Assembly (NCBI GenBank): GCA_043228905.1
Contig: JBHGNT010000018.1
Span: forward strand, 10,974,001-11,038,000
Source of the DNA: Azolla caroliniana
Lineage: Eukaryota; Plantae; Polypodiophyta
Length of the DNA stretch: 64,000 bases
Direction: 5' to 3'
Part shown: positions 1 through 64,000 of the stretch, piece by piece
Layout: every line of letters begins with the position of its first letter
Numbering within the stretch: position 1 is the stretch's first letter
The notes under the pieces: generated by a model
What the model was told of the DNA's origin: nothing
Seen by the model: only the letters and a program-made list of their open reading frames with translations
Databases searched by the model: none
Position numbers and translations under genes: made by a program

Positions 1-1200
1 TAATAACACTCTGTACATACAATGTGCTCAAAGAGTACTTTATACAAGTCCTTACATAGACTGACAGAAGTACTGACAAGTACTTCAATGCTCATACGAG
101 CGATTGACATTGACTCCTAAAAGTATGCCTACATACTAGGCTAGATTCGTAGGCCTCTAACGGCCTACCGGTTACAATCCGATCTGTTGCTGGTTTTGGA
201 TACCATCCGGACATCGATCCGGCTCTGGCTTATTCAATCGATCCGGATCCGGTTGAGCTTGTTTGGTAAACACTTCCCCTCAAGCTCAACTTGAGGTTGG
301 ACCACAATGTCTGTGTCTGTGGTAGCTGCTCCTCTCCTTTGGCTCCACTTGGCGTCTTCCTGCCTTGCTCACGATCCTCGACCGGTCCAGTTCTGCTTTC
401 CTCGACCCGTCCGGTTCCGTGCTCCTCGACCTTCGCAGTAGACTTGCATGCTCATAAGGCCCTTCTCAACTCCTTTGCTTTTGTAACTTCGGCGCTTCTC
501 GGCCTATCGGTTCCTCTGTGTTGGAGTCGGTGTCGGCTTCCATTGCCTTCTCATCCGTTTGGCCGTCAGTTTATTCGACTGCGTTTGATTTGTTCCATTT
601 CTTGTCCGAATTGGCTGTCTCCAAGTCGTCCTCAGTCTTCAGAACCTTCACGACATCGGACCATGTTTGTGTCTTGGTCTTCCCGACTTTGACTCCCCTT
701 TTTTCGGTTGGCTTCGGCTTGGGCTCTCTGTTCCGGTGGCTCCCCCTATGTCTGGTCTCGACTTCTTCAGTCGTCTCGTGCACTCCGACTTCTTCAGTCG
801 GGCCGAAATCGAAATTAGTTTCCAACTTAGATTTTCAGTCGTCTTCCTTTATCTTCCTTTCATTCCTCCCCCTCATGTTTGACATATTGAGGTACTGCAC
901 ACCCATTGCACAGGAAAATTGCCGCAACTTGTCTAAGCCGAGGGGTTTGGTGAAGATATCGGCTACCTGTCGATTTGTCGGAACATGCAACAGTTCCACT
1001 TCACAAGAGAGAATGCGCTCTTAGACAAAGTGGTAATGCACCTCAATGTGCTTTGTCTGGGCATGAAAGACGGGGTTCTTTGCCAACTGGATGCTGCTGA
1101 GGTTGTTGCAATAGATCGTCGTCGGATCAAACACATCCACTTGCAGATCTTTCAAGAGCCTCTTGAGCCATATGGCTTCGCATGTCGTGACAGTCGCTCC
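1..1200 (-). mobile_element. Ty1/copia family A copy 1, 3' part: RNase H, C-terminal extension, PPT, 3' LTR (runs off window)
   Basis: Minus-strand RNase H (CEAIWLKRLL..NPVFHAQTKHIEVHYHF, ADIFTKPLG); PPT complement cttcccctcaag 273-284 abuts CA at 271-272; 1-272 resembles LTRs at 3384-3758 and 49085-49501. Confidence 0.9.
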
Positions 1201-2230
1201 TCGGCGGGTCCTTTCCGGGGAAGTTGAACTTGTGTATGTTCCGACGGGTTTGCAGATTGCCGACATCTTCACCAAGCCCCTTGGTCTCGACAAGTTACGG
1301 AATTTCTCGGGTGCGCTTGGATTGTGTCACCTCGACACGCCAAACTTGAGGGGGAGACAGGAATAGGAGCGTGGAAGGACCAGTGGTGACCGCGATGCCA
1401 AGATGGATGAAGAATTCGATTTTTGGCTGGCTGAAGAAGCTGAAGAAGAAAGCAGGGGCCGTAATTGCAAGGAAGAGCCGAAGACAACCGAACAAAAGGG
1501 AAATACAACCAAGAAGGGCGTAAAGGCCAAGACCAAGACGTGGTCTAATGTTGTCAAGGGCCTGGAAACAGAAGCCGAATTGGAGACAACCAATTCGGGC
1601 GAAAGTGGAATTGAATCGGAAGTGACCAATTCAATCAAAATGTTTGCTTCGGACATTACGAATCGATTGAGGGCCAAGCGGAGGAAAGGGCAGCGAAAGA
1701 GGCGCAAACACCGTGATAGCAAGGGAGCTGAGAAGGGCCACATGAGCAGACAAGCCAACCGGAAGGGTCAAAGCGCGCGGAATCGAACAGATTGAGGAGC
1801 GTGAGCGAGGCGTGAAGCCAAGAGAGGCCGGAGTGAAGATCCGGAAGAGCAGATGGAACCTCAAGTTGAGCTTGAGGGGGAGTGTTGAGAGACAAGCTCA
1901 ACATTGGGTGCGTAAATGGGTGCATAACCCAGTGCGTAGACTGGGTGCGTAAAACCGTACGCACAATATGGCCGTAGCGGTGCGTAAACCGAGAGGCCAT
2001 TAGAATGTTATTCCTCGTAAGGAATAATTTTGGGAGTAAGTGTAGGATGCTCATTTATAAGCGGTCCAATACTGTAAGTACTTGTCTTAGCCCAATAGTC
2101 AGGGCATGTATAAAAAAGGTGCTCACTGAGCACGAAGTATGTACAGAGAACATACAAAGAATTATTTTTGAATATAGTTTCATTTCTGCTCTCTCTCTAT
2201 CTCTCCCTCTCCTTCTCTGTGATTTCTGTG
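1201..2230 (+). mobile_element. Ty1/copia family A copy 2, 3' fragment: RNase H end, extension, PPT, truncated 3' LTR
   Basis: RVLSGEVELVYVPT..ADIFTKPLG..LRG; PPT cttgagggggag 1871-1882 then TGTTGAG at 1883; LTR has gggtgcgtaaa repeats at 1906-1990. Confidence 0.85.
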
Positions 2231-2232
2231 TT

Positions 2233-3340
2233 TTACAGAACTGTCATACTTCCGCACACGTATTCTTCTACATTACTCATGAACCGGCGAACCACTCTGA
2301 TTGCATATTTGATATCTGGTCGTGTGCATACCATTGCGTACATCAAACTTTCGATGGCAGAGAGGCATATGGAATCTTCATCATTTCTAACTTCTCTATC
2401 TTTTTCTTCGGGCTTTGTTTTCCGGACAACTTGCAATTTGTCAGAAGTGTCGACCCGATCAGCCTAGCACCCGACATGTTGAATCGTGGGAGCACCTTCA
2501 TCACGTACTTCTCCTATGACAGCCACAATAGCTTCTTCGTCTGGTCCCAGACTCTGTGCATCCCCAGTCTCTGTCTCCCCGGACCCATATCTTTCATTGC
2601 GAATGACAAGATCAATGCCTTCTTTAGCACTCCAATTTTGGTTTGGTCCGGTCCGACTATTAGCCTGTTGTCCATGTACAGTAGGAGTATTAGAAAATCT
2701 CCTCCATCAAACTTCTTCACAAACACACAGTGGTCACCCTATGTCTTGTGGTATCCCTGGTCAGTCATGAAGGAGTCGAACTTCCGGTACAATTTCCGGG
2801 GAGCTTGCTTTAATCCGTATAAGCTCTTCTTCAACCGGCACACTAGGTGCTCCTTGCTTTTCTTGATGAATCCTTCCGGTTGTTGCATGTAGATCTCCTC
2901 CTTTAGGTCTCCATGAAGGGACATCGCCTTCACATCTACCTATTCAACCTCGAGGTCCATGCTTGCCGTTATGTTCAGCACGGTCCGGATGGATGTCATC
3001 TTTACTACCGGGGCAATGCACTCATTTCTTCTGCTGGAATCCCTTCACCACAATGCGGGCTTTGTACCTTTGTCGATTTCCGGCATCTCCTAGTTTCAGC
3101 TTGTACACCCACTTGTTCCGGAGCACTCTCTTTCCTTTCGGCAGCTCCGTCAATTCATATGTGTGGTTCTCATGCAGGGAATCCATTTCATCCTACATGG
3201 CACTCAAGCACTTGCGGTTGTGGGTGTCCCTCATTTATTCTTCAAGGCTTTTCGGCTCCCCCTCGTCGGTAAGTAAAACATGCTTTGCATCCGGAAATCT
3301 ACGAGGCATCCTCCTCTCTCTTGGAGGGTATCTCCGTCCT
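2233..3340 (-). pseudogene. Internally deleted copia RT fragment related to family B
   Basis: LHGDLKEEIYMQQPEGF, LKKSLYGLKQAPR, SLMYAMVCTRPDI; collinear with 52700-53830 but with several deletions. Confidence 0.9.
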
Positions 3341-3383
3341 TGGTTCTTGTCAAAGTTAATAAACAAGAGCTTTGACAAAACCA

Positions 3384-6300
3384 GTTACACCGGATAGCAA
3401 CAGAGAATAAACACAGGTTTAATGGAAGCTTAGAATACACAATTCACGGGAGAGACAGAGAGAGCAGAACAATAAACTTAATTCAAAATAATAACAATTT
3501 GTACATACAATGTGCTCAGTGAGCACTTTTATACAAGTCCATGAAGGATTGACAGAAGTACTGACATGTACTTCAATGCTCATACGAGCGATTGACACTG
3601 ACTCCTAAAAATATACATACATACTAGGCTAGATTCGTAGGCCTCTAACAGCCAACCGGTTACAATCCGATCCGGCTCTTTGATCTAGCTCCTGGTTTCG
3701 GACACTGATCCGATTCTTCATTCCGGACTCCGATCCGATTTAGCTTCTCCTCTCAACACTCCCCCTCAAGCTCAACTTGAGGTCGGATCGCAGTGTCAGT
3801 GTTCATGTCGGCCGGTTCTTTCCTCCGGCTCCACCTAGAGTCCTCCTGCTTGGCTCGCACTCCTCGTTCGGTCTAGTTCGTCTTCCCGCGACGCTTCCGC
3901 TTCCGCGCACCTTGACCTTCTTAGTCGGCATGTCTACTCAGAAGGCTCATCTCAGTTCCTTTGCTATTGCGACTCCAGCGCGTCTCGACTCGTCGGTTCC
4001 TCCGTGTTGGTGTCAGCTTCCACTGCCTCTTTGTCCATTTGGCCTTCAGTTGATCCAGATCCTCCGAATCCAACACCACTTTCGAATCGGGTGACTCCGA
4101 TTTGTTCCAGCTCTTGTCCGAATTGGCTGTCTCCAATTCGTCCTCAATCTTCAGGCCCATTACCACATCAGACCATGTCCGGGTCTTGGTCTTCTGGTCG
4201 GCTCTGTCCTTCTTGACTCTGCCGCCATCGCCACTTGTTCTGACTTTACTGAATGTGCCGATTTCTACAGTCGACTCGACTTCCTTTTCCTTTTTCTTCT
4301 TGTCTCCCCCTGTTTTCCCGCTTTTCGTTCCGGTTCCAATTCTCCCCATATCAGTACCGGTTCTCCCCCTCAAGTGTGGCATATCGAGATTCTAAAGACC
4401 AAGCATCTCCTAAAAATGATGCAACTTGTTGGTCCCAAGGGCCTTCGTGAAGATGTCAGCAACCTGTCGATCCGTCCGGACATACCAGAGTTCTACTTCG
4501 CCGTTGAGGACCCGCTCGCGCACAAAGTGATAATGCACTTCTATGTGCTTCGTCCGAGCATGGAACACAGGGTTCTTGACTAGCTACATGCTGCTCATGT
4601 TGTCGTAGTAGATCAGGATTGGAGTTGGAACTTCGATCTAGACGTCTTGTAGTAGCCGCCGAAGCCAGATGGCTTCACAGGTGGCAACGGTAGCGCTCCG
4701 ATATTCAGCCTTAGTGTTCGATAGGGCCACTGTCAGCTGCTTTTTGCTGCTCCACACAATAGCCGCGCTACCTAGAGAGAACATAAATCTGAAAGTGGAT
4801 CACCGATCAGGCGCATCTCCGGCGTAGTCGGCATCTGTATATCCAACTAGCTTCTCGGTTATACCACGTCGATATAACAATCCCCGGTCCTTAGTGCCAC
4901 TAACATACCTCAGTATTCGGTGCACCTAATGAAGGTGCTCCATAGTCGGCTTTTGCATGAACTAACTTATCGCTCTAACCGGATAGCTAATGCCGGCTCG
5001 GGTGATCGTCAAATAAATAAGGCTTCCAACAATTTGTTGGAACCATTTCTCATCGTAGGCCGGTCCGGAGTCGGGACAAAGCTTTAGGTTCTGGTCCAAG
5101 GGTGTGGAGACTAATTAGGAATCGGTCATGCCGAACTTGTACAACATATTCAGCACATAGTGTCACTTAGAGAGCAATATGTTGTCAGGGGTGTGGATCA
5201 CTTCGATCTCGAGGAAGTAATGAAGGTCCCCCAAGTCCTTCATTTTGAATGCATCCGAATGTTGGGACTTCACTTGGCCGATTTCAGCGAGGCCGGGTCC
5301 GGTGATGACTAAATCATCCACATATAGTAGGATACATACCCGACCTTTCGGACCTTTCCGGATGAACAATGAAGAGTCGGACTTGGAGGCCGCAAACCCC
5401 ATCTTACGTAACCAGTGTGTGATTTTTGGGTTTGAAGCACCGGGAGCTTGCTTCAGGCCGTAAAGAGACTTCTTGAGTCGGCAAAATGCCAACTTGTTCA
5501 TCTCTGACAAAAATCCGGGGGGTTGGATCATGTAGAGCTATTCTTCAAGATCGCCTTGAAGAGATGCATTCTTCAAATGCATTTGGTGAAGATGGCATCC
5601 CCTTGCCGCATGAACCGCTACACCACACAAACCGTCATATTCGCTACAGGAGGGAAGGTCTCGTCATAGTCAATTCCATTGGTCTACGCATATCCTTTGG
5701 CCACTAACCGGGCCTTGTACCAGTTGACTGAACCTTCAGCATTATACTTCACCTTGTACACCCACTTGCAACTGATCGGTTTGCAATGTTGGGGAGGGTC
5801 AACCAGGTCCCATGTGTCATTGGCATCAAGTGCCCACATCTCTTCTTCCATTGCGGCACGCCAATTTGCATCCTTTGTGGCTTCTACGTAACTCTCCGGC
5901 TCACGCACCTCCGCCACTTTCGTCATGTATGCATAGTGATGTTGCATGTACTCATTATATCCATACCTTTTTACGGGGTTCTTCTGGCGGGTGGATCCGC
6001 GTAACTTCTCATTAGCCGATTTCAAGGCCCTCTTGGTCGGATCAAACTTCATCTCCGATGGTCTATCTTTGTTCTATCCGGAGTCGGATTGCTCCTATCC
6101 GACTCGTCTCTGTCAGTGGTGTATTCGGGCATGTTCTTCTTCCCCTTCTCTTTGTGTGTGAACCGTCCCCTTGGTACCTTACGCGGGGAGAGCACAATTG
6201 AGTCTCCACTACTCGCCGACTCTTCATTTGACTGGTAATTCCGACTTAGTCGCTCATTCCACTCACTTAGTCGGAATGAGATCAGAGTCTCATCTAGAGT

Positions 6301-7037
6301 ACCAAATCTTTCTTCATCCTCTGCCCCGGATCATTTCGGTCTCACTGGCCTCATCCTTCAAAATCGGGTCAGAGTCGAACAATGGAGTCGGTAGAGAGTA
6401 CCATGATGCCGACTCATCAAATTCGACATCTCGGCTCACTCGAACTTGTTTTGTTCGGGGGTTATAATAGTTATAACCCTTTTGCTCATGTGAGTAGTCG
6501 ACAAGCATGCACTGCTCTGACATTGGCCCAACTTTCTCCGCTTTTCATTCGGCAGATGCACATATGCAATGCTACTGAATATCTTAAGGTGCCTTAAATT
6601 TGGCTTCCGCCCGAAATACAGCTCGTGTGCTGACACCTTATCCCCGATCTGGTTTTGGATGTAGACGGTCGTCCGAACCGCTTCAGCCTAGTAGAACTTG
6701 GGCATGCTCTTCTCTTCCAACATTGCCCGTGCCGCCTCCACAATTGACCGGTTCTTCCTTTCGGCCACGCCATTTTGTTCCGGTGTGTATCAACAGCTGA
6801 ATTCCCTCCAAATTCCTTTCTGCTACAAATAATTGTTGAATTGGCCGGAAAAATATTCTTTTCTGCCATCCGAACACAAGCACTTGATTTTCCTTTCCGT
6901 TTCCCATTCTATAAGACTTTGTAGGTTCCGGAAACAATCGAAAACTTCACTTTTCCATTCGATTAGGTAGATCCATGTATGCCGGCTATAGTCGTCGATG
7001 AAGGAGATGAAATATCGGCTCCCGTCAAGACTAACTA
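3384..7037 (-). mobile_element. Ty1/copia family A copy 3 (INT-RT-RH-extension-PPT-3' LTR), degenerate, 5' end lost
   Basis: KWVYKVKYN..KARLVAKGY, LLYVDDL, INT fragments; PPT complement 3759-3770; LTR about 3384-3758 ending ctcaaca; left edge approximate. Confidence 0.9.
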
Positions 7038-7671
7038 TGTCGTGCCTTTCGGCTCCGGATCGTTGCGTGAGTCGGGTGGGAACCGCCGAGGTTTTTGACT
7101 AGGAGGAAGAGGAATACAACTTAAGGCTAGTTATGAATAGTGGAAAGAGAAGTAAGATAGCAATCTCGTGAATCCCACGAATGTATTAGATTGATCAATC
7201 CTTGTATATTAATCAACAACCTTATACATATTTCTCTCCTCCTTATATAAAGATGGAAGAGGCTAAGCATGGCTTCATGCTTTTTCACCAAAAGTGTCCA
7301 TGCACACTAAATGTGCATGTGATGCTTTGTCATTTCCTAAGTATAGGGCTCATGCACGCTAGATGTGCATGAGTCACTTTTAATGTCACGTGTAAATAAA
7401 ATATTCACACCCTAAAGAATACATGATTTTTACCTTTTAATAAAGGTATGTGTAAATAAAGGTCTTATACATATTAAATCTATATGTATAACACTAAAGA
7501 TAAGTTATTACAATGGTAAAGTTGGGGTTTATATACGTGGAGGTGCAGGGTTCGAATCCTACCCTATGCACATGATAAATGTTTTGATATATTATTTATT
7601 TATTTATATGTATCTAAAATTCGATATATTATTTTATGGTTTTCACGTAGTGTGTGGAATACACTACGACA
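7038..7671 (-). repeat. 3' LTR of gypsy C1
   Basis: TGTCGT..ACGACA termini; homologous to 58048-58881; purine tract adjacent at 7672-7688. Confidence 0.88.
7503..7570 (+). promoter_or_regulatory. tRNA-like A/B-box module inside LTR (antisense to element)
   Basis: caatggtaa followed by GGTTCGAATCC at 7549-7559, tRNA-like spacing. Confidence 0.6.
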
Positions 7672-8229
7672 CTCGTCCCCTCCGAACCCGCACATCCTCC
7701 GGTATGTGCCGAAGTTCTCGATTCCTCATATCCGTCTTCACCCAAAGCTTCCTCCGATTCTCCCCTTATGTCGACTATGAGTTGTAATTCACTTTCTTCG
7801 CTTCCTGCATCACCGTGGTCTTCGTCCGATTGCTCCTCGTTGTCGGCCTTGGCTTGGATCACATAGGGTTTGTCGTTGGTCCGCTTCTTGAAAATCTATG
7901 CACATGATAAATGTTTTGATATATTATTTATTTATTTATATGTATCTAAAATTGGATATATTATTTTATGGTTTTCACGTAGTGTGTGGAATACACTACG
8001 ACACTCATCCCCTTCGAACCCGCACATCCTCCGGTATGTGCCGAAGTTCTCGATTCCTCATATCCGTCTTCACCCAAAGCTTCCTCCGATTCTCCCCTTA
8101 TGTCGACTATGAGTTGTAATTCACTTTCTTCGCTTCCTGCATCACCGTGGTCTTCGTCCGATTGCTCCTCGTTGTCGGCCTTGGCTTGGATCACATAGGG
8201 TTTGTCGTTGGTCCGCTTCTTGAAAATCT
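7566..8229. repeat. 332-bp tandem duplication spanning LTR start, PPT and INT 3' end
   Basis: 7566-7897 is nearly identical to 7898-8229 (duplicate ORFs at 7566/7898 and 7654/7986). Confidence 0.95.
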
Positions 8230-10696
8230 TCACCCGCTTCCCGGCTATAGGCACTCGTAGTATTGTTCCATCCAACTCGGACAGTCGGTACGTTCCGTTG
8301 TCGAAGACTTTCTGAACCTCGTATGGCCCGAACCACCTTTTCGCGAATTTCCGCATCGTTGTATGTTGATGGTCCAAACTACTGTCATAGACGATCACCC
8401 AATCTCCTTCTTCAATCCTCCTCGGTCGTAGTCAGTGCTTTGTGTCGAACCGGCTTTTGTTCCGGAATTGTGCTTCTTGTTGTCGGTGTATTGCTTCTGC
8501 TATGTCTGCCGGTCTTCCCTCTAGTTGTCGTATCCGGACTGCTAGTAGTTCTTCTCGGCTCATCTCTTCCTTCCACGGTAGCACTGTCCATGTTGCGATC
8601 GCGGTTTCCGTCGGCATTACCAGTGCTTGTCCGGTCATGAGTTCTGCTGGCATGTAACCGGTTACGAAGCTATGCGTTGTCCGATCCGCCCATAGTGCAT
8701 ACGGAAGCATCTGCGGCCAGTCCTTCACCTTTCCATCGCATGCCTTCGCAAGTGTTTTCACGATCGGACTATGTCCTCGTTTGATTTTCCCGTTGGCCTC
8801 CGGATTGTATGCCGTTGTCAGCGATGACCGAACTCCGTGTTTGGCGAAGAATCCCCTAGCTTTGTCCGAGTCGAGTTCTCCCCGGTCCGCAATCACTTGT
8901 CCTACGCACCCGTACCTGCAAAATACTTCCTCCAAAAGAAATTGGCATACCGCGGAACACGTTTTCCTTTGAAGCGCTCGACCTTCTACCTGATTCGTGA
9001 GATCTTCTCGAGCTAATACCAAGTATTTCTTTTGTCCGATCCCGGTCAGCATGGCCACTATGTCGACCATCCACTTGAAGTTGATTGTCGGTGAGAATGT
9101 CAGATGTAACTCATCTCGATGTCGAACCCCGGAGTAGACTTGACATTTCTCGCAGCTTTCTGTGAACTCCGCGATATCTTTGTACATTTTCTTCCACCAA
9201 TATTTTTGCTTGATCTTCACAAATGTTGCCCATGTTCCTCGGTGTCCAGCCCAATTGGATTCGTGAAACTCAGACATTATCTGGTTTCGTTGCTCTTTTG
9301 TCCCGACTACTCAAAGTGGTATACCATCCGGTCTTTTCGGCGCCCTCCATATTAATCCGTTTTCCAAGAAGAACTTTTGGACTTGCCTCTTCTTCCTTCG
9401 GATCTCGGCTCTTCTTCCTTTATCGTTTGTTGAATCCTCGGCCTCTTGTAACATCTTTCCGATCATCAAGCTTTCTCCCTCGTATTCTTCTTCCTGGAAT
9501 TCTCGGATTACGTTCACTCGGCATATGTGCTCCGATGCGAAGTAGTCTTCGGAAACTTCTTCATTATCCGATTCGGTTATGTCGTCTCCGAACCGAGCCC
9601 TTGATAACATATCCGCTACCGCGTTGTCCTTCCCCGAGATGTGTCGAACCTCCGGATTAAGCGACTTGACATATGCAACCCACCTTAGCATAGCTACATC
9701 CGGTATCGTACAACACCGCATCATCCCGAGTATCGGAAGACAATCCGTCTCGATCACCACTTCGGCGAAGCAGAATGATGTCGGTGCATCCGGCGCACCG
9801 GACAAGGCCAAGAAGGCCGGTTATCGGTTGAGCACAGAGATCGAAAGGACCAAGGACTTATGAAAGGTTATGGAGGAACAAATCCTCGACAACAAAGTGG
9901 AGCTGTCGTTGAGGGAAGTGCTCGATATCGCCAAGAAGGAGTTCCACGACTCCATCGTAGACTTGGTGAAGCGAAAAAGGCTTTCGACGGAGCCGGAGCC
10001 GGAGAAGCCGGTGGAGGTGCGAACGACGCACCTAGAAGACATGGCCGTGGAGGACGAATTGGTGGAAAGCCACTACTCGAGGCTACACTGGGCTAGGGCC
10101 ACTACGGAAACCCTTGTTCGGACCGGGGACGTCCAGGAGCCAGTGGTGGCGTTGGTAGACCACGGTTCGGAGATCAACTTGATTTCCATAGACTTCTACA
10201 AGAAGGGAAAGTGGCCGACCAACACCAAGCACGGGTGGAAGATACGGGCAGCAACGCGCGCCACGGAGGAGCTACACGGAGCCTACCCGCATGTATGAGT
10301 GAAAATCAGCGATGTCAAGATCGATCAACAGTTCTTCGTGTAGGAGACGTCCTCACATCCGGTGATACTCGAAGAACCGTACATCACGGCGGCACGGATG
10401 GAGACAAAGGTGTTGGACAACGGTTCGGCATATGCACGAGTCAAGAGCCAGGATGGGCGTCACTCGGTCTAGTTCCTGACGGTGCGACCGAACCATGAGC
10501 GTAACCGCGAGACCCTCCGTGGTGAAACCCGAGGGAATTTTAAGACAGGGCTATCAAGGCGTGGGGCCGCAATAGTCCGGACACCCCGGAAAAACCCCAC
10601 AGATGTACTATAGGCAAAAAGACCTGCACCATAGGTAGGAAATTTTGGTTCTCCGATAGCGGAGGTTGTGCGATAGCCGGCGTAGTTGACCGGGAA

Positions 10697-11941
10697 ATGA
10701 AGCGGGCAGAGGAGCGACTTCGGGCATGCAGAGTCCTCGGCCCTGAAGAGGAAATCAATGGAGCCGTGAAGGCGGTCTCTTTTGACGACACCTTGGGGAA
10801 GTTACGGGAGGTGTTCGGAGAAGGCCTTAATGAGAACCGGACGATTCCGGTATGTTCGGAAAGGATGTACGAAGTCATCGCCAACTTCGGTAATGGACTC
10901 GAGTGGGATCGGACGGCCCGAGTGGATACGAAGTACAAGACTGTGGACCGGAAGGTGAGGCCAGTTGTGGCACCCTTGCCGAAGGGCAGCGAGTCACGGA
11001 TAAAGGGGGTCGTGTCGGACCCAAGTTTACAAGATCCGGCCAGCATAGGACACACGTTCACCGACATAACGCTACGGGAGCTCAAGATCGGTGGGGGTGG
11101 CTTTCTACTGCCGGCGGAAGAGGACCAGTTTTGGAGAATGCTCGGGAGGCACAGGAAGGATTTCACATTCTCACCGGAGGAGATCGGGTGCGTAGACCCG
11201 ACGGTTGTGGAACCAATGGTGATCTTCACGGTACCGCATGTGCTGTGGAATCTCAAACCGATTCCGGTACCGAGAGCTCACATCCTGAAGCTGATGGAGC
11301 TGCTGAAACAGAAGGTGGAGATGGGCATCCTCGAACCGTTGAGTGCCCCATACTCGAATCGGTGGTTTACCATGCCAAAGAAGAACGACACGTTGCGCTT
11401 TATTCAAGTCCTGCAGCCGGTCAACAAGGTGACCATTCGGAACATAGGAATCAGACTGACCATAGACGAGTTCGTGGAGGCCTTCACCGGAAGGTTGATT
11501 TACTCAGTCGGTGATCTGTACTCGAGGTACGCTCAGTTCCAACTAGCTGTGGAGAGTAGGGACATTACGACGATGCGGACTCCTCTCGGCCTAGTGCGGA
11601 TGTGTACCCTCCCGCAAGGAGGGACAAAATCGGTCGCCCACATGGTGAACGCAATGAACAAAGTGTTGAGGGATTGTATCCCAGACATCACCATGCCGTT
11701 TCTGGATGACATCCCGATCAAAGGATGTCTGGTGGAGGACAAGGACGAGTTGGTCGGGCCTGACGGCTGCCGGAGGTTCGTGACGGATCACATCCGCGAC
11801 TGCGAGAAGGTGCCACATAGACTCGAGAGCACGCGACTCACCTTCTCTGGAGAAAAATCAGCCTTCGGACAGCCGGAGATCCTGGTAGTCGGACACCTCT
11901 GTGGGCCTTACGGCCGGAAGCCGTCCCCGGCGAAGGTATAA
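10697..11941 (+). pseudogene. Gypsy C2 reverse transcriptase segment
   Basis: PYSNRWF..PKK, DLYS.Y.Q, CTLPQG, PFLDD; premature stops downstream. Confidence 0.9.
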
Positions 11942-12915
11942 GCCATCTCCGCGACGAAGGATGATTGCGGGTCGGTTACGGAGGTCCGAAGGATCCTGGG
12001 GGCATGAACGTTCTACCATTTCTGGATCCCGCATTACACCCACGTCGTGGAGCCGCTCTATGGGTTGCTGAAAAAGGGCTAAATTCGAGTGGAGAGACAA
12101 GCATACGGAATCGGTCCGGAAGATGAAAGAAGCACTTGCCGTGGCACCGCGCTCCGAAAGGCTGTCTACAGCAAAGTCACTTCGATTTACGTGACCGTGG
12201 ACATGAGTCCGACCGGGATCAGATGGGTGATCAACCAAGAGGATGATGATGGCGCAAGGTTCCCCATCCGATTTGGCGTGAAAATTCTCATTGAGCGACA
12301 GCGAGGATACGCCCAAGTTAAACGCGAACTCCAGGGTATCGTTTCAGCGGTCAAGGCCGATAATGACTACCTGATCAGGACTGAGGTGATAATCGAGACG
12401 GACTGCCTATCGATTCTTGGCATGGTTTTCGGATGCACGACGCCGGACCTGGCAATGCTCAGGTGGATAGCATACATCAAGTCCCTGAATCTGGAAATAC
12501 TATACATTTCCGGAAAAGATAATGCCATGGCTGACATGCTTTCGAGAGCGAGGTTCGATGACAAGGAAGGCATGGTTTCGGAGGACGAGGAAGTCGGCGT
12601 GGACTTCTTCGAGGTGGCTTACATAACAACAAGAAAGGGGAGCACTCCCGCGCTTAACAAATTCGACAAGAGCAAGTACGATGAGGAGTGGCTCCAGATC
12701 GGCGAGTTCCTGAAGACAATGACACCGGACTCGGCATGCACGAAGGGAGAAACGAACCGGATTCGGAAGAAAGCGTACCGATGCTTCCTTCAGGACGGGA
12801 GCATATGGAAGCACCCGAAGAAGAGAAACGGCATCCCGCTCTGAGTGGTGGTGAAGAAAGAGGAACAGGAAGAATTGTTGACGGCATACCACGAGAGTCC
12901 CTGGGCCGGAAACCG

Positions 12916-15900
12916 TGTTACCGCTTAGGAACATGGTCTGCGGTCAGTCCTTCGACCTAGACCTCCAAGTGGTTGTGGAACAATGAATAGGCATCTATGC
13001 GTAATGCGTAGGGGAATGTTCCTTGTAAACTATCATCGTATAAGGGAGATGGCTACAACCGACTCCTTAGCAATGGTTACACTTACGTTCTTACACGCTC
13101 AAGTATTCCAGACATACAATAGATTAGCCGTAGCTATACACAGACTTTCAGAGAAGATAGAATTCTATTATGATACGTTCCTTTACATTCCAAAATTACA
13201 CGCCCCTCTATCAGAGGTTTTCTGCCCTTTATATACGCAGGGTCTATTTAGCCGTTCACGCTTCCTGCGTGAACCGTTACATGTGTTATGATCTTATATT
13301 ATTTCTTATTCTTACGCTCTTGTCCGTCGGTTACTATTCCGGCGGACAACATCATGACGACTGCCACACAGACTCCCCAGTCCGTGACAAATGCCGTCTT
13401 TTCTTGGTCTTCGGGATGCATGCGTACCTGGTTATACCCACTGAAGCCATCTAAAAAACTGTACATCTCATGTCCCGCGACGGCGTCTAGTACGCTATCA
13501 ATGAAGGGTAACGGAAATGCGTCCGTAATGGTTACGGCGTTTAATTTTCGGTAATCTACGCATACCCATATTTTGCCGTTTTTCTTTGGAACGACCACTA
13601 TCGAGCTTAACCATGTCGCTTGTTTAACTGACCGTATGAACCCCGCCTTCAGGAGCTTGTCAATTTCTTCTTCCACGCGGGTCGCGTAGTTCGGGTTCAT
13701 GCGGTAGCGGCGATGCTGGACGGGTTTTGCGTCTGTTGCTAAATTGATCTTATGGTGATAGAACTTGGGATCTAACCCCTTCATGTTCTCGTGAGCCCAA
13801 GCGAACACATCTTTATATTTCGTGAGTAGTGCGATCATCGTGTTTCTCTGGTCCGACCTTAATTCCTTTGTGATAGAGAGAAAACGGGGTTCCAACTCCG
13901 TACCCACATTTACTTCTTCCAGGGCGGAAGCGGTGGCTCTGGGTTTGGTTCGTAAGCCTCGTCGTGGAGAATAGTGGTCGTGCCATATCCTGCCGTGGTT
14001 GCGATGACATCGATTTCGAACAACGGAATGATCCGTGGGTGCTCATCTAGATATGCCTCTAATTCTGCATCCTCCACCCCAGCCAACATATTTATATCTT
14101 CTCTGTATAATGGTGTTATACCCTTGGGTTGTGGCGTGCTTCCTTCCGTAGGTACGCGAACCTTGGTGCGTCGGTGTCGGAAATTGATACACTTGTGTTG
14201 CCAACTCTGCTTGATATTTGTTGCCCGAAGCCATGGTCTGCCCAGAAGCACTGGGTACGCCCTTGGGGTGTCCAAGGCGAGGACGATAGCCGAGAAGTCG
14301 AAGCGATGTCCGCCCACGATAATGCCTATTTTGCGAATTAACCCCAATGGTCGTACTGAGCGGGTATCTACCAGTCAGAGCCAGAATGGGCAAGCCTACC
14401 ATTCTGAAATGCCTAACTGCTCGCAAGTTTTCGCGCTAATTACATTGACGCCTGAGCCGCCATCGATTATGCATCCAGGAATTTCCTGTCCATGTAATAT
14501 TAATGTAATAGCCGGGTTGTGCTGATCCACTACCGACGGTCCGTTGCTAATGTCTGTTAGGTTTGTAGCGACGCTAACCCCGGGTATGCCTGTCACCCGT
14601 TCTTCCATGGTCTGGGGGAAGCGTGGAACTAGCTGCAGCAGTTTCTACATGGTTAACGTTATCTCACAGCCTGCTAATGCTTGCCAAATGGGGTCCGGGA
14701 CCTGTCCTTCGTCCTCTCCTCGCTCCCTCGCGTTCGCGGACTCCTTCCGCATGCGCTCTATATTGGTCGCATTTGCTTTTTCCACCTATGCCTGGGCTTG
14801 TCATCGTGGATTCGCATATTGCACTCCACTCCGGAATGCCCCGAGTTCAAGCAAATCGTGCACTGGATTGCTTGACGAAACAGGCGTTCCTCGTACTGGG
14901 GTAACGCTTGTCGTAAGGAGGACATAGAAAACCTTTCCTCCTCGTCGTCCAACTCGAGCTGTAACGCTCGTTCAATGACCATATCCGTTGTTTTCCCTTT
15001 TCATGCTATTGTTGTAGAGCGTTGCCTGGATGGGTCGGCGTAATGCTGCCAGAAATGTTTCTCGAGCCTCGTCCTCCGTGGGGCTCCGTTCTAGTTTCCG
15101 CCATAGATTTTGGAAACATAAGCTGAAATCTGCGATCGTCTCGGTCGACAATTGCTTAATCGTGTAGAACTGTCCAAGGATTTCGCGATGTGGAACCCTC
15201 CGATGGAAGAACCGCAAGAAAACAGACTGCAGCTGATCGAAGGTTGTGATTGCTGGTAAATCCATCTGGGAATACCAAAACGCCGCTTGCCCATCCTATG
15301 TTAACCCGAACTCTGTGATTTTCGACTGGTGCGCTACCGCCTCCGAAAGGCTCTACGCCATGTGGTTCGCATTCCAGACATTAAGGAACATGCGAATATT
15401 GGTTGCGGCGTCGGTTTCATCGTTAAAGCGGGGGTAGGCAAAGGCCATGCTGGGGGCTACGACAGGTCAGGAAAGACCACAGGGTGGCTGTGGTGAGCGT
15501 ACTCCCCGCGTCTCGTCTAGGTATTTGGATAGCGAAGACTCACCTTTGTAATCACGGTAGGTAGTACTGAGGTTGCTGAGGCGAGGCTTTTGCCGTGCGC
15601 GTTCTTCTGCCTGGCGTGTGACGAACCTTATTATTGGCCGGTCTTGTCGTGTTGGTTCTCTGGGGCGTCTGCGGCTAAACATCCATTCGTCGTTGCTCGT
15701 CTGTGAGAAGACACAAATCACGAAGCGTGCCAAAAGTGTTACCGCTTCGGAACACGGTCTGTGGTCAGTCCTTCGACCTAGACCTCCAAGTGGTTGTGGA
15801 ACAACGAACAAGCATCTATGCGTAATGCGTAGGGGAATGGTCCCTGTAACCTATCAGCGTATAAGGGAGACGACTACAACCGACTCCTTAGCAATGGTTA

Positions 15901-16172
15901 CACTTACGTTCTTACACGCTCAGGTATTCCAGACATACAATAGATTAGCCGTAGCTATACACAGACTTTCAGAGAAGATAGAATTCTATTATGATACGTT
16001 CCTTTACATTCCAAAATTACACGCCCCTCTATCAGAGGTTTTCTTCCCTTTATATACGCAGGGTCTATTTAGCCGTTCACGCTTCCTGCGTGAACCGTTA
16101 CATGCGTTATGATCTTATATTATTTCTTATTCCTACGCTCTTGTCCGTCGGTTACTATTCCAGCGGACAACA
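12916..16172 (-). mobile_element. Athila-like gypsy family E copy 1: LTR-PBS-gag-PR-partial RT-LTR (internally deleted)
   Basis: LTRs 12916-13351 and 15737-16172 (TGTT..AACA); TSD aaccg/caccg; knuckle CTICLNSGHSGVEC; PR IIDGGSGVN; RT VVVPKKNGK..CVDYRKLN..SFLDGFSGYNQ. Confidence 0.92.
15718..15732 (-). promoter_or_regulatory. Primer binding site of E1 (TGGCACGC.., tRNA-Arg-like)
   Basis: TGGCACGCTTCGTGA begins 4 nt inside the 5' LTR end, upstream of gag; tRNA identity is from memory. Confidence 0.7.
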
Positions 16173-19100
16173 CACCGCAGGACGTGGGCCACATTAGAGA
16201 AGCTAAAGGGGAAGTACTGGTGGTCGGGACTATACCGGGACGTGCATCGGTTCGTGAGGACTTCCAGTGGATGGTGGATCTGGTGACGATGTCGATGGGG
16301 GTAGGGCAGATGTGGTATCTGGTGCTGGCTCGGGAGGACCTGACGAACCAGGTGGAAGGCCGAGCGTTGCAGAACAAAACGACCGCGACCATGTGCCGAT
16401 TTCTAATCGAAGAATTGGTATGCCGGTACGGGTGTGTAGGTAAGATTGTGGCCGACCGCGGAGAATTGGACGCGCAAGAGGTGGAAGAGTTGTTTGACCG
16501 GCTAGGGATTAAACTCTCGCTCACCACAACGTACAATCCGGAGGCTAACAAGAAGGTGGAACACGGACACGGGCCGATCGTCAAAGCATTAGTACAGGTG
16601 TGTGGAGGCCAAGTCGGGAACTGGCCGCGGCTCTTACCCTATGCGTTGTGGGCGGACCGAAGTATGCACAATTCGGTAACCGGGTTCATGCCGGCAGAGC
16701 TAATGTACGGGTAGAAGCCGATCATGCCAACCGAGCAAACAATCTCCTCATGGGCCACGGTGGACTGGAAAGATAAGATGAGCCAGGAGGAGCTGTTAGT
16801 GGCACGGATTCGGCAGCTGGATGGAAGACCGGAGGACGTGGACCGAGCCGTGGAGAAGCTACGGGTGGCAAAGGTAAAGAACAAAGGACGGTTCGACTGA
16901 GACCGAAGAAGATCGAGGAAGGCGACTAGGCTCTAGTGTATGACAACAGCCTCGACAACCAGCACAGGGCAACGCGGAAGTTTGCAAGAAGTTGGTTCGG
17001 GCCTTATGTGGTGACAAGCGCCAACGATAATGGGACCTACCATCTCGCGGAGCTCGAGGGACAAGGATGGCGGTACTGATGGCGGGGAAAAGGATCAAAG
17101 CATTCAAAAAGCGCCATGAGGCTGAACTAGACCCGGACGACTTGGATGACAACAACGACCGGCTCGAAACGGATGTCAATCCGAAAGACAAAGGATAAGC
17201 GTGGGCCGGTCTTCCCCGGCAGGAGTCTAATTTTGGCACATACCGGTGGATGCGTGGTTAGGGGGGGTCGGATGTCGTGGAGAAAACCGTCCCTAGGCGG
17301 AAACCGGGTATAACGTGCGTAAACCGGCCCTTACACGTGGGCACAAGTTTTGTTGTATAGTACGTAGATAGGTACAAGTCGGCTGAGGTGAAATCCTAGG
17401 TAGCACGCATTCATTAGGGAGAAAATCGAAGCGTATCCCTATCCGAAAGGACAGGGAATGAACATGATGTAACGGGTGATAACGACCTCCCTCCTTGGGC
17501 TATAAAAGAGAGGGAGAGGTATTGTAAAAGGGGGAAAAAAAATGCGTTTTGTGGAGGACGAAGTGCTGCTAGACTGGAACCGAGCTCTTCTCCTCTGTAG
17601 TCCCCATAGTCGTTCTGTGCAGGTTTTCATCAGGCCGACTCTGCTCCGTGGAATGCCCGAGTGCTTCCGATAGAGTCTCCATCTCGCGTTCTGTGTGTGT
17701 GTGTGTGTGTGTAGGCGTCGGAGCCTATCACTCGCCGGCTTGCCGGTTGTAACTCCTTGATCGATATATATACATATACATTCGTTCTGTCTCCATTGTT
17801 CAGAGTTAGTTGCCGTACATCGGACTCCTTTCCAATGGAGTGCAACGGAGGATAAGGCCTATGAGGCACTTAAGATAATGCTCACACAGGCTCTCGTCGT
17901 ACAACCACCAGTTTGGGCAAAGCCATTCCACGTGTTCGTCAACGCCTCGGACACAACAATAGGAAGCGCACTAATGCAGCTCACCGAACCAAACTGGTAC
18001 AGGCCAGTATACTACACGAGTCGTAAATTGTCAGCAACAGAGCGTAACTATTCCACAACTGAGCGGGAGGCACTAGGGATGATATATAGCATCAATAAAT
18101 TCTGACACTATTTATTAGGAAGGAAATTCACGTTCCACGTGGATCATTCGACATTATTGTATTTGGTAGAGAAACAAGCCTTGACAGGGAAATTGGCGCG
18201 GTGGATGTTGCTGCTCCAGGAATTCGATTTCGTAATTCAGCACCGACCAGGAATGCAACACGCAGTGGCGGATTTTTTGAGCAGAATCGAGAATGGAGAA
18301 ATAGTACAGAAAGACGACGACGATTTTCCGGACGCCGACATCTTGCGAGTAGCGACATTTGCAGAAAAAACGGAATCCACCGTTCCGGACCGATGGCTTA
18401 TGGAAATGGCGTACTTTTTAACTACATGACTGCCTCCACCACAATTACGCACGGACGAGAAGAAACGACTAGCTGTCCGAAGCCGTCACTTTTGCCTCGT
18501 CGAAGGCATTTTATATCATAAAGGAAGTGACGGCATTTGGCGACGTCGGGTACGGGAGGCACACTGCGGCACAGCAGGCGGCCATTATGCGGGCGACGTG
18601 ACAGCCCGGAAAGTATGGCAGGCGGGCTTATGGTGGCCAACAACGCAAAAGGACGCATGTATTGTAGAAAGTGTGATTTGTGTCAGCGGATGGGTCAGCC
18701 CGCGGAGGACGCAAGGATGCCACACTAGCCCGTATTACCGCTAGACCCCTTCCAAAAGTGGGGATTGGATTTTGTAGGGCCCTTCACACCAGCGGCGGCC
18801 CCTACGGGCAACAAATACATTTGGTTGCCACGGATTACTGCACTAAATGGGTAGAAGCAAAGGCACTACGTGAAAATACTTTGGCCGTCACAGCCAAATT
18901 CCTTTACGAGCACATCTGGTGCCTGTTCGGCTGTCCGATTGAGCTCATCAGTGACCAAGGGAGTCACTTTCTCAATACGGTGGTTCGGGAACTAACAGAT
19001 CATTACGCCGTAGTCCACAAGAAGAGCACGCCATATTATCCACAAGCGAATGGATTAGCAGAATCCACGAACAAGACATTACAGACCATTTTGAAGAAAA

Positions 19101-21984
19101 CCGTCAATGAAAATGGAACGGACTGGGATACCAAACTACAGAGTGCGTTATGGGCGTACAGAACTAGTTACAAAACAAGCATACAGTCAACACCGTTCTG
19201 ACTAGCGTTTGGATTGGAGGTTGTGATGCCGGTCGAATTTCAGGTACCGAGTTTGCGCATTCAGGTACAGAACCGATTATCAAAAGCCAAGTCGGAGGAG
19301 GTACGGCTCTACTAGGTCCTCGAACTAGGGGAAAAACGCGTCCACAACATGGCTGTGTTGGAACAGGAACAACGACGGCATAAAGTGTTTGTGGATCGAC
19401 ATCGGAACGCAAGGGAAAAGGAGTTCGCTGTGGGCCGAGCAGTGCTAGTTTTTCAAACGCGCATGGGCCATATGCTGGTGAAGTTACGTTTCCGCTAGAC
19501 CGGCCCATACTGGATAATTGGAGCGGAACAAGGCACGTTCCAACTAGGAACGCTAGCTGGGGAAGAATTACGACAAAAGGTGAATGGATTTCGGCTCAAA
19601 CCTTACCTGGGCCCTACGCCACCTAACCCATTCACCCCCGAATGGGACAAAGCCGGGGAATCCTCAGCGTAAAATGGACAGCCCCATTTGTACTATAATG
19701 TAAAAATAGGTGGTAAATAACCGTTACAAAAAATAATAAAAGAAGAAGAAAAAGAAGAAGATAGTGACTATTAAAACGACTAAAGGCATGCACAAACTCC
19801 TAGTTCAAGAACACGCGGCACCACGATGGCTCATCGCCCATTGAACCCTAAGCCACAAAAAGAAGGAAACAGAAGATTTTCTGCACAAAGCAGAAACCCG
19901 TCTTCTAGCTATCATCGCTCCCATCGCTCCTCCTCCTCACCTTCTTCCCCATCCTATCTCAGAGCTCCAACTCACCACAACCAACCGTCTCCTCCCCACG
20001 AACCTACTCTGGCGATGCCGATCTTTATCTCTACTGCCCTACGCCGATGGCTCGTGGAGAAACGCCTAGATGGTTACATCCGGGTCGCATAAGCACCTCC
20101 GCACCTGGACGCCATGGACATCGCCAACAGGCTTAACATCGACACGGTCACCAACTCTTCCATCCGGAAGAAGTTGGACCTATCCTCACTAGGAGAAAGA
20201 CATTTTGAAATACCTCCTGCAGAGGTGCTGCAGCGGTATTTTGGGCCATATTCCTCCTCCGCCAAGGCCTATAGAACAAAACAAATTCCGGATCCTTTCT
20301 TCCGTGAAGTTGCCAAGTTCCTGCTAGAAGTCGGTTGCGTACATGTCAACACATATGGGATGCCTAAGCAGAAAGTAGGCATCATCATCGATACCTTTGA
20401 AGGGCATGCCGTTGACTGGGGGGTTATCACAGAGCCAACGTTAAGGGAAGGCTTGCATGCGTACCAAGCAGGCAAAAAGCTCAGGCCGATCATCGAACAA
20501 TAACTTACGGTACTATTTCCACCCCGAGGCCTGCTAGCACCGCGACCCAGCTAACCCACGACCCCGCCCCGATCCGCAAAACGTAGGTTAGCAGAGTTAT
20601 CGGCCCCAGAGTGGGAAGAAGAACCCCAACCGGCCCAGCCAGACCCAAGGACAACACCTCCTACCGACCAGCCGGACACACGGATAACGCAGGAGGAACA
20701 ACCGAGACGCTCCAGGGAAGCAGCCCTAGAACCAGACATCGAAACACGACGGGAAAGCCCCAGACCAAAACGACGCAGATTGGACAAGAAAGATGGGCGG
20801 GGGTTGGTAAAAAACGCCCCCACCGCAATAGAGACACCGACCGAAGGCGAAGGTGCCGCAACAGTGGAACCGAATACCACCTTCGAAATCATCTAGGAGC
20901 CACGACCGATTATTACGACTCAGTCCCAACGAGGGAAAGCCGTATTGACGGCGGAAAGTGAGGTTTTGGCATATCCGGATATCCCGGATACGGCCGACGA
21001 GTTCAACGCCCTCTTACAGTTCGGTACTTCTTTTGATCTCATGGAGTTCTTGGCAACACAACAGGTCAAAGCCGCCCAACGAATGGCCGAGGAGCATGCG
21101 GAACGCTAGATGATCTAGGGCGCCCTAACATAAACAACGGAGAGCGACAATGAGGACCGGCTAGCCAGGGTCGGCAGATAGAGGAATGTCGAGGTACGGC
21201 GAGTGGGGATGGAGATACCACCCTTAAACACGGCCCTAGTCGAAGTCCATCGGGAACTAGCAAAGGTCAGCACGGGCGTCAAGGAGATGGCCATAAAAAA
21301 TTAGAATGTCTGGAAGTAGGTTAAACTGACCAAAGCCGAACTGCAAAAGGCCAACGCACGCATCGCCGAGTTGGAAGCTCACACGACTACGGCGGAACAC
21401 GCAACCCCGCCACCGAACCATGTCATCGACGCTCTAAAAGAACAAATCGAAGCTCAGATCGCCATCGCCTCAAAAGCAAAAAGGGTCGTGCAGTTAGCAG
21501 AATCCGAAATTGACTGTCTTCGCGCAGAACTACACCAATCCTCAGACAGAGAAAAGGAGATATGGGCTAATGGACGAAAGGCAGTAAAAACTCTTGAAGA
21601 AAAACTAGCTACGGAGGTAGCTCAACACATCCAGACAAAGGACGACAACGCACAATTACGAGAGGACTCGAAAAAATCGGAGGCGGCAATAGCAAGACTT
21701 CGGGCCTTATTAGAAAAAAAGAAGGTATGGTTCGATGAGCAGTCGGTGGTCGAACAAGACAGAAGGCATCAGCTCGAAATCCGCCTAAACAACGAGATGG
21801 GGAAATTAGAAGAACAACATGCAAAGGAATCCCAGCTGTGGGCGGGCCTGAAGGCCACGTATGAGGAAGCGACAGCCGTTAAACAATAGGAAATCGCAAA
21901 TCTCCAGAAGTCGATGGAAGACGCTGTCGTGAAGAATGTGCTTCACGATATAAAAATGAGCTTAAATGTTGTATTTAATAATAT

Positions 21985-22172
21985 TTGAGAGACTTGAACC
22001 CACATCCTTATATACGATGTACAATGTACATACCACTAGGCTAGGCTATTTATTTGTAAAAGTGTATAATAAATGTGCTACATGATATAAGAATGAAGCT
22101 ATATATTGTATTGAGGGACTTGAACCCTCAACCTTGTATACCAAGCACCAAGCATACACCACTAAGCTGGGT
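21985..22172 (-). promoter_or_regulatory. Two tandem tRNA-like A/B-box modules in solo LTR
   Basis: Minus strand TAGCCTAGTGG..GGTTCAAGTC (22043/22000) and CAGCTTAGTGG..GGTTCAAGTCC (22169/22126); 43-nt spacing. Confidence 0.7.
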
Positions 22173-22423
22173 TAGTTATTTTAGAATGCATTTTCATCAT
22201 TATACTTATCCCATATCTATTTTCATACATAGCCATCATTCATCACATGCAATGCATGTGCGCCAAATGGCGATCATGCATTACATGCAACTCATGCATT
22301 GCATGCATGCCATGCTCCCATACATTACCATATGCATGGCAACACTTATATAAAGAGGAGAAAGGGAAAACAAGGTAAGGAATCAAGAGAGAGTGAGAAA
22401 ATAATACAATCAATTAAAGAAGA

Positions 22424-22487
22424 CTAGCTCATTGGGTGGAGAACCTCTCGTTTCGAAGTTGAGATCGTGGGTTCAAATCAAGGGTCG
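22424..22487 (+). promoter_or_regulatory. tRNA-like A/B-box module downstream of LTR TATA
   Basis: TAGCTCATTGG at 22425 and GGTTCAAATC at 22470. Confidence 0.7.
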
Positions 22488-23724
22488 ATAGAGAATGTGT
22501 TCAGTTTGCGATCGAGGATTGTAAAGTTGGTAAAATATTATATTTTTAATATACATCATGTTTATATCATATACTCTTGTTCCTTGAATCATACTTTGTC
22601 TCAATCTTCTTTCTTGAAGCATACATTGTCTCTATCTTTTATCTATGCTCATCTCTCTCTCTCGCACACACACACACATTACTCGTAACTCTTCTTCTTA
22701 CTATCCTTAACCACTCTATCATCACCATCCAAGCCTTATTAAAAGTTAAGTTTCTTCAACTCCCCTTAACCTTAGTCCCCGCGACTTCGCCGCACGAACC
22801 ACAACTACCCCGACAACGCACGCATCTGTTGCCATGCCATCACAGATAACGTGCGGATCCTTCTCCAAACAAATCGGGAGAGGTTCACAGCGCAATTGAA
22901 AATGACGTTGGACAAAGGATGGATGACATGGGCAACCCAAGCAGCGGAATTGCACACGTATCGTGCGGACTGGGAGAACCGGCGAAAAGACGGTCGAGGT
23001 TTCTATAAACTAAATGAGGAGGGCATTGCGACCGTACGGGAGGACCTAGCGCAAGACTATCGTGCGCTAGCAGACCAACACTCCGAAGAACTCGCACAGC
23101 TCTTAGATGATTTTGGTGAAAGTCAGGAGGAGCTATTTCACCAAATCACGCAGGCCGACAACATGCGCACAAACGAGGAATCCAACGCGTCACCAATTCC
23201 GGCCCCAACCGAAGAAGAGGAACCTCAGGCCCGATCACCAGAGATGATAACGAGGGAGAATAGTGGGGACCGACGAGCGGAGTTCCCCACGGGACCAGAC
23301 AGCGAAACCACTACCCCACAAGAGGTCCAGCCGCAGGAGCCCACACTATCATCAAACCACGCGGAGAACGGTGCGGACCAGGCGGAATCTCCGCCCCACT
23401 CCCAGGAATATAGAAAAACGGCCAACACCACGGAGGACGTAACAATGGAGGCAGAGTCGCAGCCGACTGCAAGCACGACAACGGCGGAGCCCAACCCACT
23501 AACTCAAGAAGAGCCCATCGTACCCGGACCACCCACACACGGCGACGACAACTCCGGGAGAAACCAACCCGCCCAAACAGAGGAGCCACACCACAATGCA
23601 CCTACAGGCCCTACATCACCTCCGGACGAGGACACCACAGCAGAGCCGAACATCCGGGCCATTTTGGAAGAAGATTAAGGGATGGGTCCGACGTGCAAAG
23701 GCACTGTCCCATAGGCGTGCCAAG

Positions 23725-24165
23725 TGTTGTCCGCCAGAATAGTAACAGACGGACAAAAGCGTAGGAATAAGAAATTATATAAGAGCATAACGCATGTAAC
23801 GGTTCACGTAGGAAGCGTTAACGGCTAATTAGACCCTGCATATATAAAGGGCAGAAAAACCTCTGATAGAGGTGCGTGTAATTTTGGGGAATGTAAAGAA
23901 ACGCCTTATAATAGAATACTATCTTCTCTGATTTTCTGTGTATAGCTACAACTAGTTCAGAGTGGGTGTCTTGATTACTTAAGCGTTGTAGTACGTAAGT
24001 GTAACCCTGAATAGGGATTCGGTTGTAGCCGTCTTCCCTTATACGTTGATAGGTTACAGGGGTTCTACCCTTACGCAATACGCTTATACACTTGTTCGTT
24101 GTTCCACACCCACTTGAGGTCTAGGTCAAAGGACTGACCGCGGACCGTGTTCCTAAACGGCAACA
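23725..24165 (+). repeat. 3' LTR of E2
   Basis: TGTTG..CAACA, TATATAA near 23841, homologous to E1 LTRs. Confidence 0.9.
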
Positions 24166-24752
24166 CATTTCTCTTCAGAAGCTCCCCCAACAGTCGTTGA
24201 TTTTCTTGTTCCAATGCGAGAAACTTCTCTTTCAAGCATTGCAACTCCGAAAAAACGGATTGATATTCTTGAGCGCTAACAGTGGCCATAGTATGAGAGA
24301 AAAGAGGAATAAGAGATTAGTATGAAGGGAGGGAGAAGTAAGAAGATAAAAGAAAAGAAGGAAGGAGACCATAATCGGTTTAAACTATCAGGAGCAGTAC
24401 TAAGATAGAGAAGTACTGTCAGGAACAGTACTAAGATAGAGAAGGAATTAGTACTAAAAGATGAGGATTAGTACTAAGGGAGGTGTAGAACTCTCGAGAG
24501 AAGGAAAGAGTGAGTGAGAGAGAGAGAATGATGATAACAAAAGATATGTATTATGTTAAGAGAATACACAATAGTAGCTAGGAGGCTTAAGACTGGCGTT
24601 GAACCGATTTGGTTCAAAATAATGCCTTGTGCCTCCTTTTATAGTGTTCTCAGGAGTACTCCTGAAGTTTCTAGAATGTTCTAGAGAAATCTAGAATATA
24701 CATCAATTTTCTATAGTAAAACTTAAATGAAAACAATATCCTTCGTATTACA
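24166..24752 (-). mobile_element. 5' remnant of another LTR element (short LTR, degenerate PBS, gag start)
   Basis: TGTA..TACA at 24547-24752 with minus-strand TATAAAA; TGTTATCA PBS-like near 24531-24539; coiled-coil ORF MATVSAQEYQ.. cut by the E2 LTR. Confidence 0.5.
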
Positions 24753-24756
24753 ACAT

Positions 24757-24820
24757 ATAGTTTAATGGTCAAAAGCTCGACCTATGTAACATAAGGTCAT
24801 GGGTTCGAGTCTTGCCATAT
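24757..24820 (+). promoter_or_regulatory. Orphan tRNA-like A/B-box module
   Basis: TAGTTTAATGG at 24758 and GGTTCGAGTC at 24802. Confidence 0.6.
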
Positions 24821-25460
24821 CATGACATCATGCATGTGATGAATCAAGAGAAGAATATAGAAAGCATCGATGCTCGAGAATTTAAAGAATGTGAAAGAAG
24901 ATCAAAGAACATTGTTATCCGAGGGATTAAAGAGGAGAGTGTGGAAACACCTGCATCCCTTGGAGAGGCTATTGGTGAATTTTTTAGCATGGCATTATGG
25001 TATGTCAGATGTGAATGTATTGTTGGGAATGTGTCCTCCAGTGGGAGGAGCCAATTGTTTGGGCCGAGAAGAGTCGACAGTCGAGGACAAGGAGGAGCTG
25101 ATTGTTCGGGTTGAGTACCGAGAGTCGAAGAGTCGACAATGATAATAATAATTATGGTATGTCAAATGCGAATGTATTGTTGGGAATGTGTCCTCCAGTG
25201 GGAGGAGCCGATTGTTCGGGCCGAGAAGAGTTGATAGTTGAGGACAAGGAGGAGCCGATTGTTCGGGTTGAGTACTGATAGTCGAAGAGTCGACAATGAA
25301 GTAGGGGATACATTTGTCAATATCCCATATGATGTATCAGTACAAATACATCTACGGAAAAAATATGATTGAGAGAGAGTGAGAATTGAAACAATACTGT
25401 ATGTGCCTCTATTGGTGCTAGTGATAGAGTAGAGAGGTCGAGAGAGAGTGGCGCCATAGC

Positions 25461-25560
25461 NNNNNNNNNNNNNNNNNNNNNNNNNNNNNNNNNNNNNNNN
25501 NNNNNNNNNNNNNNNNNNNNNNNNNNNNNNNNNNNNNNNNNNNNNNNNNNNNNNNNNNNN
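25461..25560. other. Assembly gap
   Basis: 100 N. Confidence 1.
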
Positions 25561-25969
25561 AAGCAAAAATACCCATAGGGGTATTCGAGTCGGAATGGAA
25601 ACTTCTTCACAGAAGGGCGGTGGCTACCATCCGATAGTGCGTCGATGTAAGTGTCCTTCAGCATGTGGCGAACGGCATGAATGCCCACAAGATGTGGCAA
25701 AAGCTGTCAAGACTATACGAAAGGAAGAACGCCCTGAATAAAACCTCATTGATGAGAAAGATCGTATGGCTGAAGTACAGAGACGGTGAGAGCATTGCCA
25801 AACACATCAACACATTCATGGGGTACGTAAATCAACTTGCCGCAACCAAGTTTTCCCTTGAGGATGCAATGCAAGCCATCCTGTTGTTGTGTACTTTATC
25901 GGACAGCTAGGAGAACCTAGTGGTCACTCTCAACACCTCGTGTCAAGAAGAGAACTTGTCTCTACAATA

Positions 25970-27145
25970 AAACCACGCAAGCTTACTTCTGGACTTTGAC
26001 CTGCCTTGAGACTTTTCTCTCCTTGGTGGGCTCCTTTGCCAGTTCCTTCCTCTGTTGATATGTTGAGTCAAGTGTGACTCCCTTGTCCTTCCTTTTGGTC
26101 TCCTCGTTCAAGATGCTTGTATGTACCGCTTGTAGAGACAAGTTTTCTTCTTGACACGAGGTGTTGAGAGTGACCACTGGGTTCTCCTAGTTGTCCGATA
26201 AAGTACACAACAACAGGATGGCTTGCATTGCATCCTCAAGGGAAAACTTGGTTGCGGCAAGTTGATTTACGTACCCCATGAATGTGTTGATGTGTTTGGC
26301 AATGCTCTCACTGTCTCTGTACTTCAGCCATACGATCTTTCTCATCAATGAGGTTTTATTCAGGGCGTTCTTCCTTTCGTATAGTCTTGACAGCTTTTGC
26401 CACATCTTGTGGGCATTCATGCCGTTCGCCACATGCTGAAGTACACTTACATCGACGCACTATCGGATGGTAGCCACCGCCCTTCTGTGAAGAAGTTTCC
26501 ATTCCGACTCGAATACCCCTGTGGGTATTTCTGCTCTATCGATTGGCTCGTACAGGTCATTGACTATGAGAAGGTCCTCCATCTTTATCTTCGAGTCTGC
26601 ATAGTTCCGAGAGTTCAGAACTATCATACATGGGAAGCCACTCACACCTCCTTCCATGCTTGCATCTCAAGGTTTGATACCAAACTATTGAGAATTGAAT
26701 CTCAAACCTGTGAGAAAAACTAATTCGGAAATAGAAAATGCACAATACACAGTGATTTACGTGGAAACCCTAAACAAGGAAAAAACCACGGGAGAACAGA
26801 TCTTCACTATACAACGGATATACAAGATGACAAGATTACAACACCCTCTCTCTACAGAGTGTAACAGTCACACAGGGCTCTTGGCATCAAACCTCACTCG
26901 GCTATGGCGCCACTCTCTCTCGACCTCTCTACTCTATCACTAGCACCAATAGAGGCACATACAGTATTGTTTCAACTCTCACTCTCTCTCAATTATATTT
27001 TTTCCCTAGATGTATTTGTACTCATACATCATATGGGATATTGACAAATGTATCCCCTACTAAACATTCTTACTATTATTATTATTATCATTGTCGACTC
27101 TTCGACTATTGGTACCCGACCCGAACAATCGGCTCCTCCTTGCTC
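25970..27145 (-). repeat. Inverted copy of copia D 5' LTR, PBS and gag
   Basis: ORFs 25665-25910(+) and 26187-26432(-) are nearly identical; Met-type PBS 26671-26682; LTR 26686-27145 mirrors 25240-25460. Confidence 0.9.
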
Positions 27146-27618
27146 CATCGATATCGAGGCGGACAATACTTTGTAATGTTTATTGACAACTATAGTCGGA
27201 AGTTGTGGGCTTTCATACTAAAGTCAAAAGATCAAGTATTGTCATTCTTCAAGGAGTTCACAGCAAGACCCGAATGGGAGTCAGGTCGGAAGTTGAAAGC
27301 TGTCCGAATCAGTTCGAGGAATACTGTGAAGACAAAGGTATTCGAATTGAATACATAGTGTCGAAGACCCCTGAGTTGAACGGGTTGTAAAGAGGATGAA
27401 TCGAACAATCATGGAGAAAGAAAGAAAGAAAGAAAGATATATTAACGTCTTCTAAGGCCAAATTTGGCCCATGAGACAATTGGTTTACAACAAAAGAGTA
27501 TTTATCCAGTCATCATAACAAAAATAAAATTAAGTAAAAAATAGAACTTAAACTAAAAGATTTCTAGTAGTGTACAATATGTAGTATACTCGAAAGTGAC
27601 TATACACTAAGCCTAATT

Positions 27619-30600
27619 TTATTTCCACCCAAGCCTCTCGAAAAGAAGTGGGGGGTCAAAGGGTCTTGATGTGGGTTCCAATGTAGAGAGTGCCCTAGCC
27701 ATGGCTTCTAGGTGGTGTAGCTCACGTTCCCTTATTTTCAATATTGCTTCCACATCACGTCGAGTTGCTTTGAAACCCGGCACCCGAGGACGTCTGGTTC
27801 TTCTCTGGTTTTCTGCCTCATCAATGGAAAGGCGGAGTGGTGCAAGTGTGTCGGCATTCGTTGTCTCCTCATGTTCCTGAAAAACTTCATTTGTTATATG
27901 TTCGTGATCATTAGCAACATTATTGTCAACATTTTGTAACTTATTCTCTCTGTGTTGTTTTAGCTCTAGAATGTATTTGCCTAAATTCTTTATATCTAGA
28001 GTATCTAATAGTTTGGGGAGGGTGGGAGACGAACCAAGTATGTCTTGGTATTTTGCCCTTATCTCGGCATAGGTTGGACACTTGCATGTAAAGTGGTACT
28101 CATCCTCTATCTCTATGTGACATAACCTACATATCCTTTCCTCCCTAGGGACTCCACTAGTACGGCCATTCTCAATCTCAAGTTGGTGAGATGATATTCT
28201 AAGTTGTCCAATGGCAACCCTTAGTGCATGTGGTAAGAATACATCTAGATATTTTGGTTGCGTGATAAAACCTAACTCAGAGAAGTGCATGAAGTGTTTC
28301 TTATAGTACAACATTTTAGATGGGAGTGGCTCTAGTGGGGTGATCCATTTACACCGAGTGTAAATTTGCCATATTTCTTGGCATATTACTTTATTGCGGT
28401 CCTCATGAGAGATTAAAGTGTTATCACTCGTGTGGTTGTACCTAAGGGGAGGTAGGTTATTAATGTCTAGACCATTCGCAAGAAGCCAACTCACCATCAT
28501 GCCATACCATGAGCTAGTATAGCCGGACTCATACAATGATCGAGAGGCCTTAAAGGCTTGATGAGATATTCTATCATGTGGTTGGCTATGTATCCTGTGA
28601 ATGAAGACTACAAGTTGAAAAAGTGCCTCTACTAACATTGGGGGTAACGTGAACTCAACCCTAATAATGTCATGTGGTACAGTCGATTTGCTTTAGAGTT
28701 GGCATGATAGCATCATCACCAATGGTCTCTCTAATTGCGTCCACATGAAAGATGGTAATCCTGGGGCCCAAACCGTTGATGCATACATGAGGGAGGGGGT
28801 CACTAATGAGTCAAAGAGCCACCCTTTAGTCCGTGGCTCTTGAAAGTGTGCTTGGTGGCATTGTCTCTCTAGGAGTGAGAGGGATGCATGTCCTCTCGTG
28901 AGTCTATCCTTCGCTGCCTGTGTCATCAAAAATATACCTGAGCGGGCACTAAAAGTGACTCCGAGATAGACGTATGATCCAACCACCTCGACTGGGCTAT
29001 GGGAGATAGTTAGGTGACACTTAGCTCTAACTTGGGCCGATGTGTGGAAGATAAGGACTTTCGTTTTCCCTAGATTCACTACCAATCCTCGTTGTACAAA
29101 AAAGTCATCTAAGGCATTAAGGTGCCCTTGTAGGTCGTGTTCGGATTCAGAGAGCAAAACTATGTCATCCGCATAGAACACGATACGAACCTGCGTATCC
29201 CCAAGGACCACTCCGGTGCCTCCCTCACGAGCAATAAAATCTGTGATCTCATCAATGTAGATCCCAAAAAGTGTCGGTGATAGGGGGCAACCTTGTTTTA
29301 CACCAATAGTGCTAGTGAAACGATTAGATAGGCCACCTGGGCATCGGACACACCCGAACACTTGTTCATATAGTGCGTAGATGGCCCATACCATATCATC
29401 TGGTATCCTCAAGCTTTTAACTCTATCAAATAACCACTCTCTAGGGACTGTGTCAAAGGCTTTGCGGAAGTCCACAAAACAACAATATAATTTCTTCTTG
29501 CGAGCCTTAGTTTGGTCAATTAGGCATCTAAGTGTGAAGATATGATCAATAGTGGAGAAGGCTCGTCTAAAGCCAGCTTGTTCAGGTGCATGAAGGTTTA
29601 GGGTCTCCATATAGTCGCTAAGCTCTGCTTCCATTACTGCACCATATAACTTAGCAAGGGTATGGCCTATCATAATGGTCCTATATGTATTTGGGTCCAT
29701 GGGGTCCCCCCCTTTATGTATGGGGGCCACTGTATTCATAGTCCACTATGGTGGAAAACCCTCCGCAAGGGCACGATTGAAGATTAGAGTTAGCAAGGGA
29801 GCTAGGCACTCTCTCGCATATATAATGTGTTCTGCTCGCAATCCTGTGTGGTCCATGGACTTCCTATGTTGTAATTTCTTTATGAATTTCACGACCCTAG
29901 AGGTTGTGAAAAGTGTCCCCGTGGTAGGCCGGGGTGTGGAAGGCATTGGAATGGGTGGTTGGTTTGGGTTTTGGTAAAGTCTCTCTGTATATGTGTGCCA
30001 AGTTTCGGGATCTTCGATGGCTGTTTGTGGTCTTGGCTCCCGTAGTCTCTTTCCATGCCGTGGCGCAATCGCTACTCATGAGCATATGGTAGAGTTCCCA
30101 GTATTGGGATGCCTCCCACGCTCGTCTCTTACGACGTGTCATCTTACGCATTTCTTTGCGAGCTTGTATGGAGGTAATACTACCATTGAGTTGCGATACT
30201 GTAAGTTGTCTATGTAAGTCCCTACAATCCTCGTCATACCATTTATTTTGTGGCATTGATCCTGATCTACCTTGATTTGAGTGTTTTGTATATGGGAAAC
30301 TCCTAGCTGCTGCGGAGTGAAGGATGTGTGTGAGTTTTGTACTAAGGCTTTCTAACGGTAGGGAGGGATCAAGGGAGGGGAGATGGGCCTGAACATGTTG
30401 AGAGTATATGTCAAAGAGCTCATGTGTGAAATGTATTGTGGTGTGATGGCATGGTTGACTAGACTTGGTGACCTTAGAGATATCACATTTTAGCTCGAAG
30501 TATAAGAAACTATGGTCTGCACCAATAGGGCATGGGGCCACTCGGAAGGAGTTAATCATGTGGGTAGCTTCAGGGCGTCCTATTAGATAGTCAACTGTGC

Positions 30601-31278
30601 TTTCCCCTCCTCCATGTGGGAAACATGTGAGCTCTTCCGAGCCCGGCCAGTTAGCTAAACCATTATATATGACCATCCGGTGCCGACTGCCAAGTTCGAG
30701 CAGATGATGGCCAAAGCTCGTGGCATCCGCACCTTAATCCTTGTGCATTGTTGGGATTGGGTTCTCGCATTGAAGTCTCCTACAAGAAATACTTCTCCTT
30801 GGGAAGAATATCGGATTATGTCATCCGATAGGGGTTCTTATGGAGAAGGCCCATGTGACATTCCTTCATCGACTAATCTCGTCAAGCCACCAATATTATA
30901 ACGGGATCCTTTTGGGGGAAAGTAACAAATGGCGAAAAATACTGCCTGGTCTTTGCTTGTGGAGACTTTCACCCACATAAAATGAGCTTCTGGGTCTATC
31001 TTCATTATTTCTATCCTATTATGTAGCTCTCAACGAAACAGTATCGCGACACCTCCAGATCTCCTAGTAGTGTGTCGACGTGAGGTTTCTCTAAAAGCGG
31101 ACTCCCAACGGAATCCTTCGACCCGTGGGAGTCCTCTATTTGGGCTCTGATGTGTTTCTACCAAGAAAAGTATATCAGATACCTTTAGTATCTCCTCTAG
31201 GCGGCCGGGGTGTGCCCAGAGTGTGCCATTACAATTCCATAGGGTCATCCTAAGTGCATTTTCTGTCACATGGGCCAC
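27619..31278 (-). pseudogene. LINE ORF2: AP endonuclease, RT, C-terminal CCHC
   Basis: WNCNG..ETH..SGGV, STVDY..ADH, FVDFRKAFD, GVKQGCPLSP, YADD, CRLC..EDEYHFTCKC; a few stops and frameshifts. Confidence 0.92.
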
Positions 31279-31284
31279 ACGCCG

Positions 31285-31980
31285 TCAATTAGTAGTGCGA
31301 TCATTTATGATCACTCGCCCGTCTCGGTAAAAGGCGTGATGGCCTTCTTTACGAGCTTGCATAACTCGTGGCATACAACTCTTGCGATGCTCAATTTGCA
31401 TCTTAGTGAGGTCTTCATCGAGATAGATGGGGTCCCCATCCATTCCTCGAAGGATTGGTCTCTTCTTAAAGAAAGTGATTCTAGAGTCTAAGTCTTTAAA
31501 TTGAAGGACTAAGGCTCTCTTCCTAGTTGTGTCACGCCCGACCCTCCATGCTTTGGTGATAGGTAGGGCCTCTGTGTACCCTAACATTTTCCCAAGTGTT
31601 TGTGCGTCCTCATTTGGGGATGCACCTTCCTTGAGCCCAGTGACACGTACATTTAAGTGTCGGGCCTGACACATTTTCTCTTCTTCAAGGGTGGTATTAA
31701 CAATATTTTCATCTTTTATTTCTTTTTTAATGTTTCTTTTAACCACATCTACCCAACCCGTTTTAGCTAACTCTATGTTATTATTAACTTCCTCTTTAAC
31801 TTTTTTAATTTCGTCCTTTATATCCTCTATAGAGGATATTTCACCGTCTTCTCGAGATACCTCGATGTCCTTAAGTTGTTTTTTAAGGTCGGTGTTTTCT
31901 ACTTTAAGTTGTTCTATTTCGGCCTTGAGGGCGTCTTTTTCTTCTCTATCTTTTTTCTTGTGGGTTTCGGTGTCTTTCAC
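31285..31980 (-). CDS. LINE ORF1 (coiled coil + RRM-like), 5' end degraded
   Basis: Heptad-rich N-terminus, LNVRVTGLKE, AWRVG, IYLDEDLT; directly upstream of ORF2. Confidence 0.8.
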   Translation of the reverse strand: MKDTETHKKKDREEKDALKAEIEQLKVENTDLKKQLKDIEVSREDGEISSIEDIKDEIKKVKEEVNNNIELAKTGWVDVVKRNIKKEIKDENIVNTTLEEEKMCQARHLNVRVTGLKEGASPNEDAQTLGKMLGYTEALPITKAWRVGRDTTRKRALVLQFKDLDSRITFFKKRPILRGMDGDPIYLDEDLTKMQIEHRKSCMPRVMQARKEGHHAFYRDGRVIINDRTTN

Positions 31981-32548
31981 CCATTTTTACATATCCATCT
32001 CTATTTTTGTTAAACAATTAAACATATCTAAAAAGTCCTCCTTACTTATAGCCTCGTCTTGTATATCCTTATGTTCCTTAGTTCATTTAGACGTCATTGT
32101 GGTGTCAATAAGAAAAAAAGGTAAAATAAATGGGTTCGAGACTTAGCCGAGTTTGTGTGTATATCGCAATCACATCGGCATTTTGTAGCACGCGACGAGC
32201 ACACCAAAAGAACCCACCCAAGAACTCGTCAAGAAAATGGCACTTCACAACGTCAAGAGAAAACGGAGAAGAAACACCCCGTGACGGCGACGGTGACAGC
32301 GGCAATCGTCAAACGACGACAGATGGCAGAAGATGGCTACAGACGGTGGCAGACGGCGACGGCCGCAGACAGCGGTAGTCGTCGGACGACGATAGCAACA
32401 GACGACGGTGACAGCGATGGCGACGACACTAACCGGCGACAGCAACGGCAGAGAGAGCCATTACACAGAGACGAGGAAGTGAGAGAGAGAGAGAGAGAGA
32501 GCAGACGGCGACGACGACGACAGCGACAGCAACGGTAGAGAGAGCCGT

Positions 32549-32593
<45 letters not shown>

Positions 32594-32936
32594 AGGAGCA
32601 TGCTCTGTCATGCTAAATTGCCGAAATAGTATTGCATTGAGGTGACGTATATAGTTGTTTATTTGATCAATAGGTCTCCCTCAGTACCGTTGAAAGGTGA
32701 TGTTCCACAAAGGGTGTGGACCAACGTTGTTTACGTATGCATATTTAACGTATCAATACGTATAATACCTCATACTTTGTATAGTACGTACTATACGTCA
32801 ATGTTGTTTAGTCAAATATCATGTAAATTTTTCTAATACGATATTTAACGTACTTTCAAAACAATAGGTATAATACGTATTTATAAAAAATATGTATGCA
32901 AAACCCTAAAAAAAAGAAAAGAAAAAAATGATTTTA

Positions 32937-33068
32937 GTGAAGAAGGAAGAAAGAAGAAGAAGAAAACGAAGGAAGACGAACAAGAAGAGGAAGAAGAGGA
33001 AGAAGAGGAAGAAGAAGAACAAGCAGAAGAGGAAGAACAAGAGGAAGAAGAAGAAGAACAAGAGGACC

Positions 33069-33099
<31 letters not shown>

Positions 33100-33122
33100 A
33101 GAAGAAGAAGAAGAAGAAAGAG
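32937..33122. repeat. (GAA/GAG)n purine tract inside hAT
   Basis: Directly visible. Confidence 0.95.
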
Positions 33123-33799
33123 GACGGGGAATCAATCGAAACCTTGGTTTGAAGACAATTAATTGTCTTCATACAAAGGCAACAAACAAAGATCTACGCT
33201 ATATAGAAGACAATTTTTTATTGGGCCCAATTCTTGTGAGTGTGAGGTATGTTTAACCTTAATATGCATATGCTTGGATAGTAGTTTTCTAACTTTAATA
33301 TGCAATGAAGTCACATTTTCTTTTTGGTTTTCATTCACTAGCATAGAGAAAGATGGAGCTACTAACCTAAAAACAATAGTGTAGTCTTGCTTATTGATTT
33401 CATGTTTGATTAGAATGCTTGGTTAGTTTATTAGTAATTGATTACCCAAAGAGCAGCCATTGAAAGGGGAGGCTAATTCAATTAGTTTCAGTTAGAGTAT
33501 TTCACATGGTGTTAATAGTTTGTGCAACTCAATCATGTATTTCGCTAAATTGGTTTTAAATTATGTTTTTCACTTGCCATGAACATGAAGGTTAATATGA
33601 AAGTGCAGCCCAAGGATATGAGTAGCTATGGTAGGTAAGAATACACATAGAAAAATGTATCTACAAACATCTATTCTTTTGAAAATCTATTGAAAACTGT
33701 ATAAGATGTAGTATGTATCACATATTAATAGACCCACTAATTTAGTAATTTCTAAATATCTAAATTCTATTGATTTGTAGAACATAAAGACTTAGGAAA

Positions 33800-34711
33800 A
33801 TGCCCCCCATTAAGAACAAATGTCACAAGAAGTCAGATAGGAAATAGAAGTTGGAATTGTAAATTTTGCAACAAACATATGCACGGATCAACAACACAAA
33901 TGATTGCTCATTTAATCGGAAAGCCCAGCCATGGAGTAACGAAATGTATCAATGTCCCCAAGGAATTGTTGATTGACCTCACATCTTTATATGGTAATTG
34001 TGGAACTCAAACAATTGGTGAAGAAGAAGATATAGTTGCAGAGATCGACTCATTCAACGTGCCTGAACAAGGTATAGACAAGATCCTACATTAGGTGTCT
34101 TCATTACTAATGGCCAAATAATTGTAAATGATTTAACTTGAAAGGTTTTCTCTTTTAGGTGTTTCTACCTCAGGCTCATGTACCTTTGTTGGTGAAAGTC
34201 AAAGCATGTCATGTATGGGTGGTGGTAGTCACCAACCATATCCACCAGCAATGATAATGAAACAACAGTCATTGCGTAAAGGACACGTGTTACAAATGCA
34301 AAGGAAACAACATGCAAACGTTATGGAGGTGAGATGTATCATTGAAGCAAATTTGTCATTTAATCTGCTAAAAACACCATATTGGCGGAACATGTTAGAA
34401 GCTTTCTCTACAATTGGACAAGGACAAGGAGCATGACAAGATCACATATGACAACATCAAGCGATGGAGTCCCTACTAATCGAATACGAAGGCAAAGGCC
34501 AAGAAGAGATGATGAGCGGTCTTCTTGTAATAGCAGAATAACACGATCAAGTACATTTGCTTCTTTACCACTAGATGATCAAGATAATTTCAATGCAATA
34601 GAAGAAGCAATTCATACTAATTATGATGATCTTACGGACGAAGAACTAGTGTTGATGTCATCAACTAACACAGAATCTGATGATGAAGATGGTGATGAGG
34701 ACCAGATCTAA
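33800..34711 (+). pseudogene. hAT transposase remnants (BED finger, DUF659-like start, acidic tail)
   Basis: WNCKFC..HLIG..GVTKC; RCIIEANLSFNLLKTPYWRNMLEA; catalytic core absent. Confidence 0.75.
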
Positions 34712-34954
34712 AGACAAATACTTCTAATTTCTATATGTTATTATTAAGCTCAATAACCTTATGTTACTTGTCTTTGATCTAAGCTCCATCTTGATACATT
34801 GGACATAGTTAGAGTTGTATCAATATCGTATTTTATTAAAGTAAAATTTTCATCATGTGGTTCTTTTTTACCTTCATTTACTTTCATGGACCTTGAAATA
34901 TTTGATGTTATGTCTTGTTAAGGTTTTTGCTCTAAATTTTGTTGTTAGAATGCA

Positions 34955-35575
34955 TTCTATTTCTTTGGCCAAATGCAATGTGAGGGTATCTCAATGAATG
35001 GAATCACATTGGTGGATCTATTGAAAGCTTGTTCCAATGTAGGATCTCTAGCCAACTGTAAAGAAATTCATGTCGAGGTTGCAAAGAAAGGGTTAGAAAT
35101 AGAAGCTCTTGTGGTGCATTAAATGAAGCACAAGAAATGTTTGAGAGAAATTTGGTTCGAGATATAGTTTCATGGAGATCACTCATGGCGGGAATCGGGA
35201 TATGCTGAACATGGACATAATAAGGACTCAAGAGGCATTGGATTGCTTTGAAAAGATGAGGAAACATTGTTGCCTCTTGCCACATGCATTTTCATTGTCT
35301 TATGGGTTGAAAGCTTGTGGAAGTTTGAGAGATAGACAAAAAGACCGAGAAATACATGCCGACATCGTCAAAATAGGCTTTGAAAAAGATGTCCTTGTTG
35401 ATAACACAACAATCAACGTGTATGTGAATTGTGGGTTATTGTCGACTGCCCACTACTTGTTTAACACTCTAGTGGTGTGAGATGTGGTTTCACTAAACTC
35501 ATTGATGGTAAGAAATGCCAAACAAGGGCATAACAAGGAGCCTATTTTTTGTTTTGAGGAGATGGTTTCAAAAGG
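34955..35575 (+). pseudogene. Captured PLS-class pentatricopeptide repeat gene fragment
   Basis: ITLVDLLKACSNVG, RDIVSW, EALDCFEKM, LKACGSL..EIHADIVKIGFEKDVLVDNTTINVYVNCG, DVVSLNSLM. Confidence 0.88.
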
Positions 35576-38500
35576 GGGGTGTACATATCCAACGACTACA
35601 GATAGTGTGTGCTTTTTACAATATTACAAATATTTTCATGAAATGTAAATAATTTTCAAATTCCAAAAGTATTTTACATACTATACGTAAAATACGTAAA
35701 ATACATATTTTATAAGTATCTAACATATTACAAAACGTATTTAACGTATTTTTAAATTGGGAGGTATTATACGCGTATTAATACGTTATATACGTATGGT
35801 ATCCGTACTGTACCTAACGTACTTAACAACCATGGTGTGGACAGGAAAGGATGTCTCGTACCAACACCTAAGGGTGTTTGGATGCTTAGTATATATACAT
35901 GTGGCTAAGGATCAGATGTCGAAGCTAGACAGTAAGTGGAAACCATGCATATTCATGGGATACTCGGAAGATGAGTTCGGCTATAGGTTATGGGAACTAG
36001 TCGACAAAAAGCTAGTGAGAAGTCGGGACATAGTTTTCTTGGAAGTCAAGACGATAGAGGACTAGAAGCAACAGAAGTCGGAATCGATTATCCAGTCAAC
36101 CTCCACTACTATCGACTTGAGGCCAAGTGAACCGACACAATCTGTTGTTCGGAGACAGCCAGTTGGCACAACCGAATCCGAGTCGGTCGACTTGGAGAGA
36201 CCAAACAACTATGAGTCTGAGTCGGTAGAGCTGTTACGATCAATCGAGGAATACGAGTTGGAGTCGTCCAACCTTGCGAAGCCGATCAACATACATGAAC
36301 CCGAGCCCAGAGTAGAGTCAACAGAGACATTTGAACGAGAGCCGAGAACGAATGGAAGGAGATACCCACTTAGAGAAAGGAGAGCACCGACAACATATGC
36401 CAGTCAATACATCCTCTTGACTGAGGAAGGTGAGCCAAAGTGCTATGATGAAGCCACATCTGACAAGCATAGCCTTAAGTGGCTGAGTGCAATGCAAGAC
36501 GAGACGGACTCCTTGCGTGAAAACTACACCTACGACATGGTAGAATTACTGAAAGGTAAGAGAGCACTCAGGAACAAATGGGTCTATAAGGTGAAGACTG
36601 GAGAAGTCGACATCGCGCCTAGGTATAAAGCCCACATAGTGGTGAAGGGGTTCTAACATAAAAAGGGCGACGACTTCGACGAGATATTTGCACCAGTCGT
36701 GAAGATGACATCCATCCGAAATGTTCTAAGCATAACTGGCAACATGAACCTAGAGATCGAACAGTTTGATATCAAGACAACATTCTTGCATGGGGAGTTG
36801 GATGAAGAGATCTACATGCAACAATCCGAAGGCTTTGAGGAGAAAGGGAAAGAGAACCTGGTGTGTCAACTGAAGAAAATCTTGTAAGTGGTACAAGAAT
36901 TTTGAATGCTTCATGGTGGAACATGAGTTCCAAAAACCACAGGCAAATCACTGTGTGTTCATCAAAAGGTATGGCGAAGGTGACTTCTTGATTCTCTTAT
37001 TATATGTATGTGACATGTTGATAGTTGGTCAAGATACAAGGAAGATCGGAAGCTTGAAGAAAGCTCTAGAAAATCGTTTGCCATGAAAGATCTTGGACCG
37101 GCTAAATAGATCTTGGGGATACACATAGTTCGGGACAAAACTAAGAAAGTGTTGTGGTTGTCACAACAGAAGTATGTGACGAAGATCTTGGAAAGGTTCA
37201 ACACGTCAGAAGCAAAGCCAGTTGGCTCGGTGTTGCCGACAAACTACAAGTTAAATGCAAAACAATGCCCGGGAGGGGGAGAAAGAAAAGGCTGAGATGA
37301 GGAAAGTACCATATGCCTCAGCCGTCTGCAGTCTAATGTATGCTATGGACTGCACGAAACCAGACATAGCTTTTGTTGTGGGGACAAGATAGTAAGCCGA
37401 TACATGAGTAATCCAGGAAGAGAACACTGGTCAGCGGTGAAATGGATGCTCGGGTACTTAAAAGGCACCTTGAGGTTATGCTTAAGGTATGGTGTTGGAA
37501 AACCCATGCTCGAAGGGTTTACCGACTCAGACATGTCGGGGGATTAGACTCAAGTCGATCCACCTCGGGGTACATGATGGACAATATAGGGGGTGTCGTG
37601 TCGTGGCAGTCACGACTGCGGAAGTTCGCGGCCTTGTCAACCACAGAGGCAAAGTACATGATAGCGGTAGAGGCCAACAAAGAGCTAATCTTGATGAGAA
37701 ATTTTCTCAGCGAGTTGGGGATGAAGCAAAGGGAGTTCTTGCTTCATTGTGATAGCCAAAGTGCCATACATATAGCAAAGAATGCCATGTACCACTCCGA
37801 ACCAAGCAAATATAGAGAAGGTATCACTGGTTGCGGGAAAAAGTCGAAGAAGGAGAGTTTACTCTCATGAAGATCCGTACCGACGAAAATGGATCTGACA
37901 TGCCGACAAAGAACCTACCGATGGACAAACCTAGAGTCTGTCGACAAAAGACAGGACTGATTGATTCCCTCCCACAAGAGTGAAGGGGGAGTTTGTTGGG
38001 AATATGTCCCTCCAATGGGAGGAGCCGACTATTTGGGCCTAGAAGAGACGACAGTTGAAGACAAGGAGGAGCCAACTGTTCGGGTCGAGTACCGAGAGTC
38101 GAAGAGTCGACAGTAGAGAGTTGGTTGATAATAATAATAATAAAGAGTCGATAGTATAGAGTCGGCTGTAATGATGTATTGTAGGGGCTACATTTGTAAA
38201 TAGCCCATATGATGTATGAGTATAAATACATCTAGGACAAAAATATAATTGAGAGAGAGTGAGGGTTGAAACAATATTGTGTGTGCCTCTGTTGGTGTTA
38301 GTGATACACTAGAGAGAGAGAAAGAGAGCAACGTCATAGTTGAGTGAGATTTGATGCCAAGAGCCCTATGTGGTTGTTACACTCTGTAGAGAGAGAGAGT
38401 GTGTGTGTTGTAATATCGTCATCTTGTATATCCACTGGATAGTGAAGATCTGTTCTCCTGTGGTTTTTTCCCCATTTAGGGTTTCCACATAAATCATTGG

Positions 38501-41500
38501 GTACTGTGCATTTGCTGTTTCCATGTGTATTCTGTATTTCCGAGTTAGTCTTTCTCACAAGTTTGAGATTCGATACTCAACATGTATATGGGGCACAACG
38601 AGTTGGGAAACGTGGTGTTACTCTAGAGAAAGTCTTATTGTATGCACAATGATGGATGATACAAAGGTACGAAATGCTTTGTGAGTGAAGATCATACTAT
38701 CTCATAACTGCCGGTCGTAAAGCACATGAAGAAAGATTGAAAAATAAGGTTAAGGATGTGCCTAAAGATGGAAATCTAGGCAAATAGGGACATGTGACCT
38801 ATGGACAACCCATGTCTTTTACGACTATGCTTTTGGAATTACAATGGATATCCATGGAATGCAGGATTTGGCATAGAGGAGTTCACCGATGACTCAAATA
38901 TCACACTTCTTATTGTAACATGGGAGGATGATACTCAAAGGATTCAAGGTTTAGGAAACTAATGTACACTCTTTGATATGGGAGAAAAATCCAAGACAAA
39001 GAATAGGACAAGGAGGGGTGACATGTTTGATTAAGAAGGAAATAGAGAAATATGTGTCAATCGTAAAAAATGATGAACATAAATGCTACACATGGCTCAA
39101 AATAGAAACACCTAATAATTTTTCCACCTTTGTAGTTCGATGTTACATTTCTCATCAAGATTCTAACATTTATGCTTGTTTGGATAAAGATCAACCTTTT
39201 GCCAATCTAGAAGATGATATTGCTTATTTTAAATCCAAAGGGAAAGACATTGTCTTTGGTAACATGAATGCCCGTACAAGAAGTTTCCAACTTGATGTAC
39301 AACAATCTTTCATGCCACATATCTCAAGGATGCAAGAAGGTATACAAATGTATAACCACTCTTCTAGTGATGAAAAAGATCTGAACCAATTTGGGAAGTT
39401 ACTCCTACAAATGTGCAATAGTACCGAATTGCTTATTGCAAATGATGTCCCCTTATGGCCCAACACTAATGGTTTTACATGTAGAAAATATAATAGAAAT
39501 AATGTAATTGAATATGTGCTACTTTTAGAAGGTATTTTGGATTGTATACATAAGTTGTCGCTTGGTGAATAGACATTGGAATCCGATCATAGGGCTTTAT
39601 GTATTGACCTCAAATGTATACATAGGTTTTATTGTGAGAGGGCCATTGAAGATAATAAACAACCCCACTTGAGGATGAACCTTAAGCGAGCACCCATGTA
39701 TTCCAAGATGGTTGAGGATATGTTATAAATGACAATGTTACAACATGGTGCCACACTAGAATGTAAATGCGAAGCTTTTAAGAAAGTCATTCTCTCATGT
39801 GCAAACAAATGTTTTTCGACCAAGCACACATCTTGGAAATGCATCAAGAAATGTAGTTCAAAGAAAAAATGGGTTGATAAAGAATGTGATGAAGCTGAAA
39901 AGTGCCTCATGATTTTGGATGTAGTTAAGGATAAGGAAAATTACTAAAAGCATTTACATAAGTACAAAAGTCTTATTCAAAGAAAGAGAAGAATATGGGA
40001 AGTTACTCAACAATTTCTCCAAACGTAAGAGAAAGTGCATGCATGTGCTATATTTTGGGGAAATCTAAAGGGGAAATGGGTTGAGAATTATGGTGACTTA
40101 ACTCTTCTTGACTTATCTATGCATTGTAAGAATCTATATGAGCTCTCTGTTGCCAGGAAGATGATATGTTATAGTTCTCTTTCACATATGTATCCCGAAA
40201 GGCAAGCGATCTTCAATGTATAAAGGCCGAAATGCTCAAATGGACGAGAAAGGAAGCACATGCATGGATAAGAGATATGTTTAATCATGCATTGCAACAT
40301 GGTATGCCATATGATTGGACCACAAATTGGATCAAACCTTTACATAAAGGTGGAGATGTAAATAACATAAACAACTATCGAACCATCATGGTTGGCTAGT
40401 TAATGGCAAAACTATTCGGATATATAATGGAATCAAAGATATTAAGTGCGTGGGCTAAAGAAAATGGTGCGCTTATGGACAAGGTGGTTTTCGAAAACAC
40501 CATATCACCAATGATCACCTTGTCACCCTTCAAGTATTAACGAAGGAAAGTCGCCTTAGCGATAAAGGTTTATATTGTTGGTTCGTAGACTTTAAGAGAG
40601 CTTTTGATATTGTACCTCGTGACCATCTTTGGAGGCGAATTGAAGAACTCAAGGTGTCAAGTGAATATATGTTTGTAATCTCCTGAATATATGAGAAAAT
40701 TAATATGTTGCGTGCGTATGAGCAATAAACTTTCAGAATTTTTCGCTAGCACTATTGGTGTGAAGCAAAGATGCCTACTTTCACCAACTCTATTTGGTCT
40801 ATGCATTGATGAATTGGAAGAAATAATTGCTAAGTTTGTATAGGAAGAAGATGTTGAAGAAGTTGCAATTGGGAATGTTTTCATTATGCTTTTGCTATAT
40901 GCGGATGATGTAGTGCTTTTTGCAAATACTTTAGGAGATTTGCAAAAGCTTATGAAGGCATTGGAAAAAATTTGCAAGTATACAAAATTAAGTGTTAATA
41001 GTTCTAAAACAAAGATTATGCTCATGAAGAGCCAAAAAAGAGATAAGTCATGCATTATGTACAATAATGAGCCACTTGAATGTGTGCAAAGCTTTAAATA
41101 TCTTGGCCTTGAAGTTCCTTTAAATCATAGATAGAATGAGTGTGCTACACACTGCTTAGAGGCGGGAAATCGAGCATATTATGCAATTGACAACCACATG
41201 CAATCCTGGAGATATTAAGTGTTCGGTCCTCAAGAAATACCTTTTCGACACTTTGGTGGCACCGGTGCTTCTCTATGGGGTGGAAGTATGGGCAGTAGCA
41301 TCCCTAAATCTACGTGGAAAGAGTTTGAAAATGTCCAAAAACATTTTCTTACAAAGTTTTTACAAGTTAAGAAACAAACGCCCTACACCCTCCTCCTTGA
41401 GATGGGATCACTTCCCATTGAGATCATGGCCATGTAAAGGGTTGTTGAATATATGCTTAAGGTTCAAAAAAATCCCTCACATCAACTTCCTAGAATTGCA

Positions 41501-42065
41501 TGTGAAGCAAGCAAAAAGATCCAAAAGACACATAAAAGCAAAATTTTGTGTTCCAATTGGATGCAAGATATAGAAAAATGGTTTGGTAGATGGGATGCAA
41601 ATCACTTGCTTCATGATGCATCACTAGATTCCTCCATAAGTGAGGCCTTGTTTGCAACGCCAATGTATCATGACATGGACAAATGTGGAGGTTCACGCTT
41701 CACATGTTATACTACACATGTTGCACCTAACTACAAAATTATATTCTTTGCAGAACGGGGAAATCTTACGCATTGATACATGTTAGAGCCCATCCCGTTA
41801 TCTGCCATTTGAACCATTGCTTCCATGCGACTTAGCTCACATGCATTGCGATGTGAGACAAGACGTTGTGGCACAAGTGATCAGAGTGGTCGGCTATGCA
41901 CACTTTGCCCTAAACAAGTTCGAGAGTCTGAGTATCACACTTTGATACAATGCTCTGCCTTTGATCCTACTCGCCCATGCTTTCCACACATCTTTAACCA
42001 AGCCCAATCCTTGCACGAGTTTCTCTCACAACCACAATGTGTGTTCTCGATTGCAACATTCTTGA

Positions 42066-45000
42066 GTACGAGAAGTAGGGAAAAGTTACTTCAGAAGAGG
42101 TAGAGATTGCGGACCAAAATGTGCCAAGTTTGACCGGATGGTCGGGTCCGGTGGATGAAAAGAAGTTATGTGCGACAACCACGAGGTGCTCGTGGATGAA
42201 AAGAGAAAAAGAATGGAAGGGCAAGACGGCCCGTCGAAAAGACATGAAACAAGGAGCGTGAAAAAGAAAGAAGATATGGAAACAAGTCAAGCTTTACAAA
42301 TGGAGGTTGAGGAGTCAAGCCAAAAAGGGGAGGGGAATTGAGCAACAAAATCGAAGAAATGGCTTGACCCATGAGGGTGGTTAATGTTGAAGACCTCTAT
42401 AGGAAGGGGAAAACTATACCTACCTATAAGCTAAGGTCTTGGCATAAAACAAATGACAGATCTGAAGAAGATTCTTGAGGAAAGTAATCTTCATAGCCAC
42501 ATGACTTTGTCCTTGAGAGAATTACTTGGCCTTACGAAAAAGGAGTTCCATGATACAATCATGGACCTTGTAAAAAGAAAAAGGCAACAGTCAGACAAAG
42601 AAGAAGAGATACCACAAAAAGCAAAAGCAAAGGCCATAACGATGGCAAGGGACAAAGTCAATGAAGATATGGTGGACAATCACTATACTTGGCCTCATTG
42701 GGCACGTGCGGCGATGGAGACGCTAGTGAAGCTTGGAGAAAGAAAGGAAACAGTAGTAGCTTTAATAGACCATGGGTCCGAGATCAATCTTATGTTTATT
42801 GAGGACTACAGAAAGTGAAGATGGCCATAAATACTAATCATGGGTGGAAGATCCGTGTTCCTATCACGATCGGTGATGTTGAGATACATCAAAACTTTTT
42901 TGTTTAAGACTCAGCATCCCATCCTATCATTCTTGAACAACCATACATAACATCGTCCCGAATGGGAACCAAAGTGTTTGACAATGGTGCGCATTTGCTC
43001 GAGTAAGAAGTCTTGATGGAAGGAAGGTCGTACAGTTCTTGACTATACATGTCAACCACAAAAGGAACCAGGATAGTCTTGGAGAAGTTGCTTCAAATTT
43101 TTAGATCGAGCTATTTGTGAGCGGGGGGTGAATAGTCCAAAGAAGCATATTCCCCCAAGAAGGAAGAAAGTTCGCGAATTTATGGATGGAGGGTTATACA
43201 TAGCTAGCCCCTAATGGAGTGTGCAAAATAAGCACATTTGACCAAGAAGAAAAGTCTCAGATGCAAAGTTTCGAGGAAGCTTTAAGAGAAGAACAAATAA
43301 TGGAAGGCGATGAAAGCAACAAATGGGTTATGGAGGAAGCCTCGTTTAACGACACCATTGGTGAAATAGAGAATGTTGTGGACTTTGAACTCTTATAACC
43401 AACAAATAATTCAGATAAACTCCATTAAAATGTATGTTGCCATTGACGAGTATAAATGAAGTATCATGGCCGAGATGGTCGAAGCTAAGACAAAATACAA
43501 AACGGTGGACAAGAAAATAAAGCTTGTGGCTATTCCACTACTTGATGATAGTTGGCAAAGAATGAAGTTGCATGGGATCTAAGCCTAAGGAATCCAAGAG
43601 GAATCTGACATACCTTCACTAAAGACACAAGAGAGAAACTTTGTATTGGGAAAGATGAATTTCTCTCCAGAAGTCACATTTCGGGAAATGCTCGAAAGAC
43701 ATGGGAAGAAGAAGAAGTCACATTTCTCTTGCCAAAAGATGCTCGAAAGACATGGGAAAGCATTTGCATTCTATCCAAACGAAATTGGATGTGCCAATCC
43801 AATGATAATAGAACCAATGGTGATATGCACAATACCGCACATGTCGTGGAACCTAAAGTCGATACCAGTCCCAAAAGCGCACATTCCAAAATTAATCAAG
43901 CTCTTGAAAGAGAAAATCGAGATGGGAATTCTAGAACCATCGAATGCTTCTTACTCAAATAGGTGGTTCATGGTACCAATGAATAATGGGACCTTAAAGT
44001 TCATACAACACCTTCGACCAATGAATAAGGTACGAATGTGCAGTCCACAACAGAGACATCACAATAATGAGGACCCTGATAGGATTGGTACGAATGTGCA
44101 TCTTCCCTCAAGGTGCAACCAACTCTGTAGCACACATGGTAAATGCGATGAATAAAGTATTAAGAGATTGCACTCCTGAGAGAACGATGTCATTTTTGGA
44201 TGAGATACCAATCAAGGGTTCTTTGGAAGAAGAAAAGGATGAATCAAAGGATGGGGTTGGGTGTCGAAGATTTGTGATAGACCACATTAAAGATTGTGAG
44301 AAGGTATTACAAAAGCTAGAACTTCTTGGGAGCGTGTACCTTTATCATATTTGGATTCCGCACTACGTTCATGTCGCCGAGCCATTATATGGATTACTGA
44401 AGAAAATGAAGAAGTTCAAATGGCAAGAGGAGCATACAAATGTGATACGAAGATTGAAGAAATTACTACTTGAAGCTCCAACACTACGAAAGGTTGACTA
44501 TACCGAAGATAAGCCAATATATATGACTGTGGATACGAGCCCAACTGGGGTCAGATGGGTTATCAATCAAGAAGACAAAGAAAAGAATCAATATGCGATT
44601 CGAGTCAGTGCGAAAGTGTTGAGTGACAAACAAAGGAAGTACGCTCAAGTGAAGAGGGAGCTATGGGGGATTGTATCTGCTTTGAAAGTTGACTATGATT
44701 ATCTTATTGGAATGGAGGTCATAATCGACACGGATTGCCTACCCATACTTGGTATGATTTCCAGTTGCACCACTCCTGACATGTTGTGATGGTTTGCATA
44801 TATCAAATCACTTAATCTAGAAATATAGCATAATGTGGTGGTAGATATGTTGTCACAAGCAAGATACAACAAAGAGGAAGACTCCAGATCTGATGAAGAA
44901 GATATTGGCATGGACTTCTTCACAACTTCTTATACTCAAACATTGACAACTTTCAAAGACGGGGATTGTAAAGGGGAGTTCATAGAAATCGGCAAATACC

Positions 45001-46710
45001 TAAGCTCCTTGAAGAACGATGAATCGTGGACAGATGAGGATCTCCATCCAATCCAAAAGAAAGCATACCAATACTTCCTTAAAGATGGATACTTTGGAAG
45101 CACCCAAAGAAACGGAAAGGAGCCCCATTGCATGTTGTATGCAATAAAGAAGAGCAACAAACACTTATAATTGAGTTCCATGATAGGGCTCGGGCAGTGC
45201 ATCGAGGAATATGGGTGACTTTGGCAAAATTAAAAGAAAGGTATTGGTGACCTGGATTCTACAAGGTCTGGCAAGTTATGTTGAGACATGCAAAGAATGT
45301 CAGATTTACTCGAATATTTGCCACAAAGATGAGCTTCACCCCACCTATCCATTATCGATACACTACAAATGGATGGTAGACATTGTAATGATGCCATTAG
45401 GACTATGGCAAATGAGATACCTTGTACTAGCAATAGAGGATCTCACAAACCAAGTGGAGGATCGAGCACTGAGAAATAAAACGACATCGGCAATATGTTG
45501 GTTCCTTCTATAAGATGTCATATGTAGATATGGGTGTGTCGGGAAGATAGTAGCAGATAGAGGCGAGTTGGATGCTAATGAATCGAATGAGTTCTTTTCA
45601 AGATTCGGGATCAAGCTATCACTTACTACGGCTTACAACCCAACGGAGAATGACAAAGTAGAATGGGGTCATAGGCCTATCGTGAAGGCATTAGTAAAGT
45701 CTTATCTAGGGAAGCTTAGAGAATGGCCTAGATTGATACCATATGTGTTATGGGCGGATAGGACAACAGACAACACCATCATTGGGTTTATGCCAACATA
45801 ACTCATTATGGTTCAGAAACTTGTCATGCTAATAGCACAAAACATCATTTCATGGACCGCTTTACCAGGGGAAGATAGAATTAGTAGAGAAGATTTGCTA
45901 GCCACAAGTATCCGACAAATGGAGCAAAGACCTGACGATGTCGAAATGGCAATCAACTGCGTAAAGAAAGCTCAACTAAAGAACAAAGAAGCTTTCGATA
46001 AAAAACAACGACTTCTCCCAAAGAAGATAGAAGAAGGCAACTAACTAGGTTTTAGTCTATGACAGTAGTTTGGACAATGAACACAGTGCCACTCAGAAGT
46101 TCTCGAAAAGAAGGTTTAGACCATAAGTAATCAAGAAAGTAAAAGATAATGTTACTTATCAGCTTACGGAGTTAGATAATACTCATCTTGCTGTACCAAT
46201 TGCAGGGAAAAGAGTTAAACAAGGTACACTAAGGGAAAACAACGAAGTACCGTGATTTCATGTTATGGGTGTCGTCAAGGAACTGTTTCACGACATTAAA
46301 CATTTATACTTAAGTACTATACTAAGTGACATTTGAGAGATTTGAACCCATTGCCTCATATACCAATTAGAAAGTTCACACCACTACGCTAAGTTGTTTT
46401 ATTTTAAAATATTATTGTACTTATGCCATGTAAATTGTTATACATGAGATCAAATGAGAAGGATGGTTATCATGCATCACATGTAATGCATGAGCGCCAA
46501 ATGGCAATCATACATTGCATGCATTCCATGCATTGTATGCATGTCTTGTACCCTTGTACCCTCACATGAATCATATGCATGGGTCCACCTATATAAGAAA
46601 AGAAGAAAAATAATAGAAGGGATCAAGAAATAAATAATAAAACCTTAGTTAACTCATTGGTAATGTGTATTGTCTTTTAAAATTGAAGTCAAGGGTTGAA
46701 AGTCGGAATT

Positions 46711-46760
<50 letters not shown>
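42066..46760 (+). mobile_element. Ty3/gypsy family C copy 3, old AT-rich relic with partial LTR
   Basis: ALIDHGSEIN, SYSNRWF, FPQGATNS, FLDE, VDTSPTG, WMVDIV..EDLTNQVE; LTR from TGTCGT at 46270 to a (CT)n tract at 46714-46760. Confidence 0.88.
46333..46706. promoter_or_regulatory. Divergent pair of tRNA-like modules around CATGCA cluster and TATA
   Basis: Minus strand TAGCGTAGTGG (46391)..GGTTCAAATC (46348); plus strand TAACTCATTGG (46650)..degenerate GGTTGAAAGTC (46694); TATATAA near 46590. Confidence 0.6.
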
Positions 46761-46764
<4 letters not shown>

Positions 46765-46889
46765 GTTTTGCAGTAGAACAACAATACACACATTGTCTCA
46801 TGCTTACTCTACGTCTTGCCAGTTCCACAACAAGATTCACACTTGATTGTGCACAAGCACATATACTAGTAGATTAGACAATACAAATG

Positions 46890-47172
46890 TCATCAGTGAA
46901 AAGGAGAGGTCTGTGGGCAAGTCTGAATCTATCCCAATGCACGGACAAGCAAATGCACATGAGTTTAGGTTAACAGACAAGGCAAAATATTCGAATGACT
47001 TTGTGAAAAGGAGAGGTGCATGGACAAGCCTGAATCAACCCCAAGTCACAAGATGAGCGAACACACGACAGGAAGGCTTACAGACAAAGCACGAATGTTC
47101 GAACACCTTTGTGAAAAGGAGAGATGCATGCCCGAATCAACCCCAAGTCACAAGGCGAGTGAACGCACGACA
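46890..47172. repeat. Degenerate tandem repeat of about 108 bp, under 3 copies
   Basis: gtgaaaaggagag recurs near 46896, 47003 and 47111. Confidence 0.75.
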
Positions 47173-47204
47173 TAATACTACACACAAAACACTTCACTAC
47201 AACA

Positions 47205-47506
47205 TGTTGAGGGACAAGCTCAACAAAAAGTTGGGCCGACTGACGAAGCCAAAAGTTGTATTCGCTATAGAGCTGTAAGCCAAATTGGTTGGAAGCCGAC
47301 AAGGCCGTGAGTGTCGTCGAGCCTACATTTCTATGTTAGTAATAGGAATATAATAGGATGTTTAGTGTCAGAGCTCATAAGTGAGCATTAAATACTTTGT
47401 CAGTATTTGTATCAACCCAATGTCAAGGCTTCAATAAAAAGTGTTGTATGAGTACATTGTATGTACTAATCACTATTATTTTGAATACTAAGTTTGTTAT
47501 CTACTA

Positions 47507-47544
<38 letters not shown>

Positions 47545-47545
47545 C
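47205..47545 (+). repeat. Copia family A-like LTR relic
   Basis: Starts TGTTGAGGGACAAGCTCAACA like 1883; shares gagtacattgtatgtac and a (CT)n tract. Confidence 0.7.
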
Positions 47546-47894
47546 TTATGAATGACACTCAGAACAGTGAGATAAACATGGACACAAAGTACTCTAAACT
47601 AAAATTATATGCTTATAGATCGATTCTTTTTACAATGCACCCCTTTTTATAGGTGGTATAAGAAGTTTTCTTTAAGAAACTACAAAACTGCCTTTCGGTA
47701 AGAAACATAAAAACCCGTTCTAACTTCCTACTTGGCATTTTACAACTATTCTATTTTCGACAATTACCTTTCTTAGCCTTTCGATGTACACTTTCACACC
47801 TGTCTTATTTTCGACTCATCACCCAATCAAATATACTTACAACCAACACTCAAACGACTATCACTTTAGACTTTTCTACTTGGGTCGACTTGTG

Positions 47895-48445
47895 GTACTA
47901 AAGAAGTTCCTTTAGGGATTGAAGCAAGCCCCCCGTGCTTGGAACGCAAAGATTACATAGAGACTACATAATATGGGGTTTACTCCGTCGAAGTCGGACT
48001 CTTCATTATTCATTTGACAAGGTCGGAATGGACCAGTGTGCATATTGCTCTATGTGGTTGGTCACCACCATCGCCGACCTTGGAGAAACTAGCCGCGTCA
48101 AGTCTCAATTGGCAACATCATTTGAGATGAACGACTTGGGGGACCTTCACTACTTCCTCAGGATCAACGTGATCCAAACCCCAGAAGACATATTTATCAG
48201 CCAAAGGCATTAAATGCTGAATATACTCTTCAAGTTTGGCATGAAGGATTGCAAATCCTCTTGACAGGAATGTCAAGCTTCGCCATGGATCAGGGTCGAT
48301 GTGCGACACAACACACTTCTGACAAATTGTCGGAAACCTTATGTAGCGGACAATGACCCGACCAGACCTCAATTATCCGATCAAAATTGATTAGTCAATT
48401 TATGTCGCAACGGAAGACTAATCACATCAATGTGCGTAGAGGATG
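47895..48445 (+). pseudogene. Copia family A RT fragment
   Basis: GLKQAP, FEMNDLGDLHYFL, TRPDL. Confidence 0.8.
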
Positions 48446-49112
48446 TTACTCGTATAGGTGTACGGGAGGGTTAGGGGTGTAAAGTATACGGTGTAATGTG
48501 TGAGTGGGAGGATCAGTGTGCATGTACACATGCACGTTTGTGTGCATGTGTACAAATATGTAACGGTCATATTGTGTAATGCCCATATTTTGTACTATAT
48601 AAACCCCACCCTTGGGGCATGAAAGGAATAAGAGAGAATAGTGTCTCCCTCTCATGAAGAACTTGATGGTACCCCGAGCTATTCCTTTGAAAGTCAGAAA
48701 GAATGAAGACGCCACGCCACACCAGTGGCTCACTGTAATGGCTCTTCTTTGATGTGACTATTTGATGGCTCTTCTCTTATGCAACCCAGGCTGAGGCTGT
48801 TGCAGGCTCCATCACCTCCTTCTCCCTCCCTCCTCCTAGAGTCTAAATTATATTGAGGAGATAATTGTTGCCCATGGCTAGTGCATATGATTTGATAAAA
48901 CTCTTGTCCCAGACTATATGCATTCCAGTTGCAGATCCACTTTAGACTTTTTTTGCCTTTGACCTTTGACCTCTTTGTTCTCCCACATGCTGAAAATCTA
49001 GTCTAGTAAATCCCAGACTTCATCATCTCTAAAAACTAGCTGGAACCACAACTCATACTTTCATATGGCATCTGTAAACGTAAGTGTTTGAGAAAGCGTA
49101 ATACAGAGAACA

Positions 49113-49171
<59 letters not shown>

Positions 49172-52100
49172 GCAGAACACAATTTCAAAATTATATCAAG
49201 ACTCTGTACACACACTGTGCTAAGTAGCACTATTTATACAAGTCCTCTTGGGACTGACAGAAGTACCATGTACTTCAATGCTCACACGAGCATCTGACAC
49301 TTACTACGAGACTATAGCTACCTAGTATTCTATCCTATACTAGGCTTCCGATTGGACTTCCGGTTACGGATTGCACCCAGTCTCCACTGCTTGCCGGTTC
49401 GGTTGCTCACCGTCATACCGATCTGTTTCGCCCGATCCATCTCGCTTACCAGTTCCGGCTTATTCAGCCGATCCGGCTCCGGTTGAGCTTGCCGCTCAAC
49501 ACTCCCCCTCAAGCTCAACCTGAGGTGGGTCATAGTGTCGACCTGTGTGGCAGTCGGTTCTTCCAACCGACTTCTCCTGGCATCACTCCGCCTTGCTCGC
49601 GCTCCTCGTCCGGTCCGGTCCGGTTTGCCGCGACCCCTTTGGTTCTGTGCACCTCGACCCTCTCGGTCAGCATGTCTGCTCAATAGGCCCATCTCAGCAC
49701 TCACGTTGCTGTGACTCCGGCGCTTGCCGATCCGTCGGTTCTCCCACGATGGCATCGACTTCCGCTGTGTCCGTGTCCCCTTGGCCTTCAGTCGATCCGA
49801 ATCATCCGGATCCATCTGTTGATCCGAGTCAGCTGTCTCCGACTCGTTCCAGCTCTTGTCTGAATCGGTACACTTCGATTCGACTTCCGGCTTCAGGCTT
49901 CTCACCACATCGGACCACTTCCGAGTCTTAGCCTTCTCCATGCTTCCCTCGGCTTCTTTAGCCGGTGAACCGAAATCGAATTCTTCATTCGACTCCGCAT
50001 CATGGTCAGTACCGTCGTGATGACCTCCGCCCAACATGCACTTCTCTTCCTAAGTGCACAACTCTTCTTCAGAGCCGCTTGCTCCGACCTGTTCGGATGT
50101 GTCGACTTCCTTCGTCGACTCGGCTTTCTTCATCTTCTTGTCTCCTCTTCTTCCGGCTCTCCTCTTATTGACGGGTTCAACAGTTTCTTGGCCTTTGCCC
50201 GTTTCGGTAGAGACTTTGCCCTTGCTTCTCCCCCTCAAGTGCGGCACGTCGAGATGCTGAATACCAAGCATGTCGGTAAAGTGATGCAACTTGTCCGATC
50301 CGAGCGGCTTGGTGAAGATGTCAGCAACTTGCTGATCCGTATGAACATACCGTAGGTCAACTTCACCGCTCAGGACCCGCTCACGCACGAAGTGGTAGTG
50401 CACCTCGATGTGCTTTGTGCGAGCATGGAACACAGGGGCCGACAAACTACGAGGTTGTACCGGTCCAATATAGCAGTCCCCGGTCTTTAGTGCCGCTTAC
50501 GTACCGCAGTACGCGTTGCGCACACTGAAGGTGCTCCTAGGTAGGTCGTGCCATGAACTGACTGATCACCCCGACCGGATAACTGAGATCGGGTCAGGTG
50601 ATTGTCAAGTAGATAAGGCTTCCGACAATTTGTCGGAACCTTGTCGGGTCGCATACCTGTCCGGAATTGGGCGAAGCTTGACGGTTCTATCCAAAGGAGT
50701 CGAGACGGACTTACCGTCGGCCATCCCGAATTTGAAGAGCATACTCAACACATAATGGTGTTGGTTGATCAATATGCCTTCGGGGGTACGGATCACTTCG
50801 ATCCCGAGGAAGTAATGAAGATCCCCCAGATCCTTCATGTCGAACGATGCCGCAAGCTAGAGCTTCACACGGTCGATTTCTCCTAGATCGGCGCCGGTGA
50901 TGACCAAGTCATCAACATATAGTAAAATACTGACCAGACTGAGCCGACCTTTCTTGATGAACAGGGAAGAGTCTGATTTTGACGTTGCAAAGCCCATCCA
51001 ACACAGTTGTTGCGTGATCTTTGCGTTCGAGGCACGCAGGGCTTGCTTTAGTCCGTAAAGGGACTTCTTCAATCGGCACACTGCCGACGTGTTCGTTCCG
51101 AAGTGAAATCCGGGGGGTTGTACCATGTACACTTGTTCCTCAAGCTCACCTTGCCTGTGCCGCTTCCACAACCGACCGATTTTCCCTCTCGGCCACGCCG
51201 TTTTGCTTCGGCGTGTATCGACAACTGAATTCGCGCCGAATTCCCATCTGTTGTAGATAACCGTTGAATTGACCGGAAAAGTATTCTTTTCCGCCATCTG
51301 ACCGCAGGCACCTGATCTTCCTTCCTGTTTCCGTTTCCACGAACCCTTGGAGGTCTCGGAAATAGTCGAAGACTTCACTCTTCCTCTCAATGAGGTAGAT
51401 CCATGTGTGCCACGTGTAGTCGTCGATGAAGGAGACGAAATATCGGCTCCCGCCAAGACTAACGTTTTGTGTCGGCCCCACACATCAAAGTGTATCAAGT
51501 TTTTTGCCACCGTCAATAGAGTCGAGGATGAACATCCTGTTAGAAATTGACGCTTTCAAAACCTTCTCCTCTCGGCCACAACCGAGGAAACACGAATCAA
51601 TGCAGCAGTAAATCGAAAACACAGAGAGAGACTCGAATGCACAGGGTTTGACGTGGAAAACCCTAGACGGGAAAAACCACGGGAGTGCAAGACTCCAACT
51701 ATCACTATACGCAGGGAATGTACAATGGCGAGCTGCAAGGCGACGACCTTGAGCTCGCTGTTCTCGCCACGGGCGGCGGTATTACACAGAGGCGTCAACC
51801 TCTTCCTTTCTCTCTCTCTCTCACTCTCTCTCTCTGCTGCTCTCACTTCGCTCTCTCTAAGTGGAAAACAGAAAAATGAGCAACAACAACAAAACTGTTT
51901 GCCCTAAGTCATATTTATACACATATGACTTTCGGGCTATTTACAAATATAGCCTCAAGGGCCCTTGGCAAACATATTCACAAATATGTCCCCGCATCCG
52001 GATCTCTCTCCGGGGTACATTCGTCATCCGGCTCCGTACCCGGGGTCTTCATCATTCGGATCCGGAACCGGGTCTTCATCATCCGGCTCCGATACCGGGT

Positions 52101-52184
52101 ACTCCTCATTCGGGTCTTCATTCCCTATTCCCGGACATCCGACCATCCCATCCGGAGAGACCGTAATCCCAACAAACTCCCCCT

Positions 52185-55100
52185 TCACTTCGGCATGGGA
52201 TGTCTTTCCAGTCCGACCCTCTTCCGGCACGCTTCCAGCTTGTCGGGTGTGAGCACTTTGGTCAGCATATCTGACCCGTTCTCGTCCATGTGGATCTTCG
52301 TCAGCACGAACTCCTTGTCTTCTATCCTTTCCCGGATCCAGTGATATCTACGCTGGATGTGCTTCGTCCGGGAGTGATAGGCCGCGTTCTTCGCAAGGTG
52401 GATGGCACTCTGACTGTCGCAGTAGAGTCGGTACTCCTCCTGCCGGATACCGACCTCTCTAATGAAGTCCTTCAACCATATTATTTCCTTGCCGGCTTCA
52501 ACAGCCGCCATGTACTCCGCCTCCGTGGTTGACAACGCAACCGTCTTCTGTAGCCTCGACTGCCACGAAACAGCTCCCCCTGCATACGTCATCACATACC
52601 CTGATGTGGACCGGCTGGTATCCGCATCAGCCGACATATCCGAATCGGTAAAACCGTCGAGTTCGGGCTTACCGGTGCCAAATCGGAGGCACACGTTTGC
52701 CGTGCCCTTCAGGTATCGGAGTATCCACTTGGCCGCGTTCCAGTGCTCTTTGCCGGGATTGCTCATGTACCGGCTCACCACTCCGACTGCATATCCTATG
52801 TCCGGTCTTGTACACACCATTGCGTACATCAAGCTTCCGACGGCAGAGGCATATGGTACTTTCATCATGTCCTCCTTCTCAGCCTTTGTCTTGGGGCTTT
52901 GCTTGCTGGACAACTTGCAGTTTGCCGGGAGGGTTGACCCGACCGGTCTTGCTTCCGACATGTTGAACCGGTGAAGCACCTTTGTCACGTACTTCTCCTG
53001 TGACAGCCACAACTGCTTCTTCTTCCGGTCCCGGATGATGTGTATCCCTAGTATTTGCCCAGGTCCTTCATTGAGAAGGTTCGGTGAAGCGCTTTCTTCA
53101 GCATCCGTATCTTGACCTGGTCCCGTCCGACGATCAACATGTCGTCCACGTACAGGAGGAGTATTAGAAAGTCTCCTCCTTCGAACTTCTTCACAAACAC
53201 GCAGTGATCGGACTGCGTTTTGTGGTACCCTTCGTCGGTCATGAAAGAGTCGAACTTCCGGTACCATTGCCGGGGAGCCTGCTTCAGTCCGTAAAGGCTC
53301 TTCTTCAACCGGCATACCAGGTGCTCCTTCCCTTTCTTCTCGAATCCTTCCGGTTGCTGCATGTAGATCTCTTCTTCGAGGTCACCGTGAAGGAATGCCG
53401 TCTTCACGTCCATCTGTTCTACCTCGAGGTCCATGCTTGCCGCTATGCTCAGCACCGTCCGGATGGAGGTCATCTTCACTACCGGGGCAAATATCTCGTC
53501 GAAGTCGACGCCCTTCTTCTGCTGGAACCCCTTCACCACGATCCTGGCTTTGTATCTCGGGGGGTTTTCGGCATCTCCCAGTTTTAGCTTGAACACCCAC
53601 TTGTTTCGAAGTGCCCGCTTTTCTTTCGGCAACTCCACAAGTTCATATGTGTGGTTCTCATGCAGGGAATCCATCTCCTCCTGCATGGCACTTAACCACC
53701 TGCGGCTATGGGTGTCAAGCTTTGCTTCTTCAAAACTCTCCGGCTCCCCCTCGTCGGTTAGCAGCACGTGCTCTGGTTCCGGAAATCTCCGGGGGGCCCT
53801 TCTCTCTCTTAGAGGATATCTCCGTTCCGGAGCTTCGGTAACCGGCTCCTCCGTTTCCTCTTCATCCGAATCCATTTCGGGATCGGGGCCGGTTCCGGTA
53901 TCAGTTTCATCTTCCTCGGCCGGTTCTGTTTCTTCACCGTCTTCGACCGGATCCTCGAGTGCTAACCGGTCCCTTGCCGGTCGGGACTGCTCCTCGTAGA
54001 GTTGATCCTCACCGGTCGACTTGGAGCTCTTCATCTTCTTCTCCGACTCCCAGTCGGCGAGTGTCTTGTCCTCCATGAAGATGATATCACGACTCCGGAA
54101 TATCTTTTTGTCGACCGGGTCCCATACACGGTAGCCGAACTCGTCATCGCCGTAACCGAGGAATATGCATGGCCGAGTCTTTGGATCTAGCTTTCCTCTC
54201 CGGTCCTTTGCCACATGCACATATGCGAGACACCCGAACACCTTCAGATGCTGGTAGGATACTTCCCTACCGGTCCACACTCTCTGCGGCGTGTCTCCGT
54301 CCAAAGGTACTGAGGGTGATCTGTTTATCACGTATGTCGCCGACGACATTGCCTCAGCCCAAAACCCCTTGGGTAATTTCGCATGCGCCAGCATACTCCG
54401 GACCCTCTCCATTATGGTCCGGTTCATCCTCTCGGCCAGCCCGTTCAGTTTCGGTGTCTTCGGCACAGTAAACTCAAGCCGGATTCCCTTCGAGCGACAA
54501 TACTCCTCAAACTGCCCCCGATATTCCCCTCCGTTATCCGCTCGTATCGCTTTCAGCTTCTTGCCGGATTCCCTTTCCACTCTCGCGTGGAGTTCTTTGA
54601 AGACGCACAACACTTGGTCCTTTGTCTTCAACGGTGCCGTCCACAGCTTCCGGCGGTGGTCATCTATGAATGTCACGAAGTACTGGGCTCCGCCATGTGA
54701 CTTCGTTTCTACTTGACACACGTCAGTGTGCACCAACTCCAATGGTGCGCTACGTCTCGTCGGTGGCCTTGAGTGGAAGGAGGTTCGGTTCTGCTTACCG
54801 GCCAGGCAATCGGTGCACTTCTCCAAGTGCACATGCTTCACTAGAATAAGGTTGTCTTCTGCAAGCCTCTTCATCCCCTTCTCACTCATGTGGCACAGTC
54901 TCTTGTGCCACAGCTCACCGGCAGTGTCGGCTGCCACGTTCAACTCCTCCGGACACAACCAGGCATTCATAAGGTACAGTGTGTTGACTTTCCGAGCCCG
55001 AGCCACTATCAGGCTCCCCTTGCTGAACTTCATTACGCCGTTCCGGATGCTACCTGTGTAGCCTTCATCGTCTAGCCTCCCGGCCGAAATCAGGTTCAAT

Positions 55101-56257
55101 CGAACCTCCGGAACGTGTCGGACATCCTTCAGCAACATTTTGCATCCGGTCGAGGTTGTCAACCACACGTCTCCTATGCCGGCAATCCGGCACGTACCTT
55201 CATTTCCCATCCGAACACAGCCATGCTCACCGACTGTGTAGGATGAGAAGTATCTTCTTTCCGGGGTCAGGTGGAACGACGCTCCGGAATCGACCACCCA
55301 AGTAGTCTCATCGCCGGCAATGTTTAGTTCACCTTCTTCGGTGATGAGCATGATCTCCTCTTCACTTGCCGCGAGTGCCGTCGTTCCTTTCCGGTCCTGC
55401 TCTCGCCGATCTGAGCCATTCCGGTCCGTGGCTCCCCGGTAAGCACCGTTCCGTTCCGAAGACTTCTTCGAATCGGTGTCGTCGGCTCCGTTGTCTTTTC
55501 GGTAATGCTGACAATTCTTTCGGAAGTGCCTCGGCTTCCCACAGTGGAAGCATGTGGGCCTTCCTCTTGACTGCGACCGGGTCCCCGATTTCTCCCGTCT
55601 TTGCGGACTCCGGTTCCGTTGTCTTCCCCGATCCGATTCGGTAAGCAGCATCTTCGGATCGGAGGCCGGTTCTTTATCTCTCCGACGCGCTTCTTCGTTC
55701 AAAATGCTTGTCTTTACCGTTTGTAGGGACAAGTTATCTTCGGTGCAGGAGGTGCTGAGAGTCACCACCAAGTTCTCCCAGCTTGCCGGCAATGTACACA
55801 TCAGGATGATGGCTTGTATTGCATCCTCCAACGGGAACTTGATCGCCGCAAGCTGGTTCACGAATCCCATGAACGTGCTTACGTGTTCCACCATACTCTC
55901 GCCGTCCCGGTACTTGAGGTTCACTATCTTCCTCATCAGGGAGGTCCGGTTCAACGCATTCTTCCTCTCGTAGAGGCCCGACAGCTTCTGCCACATCTCA
56001 TATGCGTTGGTGTCGTTCGCCACATGTTGTAGAACGCTCACGTCGACGTATTGCCGAATGGTTGCAACGGCTTTCCGGTTCAGAAGCCTCCATTCCGTCT
56101 CAAGTACCCCCTTGGGTATTTCCGACCTGTCGATCGGTTCATACAGGTCCCGAACAATGAGCAGATCCTCCATCTTTATCTTCCAGTCGGCGTAGTTCTG
56201 CGCATTCAGCACTATCATCCCCGGCTGCCCGCTGCTGCCGCCTTCCATTTTTTGCAC
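52185..56257 (-). CDS. Copia B gag-pol polyprotein (gag-PR-INT-RT-RH), one frameshift near 53050
   Basis: CFHCGKPRHFRKNC, VVDSGAS, WHKRLCH..CTDC, DNGGEY, YVDD, RH TDSD..ALSTTEAEY; ORFs 53048-56257 and 52185-53315 overlap. Confidence 0.95.
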
Positions 56258-56264
56258 TGCAGTC

Positions 56265-56276
56265 GCTCTGATACCA
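56265..56276 (-). promoter_or_regulatory. PBS, initiator tRNA-Met
   Basis: TGGTATCAGAGC adjacent to the 5' LTR. Confidence 0.95.
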
Positions 56277-58130
56277 GATTGTTAGAAATTGACGCTTTCA
56301 AAACCTTCTCCTCTCGGCCACAACCGAGGAAACACGAATCAATGCAGCAGTAAATCGAAAACATAGAGAGAGACTCGAATGCACAGGGTTTGACGTGGAA
56401 AACCCTAGACGGAAAAAACCACGGGAGTGCAAGACTCCAACTATCACTATACGCAGGGAATGTACAATGGCGAGCTGCAAGGCGACGACCTTGAGCTCGC
56501 TGTTCTCGCCACAGGCGGCGGTATTACATAGAGGCGTCGACCTCTTCCTTTCTCTCTCTCTCTCACTCTCTCTCTCTGCTGCTCTCACTTCGCTCTCTCT
56601 AAGTGGAAAACAGCAAAATGAGCAACAACAACAAAACTGTTTGCCCTAAGTCATATTTATACACATATGACTTTCGGGCTATTTACAAATATAGCCTCAA
56701 GGGCCCTTGGCAAACATATTCACAAATATGTCCCCGCATCCGGATCTCTCTCTGGGGTACATTCGTCATCCGGCTCCGTAGCCGGGGTCTTCATCATCCG
56801 GATCCGGAACCGGGTCTTCATCATCCGGCTCCGATACCGGGTACTCCTCATTCGGGTCTTCATTCCCGATTCCCGGACATCCGACCATCCCATCCGGAGA
56901 GACCGTAATCCCAACACATCCTCCCATCTCTGCGCCCTTGCGCAATAACACGGCCTTCTTCCTCAATGAAGCATCCGAGGTGTGTAAACCGGACCTCCAT
57001 CCCTTGGTCGACGATCTGTCCGACCGACACCAAGTTCTTCGTGATTGTCGGAACGTGTAGCACATTCATGAGTTTCCCTTTCTGCCCGACATTGCTCAAG
57101 GGAACTTCTCCGACATTCGCGATTGGATGCGGAGTGTCGTCTCCGGTTGCAACTACTCCCGGTTGCATCGGTTTTTCTAGGTATGAGAACCACTCCTTAT
57201 GGCGCCGGACTCAACGTACCACACCTCGTCCGATTTCGGGGTGGTTTGCTTCATTGAGTTTGCTTCGTGTCTCGTCACGAAGGCATACCCTTTTCCGGCT
57301 TTTCTGGATCCTTCGGTGTAGTGCGATAGCTGCCGATTTCCGTTGTCGGTATGTCTGGAACCAGCTCCGGAGCCGGTCCTCTCCGACTCGGCATGCTTTT
57401 TCTAGAACTCGCTCTCCTTGTGGCCTTTCTTGCCACAATACCAGCATTTCGTGGCGGGTTTCCCTTGCCGGTTCTCATCGCCTCGACCCCCCCTATTTCC
57501 CGAGGGTCTGGAATTGTTGTCGGTATCATTTCGGTGCCTCCTTCCTTGATCTCGTCGACCGCCTCCATTGCGCACCAACTCGCCTCATCCTCCACGACCA
57601 CGGGGCCTATCTCCCTCCGTGTACAACATCTTGTGGTCGGTGCGCGTGGTTCTCCTCTTCTAGGAGCATCGACTATAAGTCGAAAAAGGATGGCGTATTC
57701 TCCCGGGTACACACAGCAGTTCGGAACACCCCAAACTTTGACGCCAAACCCCCGAGACAGACCTGGACCATCTCGCTTTCCTCGATGTTCACATCGATGG
57801 AAGCTAAGGAGTCGCATATGTCCTTGATCTTCGAGGTATAGTCAGCCACCGACAAATCGCGTTGTCGTAGGTTGCTTAACTCCTGTCGGAGAAGAAGCTT
57901 CCTGGCTGTGGTGCTCGCGGCGAAGATCTTCTTCAGATCTTCCCACGCACCCTTCGGCGTTTTTGCATCCCGAACGTAGCTTAATAGCTATTTGCCCACA
58001 GAAGACGCGAAATAGTACAACACTTTGCTCGCCGATTGTTCCCACGCTGTCGTAGTGTAGGTTGCACACTATGCGGAAATTATATTTTTGTCCCTCCGGA
58101 TAGAGAATGGAGTGCTCGGGGAGAACCGGA

Positions 58131-58226
58131 AGAAAACGGCATACCGGCAAGGAGGAAAAACGGCATACCGGCAAGGAGGAAAACAGCATACCGGCAAGGA
58201 GGAAAAACGGCATACCGGCAAGGAGG
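58131..58226. repeat. Four copies of a 23-24-bp tandem repeat in U3
   Basis: aggaaaaacggcataccggcaagg. Confidence 0.95.
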
Positions 58227-58269
58227 AGCCGGATAAAGAGACATAAATGTAAAAAGAAGGGAAATACTC

Positions 58270-58340
58270 ACTACTGCGCAGGGCGTGATTCGAACTCTGC
58301 ACCTCCACATTGACAAACCCCAACCTTACCATTACATTAA
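58270..58340 (-). promoter_or_regulatory. tRNA-like A/B-box module in C4 LTR
   Basis: Minus strand taatgtaatggtaagg..gcagagttcgaatcacgcc; orthologous to 7503-7570. Confidence 0.65.
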
Positions 58341-58885
58341 ATTATCTTAAGTGTTTTAAATATAGATTTAATATGTATAAGACCTTTATTTATGCATACC
58401 TTTATTAAAAGGTAAATCGTGTATTTCTTTAATATATGAAAAAGAAAAAACACGAGACACTAAAAATAACTCATGCACATCTAGCGTGCATGAGCCCTAT
58501 ACTTAGGAAATAAAAAAGCATCACATGCACATTTAGTGGACATGAACACTTTTTGTAAAAATAAAAAAGCATGAAGCCATGCTTAGCTCTTCCTTCCTTA
58601 TATAAGGAGGAGAGAAATATGTAAAGGGTTGTTGATTTTTGGATTAAGAATTAATCAATAGAAAAATTATTCGTGGGATTCACGATTTATACATCTACTT
58701 CTCTCTTAACACCCTAAGTACCAATTAATATAGTATACTCGTGTGATTCACGAGTTTCTTATCTTTCTCTTTGCTATTTACTCATAATTAATCTCTATCT
58801 CACGAACTCCTTTCTCCTAGTCCAAGACCTCTGTGGTTCCCACCCGACTCACGCAACGATCCGGAGCCGAAAGGCACGACACAGT

Positions 58886-58902
58886 TGGTGAACCCGACGT
58901 GA
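58886..58902 (+). promoter_or_regulatory. PBS complementary to tRNA-Trp 3' end
   Basis: TGGTGAACCCGACGTGA 4 nt after the LTR; matches my recollection of the plant tRNA-Trp end UCACGUCGGGUUCACCA. Confidence 0.85.
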
Positions 58903-58919
58903 AGACGGGTGGCAAGGAG

Positions 58920-60958
58920 ATGGAGGCTCAACAAGCTAACAATATGATGGCGATGTTCGAACGGATGCTTCAAGAACAACGCACGATGTCGGAGATTTCG
59001 GCATCAGTAGAGCGGCTCGTGCAACGCAACGGGCAATTTAATGGTAAGGATGTGTCGCGATATTTGCAGGACTACAAGGCGGAGATGCTCCGGTGCCGGG
59101 CTTCGGAAGGACTGCAAGTGACATCCTTTAACCGGGTGGCGACCGACGGGCTTCAAGGGAGTATCCACGGGTTGCAACAACAAAATCCGACGTGGGAAGC
59201 ATTCGAAGAGGCGTTAAAGACCACGTTTGCCATCGAGGACTCCTCCAAGGCAACGCGGAGGGGATTCGAGGATTGGGTGGAAACGTCAGGTAAGGGGCTG
59301 AAGGTCCTCGAAGTGTTTTCGGCATTCGAAAGTCGGTTCGGGAGGTTGTCCGCGAGAGATCAAATTGTTCTTGCACCGGACAAAGTCATCATGTTTTTGC
59401 GAGCTGTGGACGTCCGGGACCGGAAAGATCTCGGAGTGCTTCTTGAGGACACGACCACCGAAAGCGGCCTCACCGAAACATGGGAAAGCGTGCGGGATAT
59501 CGTCGCGCGGTACACGAAGAGGGGGCAATGGCTTGCCAACGAAGAAAAGAGGGTTTCGGAACCGATTCCGAAACCGAGAACGGGATTGGAAGACCATCAA
59601 CCGAGGGCTCGGGAGATTACGGCCGAGAAGGGAGTCGACGCGTCTACGGTGGAGCAGCTGCTGAAGGAGATGGAGAATCTAAAGATCGCGATAGTGAAGA
59701 AGTCAGATGACCGCCCCACAAGCTCCAAATATACGGATCGACGGTGCATATGGTGCGATAGCGCCGAACACGATCGGAGGGATTGCGACGACCATAAGGA
59801 GGCGCTACGACGGGATCTCATCTACTACGAGGGAAACCGGATTCATTCGATGGACTCTCGGAAGCCACTCCGACCGAACTTCCGGAAAGGCGGCATGAAG
59901 AAGGTGCTCGAGGAGGAGTTAGCGGCAAGAAGCAACTATGCGACAACCGCGGGAATATGTGTCGGGGAGTCATCGGGAGCGAAGGCGTCTTTCTGCCGGA
60001 GGTGCTAGGAAACACCGAGAAAACCGACTCCAACGATATCCGAAACACCGCGGAAGGCGTCCGGGAAGCTACGGGATGGGAGTGCCCTGTCGATAAGAAT
60101 AGCATATACGCCCTATGTCAATTACATGAGGTGTATGTGGACGAGAAACGACGGCGCACGGAGGATGCGGCCGGACCATCGAAGATACCGGAAAGCTGGA
60201 ACTCCGGAGGTAAGGGAAAAGAAAAGGCGACTCCGGCATTCAAGCTCGCCTCGGACATAGAACAACAAACCGACTTGAAAAGAGTGTTCGAGGAAAGAAT
60301 CTTGGATAGCCGGGTAGATTTTTCGCTGCGGGAACTACTCGGAATAGCGAAGAAGGAGTTTCACGATCTTCTCGTGGATCTTGTAAAAAGGAAGAGACAA
60401 AGTACGGAGGAAAATGCTCCAAGGGTGAATGCACATACCGTTTCAATGAACGACACCGAAGTGGAAGGCGAAATTCCGAACTCCCACTATACAAGGCCAC
60501 ACTGGGCACGTGCGACTACGGAGACTCCGGTCTGAATCGGCAACATCAAAGAACCTGTGCTAGCATTGATTGATCACGGATCGGAGATCAACTTGATGTC
60601 CAAGGAGTTCTACCGAAAGGGGAAGTGGCCTATAAACACCAACCATGGATGGAAGATTCGGGCAGCCACGAAAACGACAGAAGACCTATTTGCGGCTTGT
60701 CCGGATGTGACGGTAAAGATCGGGGATGTCGAAATTGACCAAAATTTCTTTGTGCAGGATGAGGTTTCACATTCTGTCATCCTCGGCCAACCCTTTATCA
60801 CGGCTTCACGGATGGAGACGAAGGTGCTCGATAGTGGTGCGGCTTTTGCGCGAATTCGGAGCCAAAACGGAGGGAAATCCGTCCAATTCCTAACGGTGCC
60901 GGCAAATCACGAAAGGAACAAGAGGGAACTCTTGCCCCAAGTGAGAATGGATTTTTAA
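58920..60958 (+). pseudogene. Gypsy C4 gag-protease ORF (frameshift near 59995, stop at 60533)
   Basis: FNGKDVSRYL, knuckle CIWCDSAEHDRRDC, PR ALIDHGSEIN..ILGQPF. Confidence 0.88.
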
Positions 60959-63900
60959 AGCAGACTGTTGCGGAGTGGGGAAGTGATAGTCCGAGAAGCC
61001 CTGATACCCCACACAGGAAGAAAACTCTCGGAGCAAAACAAGTACGAATCGGCCCGGATGGGGCATCTACGTACACGGCCGTAACCGGAGGAATGAAGAA
61101 ACAATACCGACAAGTGGAGGATAAGTTACGGTCGGCATCAATAATAAAAGAAGACGAAGAAATCGTGGGAGTGATCGAGGAAGTGTTCTATGGGAATACA
61201 CTACAACGGCTTGAAGAGCTTGCGGAAGATAAAAGCCAAGGGAACCGGGTAGTCCCGGTGGAATCGGTCGAGATGTACGAGATCGTTGCGAAAATGGGGC
61301 CGGATGCGCTCCGCAAAGAAGAAGCAATGGTAAGTACGAAATACAAGACCGTGGAGAAGAAGGTGAAACCGGCCGCGGGACCACTACCCGCCGATAGCGA
61401 ACAAAAGAAGAAAGAAGTCTCGGGAGATCCGACACTTCGGAAGTCCGTGGATATCGGACATGCCTTCACAGATGAGACCCGGAAGAAACTTCGGATCGGT
61501 GGAGGTGGGTTCCTCTTACAAGAAGAAGAAAAACGGTTTCGAGAGATGTTGGAGCAACATGGCAAAGCATTCGCGTTCACATCGAGGGAGATCGGATGCA
61601 TTGATCCAAAGATAGTGGAGCCGATGGTGATCTTCACGATTGATCATGTACCGTGGAACCTAAAGCCGATTCCGGTGCCACGGGCGCATATTCCGAAAGT
61701 CATCGACTTACTCAAGGAGAAGGTGGCGATGGGGATTCTAGAGCCATCAAGTGCTCCGTACTCAAATCGATGGTTTACGGTTCCGAAGAAGAATGGGTCA
61801 CTCCGATTCATCCAAGACTTGCAACCGGTGAACAAGGTCACGATCCGGAACTCGGGAGTCGGTCCGATAGTGGACGAATTCGCGGAAGCTTTTGCCGGAC
61901 GTGCGATATACTCCATCGGGGACCTATACTCGGGGTATGACCAATTCCAACTAGCCGTGGAGAGCCGAGACATCACTACCATGCGGACACCGATAGGACT
62001 AGTTCGAATGTGCACACTACCACAAGGAGCGACAAACTCGGTTGCACATATGATGAACGCGATGAACAAGGTGCTTCGAGATTGCATCCCGGAGGTAACG
62101 ATGCCGTTTCTAGATGACATTCCGATGAAAGGATGCGCGGTGGAAGAAAAAGATGAGACTATGGATGATCGGGGATGCCGAAAGTTCGTGGTCGACCATA
62201 TTCATGATTGCGAGAAAGTGTTGCGAAAGCTAGAAGATGTGCACCTAACACTTTCCGGGGAGAAATCGGCATTCGGGCAAGAAGAAATATTGGTGGTCGG
62301 ACATCTATGTGGACCCTACGGCCGAAGACCGTCACCAACAAAGATCGATGCGATTCAAGCTATGAAGGAAGTATGTGAGTCAACATCGGAAGTCCGAAGG
62401 TTTCTGGGTGCGTGTGCATTCTATCACATATGGATTCCGCACTATGCACATATAGCGGACCCGCTCTATCACTTGTTGCGGAAAGGTAAGAAATTCGAGT
62501 GGAAACCGGAACACATTAAAGCCATGAGGAAGCTCAAGAAGATACTATGGAGGGAGGAATCACTTAAGAAGCCAAGCTACGAGCGGCCAATCATAGTAAC
62601 GGTTGATACAAGTCCAACCGGTATCGGGTGGGTCATCAATCAAGCCGACTCGGATGGTTCGCGGTATCCGATCCGATTTGGAGCAAAGGTCCTCAACGAA
62701 AGGCAACGCGGATATGCACAAGTCAAAAGAGAATTGTGGGGAGTCGTGTCGGCGATAAAATCGGATCGGGATTATTTGATCGGAGCTGAAGTGGTGATCG
62801 AGACGGATTGTCTTCCGATACTCGGGATGATGCGGTGTTGTACGATACCGGATGTGGCTATGCTAAGGTGGATTGCATATGTCAAGTCACTTAATCCGGA
62901 GGTTCGACACATCTCGGGGAAGGACAACGCGGTAGCGGACATGTTATCAAGGGCGCGGTTTGAAGACGACATAACCGAATCAGATAATGAAGAAGTTTCC
63001 GAAGACTACTTCACGTCAGAACACATATGCCGAGTGAACGTGATCCGAGAATTCCGGGAAGAAGAATACGAGGGGGAAACCTTGATGATCAGGAAGATGC
63101 TACAAGAGGTCGAGGATTCAACCAATGATAAAGAAAGGAGAGCCGAGATCCGAAGGAAGAAGAGGCAAGTCCAAAAGTTCTTCTTGGAAAACGGTTTAAT
63201 ATGGAGGACGCCGAAAAGACCGGATGGGATACCACTTCGAGTAGTCGGGACGAAAGAGCAACGAAACCGGATAATGTCCGAGTTCCACGAATCCGATTGG
63301 GCTGGACATCGAGGAACATGGGCAACTTTTGTGAAAATCAAGCAAAGATATTGGTGGAAGAACATGTATAAAGATGTCGCGGAGTTCACAGAAAGCTGCG
63401 AGAAATGTCAAGTCTACTCCGGGGTCCGACACCGAGATGAGCTGCATCCGACATTCTCACCGACAATCAACTTCAAGTGGATGGTCGACATTGTAGCTAT
63501 GCCGACCGGGATTGGACAAAAGAAATACTTGGTGTTAGCTCGAGAAGATCTCACAAACCAAGTTGAAGGTCGAGCGCTTCGGAGGAAAACGTGTGCCGCG
63601 GTGTGCCAATTTCTTTTGGAAGAAGTGTTTTGTAGGTACGGCTGCGTAGGACAAGTGATTGCGGACCGGGGAGAACTCGACTCGGACAAAGCTAGGGGAT
63701 TCTTCGCCAAACATGGAGTTCGGTTAACGTTGACAACGGCCTACAATCCGGAGGCCAACGGGAAGATCGAACGAGGACATAGTCCGATCGTGAAAGCACT
63801 TGCGAAGGCATGCGACGGAAGGGTGAAGGATTGGCCACAAATGCTTCCGTATGCACTATGGGCGGATCGGACGACGCATAGCTCCGTGACCGGTTACATG

Positions 63901-64000
63901 CCGGCAGAACTCATGACCGGACAAGCACCGGTAATGCCAACGGAAACCGCAATCGCGACATGGACAATACTACCGTGGAAGGAAGAGATGAGTCGGGAAG
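60949..64000 (+). CDS. Gypsy C4 pol (RT-RH-INT), open to window edge, in -1 frame to gag-PR; missing from the ORF track
   Basis: Hand translation shows no stop from 60949 to 64000: LPQG, FLDD, VDTSPTG, FHESDWAGH..CEKC, WMVD, ADRGE, NGKIER. Confidence 0.93.

Follow-up and report, generated by a model that had tools for sequence, protein, structure and literature searches.

tRNA-like A/B-box modules in the LTRs of Phygy-type gypsy elements of Azolla caroliniana as candidate TFIIIC docking sites

Why does the long terminal repeat (LTR) of a gypsy retrotransposon carry what looks like the internal promoter of a tRNA gene, pointing away from its own Pol II promoter? The question is raised by a solo LTR at 21925..22815 (plus strand) of a 64,000-nucleotide stretch of Azolla caroliniana DNA, here called the window. 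The original prediction held that four LTRs of one family carry a tRNA-like module antisense to the element and upstream of the TATA box, once in tandem, and that two of them carry another module in sense just behind the TATA box. All seven stretches that it named lie where it placed them. With a profile of two blocks, trained only on modules of other contigs, the five antisense modules among them score 33–42 bits, as does a sixth that it had missed, at 24758–24812 in a Tcn1-like LTR; the best score in 15 block-shuffled windows is 21.2. A preset tRNA-box scan gives 6 matches in the window vs 0–5 in 20 shuffles, and misses the module at 58295 and the sense module at 46.7 kb. The four LTRs do carry the antisense module; rather than being grouped together as originally proposed, they fall into two pairs, 22 kb with 46 kb and 7 kb with 58 kb, and no BLAST match connects the pairs.

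The solo LTR has TGTCG...CGACA ends and a 4-bp ACGC target duplication on both sides (21921–21924 and 22816–22819); its insertion site is a coiled-coil-like ORF, and the flanks at 21925 are diverse among public contigs. Its partner is the 3′ LTR of a related Phygy-type element at 46270..46760 (plus strand), which ends after a CT repeat, where it is cut, and holds an antisense B-box (46338–46348) and A-box (46381–46391), a TATA box at ~46590 and a sense module at ~46650–46705 whose B-box is broken. The second subfamily is represented by a 3′ LTR on the minus strand (7038..7671), following an integrase ORF (8435–9310, minus strand), with the antisense module on the plus strand (A-box 7506–7516, B-box 7549–7559) and without a sense module, and by the 5′ LTR of a coding element (58048..58881, plus strand), which is preceded by ACGC and has its antisense B-box at 58286–58296, A-box at 58329–58339 and TATA box at ~58599. 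Downstream of the latter LTR, the internal region (58920..63999, plus strand) comprises a gag-like ORF, a fragment of a protease and an RT-RNaseH-integrase frame, open over 1055 aa, that leaves the window. Pfam matches in this frame are limited to RT, RNase H and integrase, in gypsy order, with no match to the archaeal RNase H that separates Phygy from TatI; as regards a chromodomain, the integrase tail of the 7-kb element gives a weak SH3_Tf2-1 match only, and the 58-kb frame leaves the window. The openness of this pol frame was counted in favour of the docking reading proposed below. The closest named integrase matches are Riccia proteins, at about 50–63%.

The primer-binding site of the 58-kb element (58886..58902, plus strand) is presumably that of tRNA-Trp. 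It agrees with the Phygy entry in supplement 3 of PMC6317226. The same site also follows the LTRs of three close relatives of the 22-kb LTR (L045, L049 and L073), loci that were picked by that very site. NCGN stands before 11 of the 28 single called LTR starts in our loci and 7 others follow a purine tract; the LTRs alone measure 0.6–1 kb. The solo LTR and the other three probably belong to a Phygy-type gypsy lineage, marked by a 4-bp NCGN target duplication and a tRNA-Trp primer site. Phygy itself, a non-chromovirus Ty3/gypsy element of Physcomitrella, has the same duplication, primer site and gypsy domain order, and has no extra domain, as in the 1055-aa frame; the term 'tRNA-like' is absent from the main text of the Phygy paper, and its consulted sections describe no LTR modules (PMC6317226).

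Two antisense modules lie in tandem on the minus strand of the solo LTR, a2 at 21980..22050 (A-box 22033–22043, B-box 21990–22000, spacing 44) and a1 at 22106..22176 (A-box 22159–22169, B-box 22116–22126). The pair arose when the first ~145 bp of the LTR were duplicated in tandem, and because the duplicated unit takes in the LTR's own start, two separate SINE insertions at this place are rejected. Between the modules and the predicted Pol II TATA box (22347..22354, plus strand; aligned across related LTRs) lies an array of nine overlapping CATGCA matches (22245..22340, plus strand), which we take to be RY-like. As predicted, the antisense module is part of the LTR and not a fresh SINE: its flanks are LTR sequence, and a target duplication, body or tail of its own was sought around the modules with no more result than scattered AT-rich repeats of 6–10 nt at varying distances. 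Real tRNA genes aside, the ~119 kb of locus DNA covered, both internal and far-flank, contain no dispersed modules, and 2% of the aligned contigs run on into unlike DNA.

In the antisense module, the box residues and the distance between the boxes are conserved. The 19 Phygy antisense modules align without gaps, with invariant columns A14, T16, G19, G53, T55, A58 and C61, and all but one of 20 antisense modules (19 of 20) have a spacing of 44 from A-box to G53, bearing out the tRNA-like spacing that had been proposed. The A-box had been given as TAGC; its conserved core is instead T13-A14-R15-T16-G18-G19-T20. Also kept, outside the canonical boxes, are A44, G45 and G46. Mean identity among 14 subfamily representatives is 0.67 for the A-box and 0.73 for the B-box, vs 0.45 between the boxes and 0.42 and 0.33 in the flanks, figures that are inflated across families because some modules were found by means of the motif itself. 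Between subfamilies, the inter-box sequences agree no better than by chance (2–10 of 22). Of 10 LTR pairs, 7 align across the module without a gap, whereas equal windows elsewhere in U3 are gap-free in 0–33%.

The within-family variant test is free of such picking. In the 22-kb family, variants at a frequency of at least 6% occur at 1 of 44 box sites vs 17 of 64 inter-box sites (p=0.0005), or with p=0.004 once a private change of the window copy, at position 8 of the A-box of a1 (22169), is counted; neither box of a2 has any variant at 6% or more. DNA between the boxes thus drifts while the boxes stay intact. When set against the spacer that separates the two modules, where 8 of 72 sites vary, the boxes of this family do not differ significantly (p=0.15). 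Whole-module identity is not above that of the remaining aligned U3, and several close pairs agree less in the A-box than in the inter-box sequence (0.55 vs 0.81; 0.73 vs 0.84). On balance these comparisons support, at the level of sequence, the earlier suggestion that the boxes of the antisense module and their spacing are selectively kept.

The sense module tells a different story. At 22418..22490 (plus strand; A-box from 22425, B-box 22470–22480, spacing 46) it is weaker and labile: it fits 16 of 18 generic box positions, yet its 14.2 bits lie inside the shuffle range, and in its counterpart at 46650 two positions of the B-box core are mismatched. Its boxes are no better kept than its inter-box sequence, and sister LTRs have an A-box remnant or nothing. 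Bracketing of the Pol II promoter by antisense and sense modules, the arrangement originally put forward, does exist in six LTRs, but these belong to one clade only.

Could the module function as a Pol III unit that regulates the element, through a short antisense transcript or simply through being transcribed, as a decoy, a small RNA source or an interference with Pol II? Both boxes and the 44-nt spacing would suit such a unit, as would the persistence of three T-stem pairs (51–63, 52–62 and 53–61), the first of which pairs in 19 of 19 modules with six two-sided changes; an RNA-level role could explain this pair as well as the kept A44, G45 and G46. Five of 30 predicted transcripts have a fold z-score of −2 or lower, and foamy-virus LTRs hold A/B-box Pol III miRNA genes (PMC3993851, sections consulted). 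Against this, the 30 predicted transcripts share no fold, and the CAA start motif occurs in only 16 of 30 modules. The first T4 lies 4–376 nt downstream of the module or is absent, and its distance varies even among close relatives (7 nt in L045_a1, 6 nt in L049_a1 and 55 nt in a1 of the window); a T5 run follows the sense module of the 22-kb LTR after 63 nt. The cloverleaf fares no better: 49.6% of cells pair in the antisense modules vs 48.8% in shuffles, and the D, anticodon and acceptor stems pair at shuffle level, leaving three of the four tRNA stems unpaired. A conserved cloverleaf, a shared fold and a shared terminator were each tested and rejected, and the small-RNA unit contemplated in the original prediction appears doubtful to us. 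One sequencing run, guessed to be RNA, yielded three short partial contigs, which have no bearing on expression.

Since the box residues and their spacing are kept and the RNA structure is not, we favour a role as DNA. We suggest, at about an even chance, that the A/B-box module found in LTRs of several gypsy lineages is a docking site for TFIIIC and TFIIIB that opens or shields the Pol II promoter. An old tRNA gene or SINE head may have been captured into U3 and spread by ordinary LTR copying, with the tandem copies arising through duplication in U3 and the sense copy through inverted duplication. The module points away from the TATA box; TFIIIC bound to it would load TFIIIB on the TATA-facing side, and the docked factors would hold the element's promoter open or shield it from silent chromatin. 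An insulator role of the antisense module is plausible. According to the consulted sections of PMC11346459, TFIIIB is loaded upstream by TFIIIC, the DNA around tRNA genes is poor in nucleosomes, and both TFIIIC-only sites and tDNA insulators are known. The same source counts against docking on two points, as TFIIIC needs no fixed spacing, working best over 30–60 bp, and methylation of the DNA hampers its binding. Also against docking stand the box-versus-spacer result (p=0.15), a module identity equal to that of the rest of U3, and the distribution of the module. Among 35 related LTR ends whose start was called, 26 have no module at all, and neither has L057, whose gag is 75% identical to that of the 58-kb element, so that the module is dispensable at the lineage level.

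Alternatively, the modules could be functionless passengers, left behind by an ancient SINE or tRNA insertion, whose boxes look conserved through shared origin and motif-based picking. That most related LTRs lack the module, that sister LTRs have a damaged sense copy or none, and that neither overall identity nor the box-versus-spacer test sets the module apart would all fit; LTRs with tRNA-like parts are moreover 'not a few' in Repbase (PMC10886601, sections consulted). We nevertheless consider it unlikely, as the variants within the 22-kb family avoid the boxes in a test free of picking, seven columns are invariant despite chance-level identity between the boxes, and the spacing is free of indels inside an indel-rich U3. 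A second gypsy lineage, moreover, shows the same orientation and the same side of the TATA box.

This second lineage is represented by a putative Tcn1-like chromovirus whose 5′ LTR occupies 24386..24827 on the minus strand, with gag starting at 24289 and the antisense module at the 5′ end of the LTR, on the plus strand (A-box from 24758, B-box 24802–24812, spacing 45; TATA box ~24640). The element is predicted to be self-priming: the sequence that follows the LTR end complements, but for a bulge of one base, the sequence located ~25 nt behind the TATA box, where the transcript start is predicted. Only 41 of its gag codons lie inside the window; in relatives, the domains Retrotrans_gag, Ty3_capsid and DUF4939 are present. 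As the viral and prokaryote collections contain no relatives, the Tcn1-like LTR stands as a single case. Among the 13 LTRs in which both are placed, this one included, G53 of the nearest antisense module lies ~160–305 nt upstream of the TATA box. The gag tree suggests that module-bearing LTRs may fall into three separate groups, with 58 of 67 tblastn matches kept, nine shorter than about 60 aa dropped and many rows under half filled. Going further, one might propose that Phygy-type and Tcn1-like lineages independently built outward tRNA promoters into their LTRs, with TFIIIC/TFIIIB as a self-carried anti-silencing barrier in heterochromatin; we hold this only tentatively, well short of even.

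Two further readings fare worse. TFIIIC/TFIIIB on the cDNA or the integrated copy could act as a tether that guides nuclear position or integration, or the module could be a landing pad for elements that target tRNA genes. Phygy target choice follows an NCGN motif (PMC6317226, sections consulted), which argues against this. Three PBS-anchored LTRs (L017, L030 and L070) do have real tRNA genes or pseudogenes upstream, but these LTRs are module-free, and no insertion lies directly upstream of any of the 30 modules, which makes tethering improbable. An RNA-level tRNA mimic, bound by tRNA-binding or -modifying proteins through D-loop and T-loop contacts, is very improbable even though the exact spacing and the kept G18, G19, T55, C56, A58 and G46, in tRNA numbering presumably the residues of the elbow, would suit it, since three of four stems are unpaired and the best-kept module, being antisense and in U3, would not be presented by RNA of the element itself.

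LTRs with Pol III boxes are already known from Cassandra, Helenus and foamy viruses. The Helenus TRIMs (TRIMp3; Kojima 2024, PMC10886601) are the closest known case and had been passed over in the original prediction: in the consulted sections of that paper, their LTRs hold tRNA-derived sequence, conserved near boxes A and B, which is not a functional tRNA and was probably captured from a SINE or tRNA. Unlike the hosts described here, among which are coding elements that have a TATA box (the 58-kb element codes for gag and pol), Helenus elements are non-coding, 311–1263 bp long and, among plants, reported there from Selaginella only. The RNA of Helenus is proposed to be made from its Pol III promoter, whereas the main module here lies antisense in U3, and Pol III would be halted by T-runs well short of the end of the element. 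Cassandra TRIMs similarly have a Pol III internal promoter in plant LTRs, but it is of type 1, derived from 5S, and drives the transcript of a non-autonomous element (cited via PMC10886601). Foamy virus SFVagm is likewise an autonomous retroelement that has a Pol II promoter and whose U3 holds Pol III units with A/B boxes; their product is a hairpin RNA with a fixed terminator (PMC3993851), neither of which is conserved here. tDNA insulators and ETC sites resemble our proposal in using A/B boxes as DNA elements that organise chromatin, but are host loci of yeast and animals, and the consulted sections of PMC11346459 show no plant or LTR case. Our literature search returned no description of antisense Pol III boxes in LTRs of coding gypsy elements from plants.

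Should the boxes be bound by TFIIIC and protect the promoter, the retrotransposon would carry its own insulator, built from a host tRNA promoter. Plants would then offer a natural example of insulation by TFIIIC and a ready test of whether TFIIIC barriers work in them, with natural controls at hand in LTRs bearing zero, one, two or three modules and in a close relative without any. Even without a barrier role, such LTRs scatter through genomes many A/B-box sites that are invisible to tRNA finders. ARAGORN calls no tRNA in the window or on any module, and Rfam gives no match to the tRNA family in either; the sole related match is a 17-nt tmRNA T-arm at 22113–22129.

The antisense module, a tRNA-derived A-box/B-box pair upstream of the TATA box in Phygy-type gypsy LTRs, is on sequence evidence a real, selectively kept cis-module with a putative function. 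Nineteen Phygy antisense modules align without gaps; A14, T16, G19, G53, T55, A58 and C61 are invariant among them (positions in tRNA numbering), and T13, G18, T20, A44, G46 and C56 are kept in at least 90%. Among 14 representatives the A-box had an identity of 0.67 and the B-box one of 0.73, compared with 0.45 for the stretch between them and 0.33–0.42 for the flanks, the box values being inflated because modules were picked by motif. In a picking-free test, public contigs of four runs were aligned to 21960–22200, and the full variant table (27 rows) had variants at ≥6% at 17 of 64 inter-box sites versus 1 of 44 box sites (p = 0.0005), the sole box variant being a degenerate position in a single contig. 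At 22169 the window copy alone differs from the canonical base; once this is counted, p = 0.004. The module is also free of gaps in 7 of 10 LTR pairs, as against 0–33% of same-size windows elsewhere in U3. The original prediction of selection on the boxes thus holds for antisense modules but not for sense modules downstream of the TATA, where the boxes of five copies (0.65, 0.69) are not better conserved than their inter-box (0.68). Only an A-box remnant is left at the sense site of metagenome locus L077, and no sense module was found in L001, L061 or L074. An A at position 57 abolishes the CpG of the B-box in 9 of these 14 representatives; this may reflect decay or methylation avoidance.

All seven stretches originally named as modules are present. 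A tRNA-box scan, its criteria set before running, gave 6 matches in the window versus 0–5 across 20 shuffles, and 30 in 204,589 locus bases versus 2–4 across three shuffles. A second search used a profile built from 11 modules of other contigs, two of which belong to a relative close to the 22k LTR. On it the window's six antisense modules scored 33–42 bits (maximum over 15 shuffled windows, 21.2); the sense module at 22424 scored 14.2, inside the shuffle range, and that at 46650 has a broken B-box. The four LTRs first grouped as family C form two pairs that BLAST does not connect to each other. The two tandem copies at 22 kb are there as described, and originate from a tandem duplication of the first ~145 bp of the LTR, common to L045 and L049 and absent from L073.

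These LTRs lie among stacked fragments of copia, gypsy and LINE elements. The 22k copy (21925–22815) is a solo LTR with ACGC directly on both sides, while the 58k LTR (58048–58881) has ACGC before it and, after it, a primer-binding site that we read as tRNA-Trp, then a gag-like ORF followed by a 1055-aa open frame (RT-RNaseH-integrase) in which no archaeal RNase H was found. The ACGC next to each LTR fits the NCGN type of Phygy, and the 58k primer site fits its tRNA-Trp. Phygy, a Physcomitrella lineage, is marked by a 4-bp NCGN duplication and tRNA-Trp (Neumann et al., PMC6317226). Integrase relatives are for the most part metagenome proteins, matches from named genomes being Riccia; we take the elements to be of bryophyte, probably moss, origin. 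Module-bearing coding elements include 58k, 7k (LTR 7038–7671, minus strand), 46k (LTR 46270–46760), L009, L056 and L061. Modules also occur in L001, L053 and L077, whose long ORFs match nothing in Pfam.

A search with LTR end plus primer site retrieved at least 122 metagenome loci, about half of the estimated total, from which 118 non-redundant LTR ends were analysed; sampling is narrow, since a single accession series accounts for the majority of the contigs listed by name (80). Where a 5′ terminus was called, modules are present in 9 of 35 ends and absent from the other 26, although some starts may be miscalled. Further antisense cases occur in L009, L077 and the 3′ LTR of L053, and the inventory of window and loci stands at 20 antisense and 10 sense modules. 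Both types face away from the TATA. In the 13 LTRs with TATA and antisense module placed, the closest such module has its G53 some 160–305 nt upstream of the TATA; in five 22k-clade LTRs the sense G53 is 106–144 nt downstream of it. The distribution is patchy, L057 having a gag 75% identical to that of 58k over 200 aa, yet a module-free LTR. The best agreement between a sense and an antisense inter-box is 13 of 22 positions, against 11 as the 99th percentile of shuffles and with many pairs compared; this hints at an inverted duplication. Sense-only modules with spacing 48–49 occur in other Phygy-type LTRs (L029:1559–1783, where it is doubled, L104 and L119); their inter-box is little like the 22k type, and they are possibly a separate capture.

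The modules are not tRNAs: a gene-finder check of the kind first suggested, run with ARAGORN and Rfam, called none of them. Nor are they fresh SINEs, as no target duplication flanks them; this supports the claim that the antisense module is part of the LTR rather than a random SINE insertion. Internal and far-flank DNA of the loci, some 119 kb and so a small sample of a genome, showed no free module, real tRNA genes aside. Public contigs have varied flanks at the LTR start among the matches listed, and 2% of contig records continue into unlike DNA.

TFIIIC is known to load TFIIIB upstream of the A-box, tRNA genes sit in nucleosome-poor DNA, and TFIIIC sites can organise chromatin even without Pol III (PMC11346459). 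Because TFIIIC-read features are kept and features required for an RNA product are lost, we give about an even chance to the module being a putative DNA docking site through which the Pol II promoter is opened or shielded. Host TFIIIC would dock at the A and B boxes of the antisense module; as modules face outward, TFIIIB would come to lie on the TATA side, and the docked factors would open or shield the LTR's promoter. Canonical TFIIIC binding leaves the fixed 44-nt spacing and the kept A44–G46 unexplained. A regulatory Pol III transcript is the next candidate, though an unlikely one. In its favour, the three pairs closing the T-loop hold, with pair 51–63 intact in 19 of 19 (6 two-sided changes, which may be one event), and foamy viruses have Pol III miRNA genes in U3 (PMC3993851). 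Against it, no other cloverleaf pairs hold (49.6% of cells paired versus 48.8% shuffled) and the first T4 lies 4–376 nt downstream or is absent; a fold with z ≤ −2 is predicted for 5 of 30 transcripts. We consider a passenger relic somewhat less probable still. Boxes compared with the spacer between two modules (8 of 72 sites) give p = 0.15, several close pairs resemble each other less in the A-box than between the boxes, and identity over the whole module equals that of the rest of U3; the variant table speaks for kept boxes. A tether or landing pad seems improbable, and an RNA mimic very unlikely.

Pol III promoters inside LTRs have precedents in Helenus and Cassandra. Both are TRIMs, short and non-coding (PMC10886601), whereas hosts of the present modules include coding elements. 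According to Kojima, tRNA-like parts occur in "not a few" Repbase LTRs, although the study itself was confined to TRIMs (PMC10886601); a term search of its supplement gave no moss entry. The words "tRNA" and "Pol III" are absent from the P. patens TE paper PMC7466625, and the passages on tRNA in PMC3729371 give gene counts only. The largely open-access literature searched describes no A/B-box modules that are antisense and selectively kept in the LTRs of coding plant gypsy elements.

Several further features accompany these LTRs. Dense RY-like CATGCA arrays, presumably candidate B3-factor sites, lie between antisense module and TATA (22245–22340 and 46470–46580; also L045, L049, L056 and L073), with 6–9 overlapping matches per LTR. 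Repeats of AAACCCTAA, which we take to be telobox-like, follow the TATA in module-free Phygy-type LTRs, as arrays in L039 and L057 and a single copy in L043, and are possibly another route to recruiting host chromatin factors. The B-box is nearly palindromic in L056, L001, L061, L074 and L077, the L061 and L074 modules scoring on both strands, and B-box-like hairpins recur within CCATGG repeats in U3 of the same five loci. A short hairpin-like motif just before the purine tract is common to 7672–7720, 8004–8050 (minus), L053, L056, L074 and L077. A 334-bp tandem duplication, 99% identical (7564–8229), covers the 3′ end of the element together with the beginning of the LTR, and stops at the module's 3′ edge; it is either real or an assembly artefact.

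L001:847–2715, L053:830–2767 and L077:1520–2914 have Phygy-type LTRs and primer site around one ORF of 465–646 aa, for which neither Pfam nor tblastn against the 58k gag gave a match; in L077 and L053 the 3′ LTR is reached without any pol. Three LTR ends that are PBS-anchored and module-free have tRNA genes or pseudogenes no more than about 1.8 kb upstream, at L017:2244–3042 (three copies, one cut by the contig end), L030:1150–1224 and L070:39–127, exceeding, on three loci only, the expectation from ~430 tRNA genes per moss genome. The sixth antisense module, a single copy, lies at the 5′ end of a separate LTR (about 24386–24827, minus strand). This belongs to a Tcn1-like stretch of 5′ LTR, self-priming site and gag start (24167–24827, minus), cut by an LTR of another family (23725–24166); the 41 codons present of its gag match Ty3_capsid/DUF4939 proteins, and self-priming is predicted for it, as in Tcn1.

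Follow-up and report, generated by a model that had tools for sequence, protein, structure and literature searches.

Elements of one clade of Ty3/gypsy retrotransposons carry, directly upstream of their 3' LTR, an inverted block resembling the 3' end of a tRNA, in the place where Ty3/gypsy elements usually, if not universally, have a polypurine tract (PPT). The block is a real and clade-wide feature, as it was present in all 8 clade elements whose sequence reaches the 3' LTR. The best reading, with a probability of roughly 0.6 as judged from sequence comparisons, is that a second host tRNA anneals to the minus-strand DNA at this block and primes the plus strand there, an option already raised in a preliminary description of this DNA. 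This would be a new variant of LTR retrotransposon replication, and the second-tRNA mechanism itself is likely but unproven.

The window analyzed here, a stretch of 64,000 nt of Azolla caroliniana DNA, contains two decayed copies of the family, E1 on the minus strand and E2 on the plus strand. The features that matter are the following (positions are those of the window):

23706..23722, plus strand: tRNA 3'-end-like 17-mer with one C fewer than a tRNA end; its sense is that of the element RNA, and the minus strand carries it as a primer binding site (PBS)
23723..23724, plus strand: spacer of 2 nt before the LTR; 2 nt with a final G in 8/8 elements
23693..23704, no strand assigned: short hairpin, with compensatory changes in relatives, at the point where positions 58/59 of a bound tRNA would adjoin
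23682..23691, plus strand: T-arm-like segment; its minus strand forms a box with complementarity to the T-loop and T-stem of the tRNA
23725..24165, plus strand: E2 3' LTR (TGTTG...CAACA), with a TATA-like box near 23841
22776..23678, plus strand: extra ORF, C-terminal part, in sense; stop just upstream of the block
19784..21930, plus strand: extra ORF, N-terminal part, interrupted by stops; start approximate
17821..19670, plus strand: E2 RNase H and integrase, with stops and frameshifts and without an archaeal RNase H
15737..16172, minus strand: E1 5' LTR
15719..15732, minus strand: E1 5' PBS, preceded by a 4-nt spacer; the family majority has another letter at 15722
15695..15717, minus strand: hairpin and CGRRC box 3' of the E1 5' PBS, mirror of the 3' module
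13352..15700, minus strand: E1 gag, protease, and truncated RT, broken
12916..13351, minus strand: E1 3' LTR, which directly adjoins RT owing to an internal deletion
17253..17272, plus strand: ordinary G-rich PPT of an unrelated Ty3 element, used as control; its LTR starts at 17273

E2 runs from RNase H and integrase through a broken sense extra ORF with an AT-rich insert to the block and the LTR. Positions 23706-23722 read GTCCCATAGGCGTGCCA and are followed by AG (23723-23724) and by TGTTG, the start of the LTR at 23725. With 10 purines in the 20 nt upstream of this LTR, E2 has a PBS-like inverted block and no adjoining PPT, as the preliminary description had claimed. The 5' junction of E1 reads, on the minus strand, AACA (15740-15737), CTTT, and TGGCACGCTTCG (15732-15721); the mirror relationship described earlier thus stands for the minus strand, with a correction of 3 bases to its end coordinate. 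The 3' copy is indeed the longer tRNA-like match, and the orientation of the LTRs agrees with the direction of gag and pol in both copies. TGGCACGC occurs at two sites only in the window, the E2 3' block and the E1 5' junction, and the chance of an exact 8-mer at this place is about 9e-5 (a rough estimate that allows 6 spacer lengths and assumes uniform base use). No tRNA gene was found within the window, nor any Rfam tRNA match at 23560-23860 at E-values up to 10.

The LTRs of E1 (16172-15737 and 13351-12916) are 96.1% identical, its target-site duplication matches at 4/5 positions, and its 5' LTR shares 84.2% identity with the E2 LTR. Its genes follow the order gag-protease-RT, with RT directly joined to the 3' LTR; because of the internal deletion behind this fusion, E1's own 3' junction is unusable. 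At the deletion point (13351/13352), a few of the bases expected for RT would coincide with the beginning of the LTR, an overlap suggestive of a microhomology jump.

Contigs from sequencing runs provided support at the level of the family. The block was covered without a dip by dozens of contigs per run in four runs, which represent at most 3 samples and 3 studies and one of which may be the source of the window. At 23712, one other letter was common to 66-99 contigs per run, and the window copy differs from the family majority there; at 23697, one other letter occurred in 38-87 contigs per run. In some contigs, 23712 lies at least 35 letters from the contig's own end, so that these extend into the LTR. 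A single contig skipped the block, among those listed. Similarly, the 5' junction (four runs, four studies) had no listed change or indel in the spacer and most PBS bases. E1 differs from the family majority at 15722 and 15716, and another letter made up 3-12% of the depth at 15724 or 15727. At 23683, 15 contigs of run X4 join the block to a different AT-rich upstream sequence, which suggests that the block is shared by other families or nonautonomous partners; one relative (L004) has an AT-rich stretch that resembles this sequence.

Relatives were collected on the basis of their integrase, with 80 of 480 kept from a metagenome scan and 8 further loci from a scan of genome contigs. The block was found 2 nt before TGTTG in seven loci (L001, L002, L004, L044, L064, L035, and L087), which together with E2 make up the 8 elements. 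L001 and L002 are near-copies, and the contigs of L001, L004, and L064 each show a single, collapsed LTR; the pol of L064 is unbroken. L035, an old and decayed copy, has both LTRs on one contig. L087 is complete on one long contig, with LTRs at 2795-4436 and 14901-16555 that are 93% alike, a length of 13.8 kb, and a target-site duplication that matches at 3/5 positions. With two LTRs per contig, L087 and L035 lift the earlier reservation that the two ends had been taken from different copies. The contig of L087 (G001:C10, 79 kb) is binned in a bacterial genome record, where an intact plant-type retrotransposon is probably a contamination.

In a quick integrase (INT) tree of 64 rows, a subset of 108, E2 and the seven block loci all fell within one 28-row branch (SH-aLRT 95). 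Of the 23 DNA rows in this branch, 8 have the block. In the other 15, no more than 2.0 kb of sequence follows the integrase match, while the block-bearing loci have their junction 3.4-4.5 kb past it. An equally quick RT tree of 65 rows recovered the same clade (SH-aLRT 98), which there includes three proteins of Adiantum nelumboides (L7F22_033871, L7F22_018609, and L7F22_050043), while proteins from Riccia, pine, and Asteraceae, the latter two unlabelled, fell outside it. A G-rich PPT was present in three outgroup elements, namely L043, L071, and the element of the window whose LTR starts at 17273, and probably in a fourth, L055; in the other long outgroup loci, a 3' junction was looked for and none was found. 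The preliminary description had considered that intact relatives might carry a normal PPT; in the clade, 8/8 elements reaching the 3' LTR have the block instead. Specifically, the 20 nt before the LTR contain 9-12 purines and no adjoining G run in all 8, compared with 13-14 purines and G runs in the controls. IMG/VR yielded no relatives, either by protein or by LTR start; four pattern matches there, without a nearby retroelement, were set aside as chance. A search of the genome contigs with the block pattern gave 0 matches.

The 3' spacer is 2 nt in 8/8 elements and the 5' spacer 2-7 nt in 7 junctions, which is what would be expected if the CCA end sets the start of the plus strand. Read outwards from the LTR, the spacers of all 8 3' and 7 5' junctions begin with C, which would give CA-C at either end of the linear DNA.

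On the sense strand, six elements that form the main subgroup share a T-stem-like GTGGG, a TTCGA-like segment, a 4-bp hairpin, a 17-mer, 2 nt, and the LTR, in this order. The 17-mer resembles the last 18 bases of a tRNA less one C. In the remaining two, L035 and L087, the extra C is kept, the hairpin lies one base upstream, and there is no box; as their hairpin sits elsewhere, they were left out of the hairpin statistic. Among the six rows, 93.9% of 66 cells were paired and 7 cells had changed on both sides, a result equalled by 0/500 shuffles but inflated by kinship among the rows, including the near-copies L001 and L002. A CGRRC-type box, first noticed by eye, lies 30-34 nt from the TGG in 5/5 5' modules and 6/6 3' modules of the main subgroup, and is absent from 4/4 modules of L035 and L087. 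At the 5' junctions, the RNA strand has the mirror layout of PBS, hairpin, and box. The main subgroup thus has one mirrored design at both ends, consisting of a primer site, a compensatory hairpin, and a box complementary to the T-loop.

The minus-strand DNA gave the same fold in 6/6 main-subgroup blocks, with the LTR-side bases free, whereas the register varied in the plus-strand RNA. Folding energy was ordinary on both strands (z -1.6 to +0.9) and favored neither. The polarity of wobble-type changes favored the minus strand at 4 or 5 sites to 1, which are too few to decide. When the minus strand was cofolded with the 3' half of a phage tRNA (L085), a three-way junction formed with the hairpin at the step between tRNA positions 58 and 59 (standard numbering). 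The cofolds reached -17 to -31 kcal/mol compared with shuffle means near -7, and 0 or 1 of 200 shuffles did as well for each of the 8 blocks; this binding test is partly circular, since the phage tRNA, a stand-in used after searches for the host's own tRNA had not yielded it, was found via a pattern built from the block. In L085/L086, a long intron-like stretch precedes the tRNA 3' half, and the ARAGORN prediction wrapped around the short locus, so that its 5' half may be part of the gene that follows.

The two ends have changed independently of each other. A TGG site lies 2-7 nt past the LTR in 7/7 5' junctions, but L064, L035, and L087 have another 5' PBS sequence and have retained the 3' block. 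The 5' PBS of L087, for instance, starts with TGGCGACTCC, unlike its 3' block. The 5' sites are presumably those of other tRNA-Arg isoacceptors, and for the 3' block we take the tRNA to be Arg-UCU. Since the 5' PBS switched while the 3' block was kept, the block appears to track an invariant molecule outside the element, and the RT seems not to be bound to one tRNA sequence.

The position of the block, its 2-nt spacing, its conservation in the clade, its independence of the 5' PBS, the compensatory hairpin, and the mirrored layout are the observations from which we infer priming by a second tRNA. In the proposed pathway, minus-strand synthesis would begin in the usual way, from a first tRNA at the 5' PBS. 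RNase H would then strip the non-purine genomic RNA off the 3' site, and the exposed DNA would fold, leaving about 11 LTR-adjoining bases free as a toehold. Gag would anneal the second tRNA, presumably of the Arg-UCU type, along some 17 bases ending at position 59, with the DNA hairpin looped out at the 58/59 step and the box paired with the T-loop. RT would extend the CCA end across the 2-nt spacer and the LTR, after which removal of the second tRNA by RNase H would leave the usual 2-nt overhang for integrase. Several observations count against this, among them the ordinary folding energies and the lack of the box in L035 and L087. The block ends in CTA instead of CCA in L064 and L035, which would leave a tRNA primer mismatched at its second-last base. 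In addition, the catalytic residues of RNase H are apparently intact in relatives (P0002), and RNase H cleaves a tRNA that is paired with DNA; more speculatively, early cuts in the primer may be held off by the bulge and the three-way junction. On balance, we lean towards the wider picture of an old Ty3/gypsy clade of seed-free plants, reaching into ferns, that dropped its PPT and has both strands primed by host tRNAs from mirror modules, often with one tRNA on the RNA and a different one on the DNA.

A possible, though doubtful, alternative is that the element's own RNA at the site mimics a tRNA in cis and acts as a non-purine primer that survives RNase H. A T-arm-like hairpin would refold while the last 10-15 bases stay on the DNA, and a cut after the CCA would allow priming as from a PPT. 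Such a primer would account for the fixed 2-nt spacer, tolerate the CTA ends, and require no second tRNA in the particle, and the stem can form in the sense strand. However, the changes in the outer stem give A-C mismatches in that strand (in L044 and the majority of the window family), and neither the retention of a tRNA-like block despite a changed 5' primer nor the same hairpin-plus-box layout in the 5' RNA module, on the opposite strand, would be explained. Element RNA takes the place of a tRNA in the tRNA-like ends of the Mauriceville retroplasmid, in first-strand initiation. Self-priming of Tf1, Tcn1, and TAR, in which element RNA replaces the tRNA primer, offers a model for such a mimic, but again concerns initiation of the first strand, whereas the odd site of the clade is where the second strand would start (accessible part of PMC6317226).

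It is improbable that the block does not prime at all and instead pairs with the 5' PBS to close or dimerize the RNA, or regulates the first primer, with the plus strand starting from cryptic purines upstream. The window copy is purine-rich around 23666-23686 (longest run 9), and 8-11 bases of the 5' PBS can pair with the 3' block in the window family, L001, and L004. In the seven relatives, however, purine runs within 60 nt reach 3-7 at most, and if the plus strand started upstream, about 35 additional bases would remain outside the LTR, yet the 5' LTRs of E1 and L087 start with TGTTG. As no more than 5 ungapped pairs form between a copy's own 5' PBS and 3' block in L064, L035, and L087, the pairing that the preliminary description had put forward, for circularization or self-priming, is rejected as a general role. 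A relict PPT at 23677-23691, like that of the neighboring element, was dropped, because that element is distant in the INT tree and the same positions are not purine-rich in relatives.

Still less probable is that the template is an antisense RNA originating in the 3' LTR, on which a tRNA starts plus-strand strong-stop DNA, without any DNA-templated priming. The G-U wobble and the hairpin-plus-box design would fit an RNA template, and the RNase H problem would be avoided. However, an antisense transcript of the whole LTR, copackaged with the genome, would be required, and the extra ORF lies in sense. Finally, there is almost no room for a one-off inversion or chimera, which the preliminary description had also considered, or for a copy-back accident or assembly artefact: the collapsed LTRs of L001, L004, and L064 and the decay of E1 and E2 would allow for it, but the block recurs in dozens of contigs per run from 3 studies and in 8/8 clade members, the LTRs are direct repeats that in L087 lie on one long contig, and the hairpin has compensatory changes.

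With direct LTRs ending in TG...CA, a PBS after the 5' LTR, and the order gag-PR-RT-RH-INT, the clade shares these features with Ty3/gypsy elements but lacks their usual PPT before the 3' LTR. Of the target-site duplication of 4-5 bp that such elements have, E1 shows 4/5 and L087 3/5 matching positions. No chromodomain match was found in the pol of P0002 or L087, and no second RNase H family at an E-value of 0.05; about 110 aa separate RH from the INT zinc finger. As there is no archaeal RNase H, the clade does not belong to Tat; as L087 is 13.8 kb long and extra ORFs of 954 and 1161 aa lie in sense, it does not belong to Phygy or Selgy, which are short, lack an extra ORF, and have a 4-bp target-site duplication. 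The clade is thus a non-chromovirus Ty3/gypsy lineage outside Tat. Its earlier designation as Athila-like agrees with the lack of an archaeal RNase H but finds no support in Athila ORF-1, for which there was no Pfam match in the extra ORFs of L002 and L004 or the pol extension of L087, and membership in Athila is unproven. The PBS sites of the clade, which we take to be of tRNA-Arg types, would be unlike those of Athila, Phygy, and Selgy.

The comparisons that follow refer to the accessible parts of the cited papers. The ORF-1 domain is found in 16% of Athila elements, so that its absence is common in Athila too (PMC6317226). PBS types are mostly tRNA-Asp, -Asn, or -Ala in Athila, Trp in Phygy, and Ala in Selgy, while a tRNA-Arg PBS occurs in 89% of Ogre, 64% of TatIII, and 30% of Retand elements (PMC6317226). 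Plant non-chromoviruses (Athila, Tat, Phygy, and Selgy) are like the clade in having no chromodomain match, a long sequence, and an extra ORF, but no inverted 3' PBS is described for them in that part of the survey (PMC6317226). Yeast Ty3 shares the order gag-PR-RT-RH-INT, direct LTRs, a 5' PBS for a tRNA, additional pairing with the T-arm, and a primer end just before the 3' LTR (PMC5371799). Its plus strand starts from an RNase H-resistant purine fragment, and the 3' part of its bipartite PBS lies in U3 and is complementary to the tRNA on the RNA (PMC5371799). In contrast, the clade has its 3' site beyond the LTR boundary and without a PPT, and the RNA there reads in the same sense as the tRNA. 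Drosophila gypsy likewise has tRNA-Lys2 sites at both genome ends, both of which anneal the tRNA on genomic RNA, although cDNA synthesis needs the 5' site only; the second site of the clade is inverted, so that a tRNA could bind it only on the minus strand (PMC1635307). A literature search that left most subscription journals, Repbase, and large supplements outside its scope gave no description of an inverted PBS replacing a PPT, and the accessible parts of PMC11963269, PMC9289625, PMC9669667, PMC5389709, and PMC4717578 contained nothing that bears on one.

If priming by a second tRNA holds true, an abundant clade with a tRNA-type site in place of the PPT would be a natural exception to the PPT rule, and host tRNA fragments would gain a second target. 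The clade makes it possible to test how RT/RNase H discriminates a primer from a substrate, and whether tRNA priming on DNA takes place in the particle. Annotation tools that expect a PPT, or that orient elements by their PBS, will misread elements of this clade. Second-strand priming from a PPT is taken to hold generally among retroviruses and LTR retrotransposons.

The extra ORF (19784-23678 in the window, L002:1542-4406, and L004:1408-4893) lies in sense and encodes 954-1161 aa rich in coiled coils. Its C-terminal tail is acidic, conserved, and ILDIL(D/E)-like, and in most relatives its stop lies about 5-20 nt before the block. No confident Pfam family was found for it; Atlas matches of 0.86 or lower gave weak leads to the plant mobile domain. 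The integrase of L087 has a long in-frame extension, giving 2399 aa. An unrelated AT-rich repeat (21925-22775), with similar sequence in L041, splits the extra ORF of E2. Elsewhere in the window, a 334-bp tandem duplication (7564-8229) is 99% alike. Finally, inverted repeats with 98% identity lie at 25300-27142 (25562-25967 and 26130-26535; 25300-25460 and 26901-27061), around a 100-N gap at 25461-25560, and are possibly an assembly artefact or a fold-back.
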